Shown here in pieces: positions 1 to 33,179 of a stretch of 33,179 bases of DNA. A program made the translations under genes and the position numbers. The notes under the pieces are model-generated. The model did no database searches, was not told where the DNA came from, and saw only the letters and a program-made list of their open reading frames with translations. How positions within the stretch are numbered: the first letter of the stretch is position 1; every line of letters begins with the position of its first letter. Source of the stretch: Promethearchaeota archaeon (GTDB taxonomy: Archaea > Asgardarchaeota > Hermodarchaeia > Hermodarchaeales > Hermodarchaeaceae); NCBI GenBank assembly GCA_048938385.1, contig JBHLMG010000025.1:1-33179 (forward strand), read 5' to 3'.

Positions 1-30
1 CTCACCATTGTCGTGTGAAGGTGTTCTTCA

Positions 31-420
31 ATGGAAACAAGGCAGCTGAGCCGTCAGCTTGGAAAGATTCTACTTACCTGGAGCATATCGAGTGGTGTAG
101 TTGGTGCAGTGTTACTCTTTGTTCCGATTGGGTTGCTTCAAGGAATTGGGCTACAGGCGTTGTTGTGGGGGATCATTGATGCTGTGATTGCGGTATTCGG
201 AGTTTTCCGGGTAAAGGAGCAAACCGCTGCGATGGCGGCTAAGTTTCTTCGAATAAATGTGTACTTGGATGTCGTCTATCAGCTCGTGGGAATCTTGTTA
301 GTTATTTTCATGTGGATTGATGCCTTTCTTTTCGGTAATGGGATTGGTATCATACTTCAAGGCGTGTTCCTGTTCGTGTTGGACCTTCACTTCTACCGTA
401 GGTTCAAAGTGATGGCTTAA
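31..420 (+). CDS. Small integral membrane protein (about 4 TM; DUF6992-like)
   Basis: Four hydrophobic segments; motifs WGIIDAVIA, NVYLDVVY, QGVFLFVLD; SD-like AAGGTG upstream of ATG. Family name from recall only. Confidence 0.7.
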   Translation: METRQLSRQLGKILLTWSISSGVVGAVLLFVPIGLLQGIGLQALLWGIIDAVIAVFGVFRVKEQTAAMAAKFLRINVYLDVVYQLVGILLVIFMWIDAFLFGNGIGIILQGVFLFVLDLHFYRRFKVMA

Positions 421-484
421 CATTTGTCTGAGCTTGAGGAAAACAATCGAGTTTTCGTAGTGGTCTTCTCAAAGGATTTACAAT

Positions 485-1966
485 TTAACGCTTCTCTAGT
501 TCTTCGATTCGGGTTAGGGTCCATCTGCCCTTTTCGGTTAGGTCATAGTAGTGTCTGAGGGATTTGCGATAGGTTTGCACAGAGCGGGTTCGTGTAATAA
601 GGCCGGAGCGTGTCAGTTCGTTCAAATGCTGGTACACACTAGTTACAGAGACTTCGACGCCCGTTTTGACCATCAATGTTTTCCAAATGGCATAGCCATA
701 CGATTCTTTGCTCTGGAGGATCTTGAGGATGTGGAGTTTGGTTTCCCCAATTTTTGTTGTGTATTTTCGTTTTTCAACGCGACCTAGAAGTTGTTCTAAG
801 GTTCTATGGCCTTTCACGATGATTTGGGCGATTTCTGGGTATTTTAGTCCCATCCCGGTAATAACGCAGATGATTTTGTCTCCTGGTTCAATCGCCTGGT
901 CTCTAACTATTTGATATAACGCGGCAACGGTTGCCGCTGATGCAGGTTCAGCAAACACTCCCTCCGAACTTGCCAATGAACTGACAGCGTTTAAAATTTC
1001 ACTATCTGAAACTGAAATGGTGAAGCCCTTGGATTCACGAATTGCCTCTATGGCTAGTTTTCCACACGAAGGGTTCTTCATTCCTATATCAATAGCGATG
1101 GTCGTCGTCCTTGTTGAAGGTTCCACGGTGGTGCTGCCTTTTTGGAAGGCGCTAACAATGGGGGCACAACCTTTAGCTTGTACGCCGATGAGTTTTGGCA
1201 GGGGCTTTTCCATCCATCCAAGTAATTGTAATTCTTTAACCGCCTTCCAAATCATTGAGATGTGGCAACCATTCCCCATTGGTACAATTATCCAGTCTGG
1301 GGGAATCCAATTTAGCTGTTCACAAATTTCATAGCCGGTGGTTTTAATGCCCTCAAGAAAGTAAGGACTATGACCGATGATCGGGTGGGCACGGTGCGCC
1401 TGTTCTTGAATTCGGACCTCTCCCTCCTCCCGATTTTTTACGATTTCTAGATTTGGTTGATAGGCGATTATTTGGTAGAGTTTGCCAATATCGACTCTTT
1501 GGGGAACAAATACTTGGCTTTTCATTCCGGCTTTTGCAGCGTATGCAACAACTGAGGCTGCTAGATTACCTGACGAGCCGCATGAGACAGTTTTGAAACC
1601 AAGCTCCTTCGCTTTTGATATTTCAACGCTTGTTCCGCGGTCAATGAAGGATCCTGTTGGGTTGGTGGTTTCATCCTTCAAGTAGAGGTATCGCAAGCCC
1701 AGCTTCGTGGTCAGGCGGTCGCATTCATGCAGAAAGGTCCCTCCCTCACCCAAAGAAACCAAGTTCCGTCTATCTATTACCGGAAGCAATTCAAAATACT
1801 TCCAAACTCCAGGTTCTCTGCTTGTCACGGAGGAAATGTCAATTTGGTTGCGGATCACCTCAAAATCGTAAACGACCTCGAACACACCCCTACATTGAGG
1901 ACACACCTGCGATGGAGGAGTGTGGTCTTTTTCCAAGCCACACTTTGAACATCGTAGAATTGGCAT
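485..1966 (-). CDS. Threonine synthase-like (fold-type II PLP) protein lacking the catalytic Lys, fused to C-terminal PadR-like winged HTH
   Basis: N-terminal CxxC..CxxC, SLGEGGT, KDETTNPTGSFIDRG (canonical NPTGSFKDRG), SSGNLAAS, PMGNG, EPASAATVA, TGMGLK; C-terminal ILKILQSKESYGYAIWK..SVYQHLNELTRSGLI..RHYYDLTEKG is a PadR-type wHTH. Confidence 0.92.
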   Translation of the reverse strand: MPILRCSKCGLEKDHTPPSQVCPQCRGVFEVVYDFEVIRNQIDISSVTSREPGVWKYFELLPVIDRRNLVSLGEGGTFLHECDRLTTKLGLRYLYLKDETTNPTGSFIDRGTSVEISKAKELGFKTVSCGSSGNLAASVVAYAAKAGMKSQVFVPQRVDIGKLYQIIAYQPNLEIVKNREEGEVRIQEQAHRAHPIIGHSPYFLEGIKTTGYEICEQLNWIPPDWIIVPMGNGCHISMIWKAVKELQLLGWMEKPLPKLIGVQAKGCAPIVSAFQKGSTTVEPSTRTTTIAIDIGMKNPSCGKLAIEAIRESKGFTISVSDSEILNAVSSLASSEGVFAEPASAATVAALYQIVRDQAIEPGDKIICVITGMGLKYPEIAQIIVKGHRTLEQLLGRVEKRKYTTKIGETKLHILKILQSKESYGYAIWKTLMVKTGVEVSVTSVYQHLNELTRSGLITRTRSVQTYRKSLRHYYDLTEKGRWTLTRIEELEKR

Positions 1967-1988
1967 CGAGTGTGCTTTCTTTCGCCTA

Positions 1989-2010
1989 TATATAAGTAAT
2001 TACTTATATA
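1989..2010. promoter_or_regulatory. Perfect 22-bp palindrome TATATAAGTAATTACTTATATA; candidate operator overlapping TATA-box position
   Basis: Exact self-reverse-complement, separated by 22 nt from the ATG (1966) of the ThrC-like/PadR gene, in a divergent intergenic region. Confidence 0.75.
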
Positions 2011-2148
2011 GTGCCTTCATCCTCCTTCACCTTGCTGGGGTTGTCTAAAGTGACTACGATACAGCTCAATTCGCCTAAAGAAGAAAGTATTGAATTCTCA
2101 CAACCTAGGGTTCTCAATGCCTATTCGGGTTGGGGTGTACGCAATTTT

Positions 2149-2664
2149 GTGTTTTATCGGTCAACTGTGTTTTTTGCGCTCACAATTGTATTTACGGCGT
2201 TGACGACGGTTGCGACGCTTTTGCTTGTTATCCCTTTCCCTGCGACTTCTGGGTACTTCAACTTGGGGGATTCACTGGTAATGATCAGCGGTCTCCTTTT
2301 GGGTCCAGTTGGAGGGTTCATAGCTGGTGGAACGGGGTCTGCTCTTGCAGATATGGTTGCATATCCTCATTTTGCTCCAATCACATTCATTGTAAAAGGC
2401 TGTGAAGGTTTGGTGGTCGGGCTATTTAGTCAGCAAATCAAAGCCGTGTCTCGAATTCACCTTCGTGATATCCTTGGTCTCCTGTTAGGTGCGTGTGTTA
2501 TGCTACTGGGGTACTTTGTAGCTGAGGCGTTTCTTTTTGGTTGGGAAGCTGCGTTACTGGAATTAGTCTGGGTGAATTCGATCCAAGTTACCGTTGGAAT
2601 ATTTGTCGCACTTTCAGTTGGGTCAGTTGTTAGGAAATATCTAGTTTCAGCTCTGGTTCTGTAA
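2149..2664 (+). CDS. ECF transporter S component (HmpT/PdxU-like group)
   Basis: IPFPATSGYFNLGDS..GLLLGPVGGFIAGGTGSALAD..APITFIVKGCEG; several TM helices. Start moved from 2011 to in-frame GTG 2149 with SD-like GGGGTG at about 2132-2137, giving 171 aa. Confidence 0.88.
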   Translation: MFYRSTVFFALTIVFTALTTVATLLLVIPFPATSGYFNLGDSLVMISGLLLGPVGGFIAGGTGSALADMVAYPHFAPITFIVKGCEGLVVGLFSQQIKAVSRIHLRDILGLLLGACVMLLGYFVAEAFLFGWEAALLELVWVNSIQVTVGIFVALSVGSVVRKYLVSALVL

Positions 2665-2696
2665 TTGAAAGGTGCCGAATCACGCAATTCACGAGC

Positions 2697-2957
2697 GTGG
2701 ATTTTCTGGTTCCTTTTCGATGCATCCAGTCGCTCGCAGTTGACCCTAGGTTCCAAAGGCGAAGGGTTAGGTATCGTTTAGTGAAAGTGCTTGAAAAACA
2801 CGCTCGTGAATTCAAATGTAATAAATTATTCGTGCAGACAGCCTGGGCAATGTTTGAAGCAATTAAGCTTTATTGGCGATTGGGATTTAGCTTAGAAGGT
2901 TACCATTCAAGGCAATTCCTGGGAGAAGATCTGTTCTCGTTTGGGAAAATTCTGTAA
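2697..2957 (+). pseudogene. Truncated GNAT acetyltransferase (C-terminal half only)
   Basis: IQSLAVDPRFQRRRVRYRLV (degenerate motif A) and AIKLYWRLGF (motif B); no room for the N-terminal half after the ECF stop at 2664. Confidence 0.6.
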
Positions 2958-2988
2958 CTTTCGTATCCTCAGAAATGGTCGTGATAAC

Positions 2989-3849
2989 ATGCCTCCTCCT
3001 CAACCTCCTACGGGTTTGCAAATTCGCAATATGCAATTCTCTGACTTCGATTTTATTGTAGAGCTGTTTCGTTCGCTAAGTTGGACGACAACGCGACAGG
3101 ATCTCGAGACCCTGCTGTTATACGATCCTTGTGGCTGTTTTGTGGCTGAACTAAAAGGAGAGCAAGTCGGTTCTGTAACCACTACCAAATACACTCATTT
3201 TGGATGGGTCGGCATGTTACTCGTTAAGGAAGCTCTTCGCCGGCGGCGAATAGGAACCACTCTGATGAAAACAGCTATTCGCTATCTATTCGACGAAGGA
3301 ATGTCTACTGTTAATCTCGAAGCCGATCCCTCAGGGGTCCCGCTGTACGAATACTTAGATTTCCAAAAAGAGTATGATTCGTTACGATGGTATCGAGAAG
3401 GTCCAAGCCTTCCTCAAACTACAGGAATCCGACAAGCAACCTTAGACGATATTCATCTCCTCTTCCCCCTCGATCGAAGGGCTTTCGGTGATGAGCGTAG
3501 CCGACTTCTTACTCTGTTATTTGAATGCTCGCGTTTTACGCTGGTGTTAGAGGATAAGCCAGAATGCGGGATGCTTATGGCCCGGGACTCTCCGCACGGG
3601 ACTATCTTTGGCCCGTTCATTGCCGACAGTATAGTTGTTGCTGACCAATTGTTACAAGCTGGACTCAGTCTACAAAAAAGTCAGACAGTAATAGTAGGGA
3701 TACCAAGTACTCATCAAGAGGCTATCTCCTTATTGAAGCGATACGGTTTCGAATGTAAAGCTGTGCTTAGCAGGATGTTTTTGGGAAAAGAGCCCACAAA
3801 AGGCGATTCCAGCCTGGAATATGGGATTGGAACATCTGCCACCGGATAA
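2989..3849 (+). CDS. GNAT family N-acetyltransferase (YitH-like, tandem domain)
   Basis: GWVGMLLVKEALRRRRIGTTLM motif A, GVPLYEYLDF motif B; second domain DRRAFGDERSRLL..FGPFIAD; ATG at 2989 preferred to TTG 2941. Confidence 0.88.
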   Translation: MPPPQPPTGLQIRNMQFSDFDFIVELFRSLSWTTTRQDLETLLLYDPCGCFVAELKGEQVGSVTTTKYTHFGWVGMLLVKEALRRRRIGTTLMKTAIRYLFDEGMSTVNLEADPSGVPLYEYLDFQKEYDSLRWYREGPSLPQTTGIRQATLDDIHLLFPLDRRAFGDERSRLLTLLFECSRFTLVLEDKPECGMLMARDSPHGTIFGPFIADSIVVADQLLQAGLSLQKSQTVIVGIPSTHQEAISLLKRYGFECKAVLSRMFLGKEPTKGDSSLEYGIGTSATG

Positions 3850-4129
3850 TTCTTCCATCGCCTCAATCGTTCTACTACTTGACCTGCTGAGTATTGTAAT
3901 TTTTGGAATAATTCTACTGGGTCAGATGGTAACATCTTGGTAAATGATTGGTACAACACTCATCATTTTAGCAACCATCTTAGTCGCAACAAAAGAGAAA
4001 TCCTTCCCAAAGACCAGCTGAGGGTCTCTGATGTGCCGGGTTTGGTATACTTCTTTTGTATTATTAACTAGGCGTTTTATCCTATATCCTAAAAAGGGGA
4101 GGATGTGAAAAGGATGTGGGATTGGTCGT

Positions 4130-4756
4130 TTGTCGACTGGCGAGTTTAATAGGTTAATTGAAGATTGGCGGAAGGGTAAGAAACGAGGGCTTTGGAGGGA
4201 TGTTTTTTCAGAAAATCGTAAAGGCTATCAGCGCTTCGTTGCTACTGTGGCGGGTCAATACCTTCCTCGTATCCGCGATTTTGTTACCTATGATCATTCA
4301 ACTCAAAAAATGGCATTGAAGGCATGGAAAGTTCTGGTTGCTGAACTGGAAGATGATTTACGGATGCTAGATGCCTTTGATCCAAAAGGTAGTACGGCAT
4401 TTTTTGCCGCGGTGTTACTGGCAGAGGGCATCCTTCGCAATAAGATGGCGGTGAAAGCCTTTGAAGGCGGGGAAGCTGCTCCCACGGATTCGTTTGGAAA
4501 TCCTGAATTCATTAGTGGTATGGCTGCATGTCTGGACACAGTCATAGATCAGACCTATCAGGCTCTTCGCGGATTGACGGGAATCGATTTGCACCTATCA
4601 TTAGTGAGAAGAGCATCCCAGCGGCTTCATACCGCATTAATTCAGGGAGCGGTGAAAAGTCTCAATGATATGAAGACGCTGTTGCTTCCTCAGTTAACGG
4701 TGGTTGAAATGGAACTCGAAAAGTTCTACATTGCTTCCCAAGATTCACTGAAATGA
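4130..4756 (+). CDS. Hypothetical alpha-helical protein
   Basis: 208-aa ORF with TTG start, protein-like composition, fills the gap; no recognisable motif. Confidence 0.7.
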   Translation: MSTGEFNRLIEDWRKGKKRGLWRDVFSENRKGYQRFVATVAGQYLPRIRDFVTYDHSTQKMALKAWKVLVAELEDDLRMLDAFDPKGSTAFFAAVLLAEGILRNKMAVKAFEGGEAAPTDSFGNPEFISGMAACLDTVIDQTYQALRGLTGIDLHLSLVRRASQRLHTALIQGAVKSLNDMKTLLLPQLTVVEMELEKFYIASQDSLK

Positions 4757-4995
4757 CCAGTTGTTCTAACTAGGTTACACCAAGACTCTTGGGTCATCGA
4801 AAGGGTTGGCAGGAAATTCCTACCTCCTTTCACGAATTCAACGGTATTTTACCCCTCAAGTATCTCGGAACAAAATGGGTTCTCCAATTAGTTGTGTAAA
4901 AACCTTTTTCTGCGCTCTTTCTAATCGTTGGTTGAAGTTAAGCGACAGATTGGCTTTCGGTTAACCCTAGCTGCTCTCTTGGAAGGTGTGTCATT

Positions 4996-6006
4996 ATTCC
5001 ACGGGGACTTGTACTTAGTCATTGGGACACTAAAGAAGGACTCGTGGTGCTAGCAAAACACCCTGCATCCTTAGAGGTCAATCTCAACGACCTTTCAATG
5101 ATGTACTATACCTGTGCTCACGATGAACCCGGATCTGTTTTTCAGGTGTTCCCAACAAAAGATGTGGCAGAACGGGCTGCAGTGACCTGTTTGCGTGCCG
5201 AGCGTGAGGGATTGGATAACGATTTCTGTGTAACGGCATTGTTGACTAAGGAAGAAGAAGGATCCGTATACGAAGCAATTCTCATCGAAACGCTGCAACG
5301 CATCCTCAAATCTGACATTGCGCCCAGCCGACGCTTACGCCGGTACAAGGCGATTCTTGCTGATAGTTATCGAAAAATCGAACGCCGCGGCGGATCTCGG
5401 GACCAGTCGCTTTGCCCGTACATGTATGAACGCCCAATGACCAACGATGACCTTACTTCTTTTTGTCGGGTCGTCAAGAAGCAATGCTACCTCACATGTT
5501 ATGATATGCCAGGGTATCCTCAATGTCCTAGATATGTCCGGCGCCAACGACAAATTCAAATTGAAAATGCCCGACGCTTAGTCCGTGCTGGGATCCAACG
5601 GATTCTTGAAGAGCACGATCAACAAAGGCAAAAAGATGCAAGTACTAAACCTGGAGCATGGGCGGAACCGGTTCATACTATTTTGGATCGCTTATTCGCT
5701 GTGCTCGATCTTTCCCCTGAGACCGAAACCTATGCTCACAAAATAATAGATCAAGTCGGAAAGGAAGGTCTTTTTCAGGGACATCCCCGTCCCATTATAG
5801 CTGCCTCTATCGCCTATTATAGTGCCAAACACACTGGTGACTCACTACCCGAAAACGATATAATCGAACTGGTCGGTTGTTCACGCACATCTCTTCGGCG
5901 TAACTACCGCGAACTTCGTATGCTTCTCAACTCAGAGGCAACCACACAGCCCAAACAACGACGGCGTCCAAAACAAAAACATACCCCGGTCACTCGCGCC
6001 GAATAA
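4996..6006 (+). CDS. Longin/uDENN-like domain + Cys cluster + single TFIIB/TFB cyclin-like repeat fusion
   Basis: Frame is open upstream of GTG 5044 and reads (I)PRGLVLSHWDTKEGLVVLAKHP, matching the N-terminus of the 7085 protein; C-x16-C-x6-C-x3-C-x8-C; C-terminal ILDRLFAVLDLS..GLFQGHPRPIIAASIAYYSA..DIIELVGCSRTSLRRNYREL resembles the TFB C-terminal repeat. Confidence 0.8.
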   Translation: MPRGLVLSHWDTKEGLVVLAKHPASLEVNLNDLSMMYYTCAHDEPGSVFQVFPTKDVAERAAVTCLRAEREGLDNDFCVTALLTKEEEGSVYEAILIETLQRILKSDIAPSRRLRRYKAILADSYRKIERRGGSRDQSLCPYMYERPMTNDDLTSFCRVVKKQCYLTCYDMPGYPQCPRYVRRQRQIQIENARRLVRAGIQRILEEHDQQRQKDASTKPGAWAEPVHTILDRLFAVLDLSPETETYAHKIIDQVGKEGLFQGHPRPIIAASIAYYSAKHTGDSLPENDIIELVGCSRTSLRRNYRELRMLLNSEATTQPKQRRRPKQKHTPVTRAE

Positions 6007-6027
6007 AATGAAGGAGAAAACCCCTGC

Positions 6028-6897
6028 ATGATTCACAATGTTTTCATCATGACCCGAGATGGGCGCATTGCCTATCACCGTCAATATTGGCCAGTCGACA
6101 TCACTCCAGAAGACCGCCAAGAATTCATCGCTACTTACAAACAATTCGAAAGTGAACTAGGTCCAACTGTCGATCTCCCCATCCATGTGAAAAACATTAA
6201 ATTTCTCTACACCGATGCCGGTACTAACCTCCTCTTAGTCTTTGGTGTCGACATCTCTGATGAGGATGTAAAAATCCAAGAACACCTGAAAAAAGCCCGA
6301 GAACTCCTCGTCGAGAAATTCGGTCACGAAATTGATGCCTACATCCAAACCCCCGTTCCTGCTGGTAAAGCTTTCCTAGGTTTTGGCAAAGAGCTAGACG
6401 CTGTCATCGTGACCATGCTCAAGGTTTGCCTTCTTGGTCAAGGCGGTGTAGGCAAATCCACCATGCTCAAACTCCTTACCGCTGACAGCATCCCTGGCGA
6501 ATACTTCCCTACCATCGCCGTTGACATCGAAACTCTCAAAGGTGTGCGTTTTGGTCCCTATGAACTCGCTGTCTGGGATTTCGCTGGTCAAGACCGCTTC
6601 CGTTCCCTCTGGAATTACTACCTTCGTAACGCTGACGCCGTTCTACTCGTCACTGATTCCACTCTCAAAAATGTCCTTGAAACCCGCGATATCCTTGAAG
6701 TCGTCCGCAAAAATGCCCCCTCCGCCATTGTCTGGAGCATCGCCAACAAGCAAGATCTTCCCGGCGCGCTCGCCCCCAAACTCGTCCAGCGCATTCTAGG
6801 CGTCCAATCGTATGGTCTCGTAGCAATTGATCCCCGCTATCGAGAAACCCTCTACAAAATCATCATGGGTGCTGTCGCCGAAGCAACCACCGATTAA
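6028..6897 (+). CDS. Longin domain-Arf-like small GTPase fusion
   Basis: N-terminal MIHNVFIMTRDGRIAYHRQY (AP-sigma/longin-type start); G1 GQGGVGKS, G2 PTI, G3 WDFAGQ followed by RFRSLWNYY, G4 ANKQDLPGA (Arf-like context). Confidence 0.92.
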   Translation: MIHNVFIMTRDGRIAYHRQYWPVDITPEDRQEFIATYKQFESELGPTVDLPIHVKNIKFLYTDAGTNLLLVFGVDISDEDVKIQEHLKKARELLVEKFGHEIDAYIQTPVPAGKAFLGFGKELDAVIVTMLKVCLLGQGGVGKSTMLKLLTADSIPGEYFPTIAVDIETLKGVRFGPYELAVWDFAGQDRFRSLWNYYLRNADAVLLVTDSTLKNVLETRDILEVVRKNAPSAIVWSIANKQDLPGALAPKLVQRILGVQSYGLVAIDPRYRETLYKIIMGAVAEATTD

Positions 6898-7084
6898 TAG
6901 TTCCTTTAATTTCGACAAAGGGTTAGTTGCGAAAAATTACAGAAAGTAACAACACGAATCTTCTTTACAGCTAATCCGACAAACAAGTTAAATACGGGAA
7001 ATCTGATAGTCAAGACGAAGTGCTAGTAGGTCACTTTAAAGAAGAAAGGTTCAGATATTATTTAAGCAAACGGGAGATTGAACA

Positions 7085-8689
7085 ATGCCTAGCGGTTTAA
7101 GCGTTTGCAGGTGGGACGACAAAGTTGGGCTCCGCATCGTCGGCGTGTACCCTCGCAACCTCAATGTGTCCGAAGATGACATGCTCCGGGTCTTTACAGC
7201 CCACGCTATGGGTAAACCTGAAGCTGGCTTCCTCACCATGACCCTCGAAGGAACCAACCTAGCCGTAGCCAGTTTCTATACTGGAATTTTACGAGGGCGT
7301 GATCAGTTTTGCATAATGTTGTTTATGGAACTGGACGAGGAACCGCGTAACTACGAAGAGGGTTTGACGCTGGCGTCGAGCGAGATTGTGGAGAACATTG
7401 GTGAGCCGGAATTTATTGAGTATTTAGGTGAAGTTTTTGAAAAGCTGAAGCGAATGGTGGAACTATCCGTGGAGCAGCGGCTTGCCAAGGTCTTCGTTGA
7501 TCAGGAGACGCGGTTGTTAATGCACAAACTAGCGCGCGGTGGGATTCCTGCAGAAGAATTACGAGAATGGTTAGAACTGCAAACCGGAAAGCACTATCCC
7601 GATCTGGGCTTGGTGACTTTGCCCTTGTTACGCAGTGGATTGGTAGAAGAAGATTGGATTAACGCGGTTTCAGATAACTGCGTGTTTTTGGTAAACGATT
7701 TGCTGGGTGCTCGGTTCCCACCTGAACAAGTGTTGAAGCTTGCCAAGGGTGGTGGCTTGAATAAGGAGCAGTTCAACGAGTTGGAGAACCGTGTAAAGAG
7801 TTACTTCGAAGCCTACGAATGGACCGAAGACGACACAATGATGATTGGTCAACTGCTTTTAGACCCAGATGTCTACGATGTGACCAAGACTCTACGAAGG
7901 AAGATAGCCCACAAATCTGAGCTAGCGGGCGTCGTAGAAAAAGAAGCGTCACTCGATAATGTCCTGCGTCGTCTTGAACAGTCACAGGTGGTAACGACAT
8001 TTGGTGAGAACTCAGTGGAGGTCGGTGCTAACGATGATCCTCTCATCGTGTTGATATCGGATGTGCACTTTGAATCATTCTTTCCCGAGTTTTTGGTCTT
8101 ACGGCTTCAAGAGCGGTTAACGGCTAAGGACATTCACCCTGATGTTGCTAAACGTCATCTCGAACTACTCAGTGAGACCTACATGCGTATGCGCGAGAAA
8201 ATGAAAGAACGCAAGAAGCGGAAGGAAGAAGAAGCGCTTCCAGTTGTTGAGCCAGAAATGGTTGTCGAACCTGAAGAATTCGTAGAACCCAGTGAAACGC
8301 CACCTCTTGATGAAGAAGAAGCAAAACGGATCCAAAAGGAAGAGGAGAAGGCACGGAAGGCGGAAGAGAAGCGGCTGAAGGAAGAGGAGAAGAAGCGCAA
8401 GAAAGAGGAAGAAGCGAAGCTCAAAGAAGAAGAAGCAGCACGGAAGGCGGAAGAGAAGCGGCTGAAGGAAGAGGAGAAGGCGCGGAAGGCAGAAGAGCGA
8501 AAGAAACAGAAGGAAGAGGAAGAGAAACGCAAAGCCGAAAAGGAGCGCCTAAAGGAAGAGGAGGAAGCGCGGAAGGCGGAAGAGAAGCGGCTGAAGGAAG
8601 AGGAGAAGGCGCGGAAGGCAGAAGAGAAGGAGCGAAAAAAAGAGAAGGCCGCTGAGAAAAAGAAGAAAGAAGAAGCCCCCGCTGAATAA
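7085..8689 (+). CDS. Longin/uDENN-like protein with putative winged-helix domains and a C-terminal E/K/R-rich helical tail
   Basis: N-terminal RWDDKVGLRIVGVYP (uDENN-like F/W-D-x3-G-x5-6-P motif); wHTH-like LPLLRSGLVEE and LDNVLRRLEQSQVV; about 125-aa charged tail. Confidence 0.8.
   Translation: MPSGLSVCRWDDKVGLRIVGVYPRNLNVSEDDMLRVFTAHAMGKPEAGFLTMTLEGTNLAVASFYTGILRGRDQFCIMLFMELDEEPRNYEEGLTLASSEIVENIGEPEFIEYLGEVFEKLKRMVELSVEQRLAKVFVDQETRLLMHKLARGGIPAEELREWLELQTGKHYPDLGLVTLPLLRSGLVEEDWINAVSDNCVFLVNDLLGARFPPEQVLKLAKGGGLNKEQFNELENRVKSYFEAYEWTEDDTMMIGQLLLDPDVYDVTKTLRRKIAHKSELAGVVEKEASLDNVLRRLEQSQVVTTFGENSVEVGANDDPLIVLISDVHFESFFPEFLVLRLQERLTAKDIHPDVAKRHLELLSETYMRMREKMKERKKRKEEEALPVVEPEMVVEPEEFVEPSETPPLDEEEAKRIQKEEEKARKAEEKRLKEEEKKRKKEEEAKLKEEEAARKAEEKRLKEEEKARKAEERKKQKEEEEKRKAEKERLKEEEEARKAEEKRLKEEEKARKAEEKERKKEKAAEKKKKEEAPAE
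8351..8626 (+). repeat. Intragenic 42-bp direct repeats (ARKAEEKRLKEEEK) x3 in a purine-rich tract
   Basis: GCRCGGAAGGCGGAAGAGAAGCGGCTGAAGGAAGAGGAGAAG at 8351, 8438 and 8567; copies 2 and 3 stay identical for a further 18 nt. Confidence 0.9.
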
Positions 8690-8707
8690 GTCTAGCTGGG
8701 TTACTGA

Positions 8708-9367
8708 TCACAATCTCCGCTGTCTAGTTGATGTCAAGATACCTCGTGCGGTTTCCCAAGTTTGACGGACGATATCCGGAAACTTGTCATGTGATTTAAT
8801 CCAATCAATTAGAAACTTGCGCGTTTTCGGGTCGTTGGGATAACCGCTCCCAAAATCTCCAAAGGCTTTATGGAGTTCTTGAATTCGCTGGTCTCGTCGA
8901 ACCTTGGCAATTATTGATGCAGCAGCAACGACGGGATAGGCTGAATCTGCCTTGTGTTCACTGATAATCTTCTTCGGCGTTTTCAATTGCGTTGTGATGA
9001 GTCGACCGTAGCGCTCTGCGTTCACATCGGATGCATCCACATAGGCCGTCTGCCAGTTTAACCGATTCAAAACCTGAGCCATCCATTCCGCTTCTAAGAC
9101 ATTCAGGCTTCGCATTAATTTGCGTTGAGCATCGATTTCTTTAGCGCTAATCTCTAACACTTCGACTTGTTCAGCCAGTTTACGGATTTGTCGTTCAAGA
9201 GAGTTACGGCGATGTGGAGTAAGATCCTTAGAATCTCGAACACCCCATTCAATTAGCGCGTCTTCTTGCGATGCGTCGATGACAACACCTGCAATCACGA
9301 GTGGTCCTATCACCGGTCCACGCCCGGCTTCATCAATACCTGCAATGCGCTGCAATAATCTCAACAC
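8708..9367 (-). CDS. rnhB: Ribonuclease HII
   Basis: GIDEAGRGPVIGPLV, GVRDSK, VDASD, HKAD, VAAASIIAKVRRD, GSGYPNDP; true start may be TTG 9355. Confidence 0.97.
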   Translation of the reverse strand: MLRLLQRIAGIDEAGRGPVIGPLVIAGVVIDASQEDALIEWGVRDSKDLTPHRRNSLERQIRKLAEQVEVLEISAKEIDAQRKLMRSLNVLEAEWMAQVLNRLNWQTAYVDASDVNAERYGRLITTQLKTPKKIISEHKADSAYPVVAAASIIAKVRRDQRIQELHKAFGDFGSGYPNDPKTRKFLIDWIKSHDKFPDIVRQTWETARGILTSTRQRRL

Positions 9368-9437
9368 CTAATTTACTTGAACTTATGCACCAAAACCATT
9401 AACTGGTCTACAAATTTATCTGTAGGTACTTATTGTT

Positions 9438-9737
9438 TTGCTTGGGTCTTTAATGGTTGAATGTAAATATCCTGAAATCTGGCTTAGTACTTACGAAGGG
9501 CATTTTCGCGTATCTTCCCGTCTACCTCCGCCGGCAAAGGTTCCACCGGATTTTCTTTGCCTCCTTCCGGAAGGAGAAAGCACTCCTGTTTGCGTATCAC
9601 CTTTATATGCAACAATAGGTGAAGCAAAGGGTCGGGCCGCGGCACTACAAGAAGATCTACAAAAACAGGGTTGTAAAGTTCTCTTCTTCTTTGAACTCCG
9701 ACCTCCAATCGTTGGCAATCCGCATGAAACTAGCTAA
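9438..9737 (+). CDS. Hypothetical small protein
   Basis: 99-aa ORF filling the gap between rnhB and the DedA gene; C-terminal part weakly SPOR-like; start uncertain. Confidence 0.5.
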   Translation: MLGSLMVECKYPEIWLSTYEGHFRVSSRLPPPAKVPPDFLCLLPEGESTPVCVSPLYATIGEAKGRAAALQEDLQKQGCKVLFFFELRPPIVGNPHETS

Positions 9738-10521
9738 TGAGTTCTTCCTGCTCACTTTCTGAGGGTGGGCGCGCCTTTTGCTTGGCCTGTTTTGCCTTCC
9801 GCCGTATGACGATGCGATAAATGATGAAGACGATGAAGAAGATGAGGAGGATGACTAAAATCATTGTCTCCATGAGGTCTATCATTTCAGCAACTTGGAA
9901 AAAGAATGCACCAACAATCCAGCCTAAAATGCCAAGGACTAAGCAACGGGGCAGGGCACCAAGAAAAGTCACTATAGTAAATCGCTTGATGTCCGCGCGT
10001 AAAACACCATACAGGAGGGATACGAGAGAAAGAGGTATAATGGGTATAGCCCGTGCTGAGAAAAGAAAGATTTCATCTCGAGAGGATCTCTCCATTCTCT
10101 GCCGCATGTACTCAACTTCTTCTACGGATGTCCCCAAGTATTTTCCCCACCGTTCAATGATGGGATATCCACCAAAGTATGCGATCCCATATCCGAAAAA
10201 TGATCCAATGGTGACTGCAAAGGCTCCCACCAACATGACATTGATGACAATGATGAGCAAAGCGGTTGGAACTGGAATCGGAGAGCAGCTTGGGCAGGGG
10301 CTCGTCAGAATGAATCCTGCTGCCATCATAATAATTGGAGAGGGGATGGGCGCGATGAAAGTTTCTATCATCACACCTAGAAACACACCAATCGGTCCTA
10401 GCATTTGAATCCATGCGATGATGCTCCAAATCAGTCCCTCAATCCACGCATTTAGCGTTTGCAGCCAGGTGATGAATAAATCGATAATCACATTCGTGAC
10501 TTCCATCGAGGGTCTATTCAA
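9730..10521 (-). CDS. DedA/VTT (SNARE-associated Golgi protein family) membrane protein
   Basis: ETFIAPIPSPIIMMAAGF, GSFFGYGIAYFGG, ARAIPIIP..SLLYG, FTIVTFLGALPR. Confidence 0.92.
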   Translation of the reverse strand: MNRPSMEVTNVIIDLFITWLQTLNAWIEGLIWSIIAWIQMLGPIGVFLGVMIETFIAPIPSPIIMMAAGFILTSPCPSCSPIPVPTALLIIVINVMLVGAFAVTIGSFFGYGIAYFGGYPIIERWGKYLGTSVEEVEYMRQRMERSSRDEIFLFSARAIPIIPLSLVSLLYGVLRADIKRFTIVTFLGALPRCLVLGILGWIVGAFFFQVAEMIDLMETMILVILLIFFIVFIIYRIVIRRKAKQAKQKARPPSESEQEELIS

Positions 10522-10535
10522 TTTTCTATTTGGAG

Positions 10536-10874
10536 CTATTCTCCAGGGTGTTTACTCATGATCTCATCCCGGCTGGGAAACCCCTCGTCATCGACGAGAA
10601 CAATTTCGCCATAGCGACCAGCTGACAGTTCTAGCTCTCCACGGTAACTTTTCACATACCCATTGTTAACTTCTAGGATAGTGTCCTCATCGACTTTGTC
10701 GATGTCATCGTTCCAAAGCGATAATCTGATAGTTCCCGTATCATCCCCGGCAAGCGCAGTGGTTACACGGCTCTTACCATAGCGTGTTTGTACTTCTCGA
10801 ACAGGTTCCAATGTTAGGATGCGTAACCGAATGTTGACGCTTCGAGAAGCAGAAGTAAGTTCATGTACTTTCAT
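10536..10874 (-). CDS. Single OB-fold single-stranded DNA-binding protein (archaeal SSB/RPA-like)
   Basis: MKVHEL..VNI..AGDDTGTIRLSLWND..NGYVKSYRGELELSAGRYG. Confidence 0.92.
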   Translation of the reverse strand: MKVHELTSASRSVNIRLRILTLEPVREVQTRYGKSRVTTALAGDDTGTIRLSLWNDDIDKVDEDTILEVNNGYVKSYRGELELSAGRYGEIVLVDDEGFPSRDEIMSKHPGE

Positions 10875-10963
10875 AGTCTACAAACCTTCACAGTGAAATG
10901 TTACAAAGATGTACTAATGCACACTTTTAAAAATTCTATGTACCGAGGTTTTGGGCGTATAGA

Positions 10964-12712
10964 GTGTTATTGTTGATGTCAGGTTCTATGAAGTCCTCTC
11001 AATCGTCTTTTCTCAAGTTGGCTAAAGTCTCTGAAGCCATCATGGGTACCACAAAGCGCCTTGAGAAAATGGATTTAGCAGGAGAGTTTCTCAGTCAACT
11101 CCCGGTAGACCAACTTGAAGCTGGTGCCCTTCTACTCATTGGTCGACCCTTTCCGCGAACAAGTCAACGAACCTTGGCAATAAATTGGTCAGCACTATAT
11201 CAGATCCTACGCGAGCTCCTTCAGCCAACTCCATCGTTGATTCATAAGCTCTTTGCCCAAACAGGCGATATCGGCGAGGTTGTTCACCAACTATACCTGC
11301 AGGCAGGCAATATCCGTCAAACGATGCTTTTTTCATCGCCACTGGAGATTACCGAGGTTGCTTCAACATTCACTGAAATGGCTGACATTCAAGGTGCAGG
11401 CTCTCGAAAACGAAAAACAACGCTATTACGGTCTTTGTTTACTCGCGCTCAACCGCTTGAAGCTAAGTACCTGGCAAAGCTACTAGTCGGGGATCAACGG
11501 ATTGGATTTAGCGTCGGAATGTTAGAAAGTGCAATAGCCCGGTATTTGAAATTGCCTTCAGACTTAGTGCGTCGAGCCAACATGCTTACAGGTAATATTG
11601 GGGAAGTCGCTCGAATCGCTTTTATAAAGGGAGCAGCTGGTCTACAGCAGGTCCGATTACAACCCTTCACACCACTACTTCCCATGTTAGCTGCTCAGGC
11701 AACCGATGTCAGTGACGCTCTACAAATCCATAATGGCACTTCGGCATTTGAAATGAAATTAGACGGTGCTCGCGTACAAATTCACCTACAACGCCAGAAT
11801 CAACGCTCAAATATCCGCATTTATAGTAGACGCCTGACTGATGTTACCACGAGTCTTCCTGATGTCGTGAACCTGGTTGCCACCGAAGTGAAAGCGCACA
11901 GTTGCATTCTGGAAGGTGAGGTCCTCGCAATCGGGGAGGATGGACGCCCACTACCCTTTCAACATCTTATGCGCCGGTTTCGACGTGTTCGCGACATCGA
12001 GGCCATGGTTCAAGAAATCCCTGTAACTTTACACCTCTTTGACCTTCTAATGCTTAATCAAGAGGTCCTCATCGATACAGCATATACTGTGCGCCGTCAG
12101 AAATTGGAACAAATACGAGGAAAAATTCCACTGGTCGATCAACTAATCACATCAGATGTCGATGTAGGAACCCAATTATTTGAGAAAGCGATTGAGGCAG
12201 GCCATGAAGGACTGGTTGCCAAACGCCTGGACAGTCCTTACCAACCTGGAATTCGCGGTAAGGCTTGGTTGAAAGTTAAACAAAGCATGGAAAACCTTGA
12301 CCTCGTTATCATTGCTGCTGAATGGGGTACAGGGCGCCGTCATAGATGGCTGAGCGACTATCATTTAGCTGCAACGGATCCTGAAACCGGTGAATTCCAT
12401 ATGTTAGGAAAAACCTTCAAAGGTCTCACTGATGCTGAATTCGCTGAGATTACTCAGCGCCTGTTAGACTTGAAAATCGAACAGACGGGCGGAATCGTGA
12501 CAGTACAACCTCAGATTGTGGTTGAGGTCGAATATGATGAAATTCAACGAAGCCCTACTTATAAGTCAGGAATGGCTCTGCGTTTTGCGCGTATTAAGCG
12601 CCTACGCTATGACAAGGACCCCAAAGAAGCTGATACTATCCATCGCGTTCAGGAGCTTTACGAGTCCCAATTTGAACGGAAGGCATCGTTGAATCGGGTA
12701 GGGCGAACCTAG
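10964..12712 (+). CDS. lig: ATP-dependent DNA ligase
   Basis: Motif I EMKLDGARVQIH, LEGEV, LFDLL, EGLVAK, WLKVK, LRFARIKRLRYDK; start could be ATG 10976 or 10988. Confidence 0.97.
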   Translation: MLLLMSGSMKSSQSSFLKLAKVSEAIMGTTKRLEKMDLAGEFLSQLPVDQLEAGALLLIGRPFPRTSQRTLAINWSALYQILRELLQPTPSLIHKLFAQTGDIGEVVHQLYLQAGNIRQTMLFSSPLEITEVASTFTEMADIQGAGSRKRKTTLLRSLFTRAQPLEAKYLAKLLVGDQRIGFSVGMLESAIARYLKLPSDLVRRANMLTGNIGEVARIAFIKGAAGLQQVRLQPFTPLLPMLAAQATDVSDALQIHNGTSAFEMKLDGARVQIHLQRQNQRSNIRIYSRRLTDVTTSLPDVVNLVATEVKAHSCILEGEVLAIGEDGRPLPFQHLMRRFRRVRDIEAMVQEIPVTLHLFDLLMLNQEVLIDTAYTVRRQKLEQIRGKIPLVDQLITSDVDVGTQLFEKAIEAGHEGLVAKRLDSPYQPGIRGKAWLKVKQSMENLDLVIIAAEWGTGRRHRWLSDYHLAATDPETGEFHMLGKTFKGLTDAEFAEITQRLLDLKIEQTGGIVTVQPQIVVEVEYDEIQRSPTYKSGMALRFARIKRLRYDKDPKEADTIHRVQELYESQFERKASLNRVGRT

Positions 12713-15700
12713 CTGGATAGTCTGATTTCCTTAGATGCAGAAATCCACCGTGGGCCAAGGGTTTGGTTGAATAGAGCGATGTAGCTAGCTTGGTCGCTAA
12801 CTATGGCTACGATTTCTCCTTGGTTGCCATAAGTGGGAGCGATGAGGACCTCTTCACCATCTCGTGACCCCCCATAAAATTCCATGTTGGGGTTATCCCA
12901 AATACGGATGTTACCCTGTTGCAAAAGCTTTTGGGCTGCTGTTCGCTGCTTTTCTCCGTCAAGAGTCGTAATGATGTGTACGCGGTTCTGTGGTCGCACT
13001 TTGGATAATTCATCGATTGGTACTTCATCAAAGGATGGATACACTAAGGTAACGGTTGCGTTGACACGTCGGAACATATCTAGTAAGTGATTCTGAATTC
13101 CTTGGCAGGACACTATTCGCCAAGTTCTTTCCGCTTCTGCAGGCTGAACGCCTGTAAGGGTATCCCACAAACTTGTCAGAATCTGTTCCGTATCACTTGC
13201 ATGTTTCCGGAGCTCGTCTAACAGGGGTTCAGTCTTCTGAGTAAACAGTTGAAGAGTTTTTATCGAATTAGTTACGGTTGAGCTGAAGTTCGAGGTCATG
13301 TCCTTTGAGAGTTTCTGGTGTTCAGTTTTTAGGGTGGTTCGTTCTTTACTCAAGGCTCCACTAACGCGATTACCTGTCTGCTGAGCTTGGGTTACTAGAC
13401 CCTCTTCCACGGAGCTAATGTTTTGCTTGAGCGCGGCTTCAACAGCTGTACTCCTTTGTTGAAGCTCCGTTGTTGCAGTGTCTTTGAAGGCTTGTAGGTT
13501 CTCAGTAGTATGACGGATACTATCATCGGTAGCGCGGGTCAACCGGTTCTTTGTCAAATCCAATTGTTGAGTGTAACTTTGGAAGGTTTGTTCAGTTTCC
13601 TGACTTATACTGTTGTTGAATTTTTCGACATCTTCTTCAATTGTCGCACTAGTATCTGAGAAGAGTTTGTCAACCTCTGTAGAAAGGGTGGAAAAGTTAG
13701 TCGTTAGAGTTTGTATGAGCACATCTGAAGTTGTCTTGGCTTTTTCGTCAATGGAGGAAAGGCAATCTAATACCTTTAATGTGAGTTGTTCGGTTTCACC
13801 GGTGACAGTGCTCTGTTGGGTTTGAGTAATCTGTGCACTCTTTGAGATGGCTTTGGAGAGAGTATCATCGAGGTCTGTTTTGATCTGGGCGCTGCTGAGA
13901 TCAAGTTTCTCTTTTCCTTCATCTTTCCATTTAGATAGTTGGGTGACAACATTTGTTTGTGAGGTGGATATTTGCTCAATCAGGGATTCGAGAGCAGACG
14001 AGACATCTTTGTCAATTGATGTATGCTGCTCATCAAGGACGCTAATTAGATCCTCATGGTATGTTTGAATCCGATCCTGTAATTCGGTTTCCAAAGCTGT
14101 TCGGTTAGTTTTAATTTTGTCAACCAGTTTTGCTGCAACAGTTTGAAGTTGTACGATTTCTTGCTGAAGGTTATTGATGTACTGTTCCGTTTCATCGGAT
14201 AATGTGCTTGCAAAGGTTTCAAGGTGTTTTTTAATGGCCATGTGTTGCTGATCGATATTTGTAGTGCAAGCTTGTCCAATCTCTTCAATAATATTCTGAG
14301 CGCTTTGAAGTTGATTTTGCTGGAAGTTTTCAAGCCCCGTTTCGATCTCTCCAATTCCTTCGATTATTTTTGAGCTCTGTTCGAAAATTAAATCCTGAAT
14401 GCTTTTGCTTAGGTTTTCGATGCGTCCTTCCTGTTCCTCTAACTCGGTTTCGATATTTGCTACAAAGGCATCAGCGGGTTCACGAATTCCTCCAAGATTG
14501 GAGGTTACCGTTTTGATATCTTCAGCCATGGTGTCCATTTTTTGATTCAAAGAGGTTTTTTGAACAGCAACCTCTTGACTGAGGGTTTCCAACATACCTT
14601 GGGTCTCTTGAAGTTGTGAAACCCAATCTTCTTGCATTTTATTGAAGCCTTGAGTGATTTGTTCCTTGACCCCTGTCTTTTCTCGATCAAAAGCCTGGGC
14701 AGTAGCCGTCAACAAGTTGCCTACATCATCCTCAAACATCGTCATCGCTGTTGCTGTGTTCACCATCGTCTGGTCAACTGAAGTAGTGATGGCGGTGCTC
14801 AAGGCATTGAGATTAACAGCAGTAGTGGTGGAGTATTCGTCAATGAAGTAAGTGAGGGGAAGCCAATGTTTTTCTGTAAGGGCTTTGGAATCTGCGTCGA
14901 ATTTTTCCCACTCCTCGCTTAGTTCGGTTCCTGTGCCTTTTAGAATCGGTTTGATCTTAGGCACTTGGTTTGTGTAGAATTCTTTGAGTTTTGGAAGCAG
15001 TTGTTTCGCAAGAGTGCTTTCTAAGGTAGTGAGGAAAACAGGGCTTATTTGAGATTCTACTTCTGTTCGTGTTTCCTCGAGGGTTCTACGAGTGTCTTCA
15101 ATCATTTTTTCAGTGGTGTTTTGGAGGGCAGTGGAGATCGTCTTTGTCAGCGTTTCAGCGGTGTTTATGCCTTTACGTTGGGCGTTCAGAGACTGAAGTT
15201 CTGCTTGAATGTTGGTGACAAATGTTTGTAGTAATTGTTCAAATGCGGATTTGACTTCTTGGACTGGAGAATATACTGTGGCGACTTGATCGTTAAGTTG
15301 TTGTTCGTATACTTCTAAGAGTATTTCATTAGGAACCTGCTCTAAGCTAGTCAGGGTGGATTTGAAAATTGAAGAAACTTGTTTGGCACGGTCGGTCTGG
15401 GGAGTGAGTTGTGCCTCAAAACTTTGGAAAATATTTGCGATTTCTTGTTTGAGTTTTGAAGAAAGAGTTTTGTTGCTTGGTCCAAGAATTTGGTTTGTAG
15501 TTGTTTTGATTTGTTCCAATGTGGTTCTAATCAACTTGTCAATTTGTTTCCTGCGTCGAATCTGTCTTCCCACTTTCCTCTTACAATCCTGAAGAATAGA
15601 TGAAATTTTTTCTTGTAGTGTTTGATCAACCAAAGAGGTGAGGCGGTCGTTGGTCTGCCGTTGAACCGAAGCTAGTTTCTCTCGAATTCCTAAAAAGAGG

Positions 15701-18093
15701 GCGTCTAGCTGCTTAGAATGCTTGGATTGTTGGGCGGTGAGAGTTTTTTGCACTTGAGTTGTAATGTCTTGCACATTTGCTTCGATTGTATTGGTAATTT
15801 CGGTACTTACTGTCTTCTGCACCGCGGCTGGAAATTGTTCGTTGATTTTTGAGAATGCAGCAGAGATAGTTTGCAGCTCTACGGCTTCTAACTGAGTTTG
15901 CTTTTTCTTCTGATAGGTCAGAAAAGAAGCGAGGCTATATTCAGGAATTAGTTCAGAAAGAACGGTGTTTAGATCATTAATCAATTGTCTGTCTCGTTTG
16001 GATACCTGAGTCGAGAGTCTTCGAAGGGCTTTGGAAGCGGCTTTTTCACGACTTTCTGTCAAAACCTCAAGCGCTGAGGGGTAATTCGTCATCGCTTTTT
16101 TAATTCTATGAAGCTGTTCTTCACGAAGTGTTTCAGCAGTATTTCTGATGCCCGCCGAATATTCGTTAAAGGTAGCTTCAAGCTGAGAAATTTCCTGTTG
16201 AAGTGCGCTCGTGGCACTTGAAGTGATTTTCTTTAATTCGGTTTTGAAGCTCTGCAGTTGCTTATCAACCACTATTTGAGCAGCTGTAGATTTTGCAAGG
16301 TTATCGCTCGCTGCTTGGGTTATCTCCTTGCGCATCTTGCGAAGACGGTCCTTGACGAATTGGTCGATTTGTCCTTCTATGCTTAATAGGGTCTGAAAAA
16401 TCCCAGAAGCCTCTTGATTTAAGAGTTTTTGAGTTCGTTTGGTAAGCGTTCGGTTTTGTTCCTCTTGAAGGGAGATTTTTGCTTGAAACTCGGTAATAAA
16501 CGATTCAGTGATTTTCCTTATAGTGGCCAACCGCCGTTTCAAGCGTTTACCAACTTGATCAGCTATATCCTGGAAACTCGTAGAAAGGGTTGATTGTTGT
16601 GTTCTAAGAGTTTCAGTAAGTTTCTGCAAAATAGTTCGCATTTCAAGAAGCTGTGCTAAGTAAGTATTTTTCAACTGAATGTTGAATTCTGACTTGCCTG
16701 TTTTGAGGAGGCGGTCGTGTTCAGCTGCCACTTGTTCTATTAGGGTGGATAAAACGGATTGTATTTTTGCGAACTGGCTAAATTGGAGAGCTTTTGGCGG
16801 CCATTGCGAAATAGTGGCTTCCGTTTCTTTTAACATACTTTGCGTTGCTGTATTATTGGTGTTAACTGCGCTAATCAAAGATTTGTGGAGGTTCTCTGCG
16901 CTTTGAATGGACGCTTCTTGTATTGCTTTAATTTCAGTTTCTGTGACTGTTGCAATTTTTTCTGTGTTTTGTGTCAGCTTTCGTGTTTCCCTATTGAAGG
17001 TTTTTTCCAGTTCCGTAGTAATCTGATCCAACATCTGTGAACGCTTCTTCAAAGCATCTCGAAGGCTCCCATCAATTGCATTGAGATCTTTTGTTAAGGT
17101 TCGTTCGAGTTCTTTTTGGAAGGTAGCAAGAGCTTGTTGGACTTGCTGATTGAAAAGTTGAATTGAATTATTCAAAGATGTAGTGGTTTCTTCTACGAAG
17201 TCGGTGATAGACTCTCTTTGAGAAGTGATCTCCGATGTTATTGCCGTAATACCTGAGTTAGTGCTGCGTTGATGAATCGACTTGGCGTCTTCAAGGTTGG
17301 CCGTGGTGTGTTTCGTTAATTCAGATGACTGTTCCAAAAATCGACTGGCCGTAGAAGTAATCCAGTTTTCAGCTTCCTCATAGTGTGTTTGTATAGCCTT
17401 TTCTGCGTCTTCTAAAGCTGATTTTTGGCTCTCTTTTAATTGGGTTATTCCTTCTTCGATAATCTGAATTAATGACTCCTGTAACCCCGTCGTTTGGCTG
17501 GAGAACTCATCAATGCTAGTATCAGATAATTTTGTTAAAGAGCTTTGTAGATTCTTTGCAACATTGCCTAGCTCAATTTTCGTTGTCATCGCCACTTCAT
17601 TTAATGAAATTCCTTGGCGTTCATTGAGGCTGTCTAAAGTGGTCTTTGTCTCTTTTAACAACGAGTCCAATTGAGCTTGAAAGTCGATAAGCATTTTCTG
17701 CTGAAGTTGTTGGAGTTGTTTCCATGAGGTTTCAGTTTCTGCAGCAAAAGCCTGAACCTCGTTTGCCAGTTCCTGATATGGGGCGAAGGCTCGATAGCGA
17801 GCAACGACACCAGGTAGGGGTTTAATGAGGTGCTTCTTTTCTAGAGCCTCTAAAGTTGAAGAAAGCTTCGCGAAGGGCACGCCCGAATAGAGACTGGTCT
17901 CGTCTTGTGTAAGCTGACCCATAATTAGTAGAGCGGAATAGACCTTGCTTTGGGATTCAGTTAATTTAAAACGAGATTGCATTACTTTGAGTAATTCGGG
18001 GGTGGTCTCAAATGGTAAGGGGCATTGGAGAGTACCGGATTCCTTCTCCGGCGAATTAGTGGGGTTGGTTTTATTCTCTTCTGGCGTCATCAC
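12709..18093 (-). CDS. Giant TrmB-like protein: N-terminal wHTH, about 1550-aa helical/coiled-coil region, C-terminal PLD-like TrmB effector-type domain
   Basis: KLTESQSKVYSALLIMGQLT..SGVPFAKLSSTLEALEKKHLI..RYRAFAP (TrmB wHTH); long Q/E/L/T/S-rich, Pro/Gly-poor middle; C-terminal NHLLDMFRRVNATVTLVYP..VHIITT..SRDGEEVLIAP..AIVSDQ. Confidence 0.85.
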   Translation of the reverse strand: MMTPEENKTNPTNSPEKESGTLQCPLPFETTPELLKVMQSRFKLTESQSKVYSALLIMGQLTQDETSLYSGVPFAKLSSTLEALEKKHLIKPLPGVVARYRAFAPYQELANEVQAFAAETETSWKQLQQLQQKMLIDFQAQLDSLLKETKTTLDSLNERQGISLNEVAMTTKIELGNVAKNLQSSLTKLSDTSIDEFSSQTTGLQESLIQIIEEGITQLKESQKSALEDAEKAIQTHYEEAENWITSTASRFLEQSSELTKHTTANLEDAKSIHQRSTNSGITAITSEITSQRESITDFVEETTTSLNNSIQLFNQQVQQALATFQKELERTLTKDLNAIDGSLRDALKKRSQMLDQITTELEKTFNRETRKLTQNTEKIATVTETEIKAIQEASIQSAENLHKSLISAVNTNNTATQSMLKETEATISQWPPKALQFSQFAKIQSVLSTLIEQVAAEHDRLLKTGKSEFNIQLKNTYLAQLLEMRTILQKLTETLRTQQSTLSTSFQDIADQVGKRLKRRLATIRKITESFITEFQAKISLQEEQNRTLTKRTQKLLNQEASGIFQTLLSIEGQIDQFVKDRLRKMRKEITQAASDNLAKSTAAQIVVDKQLQSFKTELKKITSSATSALQQEISQLEATFNEYSAGIRNTAETLREEQLHRIKKAMTNYPSALEVLTESREKAASKALRRLSTQVSKRDRQLINDLNTVLSELIPEYSLASFLTYQKKKQTQLEAVELQTISAAFSKINEQFPAAVQKTVSTEITNTIEANVQDITTQVQKTLTAQQSKHSKQLDALFLGIREKLASVQRQTNDRLTSLVDQTLQEKISSILQDCKRKVGRQIRRRKQIDKLIRTTLEQIKTTTNQILGPSNKTLSSKLKQEIANIFQSFEAQLTPQTDRAKQVSSIFKSTLTSLEQVPNEILLEVYEQQLNDQVATVYSPVQEVKSAFEQLLQTFVTNIQAELQSLNAQRKGINTAETLTKTISTALQNTTEKMIEDTRRTLEETRTEVESQISPVFLTTLESTLAKQLLPKLKEFYTNQVPKIKPILKGTGTELSEEWEKFDADSKALTEKHWLPLTYFIDEYSTTTAVNLNALSTAITTSVDQTMVNTATAMTMFEDDVGNLLTATAQAFDREKTGVKEQITQGFNKMQEDWVSQLQETQGMLETLSQEVAVQKTSLNQKMDTMAEDIKTVTSNLGGIREPADAFVANIETELEEQEGRIENLSKSIQDLIFEQSSKIIEGIGEIETGLENFQQNQLQSAQNIIEEIGQACTTNIDQQHMAIKKHLETFASTLSDETEQYINNLQQEIVQLQTVAAKLVDKIKTNRTALETELQDRIQTYHEDLISVLDEQHTSIDKDVSSALESLIEQISTSQTNVVTQLSKWKDEGKEKLDLSSAQIKTDLDDTLSKAISKSAQITQTQQSTVTGETEQLTLKVLDCLSSIDEKAKTTSDVLIQTLTTNFSTLSTEVDKLFSDTSATIEEDVEKFNNSISQETEQTFQSYTQQLDLTKNRLTRATDDSIRHTTENLQAFKDTATTELQQRSTAVEAALKQNISSVEEGLVTQAQQTGNRVSGALSKERTTLKTEHQKLSKDMTSNFSSTVTNSIKTLQLFTQKTEPLLDELRKHASDTEQILTSLWDTLTGVQPAEAERTWRIVSCQGIQNHLLDMFRRVNATVTLVYPSFDEVPIDELSKVRPQNRVHIITTLDGEKQRTAAQKLLQQGNIRIWDNPNMEFYGGSRDGEEVLIAPTYGNQGEIVAIVSDQASYIALFNQTLGPRWISASKEIRLSS

Positions 18094-18209
18094 TCATCAC
18101 CTTCTACGCGTATAGGTACTTGCGTAGGTGTGGAATATGATTTGTTTCTCAAGTCTAATTGTTTTGCATCACCCTCTATAAGGATGATGCGTAACAGTTC
18201 CGTAGTGAT

Positions 18210-19373
18210 CTAGAACTTTTCTTTGAGTATTTGCTCTAGGGCTGCTAAAACGCCAGATCCCAATGGGAATTCGAATCCAAGACGCTTCAAGGCAATTTCA
18301 ATTATCGCTATCGTTGAAAGGATATCGCGCTCAGTGCAGATATTCATGTGATTGGTTCGCCAAATCTTACCTTTCACAGGACCTTGTCCACCTGCAACGA
18401 GGATTCCTAAATTACGAACCTGCGTCCGAAATTCGCTATCATTGATGCCTGAGGGGTATTTGACGGCTGTAACGGTGTTAGAATAATGAGCAGGATCAGC
18501 AAGAAGATCTAGTCCCATCCCTTGGTATCCAGCACGCGTGATGCGTCCAAGTCGTCGATGGCGTTCAACGCGTTGTTCATAACCTTCTTCGAACATCATA
18601 GTCAAGGATTCGTGAAGTCCATAAATGAGACTCACGGCTGAAGTAAAGGGAGAATCACCGAATCCATCGTATCGCTTCTTTGCTTTGGGCAAGTCAAGAT
18701 AGAATGTGGGATTAGGTTGTTTTCGACTTTCAATGTGCCTCCATGCACGTGAACCAACCCAGATGATGCCTAATCCAGGAGGTACTCCTAGACATTTTTG
18801 GCTCCCTGTCACAAGGATGTCAAAATTCCATTTATCAGGGTAAACATAATCTCCACCAACCGAGGTTATACCGTCAACGAGTAAGAGGCGGTCATAGTCA
18901 CGAACAATCTGCCCAATTTCCTTAGCAGGATTCAGAACACCTGTAGATGTCTCGTTATGGCAAATAGTTACTGCTCGAATAGTCTGATCAGAGGCTAATA
19001 CATCTCGAATTCCATCCGGCTCCGCGGCTTCTCCATATGCGTATTCTACAACTTCTGATACGCCTCTGAAGGCCGTGGTGAGTTCAGACCATCGTTCGCT
19101 AAATTTTCCATTCACAACATTCAAGACTTTTTCACCAGGTTCAATGATGTTCGCAATAGCAGCCTCCATTGCTGCCGTGCCAGAACCTGCGAAAATCAAG
19201 ACATCTTGTTCTGTGTGAAGTAATCGCTGCAACAGTGCAACCGTTTCCTTGTAAAGAGTCTGATACTCCTTTGTCCTATGTCCGTAAACCATTCGAGACA
19301 TTGCCCGATAGACTCGTGGATGGACAGGTACAGGTCCAGGGATCATTAAAGTCGTGAGTTCTTCATCATACAT
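18210..19373 (-). CDS. Class V PLP aminotransferase (alanine-glyoxylate/serine-pyruvate family)
   Basis: MIPGPVPV, GSGTAAMEAA, HNETSTGV, VDGITSVGG, GSQKCLGVPPG (Schiff-base Lys present). Confidence 0.95.
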   Translation of the reverse strand: MYDEELTTLMIPGPVPVHPRVYRAMSRMVYGHRTKEYQTLYKETVALLQRLLHTEQDVLIFAGSGTAAMEAAIANIIEPGEKVLNVVNGKFSERWSELTTAFRGVSEVVEYAYGEAAEPDGIRDVLASDQTIRAVTICHNETSTGVLNPAKEIGQIVRDYDRLLLVDGITSVGGDYVYPDKWNFDILVTGSQKCLGVPPGLGIIWVGSRAWRHIESRKQPNPTFYLDLPKAKKRYDGFGDSPFTSAVSLIYGLHESLTMMFEEGYEQRVERHRRLGRITRAGYQGMGLDLLADPAHYSNTVTAVKYPSGINDSEFRTQVRNLGILVAGGQGPVKGKIWRTNHMNICTERDILSTIAIIEIALKRLGFEFPLGSGVLAALEQILKEKF

Positions 19374-19489
19374 TCTAGTACAGCACCTAACAGCTGTAAT
19401 TCCTCAGCATCACAATCAATGCTATAAGCCTTTGCGTCTTCAAAGGCAAAGAAGTACATTTAAGCTTCTGTGAATAGCTTCCCGGACCA

Positions 19490-21154
19490 TTAGGCGGGGA
19501 AGTGCCGGTATTTCAAATAGGTTAATGCTTCGTAGAAATACTTCCCGCCGAACACACCACTGGTTTTTAATCCACCAAGATGCGGATAAAATGTATCGAA
19601 GTGGAGGTGATCGGTGTTAATAGCGACTCCAGGAGATTCTATCTCATCGAAGAATCGTTGCCAAATATCTGGATCGTCACTGTATACTGAGGTTCGAATG
19701 CCGTAAGGAGTATTGTTGGCTTGAGCAATGGCTTGATCGAAGGAATGAATTTTCATGACCGGTAATACGGGTCCAAAGGTTTCCTGGTACCACATTCTGC
19801 AATCTAGGGGTACATCTCGCAGTATCGTGGGCTTGTAGAAAAGCCCTGCATCATCTCGGTCCCCGTGGACATTTAAGCGATAACCTCCGCATTCCAGTTT
19901 CGCTCCTTTCTTTAGTGCTTCTTGGGTCATATCCACAACTTGGTATAAGGCACGGCTTCCTAAGATTGGTAAGTCTGTATCTGGATTTGCCGGAAGGCCG
20001 GTTTTCAACGATTCACTTTCTTCAACCAGTGCTTCAATGAACTCATCGTAAATAGCTTCATGAAGGAACAACCGTTTTGCTGCAAGGCAAATTTGTCCTG
20101 AACCAAAGAAACGCGCATGAGATACAAACGCAGCGGTCTTTCTGATATCCACATCTTTCCAAACCAAGCTTGCGCCACTCCCTGCCAGCTCAGGTATAAA
20201 ATGTATGCCGCGTTGGATGGCTTGAGCCATTAATTGCAGACCAATCTTTGAATCGCCATAGTATACCATCGCGTTTAATGGGGCTTTTTTGACCATGTAT
20301 TGTGCAATCGGTCGGGCGGGGCCAATGACGGCTTGAAAGGCACTTAATGGAAATTCCAAGTTTTCCATGGCATCTCGGAGCACATAAGCGAGTTCCATGT
20401 TGGTGAGCGGCATTCGTGCAGGCGTTCGTGTCACATTCGCGTTTCCGGCATAATATGAGCTAAGAATCGCTGTAAATCCTAAACCTAGTGCCGTATTGTA
20501 AGGTGGAAAGATCCCTACTGCACCAAAGGGGTACCTGGTTAAGACCGTTCTCTCTCCGTTAACAGAACAAGGAATCTCTTTTGCTTCGAGTCTATTTGTG
20601 ATAAAATCCGCTTTTTCTTGACAAAGAGTATTGAAGGATTTAATTGTCTGCCAGTCAAATAATTTGATAGGCGTCCCTTCTGCAATGGCAATCGACTTAA
20701 ACGCATCGTAATGCTTCCACATAAAATCGCTTAAAGGAAGAAGGCTTGCCATCCGCTCTTTCAGGGTTAATCCCTTCCCCTTTTCATGTAACTCACGATG
20801 CATCAAATGTCGGATTCTCGCTGCTTCTTCACAAGCTATTGCTGTCTCCTTAACGCCTCCGACGGCATATTTAGCAAAAAGAACCTCATGAATCTCATCC
20901 TTAGAAGCCTTGGGATACCCGTGGACTCGAATATAATCTTTAAGCATCCGAACCTCTGGCGTTTTCTCTGGCAATAACCCGCTGAAATAACGAGCTGCGA
21001 AGCGACTCAGCGTTTTTTGCCCTTCCAAGGCCATGGCAAAAAGAATTCGTGGCTCACCAATCACCTTATTCATATTCGGGAAACTACGAACTTGCCCTTC
21101 TTGTGGCTTAGTGATTTCACCTTTGATTAGATGTCCAAAGAACCGCATTGACAA
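19490..21154 (-). CDS. Divergent aldehyde dehydrogenase family protein
   Basis: PPYN, AGN, ELAG, SGQICLAAKR (catalytic Cys), PTIL, ETFGPV, ANNTPYG; start may be ATG 21148. Confidence 0.88.
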   Translation of the reverse strand: MSMRFFGHLIKGEITKPQEGQVRSFPNMNKVIGEPRILFAMALEGQKTLSRFAARYFSGLLPEKTPEVRMLKDYIRVHGYPKASKDEIHEVLFAKYAVGGVKETAIACEEAARIRHLMHRELHEKGKGLTLKERMASLLPLSDFMWKHYDAFKSIAIAEGTPIKLFDWQTIKSFNTLCQEKADFITNRLEAKEIPCSVNGERTVLTRYPFGAVGIFPPYNTALGLGFTAILSSYYAGNANVTRTPARMPLTNMELAYVLRDAMENLEFPLSAFQAVIGPARPIAQYMVKKAPLNAMVYYGDSKIGLQLMAQAIQRGIHFIPELAGSGASLVWKDVDIRKTAAFVSHARFFGSGQICLAAKRLFLHEAIYDEFIEALVEESESLKTGLPANPDTDLPILGSRALYQVVDMTQEALKKGAKLECGGYRLNVHGDRDDAGLFYKPTILRDVPLDCRMWYQETFGPVLPVMKIHSFDQAIAQANNTPYGIRTSVYSDDPDIWQRFFDEIESPGVAINTDHLHFDTFYPHLGGLKTSGVFGGKYFYEALTYLKYRHFPA

Positions 21155-21299
21155 TCACCCTTGAATAGCAACTGGCCCTAGTTTTCACCGAGCATCGACG
21201 CTAAATTCATAGGGCTACATGCTAGTGAAAATTGTAGAACATGACTAGCTCTAAAGTCTCTTTATTGTCCAAAGATATGCGATAGGTTGGGATGAATTC

Positions 21300-23324
21300 A
21301 TGACTTCCATCAATGATGATGAATTACTCTACACTCCTGCTGAAATAGCATTTCGTCAAAAAACCCGTAACTTTGTCGATCGTGAAATTCAACCTGTGAA
21401 GGACCAGATTGAACTTCGAGCCTTCGACTATCGCGCGTTTTTCAAGAAACTCGCGGATGTTGGCTTTTCAGGTCTGCTAATACCTGAGGAATATGGTGGG
21501 TCAAATAAACCCTTCATGTATCAACTAATTGCTGGTGAAGAAATTTCAGCGGTATCGCCTTCGGCGACAATGATGTTTGGGGCAAGCTGCACGCTTAGCG
21601 CTATTCCGATTCTCCGATTTGGTACAGAAGAACAAAAGCAGAAGTACTTGGTTCCCCTTGCGAACGGTGATAGTATTGGCGCGCTCGCCATTACTGAGCC
21701 AGCGGTAGGAAGTGACACGGCTGGGATGGAAACCAACGCGGTCTGGAATGAAAGGAAGAATTGCTGGATCCTGAATGGCGAGAAACGGTATATCACCAAT
21801 GGGAGTATTGCAGATCAAATAGTTGTTTTCGCAATTACCGATCCTAAAGTAGACAGCAAAAGCGGTATGTCTGCCTTTATAATCGAAACCACATGGGAGG
21901 GATTCTCCGTTGAACGAGAATTCACGCTCATGGGTCGGAGTGGAGTGTTTAATTCACATATTAAATTCAATAACATGCAAATTCCTAAAGACAATTTACT
22001 CGGAAAAATAAACCAAGGCTTCCTCATTTTAATGGATGAACTAGATTCCGAGCGCATAGGAATTGCTGCTGAGGCTTTAGGATGTATGCGGAAACCCTTC
22101 GAAATCGCAGTCGATTATTCCACGCAACGCATCCAATTTGACCAGCCAATTTCCCGTTTTGAAGGCGTTTCCTTCAAAATTGCTGATATGGCAACAAAAA
22201 TGCGTGCAGCACGACTCTTAGTAATTACTGCAGCTCGAATGATGGAAAAAGGACTTGCATGCACTAAAGAAGCGACCATGGCAAAGCTCTTTGCAACGGA
22301 AGTCTCCATCGAAGTGTGTGATCTTGCCATCCAAATCTGTGGAGGTGCTGGTTATGTCAAGGATTACTTCCCGCTTGAGCAATACTATCGAGATGCTCGA
22401 CTCGGCACTATTGGTGGGGGCACCTCTGAAATAATGCGGTTTTTAATTCAACGGGAAGTGTACATGGAACACAAGCGTGGAAAAGCACATGAAGGTTTAG
22501 TTCCCGAACTTGACGAATTAACCTTCGGTGCACTTATGGCAGCTATTCCCAATGGATTCCGTCCTGAACGCGCGCAAGGAGTCTCTGCCCGTATTCAGTT
22601 TCTATTTTCAGATGCAGAGCCGTGGCTGTTGACAATTCAGGATCAAAAGTGTATCGTCGAACAGATGACAACCAAGGAACCGACGATGACGATCCAAACA
22701 GATACCCAAACCTGGAAGAACATACTCGTAGGTAAATTAGATGCTATGCAAGCAATGACGGTAAAAAAGGTCACCATCGACACCGAGGATATGAATCTTT
22801 TACTTAGATTTGCTCGAATGTTTCGATTTTCTCCTGAAATATTCTATGGGCTTGAAAAAACGCGGGTTCTTCCTTCCCCTCCTTCTACCGAATCAAAATA
22901 CCAACTGGGTAAGAGTCTAAATGAAATCCAGATTGGAGATTTAGCACAAGGATCGATGACTGTCACCGTAGATCAAATCGAATGGTATGCGAAAATGTCA
23001 GGCGATTTCAATCCTTTGCACATGGATGATGACTATGCAGCGACAACCATGTTTGGTCGGCGTATTGCTCATGGCCCCATCGGTGGTGCATTGGTTGCCC
23101 GTGTTATTGGAATGCAACTACCAGGACTGGGCACTATCGCCTATAACATGAAGGTTAATTTCACTGCTCCTGTGTATCCGGGAGATGAACTCACAGCCAT
23201 TGTAAAAGCAACAGAAAAAATCCCTGAAAAGAATCTCCTCCGCCTTAGCTTCAATGTGACCAATCAAAACGGTTTAGAAGTTATGAATGGCTATGCTAAT
23301 GTTCTTCCACCCGTGAAATCATAA
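21300..23324 (+). CDS. Acyl-CoA dehydrogenase-SCP2 sterol/lipid-binding-MaoC (R)-enoyl-CoA hydratase fusion
   Basis: ACAD: AITEPAVGSD, LNGEKRYITNG, RIQFDQPI, YRDAR..IGGGTSEI; SCP2: FRPERAQGVSARIQF..GKLDAMQAM; MaoC: SGDFNPLHMD..FGRRIAHG..LPGLG..FTAPVYPGD. Confidence 0.93.
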   Translation: MTSINDDELLYTPAEIAFRQKTRNFVDREIQPVKDQIELRAFDYRAFFKKLADVGFSGLLIPEEYGGSNKPFMYQLIAGEEISAVSPSATMMFGASCTLSAIPILRFGTEEQKQKYLVPLANGDSIGALAITEPAVGSDTAGMETNAVWNERKNCWILNGEKRYITNGSIADQIVVFAITDPKVDSKSGMSAFIIETTWEGFSVEREFTLMGRSGVFNSHIKFNNMQIPKDNLLGKINQGFLILMDELDSERIGIAAEALGCMRKPFEIAVDYSTQRIQFDQPISRFEGVSFKIADMATKMRAARLLVITAARMMEKGLACTKEATMAKLFATEVSIEVCDLAIQICGGAGYVKDYFPLEQYYRDARLGTIGGGTSEIMRFLIQREVYMEHKRGKAHEGLVPELDELTFGALMAAIPNGFRPERAQGVSARIQFLFSDAEPWLLTIQDQKCIVEQMTTKEPTMTIQTDTQTWKNILVGKLDAMQAMTVKKVTIDTEDMNLLLRFARMFRFSPEIFYGLEKTRVLPSPPSTESKYQLGKSLNEIQIGDLAQGSMTVTVDQIEWYAKMSGDFNPLHMDDDYAATTMFGRRIAHGPIGGALVARVIGMQLPGLGTIAYNMKVNFTAPVYPGDELTAIVKATEKIPEKNLLRLSFNVTNQNGLEVMNGYANVLPPVKS

Positions 23325-23574
23325 TTGCAGAAAGAGAACTATGAACTGATGTACTCGATTCCCTGCTCACATCATCGAATCTAATGAATAACATAGTGAG
23401 GAGTATTCTACATGAAGCTTGGTGCGAGGTGAAAGGTTCAACCATATTCATTGAATGCGTTTCAGCTTCGTTTGGGTGGGTGAAAGCCTGATTCTGCTCT
23501 TCATTGTTCAAAATAGATGAAAACATATGAGAGATTGACTTCATAAGTTATACTCAATCATTAGGGAGCCTCTC

Positions 23575-24789
23575 ATGATGATGTATGATGTAATCATCAT
23601 AGGCGCAGGACCAGCTGGATCCTTAACGGCCAATCAATGCGCTAAAGCTGGATTGCACACCTTACTCATCGATAAAGACCGTTTTCCTCGCGAAAAACCC
23701 TGCGCAGGTGGTCTTTCCATCCGCAGTGTAAAGGCCCTTCGCCTCGCAGGGATTCAGGTCCCTCGAGATCTCATTGAACGAACCATCTTCCGGGCTGAGC
23801 TAATGGGACCTGATATGATACCCTTCCATATCCAAACGCCTAGACCATTTGGGTACATCGTCAGGAGAGGCCGTTTCGACGCTCACCTGGTTGAACAGGC
23901 TAAGCGCGCTGGAACCCACTTTATTGATGATTGTGAATTAACAAAATTCGCAATTCGCTCTGACTCCGTTACATGTCTTACTACTCAAGGAGCATTTAAG
24001 GGAAAATTACTAGTTGGAGCAGATGGTGCTGCAACAAAAGTTGGACGCCTAGCAGGATTACAAAAACCAATGAAGGCAAATGAGGTTGGCATTGCTCTTG
24101 AAGTAAATGCTCAGGTCCCTGAGAATGCGTGGCACGCAATCTTGGATCCATCTATGATTTATCTCTGGTTTCTCGATATTCCCTTCGGATATTTCTGGGC
24201 TTTTCCTCGAAAGCACAGCCTCTCACTAGGAATTGGTGGTATGGCCACTGGGTTCGATAATGTTCCGGCTTTGTTAAGGGGGTTTGCTCAGCTTTTCCGT
24301 AAACGATTGGGACTACCTCCCCTGGTTCTGGAAAAAATCCGTGGGCATATGTTGCCCGTGTTTGCCCTAAAGCTGACTGCCTTTACTGGTCACCGGGTTT
24401 TACTTGTAGGCGATGCAGCAGGATTTGTGGATACTTTCACGGGACAAGGAATATGTTACGCTCTTGAGAGTGGAATAATTGCTGGTCACATCATCAAAAA
24501 GATCGTTCAAGTTGACCAGAATCAATCTATTGCATTAGCACAATATACGCAACTCGTTCATCGACGATTTGGCCGGGAGCTTCTGTATAGTGCACAATTT
24601 GCTCAGCTTGTCCATGCGCACCGATATGGGGCGTTTCGAACGACTCGTCATCTGAGAAGCATTTCTGAGTTCATCTTCGATCTAGCTGCGGGGAATGTTT
24701 CCTACGATCGTATGCGAAGAAATCCTCTCATGTTCCTCGGACGGTGTGTAGTTCGAGAGCTTCGAAGTCGATTTTCAAGTCTTTGTTAA
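23575..24789 (+). CDS. Geranylgeranyl reductase family FAD-dependent oxidoreductase
   Basis: DVIIIGAGPAGS, FPREKPCAGG, VGADG, GYFWAFP, LVGDAAGFVDTFTGQGI. Confidence 0.93.
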   Translation: MMMYDVIIIGAGPAGSLTANQCAKAGLHTLLIDKDRFPREKPCAGGLSIRSVKALRLAGIQVPRDLIERTIFRAELMGPDMIPFHIQTPRPFGYIVRRGRFDAHLVEQAKRAGTHFIDDCELTKFAIRSDSVTCLTTQGAFKGKLLVGADGAATKVGRLAGLQKPMKANEVGIALEVNAQVPENAWHAILDPSMIYLWFLDIPFGYFWAFPRKHSLSLGIGGMATGFDNVPALLRGFAQLFRKRLGLPPLVLEKIRGHMLPVFALKLTAFTGHRVLLVGDAAGFVDTFTGQGICYALESGIIAGHIIKKIVQVDQNQSIALAQYTQLVHRRFGRELLYSAQFAQLVHAHRYGAFRTTRHLRSISEFIFDLAAGNVSYDRMRRNPLMFLGRCVVRELRSRFSSLC

Positions 24790-24812
24790 GCGGTTCATCT
24801 TGGTGTGCATAA

Positions 24813-26708
24813 CTAGGCTTGGTAATCTTTCGCGCAATATTCAAGCCCTAAAGTATGAAGAGTTTGTTGAGTAGGAACACCGGTCGTCTTATCCCATCCA
24901 TATAGCTCATAATACTCCTCTAACATGGGTTCAAGGTTTACCATTTGCCCCTTACTTGGACCAGCTGGGATGGGTTCATGGGTGAACCGACGTGGTAACT
25001 GATCATCTTCTCGAGTAATGCCTTCCCGCAAATTGAAGCAGCGTTTCATGGTAACAAGTCTTGTTCCAATTGTCATCAGTTCCTCCACATCAGCAAACGC
25101 AGATTCACCGGTTACCGCCGTAAGAACTGCAGCAAAGTCTTCGATCCAAAAGATGGGTGGCCAAGAACAGGTATACCAACACACAATTAGGCTGTCCCGA
25201 ATAGTATAAACCTTCTCAGTCACGACAGTCGCCAATGCTTTGTGCGTTTCCACATAGGGATCACAGATATCCGGAAGCTTGTCAGCACCGAAGCGTTCTG
25301 CTGCTACATCCTTGTAGGCTAACTGGTCCATGGTTACTAGGTTTCTAAGGTGGTCCGCGCCCCGGGCTGCCACTGCATGACCTAGCCCCATCGAGCGATG
25401 TGCTCGACCATCCTGACCTGAAATCTCCATGCCTTTTACCGTCATATCAAAGGGTCTGGCTAAATCGCCTTTTCTCAAGGCTATTTTGTGGCTTCCTTCT
25501 GCAGCTAGATCACCTAATCCCTTTCGATTAGCGATTGCGTGTAACAAGTCAATGAGGGCCTGTTGATTTCCCCACTGAAGATCGAGTTCTTGTAGCTCGT
25601 GTTGAGTCAAGAGATTATGTTCTGCGAGTTCCATTAGAAAGGCTACAGTACATCCTGCACTGATAACGTCTAAACCATACTCGTTACACAGATGCTGGGC
25701 TTGGAGAATAGTTGGTGGGTTATCGATTCCGACATTGCTCCCCATCGCCATGATTCCTTCATATTCCGGTCCCTCGGTAATCAATCCTTTATAGGGACCC
25801 CTATCGACTTTGAAGGCTTTTTTACAGGCTAATCGACAGGTTGAGCATGCACGAGTCGTATGATAATATTCGTCGTGAAAGGTTTCTGCAGAGATCCGAT
25901 CCCACCCTTCGTAGACGCCTTCACGGTGATTGCGGGTGGGTAATTCCCCGATACTTTGCTTCGTGGCAACAAGAATTGCCGTTCCGTATTTTCGCATCTC
26001 GAGGGCTTGCGGATTTTCTTGCACTCTTCGATGTCCCTCTTCCCAAAGGGCTCGGAATCGTTGAGGATCTGCAACCTCAACACTTCCACTTCCTCGCACA
26101 ATGATGGCTTTCAAGTTTTTACTTCCCATCACGGCACCCATTCCGGTACGCCCTGCGGCTCGGGCGCCATCAATCATGATGGATGAGTATAGGACTTGAT
26201 TCTCACCTGCAGGACCGATCGCGGCAACATGTCCGTGTTGAAGCCGTAGATCTCGGCGAATAACACTGGAGGTTTGATGAGTGTTCATCCCCCAGTAAGC
26301 CTTCCCGTGATGAAATTCTATGGCTTGGTCTACAATTGAGACCACAGTGGGTGCTTCAGCTCGACCTTCGATAATGACAAAATCATACCCTGCATACTTA
26401 AGTTCAGGCCCTAAATGACCACCCACATGGCTTTCTCCCCAAATTCCAGTCAAAGGCGCTTTGGTCACAATAGCCATTCTTCCTGCTGTTGGCCAAATTG
26501 TTCCAGTAACTGGTCCAGTACAGAAGATGAGTTTATTTTCAGAGCTCAATGGTTCTATACCTTTTGGAACTTCCTTATACAGTAAGGAAGTTGCATAGCC
26601 TGTTCCTCCGATAAACTGCCGAGCAATGCTCCAATCAACCGGCTCTGTCCGAACCTGCTGGTTGGTGAGGTCGATACGAAGGATGTTTCCTGTATAGCCT
26701 TTATACAA
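24813..26708 (-). CDS. aor: Tungsten-containing aldehyde:ferredoxin oxidoreductase family protein
   Basis: GYTGNILRIDL, KAPLTG, ELKYAGYD, IGPAGEN, RAAGRTGMGAVMGSKNLKA, CxxCxxxC, EGPEYE, DQLPRRF, YYELYGWD. Confidence 0.95.
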   Translation of the reverse strand: MYKGYTGNILRIDLTNQQVRTEPVDWSIARQFIGGTGYATSLLYKEVPKGIEPLSSENKLIFCTGPVTGTIWPTAGRMAIVTKAPLTGIWGESHVGGHLGPELKYAGYDFVIIEGRAEAPTVVSIVDQAIEFHHGKAYWGMNTHQTSSVIRRDLRLQHGHVAAIGPAGENQVLYSSIMIDGARAAGRTGMGAVMGSKNLKAIIVRGSGSVEVADPQRFRALWEEGHRRVQENPQALEMRKYGTAILVATKQSIGELPTRNHREGVYEGWDRISAETFHDEYYHTTRACSTCRLACKKAFKVDRGPYKGLITEGPEYEGIMAMGSNVGIDNPPTILQAQHLCNEYGLDVISAGCTVAFLMELAEHNLLTQHELQELDLQWGNQQALIDLLHAIANRKGLGDLAAEGSHKIALRKGDLARPFDMTVKGMEISGQDGRAHRSMGLGHAVAARGADHLRNLVTMDQLAYKDVAAERFGADKLPDICDPYVETHKALATVVTEKVYTIRDSLIVCWYTCSWPPIFWIEDFAAVLTAVTGESAFADVEELMTIGTRLVTMKRCFNLREGITREDDQLPRRFTHEPIPAGPSKGQMVNLEPMLEEYYELYGWDKTTGVPTQQTLHTLGLEYCAKDYQA

Positions 26709-27246
26709 TGGATTTTTCCTCCTTCTGGATGAGGGGCAGTTCTTCTTGTCGAAGAAACTTCTCTAGCGCCTGCATCATCTTTACTACATAAATTTCTCCT
26801 GCTACCGGTTTATCACTAAACAATAAGGCCTCTGTTGGGCAAAACTTCACGCACTGAGGATTTCCCGAACAGAGATCACATTTCAATGGCAGCTGCGTCT
26901 CTGCATCCAATCGGATCGCCAGTTTATTCTCGGAGGGAACCTTATCTTTGCCAACAACACAAGCCTTGACACAAGAACCACACTGGATACACAGATCTGC
27001 ATCTAATACCACTGCATCCGTGTTTATGTCACGAGATAATGCATCTTGTGGACATGCTTCAAGGCAGGGCGCATCCCTACATTGTTGGCACACAATTGGG
27101 ATGTCTTGAACTGTTCCATCAAACGAAAGGACTTGGATGCGTGCTTTACTAGGCTGGAAGACCCCTTCATGGGCTTCACTACACACTAATTCACACACAC
27201 GACAACCCGTACATCGTTCCGGCAATACCGCGATTCGCAACGACAT
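26701..27246 (-). CDS. 4Fe-4S dicluster electron-transfer subunit (AOR-associated)
   Basis: CTGCRVCELVC, CQQCRDAPCLEACP, CIQCGSCVKAC, KCDLCSGNPQCVKFCP; 8-nt overlap with aor start. Confidence 0.93.
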   Translation of the reverse strand: MSLRIAVLPERCTGCRVCELVCSEAHEGVFQPSKARIQVLSFDGTVQDIPIVCQQCRDAPCLEACPQDALSRDINTDAVVLDADLCIQCGSCVKACVVGKDKVPSENKLAIRLDAETQLPLKCDLCSGNPQCVKFCPTEALLFSDKPVAGEIYVVKMMQALEKFLRQEELPLIQKEEKSIV

Positions 27247-27406
27247 TACATCCCCTAATTCTGCAGCTAGAGGGCTCCTACATTTCAGAAAAAGCTTGTG
27301 AATGAACCTTGATGAGAAATGTCATTCTGCCTAGGTACCGAACAGTTTTTTTATTTACTCTGTTTACTGACAGTTAAATAAACGGGTAAAGCGGAAGCGT
27401 AACACC

Positions 27407-27952
27407 GTGGAAGACGAAGGCATAATGCTCAAACTCGTCGTCGCTGGTGAAGGCGGCGTGGGCAAAACCACTATGATACGAAGGTATGTCGAAGGCGTAT
27501 ATCATTCGAGTATGATGACAGTGGGCGCCTCATTTGCTGCTAAACCTCTTGTTGTCAAGGATAGTGGAAATTCCACCAAAGTTAAACTTCAATTGTGGGA
27601 TTTCGCGGGAGAGAAGCGGTTTCGGTTTCTTCTTCCAAAGTTTTGCTTGGGTGCTCGCGGTGCGATTCTGGCTTTTGATTTGAATCGGTTTAGTACATTC
27701 TTAAAATTAAACGAGTGGCTAGAGCTCATTCAGAGAAATACAGAGGATATTCCAATTATTTTGGTAGGAATGAAGGCAGATCTTCATCGGGCCATCAATC
27801 GAAAGGAAGTCATTGATTACGCAAAAGGCAGGGGATTAAAAGCGTATTTTGAGACGAGTTCAAAGGATGATGTGAATGTGACCCCCGCCTTTGAGTATAT
27901 AACGAAACAGATGTTGGACTATGTTCGAACGAAGTTTAAGAAAGCCTATTAA
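27407..27952 (+). CDS. Rab-like small GTPase (no C-terminal prenylation motif)
   Basis: G1 GEGGVGKT, G2 TVG, KLQLWDFAGEKRFR, G4 GMKAD, G5 ETSSK. Confidence 0.93.
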   Translation: MEDEGIMLKLVVAGEGGVGKTTMIRRYVEGVYHSSMMTVGASFAAKPLVVKDSGNSTKVKLQLWDFAGEKRFRFLLPKFCLGARGAILAFDLNRFSTFLKLNEWLELIQRNTEDIPIILVGMKADLHRAINRKEVIDYAKGRGLKAYFETSSKDDVNVTPAFEYITKQMLDYVRTKFKKAY

Positions 27953-27984
27953 CTACCTTCCTTTTCGTTTTATACTCTAGATTC

Positions 27985-29313
27985 ATGGTTGGGTTTATCG
28001 TGTCGGATAAGGTGCTCAAGACTTTTGGAAAAACACACTATGCTTCCGAACTCGATGCTTCAATGAAGGGGGCGTCGGTGACATTAACTGGTTGGGTTCA
28101 TCGGAAGCGTGAACATGGTGGGGTCGTGTTCATTATTGTCAGAGACTCTTCTGGAACGATTCAAATAGCTGGGCATCGTGAGAATGTATCTGAAAAGGTA
28201 TTCGAGTCAATGCAAACGGTCACTCTCGAATCCTCGGTTCGAGTTGAAGGTAAGGTAGTGATAGACAAGCGCGCGCCTACGGGAATCGAGCTCAGGGTTG
28301 TTAACTTTGAAATTGTGAATCTCGCTGATGCAGAATGGCCACTGGATAAGGATGCGAGTGACGCATTTTTGTATGATAAACGCCATCTCTATCTTCGAAG
28401 TCCTAGTCAAACTTCAATTATGCAAATCAAAGCAGGAATTAGTCGGGCGGCTCATCAGTTCTTTGATAGTGAAGGCTTCACCGAGATTTTTCCACCCGTA
28501 ATGGTTGGTGCTAGCGTTGAGGGAGGTGCAACACTTTTTCCGTTCAAATACTTCGGGAGAACTGCCTATCTCAGCCAAAGCGCACAACTTTACGAAGAAG
28601 CAGCAATTTGCGGATTAGAAAAGGTTTACTTGCTTTCCCCCAGCTTTCGCGCTGAAAAACACAGGACACGGCGCCATCTCACCGAGTATTGGCATCTCGA
28701 GGCTGAGATTCTATTTGGAACCCATGATGATATCATGGGTGTCGAAGAGCGACTGGTCTATGCAATGGTACATTATGTCCAAGCTAAGTATCAAGACCAG
28801 TTAAAGCTCCTTGAGGTTAAAGTGCAAGTTCCAAAATTACCGTTCAAGCGCCTATCTTATGATGAAGCAATCGAGATTGCCAGTCAGCAGGGCTTCACTG
28901 TACGATGGGGTGAAGATTTGGGCACCGAAGCGGAGCGCGCAGTCTCCAAGCAATTCAAAGAACCTTTCTTCATCACAGGTTACCCTTCCTCTGCACGCTC
29001 ATTCTATCACATGCCTGACCCAGAGCGACCAGAGGTGACATTAAGTAGCGATCTCATAGCACCAAGAGGCTTCGGGGAAATCACCAGTGGTGGACAAAGG
29101 ATACACGATCTAGATCTACTTCTCAAACGCATTAAGAATGAAAAACTTGATCCTGCAGCCTATGACTGGTATTTAGAACTCCGTAAATTTGGTTTACCCC
29201 CTCACTCTGGGTTTGGTATGGGTTTGGAGCGTTTCTTGGTCTGGTTATTGGATTTGAAGCATATTCGAGAGGCATGTTTATTTCCTCGGACTCCAAGCCG
29301 GATTCATCCATAA
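27985..29313 (+). CDS. asnS: Asparagine--tRNA ligase
   Basis: OB-fold GWVHRKR; EGGATLF, AYLSQSAQLYEEA (lacks the AspRS QLYKQ Lys), SFRAEKHRTRRHLTEYWHLEAE, DLIAPRGFGEI, PHSGFGMGLER. Confidence 0.88.
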   Translation: MVGFIVSDKVLKTFGKTHYASELDASMKGASVTLTGWVHRKREHGGVVFIIVRDSSGTIQIAGHRENVSEKVFESMQTVTLESSVRVEGKVVIDKRAPTGIELRVVNFEIVNLADAEWPLDKDASDAFLYDKRHLYLRSPSQTSIMQIKAGISRAAHQFFDSEGFTEIFPPVMVGASVEGGATLFPFKYFGRTAYLSQSAQLYEEAAICGLEKVYLLSPSFRAEKHRTRRHLTEYWHLEAEILFGTHDDIMGVEERLVYAMVHYVQAKYQDQLKLLEVKVQVPKLPFKRLSYDEAIEIASQQGFTVRWGEDLGTEAERAVSKQFKEPFFITGYPSSARSFYHMPDPERPEVTLSSDLIAPRGFGEITSGGQRIHDLDLLLKRIKNEKLDPAAYDWYLELRKFGLPPHSGFGMGLERFLVWLLDLKHIREACLFPRTPSRIHP

Positions 29314-29414
29314 TTTTTGCTAGGATAACTCTTTATGTGAAGAAATGTAAGGTCAGGTAAGGTTTTAGCAGAGTTTCCGTTCTATTAACCAGCTTGGATA
29401 TCAAGGTGCCCTTA

Positions 29415-30080
29415 ATGGTAGTACACGCAGTGTGGATTATTGATACAAGCGGGATACCCCTCTACCATAAAGCCTATTCGCCTCTCGAGTTTGATGCCAC
29501 TCTGTTCAGCAGTTTCTTCTCTTCCCTCGTGCACTTCCAAAGCGAAATGATGGGTCGACAACTTCAAGACATCAACTTCGAAGATCTCTCCTTTAGTTAT
29601 ATTGTTGACAGCGGTCTCGTTTTCCTCGCCTGCGTGAAAAAAGATGCTTCCACAGGGCAATTACTTCAATCCTTACGCGATGTCTTTTTCCGCTTTTTCA
29701 AAGATGATCTTATTCTCCTTAGCTCAATGCTTCGCACTGGATCCAAAGCTCGTGAGTTGCTTCAGCAATTCGAAGGCGAAGTTGATGCGCTAGTTGGCTT
29801 TGCTCCACAAAAAGAGCCTCTTCCCGTCCGGGTTACCGCCATTCCTCGATTACTCCACAAAGAATCCTCCATTCGTCAAGATCTCTTGCGGCGCTTTGGT
29901 ATGAAGGCAATCCTTGTAATTATTCTCTCTGATGGAAAACATAAAGTGGGAGATATCGCCGACGCTTTAGATATACAACCGAACGAAGTTGACGAGATTA
30001 TACACCACGCAGAAAGAAGGGGATACCTGAAAATCGTCTCAGCATATCAGATTGATGATCAAACCCTTGAATCTCATTAA
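29415..30080 (+). CDS. Longin domain + C-terminal winged-helix protein (NPRL2-like architecture)
   Basis: VHAVWIIDTSGIPLYHKAY..LFSSFFSSLVHF (longin); IPRL..SDGKHKVGDIADALDIQPNEVDEIIHHAERRGYLKIV (wHTH); ATG 29415 with SD-like AAGGTG at 29403-29408. Confidence 0.82.
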   Translation: MVVHAVWIIDTSGIPLYHKAYSPLEFDATLFSSFFSSLVHFQSEMMGRQLQDINFEDLSFSYIVDSGLVFLACVKKDASTGQLLQSLRDVFFRFFKDDLILLSSMLRTGSKARELLQQFEGEVDALVGFAPQKEPLPVRVTAIPRLLHKESSIRQDLLRRFGMKAILVIILSDGKHKVGDIADALDIQPNEVDEIIHHAERRGYLKIVSAYQIDDQTLESH

Positions 30081-30093
30081 ATTGAAAATTAAC

Positions 30094-30927
30094 TTATGTG
30101 CGTTCTTCAAAGCTACGCCGTGGGTCTTCTGCCTTAAACTTCGAAAGACAGGTTTTTTCAAAGCACTGAGAACAGCTCAAATCGCTTTGTTCCCACCGGG
30201 CGCGGAAAAGATCAAGATAAACTGCTTTGAGCCAATGAGCCGATGAGTATTCAATCACATCATCAAGACCTGTTAATCCCTTCTCAGTCAATGGAGCGGT
30301 TCCTCGCCAAAGACCACTATCATCAACGAGTATTCCATTAAAATGCAGGTGCGAACATAGTCGAAACTCTATGCCCTCGTCTGCTAAGGTTCGAAGTGCG
30401 TCAGCTTGTTTCCAGCGGTTTACTCCTTCGATAAATGCGGGCGGTGTAGTTAGAATCCGAATTTTGACTCCTGCGGTGTGTAGTTCCTTGAGAACTGTGA
30501 GGAGATTTGTAGCGGGTTTTCGTGTTTCAGGATCAGTGAGTTCAACCTCATGGAGTTGGTGCGTAGCAATCAAAACCCGATACTGTGCAGCTTGTAGCAT
30601 TTTAAAGAGTTGAGATGTTGCTGCGGGTCCACGAAGTAACTGAACTTCTGCAACCCCCTCCTGGTCCGATTCAGGTTTTTGCGCCGTATCTCCTGCCAAG
30701 TGTTTGCGTTTTAGATGAGTCGCATTATCTGCATATTCTCGGCTTCGATTCAGGAGTACGCCCCGCAACGAAGAGGTGTTTGCGCGCTCAGCTAAGGCTC
30801 TGAGTTCCTGTGATAGCTGCGTGAGTAACTCTACGGCTTCAGCAATTTTTCCCTCTTCTTCCAGTTTATGTGCCTTGCTAGTTCGGATTCCAATTTCACG
30901 CAGTTCTTTATCTAAGGCCAAGCACAA
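30094..30927 (-). CDS. MIT domain + degenerate PLD/nuclease-like domain protein
   Basis: KAHKLEEEGKIAEAVELL..LLNRSREYADNATHLK (MIT three-helix pattern); GVKIRILT, HFNGILVDDSGLWRGTAP (HxKx4Dx6GSxN with K>N, N>P); C-terminal CxxCx4C. Confidence 0.8.
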   Translation of the reverse strand: MCLALDKELREIGIRTSKAHKLEEEGKIAEAVELLTQLSQELRALAERANTSSLRGVLLNRSREYADNATHLKRKHLAGDTAQKPESDQEGVAEVQLLRGPAATSQLFKMLQAAQYRVLIATHQLHEVELTDPETRKPATNLLTVLKELHTAGVKIRILTTPPAFIEGVNRWKQADALRTLADEGIEFRLCSHLHFNGILVDDSGLWRGTAPLTEKGLTGLDDVIEYSSAHWLKAVYLDLFRARWEQSDLSCSQCFEKTCLSKFKAEDPRRSFEERT

Positions 30928-31089
30928 TGCCTCCCTGCATCAAGCCTAGGATTTGCTAGGTTTCAGCACATTTAATGCTTTTCTTGCTAGGTCTAAGGTT
31001 GCTGCCGATGAACTTTAAGCTCATTCAGTCATTTAGACCCTAAATAGAACGCGCAAAATTAACTACCAGGAGGGCAGTTCATAACGAAA

Positions 31090-32730
31090 GTGCTTCGAAA
31101 AAGCTCGCCTTATTTTGAAGCGAGTGCCACTGATAGCGACATCATCAAGCGATTGAATGCGATTGCTGAGTCGTTAACCCCTCCAATTAATGGAAAGCCA
31201 ATCCGATTCAAACTTTCCTTCGAGGACGCAGTAAAGCAATCTCTCGATGACCTTAAACGCCTTTTTAACCAAATTGGTTATAAACTCTCTCCAAGCCTTC
31301 AGAAAGACATCCTCGCAAAACAAGGAATATCAAAATTTGCTGAACTACGACTGCGAAAAAGCGATCTCCTCCTCAAACCTACGGGGTTTTTAGAGCTTAC
31401 GAAAATCAAACCTCTCCTCACTTATAATCCCAAGGAAAAACTCTTTCATGCTCGGATCATGGATTACCAAACGATTAAGCATTTCATCCAAACACAAGGT
31501 TATCCTCTAATCTGTCATTTTTCGATAAATACAGAGTTACCCGAGAAAGTGAAAAACCCCCTTCAACTGGACATGGTACTAAGGGACTACCAAGACGACG
31601 CTCTTAGGCGCTGGGAAGGCGCCCGACACCGTGGGGTCATCGTTCTTCCCACCGGAAGTGGAAAAACAATCGTGGCTTTAGAGGCTATTCGGCGACTAGG
31701 ACAAAACACACTCATCGTTGTGCCAACATTAGATCTATTAAGCCAATGGCATGAGGCTCTCGAGGTCCTCCTTCATGTTCCTGAAATTGGGATAGTGGGA
31801 GGTGGAAAACGAATTTTTTTGCCGATTACAGTCGCCACTTATGATTCAGCATCCCTACTGGCATACAAACACACGACATTTTTTGGCTTGTTAGTATTTG
31901 ATGAAGTTCACCATCTCCCTAGTCCGACCTACCGCTTAACTGCCGAACAATCCATTGCACCCTTTCGATTAGGACTAACAGCTACTCCTGAAAGATATGA
32001 TGAACTCCACCATGATCTCGACCGACTTGTTGGACCCACAGTTTATCGCATTGCCCCACGAGTATTAGAAAAGGAAGGGTTTCTTGCATCCTATCAGTTA
32101 CAACGAATTCAAATTCGTTTGAAACCAGAAGAAGAGGCCCAATATGAAGCCCATATGCGTAGCTTCCGTAATTATACGCGACGACTTGATGACATCGAAC
32201 CCGGTTGGCGCTTCGAAACTATAGTGAAACGCACTGTGTTTGATCCTGATGCCCGCCAAGCTCTTTCTAATTTAGAGAAGGCACGACGAGTTGCTCTTGA
32301 AGCTGCTGGAAAAATTGGGCAAGTGGAAAAGCTTCTAGAGGAACATCAAAACGAGAAGATCATTATTTTTTCTCGATATACTCGGATAGTCGAAAAAATT
32401 TCTGACCTTTTTGGTATTCCACTCATCACCCATAAAACAAAGGTCTCGGAGCGCGAACAGATTCTGGCAAGATTTAAATCTGGAGATTATACGAAAATCG
32501 TGTCAGGACAAGTTCTTGATGAAGGTGTGGATGTTCCCGATGCCTCCGTTGGCATCATAATCTCAGGGACAGGGAGTAAACGGGAATTCATCCAACGTCT
32601 TGGTCGATTATTGCGTCCACAAAAGGAACAAGCCATTCTATATGAACTGGTCACCGAATCTACACTAGAAGATGGTCTTTCTAAGCGCAGACGGATCTCC
32701 GAAGTGGAGGATTCGAATACCTCTGATTGA
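31090..32730 (+). CDS. xpb: XPB/Rad25-like SF2 DNA helicase
   Basis: LRDYQ, LPTGSGKT, VVPT, DEVHHL, GLTATPER, VLDEGVDVPDA, FIQRLGRLLRP. Confidence 0.92.
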   Translation: MLRKSSPYFEASATDSDIIKRLNAIAESLTPPINGKPIRFKLSFEDAVKQSLDDLKRLFNQIGYKLSPSLQKDILAKQGISKFAELRLRKSDLLLKPTGFLELTKIKPLLTYNPKEKLFHARIMDYQTIKHFIQTQGYPLICHFSINTELPEKVKNPLQLDMVLRDYQDDALRRWEGARHRGVIVLPTGSGKTIVALEAIRRLGQNTLIVVPTLDLLSQWHEALEVLLHVPEIGIVGGGKRIFLPITVATYDSASLLAYKHTTFFGLLVFDEVHHLPSPTYRLTAEQSIAPFRLGLTATPERYDELHHDLDRLVGPTVYRIAPRVLEKEGFLASYQLQRIQIRLKPEEEAQYEAHMRSFRNYTRRLDDIEPGWRFETIVKRTVFDPDARQALSNLEKARRVALEAAGKIGQVEKLLEEHQNEKIIIFSRYTRIVEKISDLFGIPLITHKTKVSEREQILARFKSGDYTKIVSGQVLDEGVDVPDASVGIIISGTGSKREFIQRLGRLLRPQKEQAILYELVTESTLEDGLSKRRRISEVEDSNTSD

Positions 32731-32738
32731 ATAGACGA

Positions 32739-33092
32739 CTAGTATCCTTTTCCAGGTCCTGTCATGATAAAGACCAAGCCCACAAGAATGAGGATACCGG
32801 CTCCAAGAGAAATAAGTGAGGGGAGAAGCAGTTCTCCTAGACTGATCAGATAGAACCATCCCACGAATCCCACAGCAACAGCAATGCAGATTCCACCGAT
32901 GGCTAGTTCTATGTAATGTGTTTCATCACTGATTGTTCCCGCAAGGAACAAGCCTGCAAGGAAGAAAAGTCCTGGAATTACTGCCAGCGTGTAAGTTTGC
33001 GGCGTCATAAAGAAGATGACAAATACCTCTAGCCACGCTGCGGCACCGATCATGATTCCGCCAAAAAGAGCTGGACGCGCCATAATCATCAC
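32739..33092 (-). CDS. Small membrane protein (about 4 TM), unknown function
   Basis: Four hydrophobic segments; TATA-like TTATTAAA upstream on the minus strand. Confidence 0.7.
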   Translation of the reverse strand: MMIMARPALFGGIMIGAAAWLEVFVIFFMTPQTYTLAVIPGLFFLAGLFLAGTISDETHYIELAIGGICIAVAVGFVGWFYLISLGELLLPSLISLGAGILILVGLVFIMTGPGKGY

Positions 33093-33179
33093 GGTTTTTA
33101 TTTAATAAGCTAGACACACAAGTCTGCCTATTTATTTTTTCAGGTACCGTGTTGTATAGTAGTATAGATCTCAAGGAGC

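Follow-up and report, generated by a model that had tools for sequence, protein, structure and literature searches.

A threonine synthase fold lacking its Schiff-base lysine, fused to a PadR-type winged helix, as a candidate vitamin-B6-responsive regulator in Archaea

Within a 33,179-nucleotide stretch of DNA from an Asgard archaeon (hereafter, the window), we describe a gene whose product is probably (at a rough probability of 0.68) a vitamin-B6-responsive, self-regulating transcription factor with a sensor that is derived from threonine synthase (ThrC) and is incapable of catalysis. The original prediction for this gene had proposed a dead ThrC-fold sensor in which a bound B6 vitamer, amino acid or phospho-amino acid governs DNA binding. 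Our sequence analyses support this proposal, each computational check put forward with it having turned out in its favour, and they would narrow the ligand to vitamin B6, because the regulator gene is found beside genes for an ECF-transporter S component, pdxS or pdxT, together with one conserved inverted repeat.

In the mechanism we propose, the ThrC fold would hold the ring and phosphate of PLP, with the Schiff-base lysine and the residues for the phosphate of O-phosphohomoserine gone. Because these residues have been lost, a B6 vitamer would be bound only reversibly, and the protein could report its free concentration. The likeliest ligand is PLP, the end product; we infer this identity from gene context. 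The PadR-type winged helix-turn-helix (wHTH), presumably in a dimer, would bind a palindrome in the intergenic region that separates the regulator from the divergently transcribed S-component gene, and the ligand-loaded protein would most likely repress both. Such repression would amount to feedback control of B6 uptake combined with autoregulation. Some other archaea have this regulator and operator placed before pdxS/pdxT instead.

Table 1. Coordinates in the window of the regulator gene, its domains, the candidate operator and the divergent candidate target
Feature	Coordinates	Strand	Basis or remark
Lys-less ThrC-PadR gene, 493 aa	485..1966	(-)	ORF list and translation; Pfam PALP and PadR; AF2 model; stop codon 485-487
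N-terminal zinc ribbon, residues 1-33, Cys6/Cys9/Cys22/Cys25	1868..1966	(-)	Alignment and model
Fold-type II PLP (ThrC) domain without Schiff-base lysine, residues 70-371	854..1759	(-)	Pfam PALP (PF00291), E 8.5e-67
Codon ATT, Ile108, at the catalytic Lys position	1643..1645	(-)	Alignment to solved ThrC
C-terminal PadR-type winged helix-turn-helix, residues 404-492	491..757	(-)	PF03551 and model
Candidate operator, perfect 22-bp palindrome TATATAAGTAATTACTTATATA	1989..2010	.	Between regulator and S-component genes
ECF-transporter S component, PdxU/HmpT (PF07155) type, divergent candidate target	2050..2664	(+)	PF07155, E 8.7e-32

Domain architecture and state of the active site

The protein consists of a zinc ribbon, a ThrC fold and a complete PadR wHTH. 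The four cysteines of the ribbon are invariant in the family alignment, and its strands lie at residues 3–6 and 28–32 of the AF2 model. A ThrC model of the PRK08197 type (NCBIfam) spans residues 4–384. The C-terminal PadR-type wHTH of the original prediction was recovered by PF03551 at residues 413–485 (E 3.4e-13; score 49.8 bits, gathering cut-off 27), which matched profile positions 1–74 of 75; no GntR domain was found among the Pfam matches of the protein. Modelling likewise returned a confident ThrC fold followed by a wHTH (mean pLDDT 85.6), and the top Foldseek match of the model was the ThrC structure 2zsj (E 2e-27; TM 0.85 by target; 41% identity). In the model, the wHTH runs through three helices and a beta wing to a C-terminal helix (H404–419, H424–435, H441–453, E457–464, E470–476, H478–492), and Y445, Q446 and H447 in its third helix are invariant in the family alignment.

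Residue 108, within T-N-P-T-G-S-F-I-D-R-G-T, is isoleucine, and the ATT codon confirmed the initial reading of NPTGSF-I-DRG. HMMER alignments to 2zsj, 6cgq, 1uim and 2d1f place this residue opposite the lysine of NPTGSFKDRG, a position which we take to be that of Lys61, the catalytic lysine of T. thermophilus ThrC. When we inspected this column in the 120 best homologues (48–100% identity), 106 sequences had Ile, 14 had Leu and no sequence had Lys; in a 32-locus clade (SH-aLRT 99), the position is always occupied by I, L, M, V or N. Because all 120 homologues carry Ile or Leu, a private mutation or a sequencing error can be discounted. Judged by these alignments, the loss of the lysine is not a matter of chance either.

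The remaining fold-type II motifs, which the original prediction listed as retained, were all located: SSGN at residues 131–134, PMGNG at 229–233, EPASA at 340–344 and TGMGLK at 370–375. N134, G231, G233, T370 and D109-R110 are kept in 120–121 of 121 sequences (the 120 homologues plus the query). In T. thermophilus ThrC, the counterparts of N134, G231/G233 and T370 are N87, the phosphate loop G187–N191 and T317, which are presumably its cofactor contacts and whose numbering we found to be consistent. From the 1V7C work, we assume that T88, N154/S155 and R160 of that enzyme bind the phosphate of O-phosphohomoserine. T88 is replaced by L135 in 117 of the 121 sequences, R160 by F203 in 120, and N154/S155 by a gap and Gly. 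As aligned, the positions contacting the PLP ring and phosphate are retained, and those contacting the substrate phosphate are replaced. The changes at 135 and 203 alone are no proof of lost substrate binding, because some Lys-bearing zinc-ribbon paralogues also deviate from T. thermophilus ThrC at these positions.

The search for an intact thrC suggested with the original prediction yielded a separate, Lys-bearing ThrC-family paralogue elsewhere in the same genome, which scores above the PRK08197 and TIGR00260 cut-offs. More remote ThrC-PadR relatives in Bathyarchaeia have Arg, or still Lys, at position 108. Lys persists (118/120) in one large clade of Bathyarchaeia fusions, and the wHTH of these Lys-type fusions was seen both in the alignment and in precomputed PF03551 matches. 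In our unrooted tree of the family, the order of the Lys, Arg and Ile/Leu states is not readable.

The candidate operator and the genes around it

The palindrome in Table 1 is the local copy of a family inverted repeat, ATATATAAG-N6-CYTATATAT, and coincides with a 27-nt PWM match at 1985-2011. This match (29.5 bits) is the only one of at least 20 bits in the 2.48-Mb genome, and the chance expectation for a 22-bp palindrome in the window is 0.00 matches. Allowing at most five mismatches, we found the repeat in 25 of 29 upstream regions of the subfamily versus 1 of 190 control regions; the one control region with a match lies upstream of the S-component gene of L020, where the regulator is found at a distance of two genes. 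Conservation of the motif spans Asgard, Bathyarchaeia and Nitrososphaerota, and it also occurs in the intergenic regions between pdxS and the regulator (28.2 and 24.2 bits in genome G051, 19.2 bits in G017). It was not found upstream of paralogous S components in regulator-less genomes (among 18 genomes of the family), nor near weaker regulator homologues (41–44% identity) or distant pdxS genes in genomes G048 and G058. By these searches, the putative operator is conserved and specific. The repeat is composed mostly of TATA-like sequence, and the palindrome overlaps both promoters at their TATA-like elements; the conservation of the repeat could partly reflect the promoter and not an operator. 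The next-best PWM match in the window's own genome (18.2 bits, at C2:160932), with an unannotatable 468-aa gene on one side and a GNAT gene on the other, was considered as a second regulon member and was dropped, having no link to B6.

The S component encoded by the divergent gene has one PDB relative, 4hzu_S (HmpT/PdxU2; E 1.7e-16). Of the residues lining the HmpT pocket, the neighbour shares Y120, N140 and Q143 and has conservative replacements for E41 and W76. Its longest open reading frame begins at GTG 2011, and the start it has in common with its closest orthologue (L007) is GTG 2050. PF07155 includes the B6 transporters PdxU and PdxU2/HmpT (PMC9997740); the family also covers S components for riboflavin and others besides, and the neighbour reaches none of the NCBIfam cut-offs. 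Its substrate is predicted to be B6.

The family numbers at least 586 loci. An S component adjoins the regulator in 58 of 81 related loci. Among the same loci, pdxS and pdxT adjoin it in L024, L025 and L059 and pdxT in L021; in the Asgard sample, pdxS adjoins it in G051 and G017. The genome to which the window belongs (89.8% complete) yielded no pdxS, and B6 uptake should therefore matter to this organism. Across 151 sampled Asgard genomes, pdxS is present in 25, and there is no clear anticorrelation between regulator and pdxS (both in 4 genomes, with ∼6.5 expected). All 11 checked genomes with the regulator beside an S component are without pdxS, which says little because 83% of Asgard genomes are without it anyway. 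The regulator (82% identity) and the orthologous S component (72%) each occur in just one of the family's 18 genomes, G101; there the two genes are adjacent, with the operator motif between them (30.5 bits). Within the genus, wherever one of regulator, operator and transporter is missing, so are the other two.

Other ligands, promoter elements and residual catalysis

The protein might regulate the neighbouring transporter in response to a ligand other than B6, be it a different vitamin, a pyrimidine or thiamine precursor, or an amino acid or phospho-amino acid (threonine or O-phosphohomoserine, for example). We consider this unlikely. Hydroxymethylpyrimidine was the first predicted cargo of HmpT-type S components, but what HmpT has been shown to carry is pyridoxamine (PMC4860826). 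PF07155 is named after riboflavin S components, and the sensor fold descends from an amino-acid enzyme. An AIR-synthase-family gene comes after the S component in ∼30 Bathyarchaeia loci; its nearest profiles by score are HypE and ThiL (87 bits for ThiL, short of the cut-off), and its presence could point to another cofactor. Against all such ligands, the same regulator and operator stand directly before pdxS/pdxT in L024, L025, G051 and G017, and the protein has near-invariant PLP contacts, with Leu and Phe now at the substrate-phosphate positions.

It seems quite improbable that the palindrome is simply a pair of back-to-back TATA/BRE elements, with the wHTH serving general DNA binding, dimerisation or protein contacts and no specific regulation. 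Both arms of the repeat are TATATA-rich, like archaeal TATA boxes, but the motif extends beyond TATA to AAG and CYT flanks and a fixed 6-nt spacer. Its conservation across three archaeal groups, its single strong site in the genome, its near absence from control regions and its absence before paralogous S components where the regulator is missing all argue for a specific operator, as does the invariance of Y445-Q446-H447. We find it very hard to credit that the protein is still an enzyme, acting via another residue or an external aldimine, and binds DNA as well. Such bifunctionality has a precedent in RbkR (PMC5397151), the curated cut-offs of TIGR00260 and PRK08197 are exceeded, and the lysine of the Bathyarchaeia fusion clade makes a bifunctional ancestor conceivable. 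However, a hydrophobic residue occupies the Schiff-base position in every one of the close homologues, the substrate-phosphate positions are replaced, and the same genome holds a Lys-bearing ThrC paralogue. A B6-responsive regulator incapable of catalysis is the reading we prefer.

Significance and comparison with known systems

Full-text literature searches returned no description of a ThrC-PadR regulator, and no regulator of vitamin B6 homeostasis is named for Archaea in the papers searched. A 2023 survey of PLP synthesis and salvage includes only bacterial PdxR-type regulators and just three known B6 transporters (PMC9997740). We think it reasonably likely that the family described here is the missing archaeal B6 regulator: a fold-type II PLP pseudoenzyme that would have given up its lysine for reversible PLP binding and that, through a PadR domain and one cross-phylum operator, would set either the synthesis of B6 (pdxST) or its uptake (ECF PdxU/HmpT-type) in archaea that include Asgard, Bathyarchaeia and Nitrososphaerota, convergently with PdxR. 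If this is true, the proteins entered in databases as “threonine synthase” include hundreds of transcription factors. Annotation pipelines do name ThrC-PadR homologues threonine synthase (by source names and by scores over cut-offs), and this mislabelling would inflate predictions of threonine biosynthesis in metagenome-assembled genomes. The family offers a testable B6-regulator candidate with a predicted operator and predicted targets, and the series of Lys, Arg and hydrophobic residues among ThrC-PadR variants could show the path from enzyme to sensor. Since so few Asgard genomes have pdxS, B6 uptake and its control probably shape dependence on partner organisms.

Zinc-ribbon ThrC (EC 4.2.3.1), known from the four solved structures used above, shares with the query its fold, most motifs, the Cys4 ribbon and the PLP contacts, and the query exceeds the cut-offs of both TIGR00260 (202.5 versus 167.1 bits) and PRK08197 (NF006050; 328.6 versus 303 bits). 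In contrast to ThrC, the query family has Ile or Leu for the Schiff-base lysine, Leu and Phe for T88 and R160, and an additional C-terminal PadR wHTH, and it is found with genes of B6 uptake or synthesis, not with threonine genes. By its residues, the protein is a homologue of ThrC and not a functional member. One existing model, NF004170 (PRK05638, “threonine synthase”; 442 positions), spans both the ThrC fold and the C-terminal wHTH under a name that ignores the DNA-binding domain. The query aligned to it over residues 4–485 with 315.8 bits, below the cut-off of 421, and the Bathyarchaeia fusions scored 415 (Arg-type) and 380 bits (Lys-type).

As in the PadR family (PF03551), the winged helix of the query is accompanied by a C-terminal helix. 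Characterised PadR proteins bind inverted repeats, the form that the candidate operator also takes. These proteins have ∼110–180 residues and bind their ligand between the wHTH and C-terminal helices, whereas the sensor of the query is a 380-residue enzyme fold.

The closest functional analogue is PdxR, which belongs to the bacterial MocR/GabR-type regulators, fusions of a GntR wHTH with a fold-type I, aminotransferase-like PLP domain (PMC5320631, PMC4944035). PdxR controls pdxST and genes of B6 salvage or uptake, and the query shares its logic of a PLP-enzyme fold joined as sensor to a winged helix. In contrast to these regulators, the query is archaeal, its fold is of type II and not I, its wHTH is of the PadR and not the GntR type and is C- and not N-terminal, and the Schiff-base lysine kept in MocR proteins is absent. 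The likeness to PdxR is convergent, the two fusions being non-homologous. An enzyme-fold sensor is likewise combined with a DNA-binding domain in RbkR (riboflavin kinase plus wHTH; PMC5397151) and ThiR (a ThiN fold plus a DNA-binding domain). Like these two, the query family has adjacent vitamin transport or synthesis genes and a conserved palindromic operator; its fold is unrelated to theirs and its predicted vitamin is a different one, and, whereas RbkR is an active kinase, the query is without its catalytic residue.

Loss of the Schiff-base lysine in a conserved ThrC fold

In Pfam searches, residues 70-371 of the regulator match the PLP-dependent-enzyme domain PALP (E 8.5e-67), and residues 413-485 match the PadR winged helix (E 3.4e-13; 49.8 bits, the cut-off being 27). 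Confidence in the AlphaFold model is high (mean pLDDT 85.6); its ThrC fold matches 2zsj with a TM of 0.85 by target, and a flexible linker (399-406) joins this fold to a wHTH of three helices, two strands and a C-terminal helix. Because the regulator exceeds the cut-offs of the NCBIfam threonine-synthase models PRK08197 (328.6 against 303) and TIGR00260 (202.5 against 167.1), its relatives bear the public name "threonine synthase". A third NCBIfam entry, NF004170 (PRK05638), is a 442-position "threonine synthase" equivalog model that already covers the C-terminal winged helix. Arg-type proteins without the catalytic lysine score 415 bits on it, just below the cut-off of 421, and its name may spread mis-annotation.

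The original prediction, that isoleucine replaces the PLP-anchoring lysine while the other ThrC motifs persist, was borne out: Ile108 aligns opposite the Schiff-base lysine of NPTGSFKDRG in four solved enzymes (2zsj, 6cgq, 1uim and 2d1f), and every other motif it named was found in the translation. We then examined the 120 best matches from 5.8 billion proteins (48-100% identity). All combine PALP with PadR; their sources are Asgard archaea of the Thor, Hermod, Loki, Odin and Sif types, along with some Bathyarchaeia. None keeps lysine in this column (106 have Ile and 14 have Leu), and the surrounding N-P-T-G-x-F-x-D-R-G is essentially invariant; judged from these alignments, lysine loss is a feature of the family rather than a private mutation. 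Conservation across the ThrC-fold domain is strong (64% mean column identity, about 80 invariant columns), so the domain is under selection, not decaying.

Pocket residues were placed on T. thermophilus ThrC numbering through a HMMER alignment, with counts from 121 sequences (the 120 homologues and the query). K61 corresponds to I108. Retained are N87 (N134, 120/121), the loop G187-N191 (G231-N232-G233-C234-H235, with G231 and G233 in 121/121) and T317 (T370, 121/121). T88 has become L135 (117/121), R160 has become F203 (120/121) and N154 is deleted in the regulator, with the caveat that Leu and Tyr at 135 and 203 also occur in some lysine-bearing zinc-ribbon paralogues. We take the roles of the mapped positions, whose numbering alone was checked, to be O3' contact, phosphate loop, ring nitrogen and substrate phosphate.

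When one genome per species was scanned, at least 586 loci emerged; the best, in Candidatus Hermodarchaeum yapensis, has 81% identity, which makes a Hermodarchaeota-like Asgard archaeon the source of the window. Among 81 loci of regulator relatives, the window's type (NPTGSF-x-DRG) carries I, L, M, V or N in the lysine column, a Bathyarchaeia type (NPTNSF-R-DR, 32 loci) carries Arg, and a third fused type (NPTNSF-K-DR) carries Lys. A separate search showed this third type to be a large Bathyarchaeia clade (loci L040, L046, L057, L062, L064, L065, L074, L077, L082 and L083; proteins P0122-P0241), with NPTNSFKDR kept in 118 of 120 proteins. The hydrophobic type forms a single clade of 32 rows (SH-aLRT 99) in a maximum-likelihood tree; because that tree is unrooted and was built by a quick method, we draw no order of states from it. 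Together, the Lys, Arg (sister type) and Ile/Leu fusions make a natural series, with a possible enzyme-regulator at one end and a pseudoenzyme at the other.

A divergent, probably B6-type transporter gene and a candidate operator

Coordinates of the features discussed (window positions unless a contig or locus is named)
Feature	Position	Strand	Remark
Regulator ORF	485..1966	-	493 residues
Ile108 codon	1645-1643	-	ATT
Palindrome TATATAAGTAATTACTTATATA	1989-2010		perfect, 22 bp, between regulator and S-component genes
ECF-transporter S component	2011 or 2050 to 2664	+	PF07155, E 8.7e-32 (Pfam)
Small GTPase protein	6028-6897	+	289 aa; Roc/Arf/Ras-type domain at 131-261
TrmB-type protein	12709-18093	-	1794 aa
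Acyl-CoA dehydrogenase fusion	21300-23324	+	674 aa
Second ThrC-family gene	C23:225698-226702		NPTWSFKDRP, 423 aa, no wHTH
AIR-synthase-family copy	C23:290729-291709		40% identical
AIR-synthase-family example	L030:2108-3115	-	also e.g. L034, L036, L041
Next-best operator site	C2:160932-160958		18.2 bits

Known B6 transporters, PdxU and PdxU2/HmpT, fall in the same Pfam family as the S component (PMC9997740). Among solved structures, the S component has a single relative, 4hzu chain S (E 1.7e-16), the L. brevis HmpT, which was shown to transport pyridoxamine (PMC4860826); of the HmpT pocket residues named in that study, Y120, N140 and Q143 are identical, E41 is Asp and W76 is Phe. The longest ORF begins at GTG 2011, abutting the palindrome. 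When aligned with it, the closest orthologue favours a start at GTG 2050; the leader would then measure roughly 30 nt.

By crude gene calls and clustering, an S component adjoins the regulator in 58 of the 81 loci. The pair is divergent in Asgard loci and some others; in Bathyarchaeia the S component lies downstream and codirectionally. The PLP-synthase genes pdxS and pdxT take its place in L024, L025 and L059, and pdxT in L021. Four of 151 sampled genomes of the phylum have both pdxS and the regulator, and in two of these the genes adjoin (divergent in G051, an operon in G017). At about 30 Bathyarchaeia loci a gene of the AIR-synthase family (~335 aa) lies 3' of the S component, itself downstream of an Arg-type ThrC-wHTH gene; HypE and ThiL are its best-scoring models, though it stays below every cut-off, and it could be an unrecognised vitamer kinase. 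A copy lies elsewhere in the window's genome.

From the palindrome it is 22 nt to the regulator ATG and 39 nt to the probable S-component GTG. In Asgard, Bathyarchaeia and Nitrososphaerota loci an inverted repeat, ATATATAAG-N6-CYTATATAT, precedes the regulator gene by 3-53 nt, and the palindrome is the window's version of it. With up to 5 mismatches allowed across 21 defined positions, the repeat is present in 25 of the 29 upstream regions examined for the window's subfamily, compared with 1 of 190 further upstream regions taken from those loci; the lone control match precedes the S-component gene of L020, where the regulator lies two genes off without a motif of its own. G051 likewise has the motif in the gap that separates pdxS from the regulator (28.2 and 24.2 bits), and in G017 it precedes the operon of regulator and pdxS (19.2 bits). 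Upstream regions of Arg- and Lys-type Bathyarchaeia loci in the 81-locus set lack this Asgard-type repeat. A recurring word, AACCGATAAA(A)G, is seen instead upstream of Arg-type genes (e.g. L038, L042, L043, L048, L054) and may be that subfamily's own operator or promoter element.

Of 18 further genomes of the window's family, G101 alone has the regulator (82% identity) and the orthologous S component (72%); the two genes are adjacent and divergent, with the motif in between (30.5 bits). The remaining family genomes have only paralogous S components (~50% identity), and the motif is absent upstream of these in the two regulator-less genomes scanned. From this shared presence and absence, we conclude that regulator, operator and target move as one cassette.

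A proposed B6-responsive repressor and its rivals

The most economical reading is that the regulator is a B6-responsive repressor. Its dead ThrC domain would take up PLP or another vitamer non-covalently, and the PadR domains of a dimer would bind the palindrome, a sequence that overlaps TATA-like elements in each of the two divergent promoters. End-product loading would turn off uptake (synthesis in other genomes) together with the regulator's own gene. Ligand identity, dimerisation, binding to DNA and the direction of control are all inferred for the regulator.

A rival holds that the palindrome is a mere promoter element, as its overlap with TATA-like sequence might suggest. An operator is favoured by its near-confinement to regulator upstream regions and by its being the single site of at least 20 bits (29.5 bits) when the window's entire genome (2.48 Mb, 51 contigs, 89.8% complete) was scanned with position weights. 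The next-best site, on another contig, lies in a divergent intergenic region flanked by a 468-aa gene without a Pfam match and a GNAT acetyltransferase gene, with no B6 link. The regulator could also be a still-active bifunctional enzyme, in keeping with its threonine-synthase scores and with the lysine-keeping fusions; the uniform loss of lysine in its own subfamily speaks against this, and a separate lysine-bearing ThrC-family gene, which was sought in the window's genome, proved to be present and exceeds the PRK08197 and TIGR00260 cut-offs.

Finally, the regulator may sense another ligand. The transporter and pdxS neighbours argue for B6.

Searches for pdxS found none in the window's genome, in ten other genomes with the regulator beside an S component, or in any of 14 other genomes of the genus. 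Its absence agrees with B6 auxotrophy plus regulated uptake, yet has no discriminating power, because pdxS is missing from 126 of the 151 sampled Asgard genomes (present in 25, and in 9 of 72 high-quality ones), which suggests that B6 auxotrophy is widespread in the phylum. The window's genome has three EcfT genes and no PdxK above cut-off.

Three other genes of the window were recorded. In the 1794-aa ORF, a TrmB-type winged helix (E 3.2e-09) occupies the N-terminal part; the very long stretch after it is helical and coiled-coil-like, with a sub-threshold match of apolipoprotein type. The 674-aa fusion joins a complete acyl-CoA dehydrogenase to SCP2 sterol-carrier and MaoC-type hydratase domains. 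The third encodes a protein whose Roc/Arf/Ras-type small GTPase domain is of a eukaryote-like kind often seen in Asgard archaea.

Relation to known systems

The regulator is a homologue of ThrC that fails the enzyme's defining catalytic feature, and its Pfam match identifies it as a bona fide PadR-domain protein. Its manner of working would resemble that of the bacterial PdxR/MocR regulators. It has another PLP fold type than they do, a DNA-binding domain of a different family in a different position, and no lysine; it stands outside their family. We found no description of a ThrC-PadR regulator in the literature searched. In kind, it belongs with RbkR (PMC5397151) and ThiR, archaeal vitamin regulators that derive from enzymes.

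Follow-up and report, generated by a model that had tools for sequence, protein, structure and literature searches.

The reverse-strand gene at 12709..18093 of the window, by which we mean the whole analysed stretch of 33,179 nucleotides from a Promethearchaeota archaeon, encodes a protein whose sequence suggests a structural rod anchored on DNA and not an ordinary regulator. With slightly better than even confidence, we propose that a two-armed, antiparallel hendecad hairpin of fixed length replaces the short helix of TrmBL2-type proteins and forms such a rod. The protein does not stand alone but marks the long extreme of a family spread across the Asgard archaea. This family is apparently undescribed; a literature search combining Asgard with TrmB or with coiled-coil, hendecad or apolipoprotein terms found no description of it.

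Reading frame and terminal domains

The gene and its terminal features are:
12709..18093, reverse strand: whole gene, 1794 codons starting with GTG, plus stop
18096..18104, reverse strand: Shine-Dalgarno-like GAAGGTGAT, 5 nt upstream of the ATG at 18090, read from the sequence and of putative function
17779..17979, reverse strand: TrmB-type winged helix-turn-helix (wHTH), residues 39-105, PF01978, with identical coordinates in the genome search
12712..13140, reverse strand: TrmB/TrmBL2-type PLD-like domain without HKD, residues 1652-1794, from the AF2 model, the structural match and Pfam matches within the family

The 1794-aa frame opened by GTG is the only long one at 12709..18093 on this strand. 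The next codon is an ATG at position 18090, and because GAAGGTGAT precedes this ATG and the database copy (P0002) has 1793 aa, the ATG is probably the true start of a 1793-aa product. An assembly chimera, against which the first-pass annotation had cautioned, is ruled out: the frame is intact, and 20 other full-length proteins from many independent assemblies (ENA, JGI, NCBI, Logan) align with it over 1798 columns with hardly any gaps. Recent repeat expansion was rejected as well, since a search for DNA tandem repeats in the gene found none and full-length orthologues occur in other assemblies. As a whole, the annotation's observation of one open reading frame with TrmB-type termini and a long helical middle was confirmed.

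For the N-terminus, PF01978 matches residues 39-105 with 36.9 bits (E 3e-9), above the gathering cut-off of 25.6 bits, in agreement with the TrmB wHTH that had been placed at about aa 40-110. In the orthologue alignment, this domain conserves its wing and part of its recognition helix. From the domain make-up we infer a TrmBL2-type DNA-binding protein, for which DNA binding is predicted.

Orthologues with an overall identity of just 43-59% share about 80% in the C-terminal domain. Searched alone against Pfam, the last ~143 aa gave no match, and 29 of the 79 C-termini in the family match PF11495 (Regulator_TrmB). An AF2 model built on 79 diverse sequences reached a pLDDT of 93.9 and replaced a poor earlier run from 18 close orthologues (pLDDT 53.8). 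The model superimposes on TrmB (2f5t: Z 16.9, rmsd 2.3 Å, 130 aligned; 3qph: Z 15.9) and on the TrmBL2 structures (Z 14.3-14.7), with PLD nucleases ranking after both; the PLD-superfamily members Nuc and NucT share the fold (Z 13.7-14.7). At the profile level, the family shows a weak collinear match to 5box (E 0.05), and a shallow C-terminal profile found only chance matches among PDB sequences. A catalytic PLD/Nuc enzyme was rejected on the missing HxK(x)4D motif in spite of the common fold: H.K....D is absent from the whole protein and H.K from the C-terminal domain. The claimed TrmB/PLD-like domain without HKD in the last ~140 aa therefore stands (Z 14-17, pLDDT 94, motif absent), and of the two termini, which the annotation had wanted compared with TrmB profiles, one exceeds the Pfam cut-off and the other is recognised by its fold together with the 29 family matches. 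The structural match is limited to residues 110-243 of 2f5t, where the Asgard protein ends, and the sugar-binding barrel subdomain is missing. This also speaks against a sugar-sensing TrmB, as does the NF040851 score of 23.8 bits against a cut-off of 600. Similarly, the TrmBL2 equivalog NF041141 scores 27.2 bits against a cut-off of 530, with the wHTH alone matching, so that the Asgard protein is not a TrmBL2 orthologue.

The hendecad middle and its exact length

Between the two domains lie the two putative arms:
15484..17748, reverse strand: N-arm of the hendecad coiled coil, residues 116-870, with a conserved "neck" at 116-190 and constant-phase blocks at 111-418 and 441-700
13144..15462, reverse strand: C-arm of the hendecad coiled coil, residues 878-1650, with a constant-phase block at 1190-1600 and a conserved neck at 1551-1650

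The middle (residues 116-1640, 1,525 residues) is amphipathic, contains 1.0% Pro and has a phase-coherent periodicity of 3.68 residues with a power of 10.3 versus a shuffled maximum of about 1.3-1.8. At 3.5 residues, most 84-residue windows have a power of less than 0.5 and a few reach 0.9-1.6; this period is dominant nowhere in the spacer, and the autocorrelation peaks at 11, 22, 33 and 44. The coiled coil is thus hendecad-based (11/3) and not a canonical heptad coil. The amphipathic helix of ~1550 aa described in the first-pass annotation was recovered as this Pro-poor, strongly periodic region, and of the two repeats that it had suggested comparing, the 11-residue one was found and the 7-residue one was not. 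Its statement that Walker motifs and transmembrane segments are lacking was borne out too: Walker A (G/AxxxxGK[ST]) is absent, Pfam and NCBIfam gave no match to an SMC/Rad50-type ATPase, and the maximum 19-residue hydropathy is 1.06, which leaves no transmembrane segment. Both an ATPase and a membrane protein were consequently rejected.

A period of 11/22 residues is also the signature of apolipoprotein-type lipid-binding helices, and PF01442 (Apolipoprotein) matches seven stretches of the protein with 65.3 bits. An apolipoprotein-, perilipin- or synuclein-like 11-mer protein that coats a lipid surface with unpaired helices is nevertheless very unlikely. The score stays below the PF01442 cut-off of 90, prolines fail to punctuate 22-mers, the net charge of the helical region is negative along most of its length, and both termini come from DNA-binding families. 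Moreover, the paired and mirrored indels of the sister branch (see below) argue for helix-helix pairing, which counts against the lipid-binding bundle that had been offered as an alternative.

The length of the middle is strongly conserved. Among the 21 aligned orthologues (1798 columns) the spacer has four indels, each of a single residue, and the anchor distance P105-W1658 is 1552-1554 down to an identity of 29%, the value for P0037, in which synteny is conserved as well. Further length classes are equally exact, with distances of 724 (five clusters), 764 (four) and 1092 (five); spacer length modulo 11, 22 or 7 follows no clean rule across the classes. Complete members of the family range from 323 to 1,907 aa in discrete classes with hendecad spacers throughout (periodicity near 3.67 in 75 of 75 complete relatives, spacers of 62-1645 aa). 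The length distribution of homologues, a check proposed by the annotation, thus gave discrete classes with exact distances within each. C-terminal profile matches occur in 392 of 400 sampled Asgard genomes, with 1-8 per genome, and all named members are from Asgard lineages, so that we regard the family as lineage-defining. Homologues are apparently present in complete single-contig Asgard genomes as well. A family-wide conserved operon partner was rejected after comparison of neighbourhoods across length classes, in which no conserved partner gene was found.

Fixed distances at 29% identity, discrete classes and mirrored indel pairs point to selection on physical length. This bears on the reading as a gene-specific TrmB-type regulator, in which the helical region would be an interaction or sensory platform and its length would have no structural role. 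Most of the TrmB family are regulators, JGI labels the relatives "sugar-specific transcriptional regulator TrmB", and the conserved wing and recognition helix would suit this function. However, the barrel is missing, a sensor has no evident need for an exact length at such divergence or for length classes with paired indels, and no partner gene is conserved across these classes. We therefore consider an ordinary regulator improbable; a structural or ruler role fits better than a sensor-regulator, given the striking length constraint on the long helical middle.

Mirror symmetry and the proposed pairing of the two halves

The following features of the middle relate to its symmetry:
16795..16803, reverse strand: invariant W431-P432-P433 kink in the N-arm, mirrored onto invariant L1316-Q1317 at i+j = 1749
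14119..14202, reverse strand: most conserved patch of the C-arm, residues 1298-1325, opposite the WPP kink in mirror register
14857..16080, reverse strand: distal Pro-punctuated third, residues 672-1079, with 12 of the 16 spacer prolines
15523..15585, reverse strand: basic patch CKRKVGRQIRRRKQIDKLIRT, residues 837-857, net +9, adjoining the centre, with R847 and Q850 invariant
15463..15498, reverse strand: proposed turn or dyad centre, residues 866-877, ILGPSNKTL here and LPKTLLPKEKK in most orthologues

One such pattern comes from a sister branch of five proteins (36-44% identity, spacers of 624-836 aa). Here, each gap in the N-half is paired with an equal mirrored gap in the C-half (88 = 44+44, 18 = 18, 11 = 11, 22+22 = 44), in units of 7, 11, 18 and 44 residues, and the best-conserved stretch of the spacer, RG[SA]A[WF]KAL, is located exactly at the anchor midpoint in the five proteins. 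For the long protein itself, conservation is mirrored with r 0.65-0.80 at i+j = 1748-1752; after detrending the signal is weak and not significant alone (r 0.45, z about 2, with |r| 0.55 elsewhere in the scan). The coincidence of invariant residues is highest at exactly S = 1749, and this also holds without the necks (6 of 28 versus a mean of 1.2); the peak is barely above the next best values of 5. T1318, next to the invariant L1316-Q1317, is conserved in at least 90%. A covariation band at S = 1738-1758 reaches a z of about 6 with 21 sequences only; its main sources are the neck (116-181 with 1568-1633) and the pair 743-808 with 941-1006, and the mirror partner is in the top 3 for just 6 of 44 blocks. 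The relative P0038 (1408 aa) lacks 388 residues in four gap blocks across 658-1079, with their midpoint at 868.5. The gap placement in P0035 is ambiguous because its repeats align in several registers, and MAFFT gap patterns are uninterpretable in groups at 13-26% identity. Mirror conservation in four other length classes, each with few and poorly aligned sequences, gave inconsistent centres. A complex prediction of residues 1-450 against 1299-1794 scored 0.13 (mark 0.32), which speaks neither for nor against their pairing.

Given the mirrored indels of the sister branch and the mirrored invariants and covariation about residue 875 in the long protein, the N- and C-halves most likely pair antiparallel and thereby bring both end domains together. 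This modifies the earlier interpretation, of which the TrmB-type ends, the lack of an ATPase and the length-constrained helical middle persist and the lipid bundle does not, with tether, filament or scaffold as putative functions; the spacer probably does not hold the end domains apart, as had been supposed, but places both at one rod end. A literal spacer of this kind would be a parallel homodimeric coiled coil in which a distance of about 225 nm separates the two wHTH domains from the two C-terminal domains. Many coiled-coil tethers are long parallel dimers, and no finding for this protein contradicts one directly. Yet such a dimer needs neither mirrored indels nor mirrored invariants, and TrmB-type helices pair antiparallel, which makes it highly improbable.

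The mirror symmetry is equally compatible with pairing in cis and in trans. In an antiparallel homodimer, the full spacers of two chains would pair to a rod of about 225 nm with the wHTH of one chain and the C-terminal domain of the other at each end, i.e. a long-range DNA-DNA bridge. Sso10a and TrmBL2 show this geometry, which is ancestral for the family (PMC9025068) and predicts identical mirror symmetry and paired indels; growth inserted at the centre would presumably be self-complementary. The hendecad phase is unbroken across 815-947, so that a continuous helix, and therefore the trans dimer, fits at least as well as a hairpin. Furthermore, in many length classes the predicted centre is free of Pro and Gly, and prolines are entirely missing from some spacers longer than 1,000 aa. 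On the other hand, a Gly C-cap followed by a Ser/Pro N-cap stands at the symmetry centre (L-G-P-S here, R-G-S in the sister branch). Gly/Pro at 866-876 is found in nearly all 21 orthologues, with Gly or Pro alone in P0003, P0004 and P0007 and neither in P0020. P0008 tolerates a 1-aa deletion at the centre (869), and the conservation of the sister-branch centre resembles that of a functional tip. We thus judge the two-chain rod rather unlikely and favour, on these sequence features, a one-chain hairpin rod of about 85-112 nm.

For the favoured hairpin, we infer that the short helix linking wHTH and PLD-like domain has grown into a two-armed antiparallel hendecad coiled coil. Its N-arm (about 116-870) would face the C-arm (about 878-1640), with residue i opposite about 1749-i. 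The wHTH and the C-terminal domain would meet as a TrmBL2-like "head" at one end of the rod, and the opposite end would consist of a Gly/Pro-delimited turn with the strongly basic patch just before it. An intramolecular rod is most likely, with a continuous arm of about 82 nm and a total length of up to about 112 nm should the Pro-punctuated distal third be extended too. The head would bind DNA via its wHTH and probably oligomerise through the C-terminal domain, as TrmBL2 does. The rod may then work without ATP as a spacer or tether that sets a defined distance from the DNA to any partner bound at the tip.

Possible function and comparison with known systems

A more far-reaching reading, which we regard as unlikely, is that such proteins form ATP-independent, length-quantised rods throughout the Asgard phylum (37-125 nm per arm across paralogues), with a TrmBL2-like DNA head and a basic or hydrophobic tip that fixes chromatin-envelope or DNA-DNA distances by binding to the membrane or to a second tip. 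Outside this family, ruler logic is familiar from chemoreceptors and SMC-type proteins. If true, the rods would be prokaryotic equivalents of ruler-type tethers (Rad50 hook, lamina/LINC spacers) and could be candidate organisers of the compact nucleoid, reportedly ribosome-excluding, of Asgard cells (PMC8776820). Since the family sits in the closest archaeal relatives of eukaryotes, rods that tether or space chromatin would bear on nucleoid organisation without a nuclear envelope in Asgard cells.

Among characterised proteins, the closest in domain order is TrmBL2, the Thermococcales chromatin protein (PDB 5bpd, 5box, 5bpi, 5bqt), which likewise lacks the sugar-binding barrel. The helix that follows the wHTH in TrmBL2 and Sso10a makes an antiparallel coiled coil; in TrmBL2, dimer-dimer contacts and tetramerisation go through the C-terminal domain, and DNA is bound non-specifically (PMC9025068). 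The C-terminal folds agree (Z 14.3-14.7, rmsd 2.5-2.6 Å, 132-135 aligned) at about 15% sequence identity; however, TrmBL2 has about 264 aa and a helix of about 40-50 aa, compared with a hendecad-based, length-quantised helical part of about 1,525 aa in the Asgard protein. Sso10a, a Sulfolobus chromatin protein of about 95 aa, has no C-terminal domain and a rod of a few nm. TrmB, the sugar-sensing regulator of Pyrococcus (2f5t, 3qph), shares the PF01978 wHTH and gives the best C-terminal structural match (Z 16.9), but continues after residue 243 into the sugar-binding barrel that the Asgard protein lacks.

Two other systems resemble the Asgard protein in architecture. In the DNA-associated structural proteins SMC, Rad50 and MukB, the terminal parts form one head, from which a very long antiparallel coiled coil, conserved in length, leads to a specialised apex. 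They carry an ABC ATPase and a hinge or zinc hook, whereas the Asgard protein has none of these, its head would consist of the wHTH and the PLD-like domain, and its arms would be up to about twice as long as SMC arms. The cytoplasmic domains of methyl-accepting chemotaxis proteins (chemoreceptors), reportedly described by Alexander & Zhulin in 2007, are antiparallel hairpins in discrete length classes. These proteins combine a long antiparallel helical hairpin, which is proposed for the Asgard protein, with exact length classes and equal mirrored indels about a conserved tip. In contrast to the hendecad-based Asgard protein with its ends from DNA-binding families, they are heptad-based and have a signalling domain and a membrane anchor, so that the likeness is an architectural analogy and not homology.

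Gene integrity and terminal domains

The giant gene (12709-18093, minus strand) is one uninterrupted frame of 1794 codons that opens GTG-ATG, with GTG as start and the ATG at 18090 as second codon. Translation probably begins at 18090, giving 1793 rather than 1794 aa, because GAAGGTGAT lies just upstream of this ATG (both within 18088-18104, minus strand), the identical database protein P0002 has 1793 aa and database orthologues begin MTP. No DNA tandem repeat was found in the gene, and its reduced GC content and strong AT skew agree with the T/Q/E/K-rich composition of the protein. An assembly chimera is ruled out, since the 27 homologues collected from ENA, JGI, NCBI and Logan assemblies include full-length ones (1788-1795 aa, 43-59% identity), and 21 sequences, a 29%-identical member among them, align over 1798 columns.

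At the N-terminus, PF01978 (TrmB) recognises a wHTH at residues 39-105 (36.9 bits, cut-off 25.6); the NCBIfam TrmBL2 and TrmB equivalogs match within this part only and far under their cut-offs. For the last 170 residues Pfam gives no match, and a shallow C-terminal profile found nothing among PDB sequences. The C-terminal domain profile obtained 216 matches among 1.84 billion representative proteins; PF11495 (Regulator_TrmB) was matched by 29 of 79 diverse family C-termini, and a profile of all 79 gave a weak, collinear match to TrmBL2. An AF2 model built on the alignment of these 79 (pLDDT 93.9) placed TrmBL2 and TrmB on top in Foldseek (E 6e-9 to 1e-6), ahead of PLD-fold nucleases, and VIA-align superimposed it on TrmB (2f5t, residues 110-243) with Z 16.9 and rmsd 2.3 A over 130 aligned residues, and on TrmBL2 with Z 14.3-14.7. 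Neither an HKD motif nor Walker A or a TM-like stretch was found in the protein. In view of these profile, fold and motif results, the first-pass annotation, which had described a TrmB-type wHTH, a TrmB/PLD-like C-terminal domain lacking HKD and the absence of Walker motifs and TM segments, holds in full.

A helical spacer of fixed length

In residues 116-1640 the share of Pro is 1.0% and that of Gly 2.2%; T, L, Q, E and S are abundant. Their hydrophobic pattern has a single dominant period of 3.68 residues with a power of 10.3 (shuffled sequences: mean maximum 1.3, 95th percentile 1.8), and autocorrelation peaks at lags 11, 22, 44, 33, 66 and 55. At period 3.5 the power is under 0.5 in the majority of 84-residue windows, rises to 0.9-1.6 in a few and is nowhere dominant within the spacer, which answers the earlier question of 7- versus 11/22-residue periodicity in favour of 11-residue repeats. 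The phase holds constant over stretches as long as about 400 residues (111-418, 441-700, 1190-1600). Judged by its sequence, the segment is a hendecad coiled coil made of 11-residue repeats; by coiled-coil theory such repeats give nearly straight rather than left-handed helices. As 12 of the 16 spacer prolines fall within residues 672-1079, the distal third would be more jointed than the remainder.

Within the orthologous group the spacer carries four indels, each of a single residue, and the anchor distance from P105 in the wHTH to W1658 in the C-terminal domain is 1552-1554 in all members, including the 29%-identical relative P0037. On this alignment, length is a conserved trait of the giant protein. 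Across the family, exact anchor-distance classes recur: 724 (five clusters), 764 (four), 878 (three), 1092 (five) and 1554.

Both end domains are present in 75 listed representatives of 323-1907 aa, whose spacers of 62-1645 aa all peak at about 3.67 residues. The named members all come from Asgard lineages (Promethearchaeota, Lokiarchaeota, Helarchaeota, Sigynarchaeota, Njordarchaeia, Ranarchaeia, Borrarchaeum and Jordarchaeales); a Korarchaeota label is additionally attached to one cluster member. The C-terminal profile matched 392 of 400 genomes of the phylum, one to eight times per genome. In this search (family f20) a single stop codon (TAA, TAG or TGA) falls inside many of the matches or at their edge, which may reflect the profile overrunning a natural stop. 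A second family member, 631 aa long, is encoded on another contig of the source genome (G000:C2, about 133582-135477; locus L010:121-2016). It combines a wHTH-like N-terminus undetected by Pfam with a helical part of about 400 aa and a TrmB-like C-terminal domain, and its gene is followed by one for a peptidase M20. The genome's ordinary TrmB paralogues (273 and 281 aa) do not match the C-terminal profile. We found no published description of this family in the literature.

Proposed antiparallel pairing of the spacer

According to a paper on Sul12a (PMC9025068), the helix that follows the wHTH in TrmBL2, Sso10a and Lrs14 proteins makes an antiparallel coiled coil, and we therefore searched the giant family for mirror symmetry. 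One case is a sister branch of five proteins from other genomes (P0154, P0137, P0122, P0140, P0127; 36-44% identity) with spacers of 624, 638, 660, 748 and 836 aa. The motif RG[SA]A[WF]KAL sits at the same offset from the midpoint between the anchors in all five, so both halves grew equally, by 7, 11, 44 and 44 residues each. Every gap in the N-half has an equal gap at the mirrored position of the C-half (N/C: 88 / 44+44; 18 / 18; 11 / 11; 22+22 / 44), and four of these proteins have a proline at a distance of exactly 97 residues from the centre. This pattern shows that in the sister branch the halves pair antiparallel. Paired mirrored indels about a conserved centre are a known signature of chemoreceptor hairpins, and the sister branch shares with these its mirrored indels of equal size. 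Nowhere is the spacer of these five proteins better conserved than at the central motif, and the conserved centre K-R-G-S-A-W-K-A-L-F-x-G-K-H-K is a candidate functional rod tip.

For the giant protein, smoothed conservation mirrors itself with r 0.65-0.80 at i+j = 1748-1752, i and j being the paired residue numbers, versus at most 0.43 for direct shifts; after detrending and end removal r is 0.45, the scan maximum, yet not significant alone. Invariant residues coincide best at exactly i+j = 1749, with or without the necks (the conserved spacer ends by the head domains). Invariant mirror pairs along the arms are:

W244/Q1505
W431-I444 with Y1305-Q1317
F616/Q1133
T652/A1097
R682/D1066
R847/R902
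Q850/Q899

Entropy-normalised mutual information peaks in the anti-diagonal band 1738-1758 (z about 6, from 21 sequences only), with most of the signal coming from the necks and from 743-808 with 941-1006. In P0038, a relative of 1408 aa, four gap blocks span residues 658-1079, with their midpoint at 868.5. Near the centre, a single residue is deleted at 869 in one orthologue. The symmetry centre at 874.5 reads L-G-P-S-N in the giant protein, where a Gly C-cap followed by a Ser/Pro N-cap would make a typical helix-helix corner, and LPKTLLPKEKK in most orthologues.

We interpret the giant protein as a rod with two antiparallel arms. The mirror evidence is equally compatible with pairing in cis and in trans, the hendecad phase runs unbroken over the centre, and many other length classes lack a helix breaker at their own centres; for these reasons a trans antiparallel dimer with a rod of about 225 nm is kept as a less likely alternative. 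We favour a cis hairpin rod of about 82 nm, with arms 116-670 and 1080-1640, or up to about 112 nm with the distal part extended (0.148 nm per residue).

Neighbourhood and possible function

The features beside the giant gene are:

7085-8689, plus strand: 534-aa ORF without Pfam match at E 0.01
8708-12712 and 18210-21154: syntenic block flanking the giant gene
10964-12712, plus strand: ATP-dependent DNA ligase gene, convergent to the giant gene

The P0037 locus has the same neighbourhood, in the order Aldedh, aminotransferase V, giant gene, convergent DNA ligase, Ssb-like OB protein, VTT protein and RNase HII. In the window and in loci L011 and L012 the block also comprises an unannotated protein of about 490-534 aa and an Arf-like GTPase, and synteny is kept although the giant proteins of these two genomes are only 45% and 29% identical. 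A similar-sized unannotated ORF occupies the syntenic position of the 534-aa ORF in both. The 3' ends of the ligase and giant genes share 4 nt (12709-12712), which leaves no room for separate terminators. The neighbourhood of ligase, Ssb-like OB protein and RNase HII is conserved only within the giant protein's length class, and other classes have no neighbours in common with this locus. Since it is limited to one class and the ligase is convergent, the neighbourhood says little on function.

No ATPase or enzyme motif was found in the giant protein. The exactness with which its length is conserved points to a defined-length spacer or tether and away from a regulator of individual genes. In the tip region, residues 837-857 form a patch with a net charge of +9, and the tip of the sister branch is amphipathic (W/L/F plus Lys). 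The head probably binds DNA, and it may oligomerise via the highly conserved C-terminal domain, which is about 80% identical among orthologues with 43-59% whole-protein identity; in TrmBL2 the C-terminal domain mediates tetramerisation (PMC9025068). The sugar-barrel subdomain of TrmB is missing from both the giant protein and TrmBL2, and the giant-protein head resembles one end of the TrmBL2 dimer.
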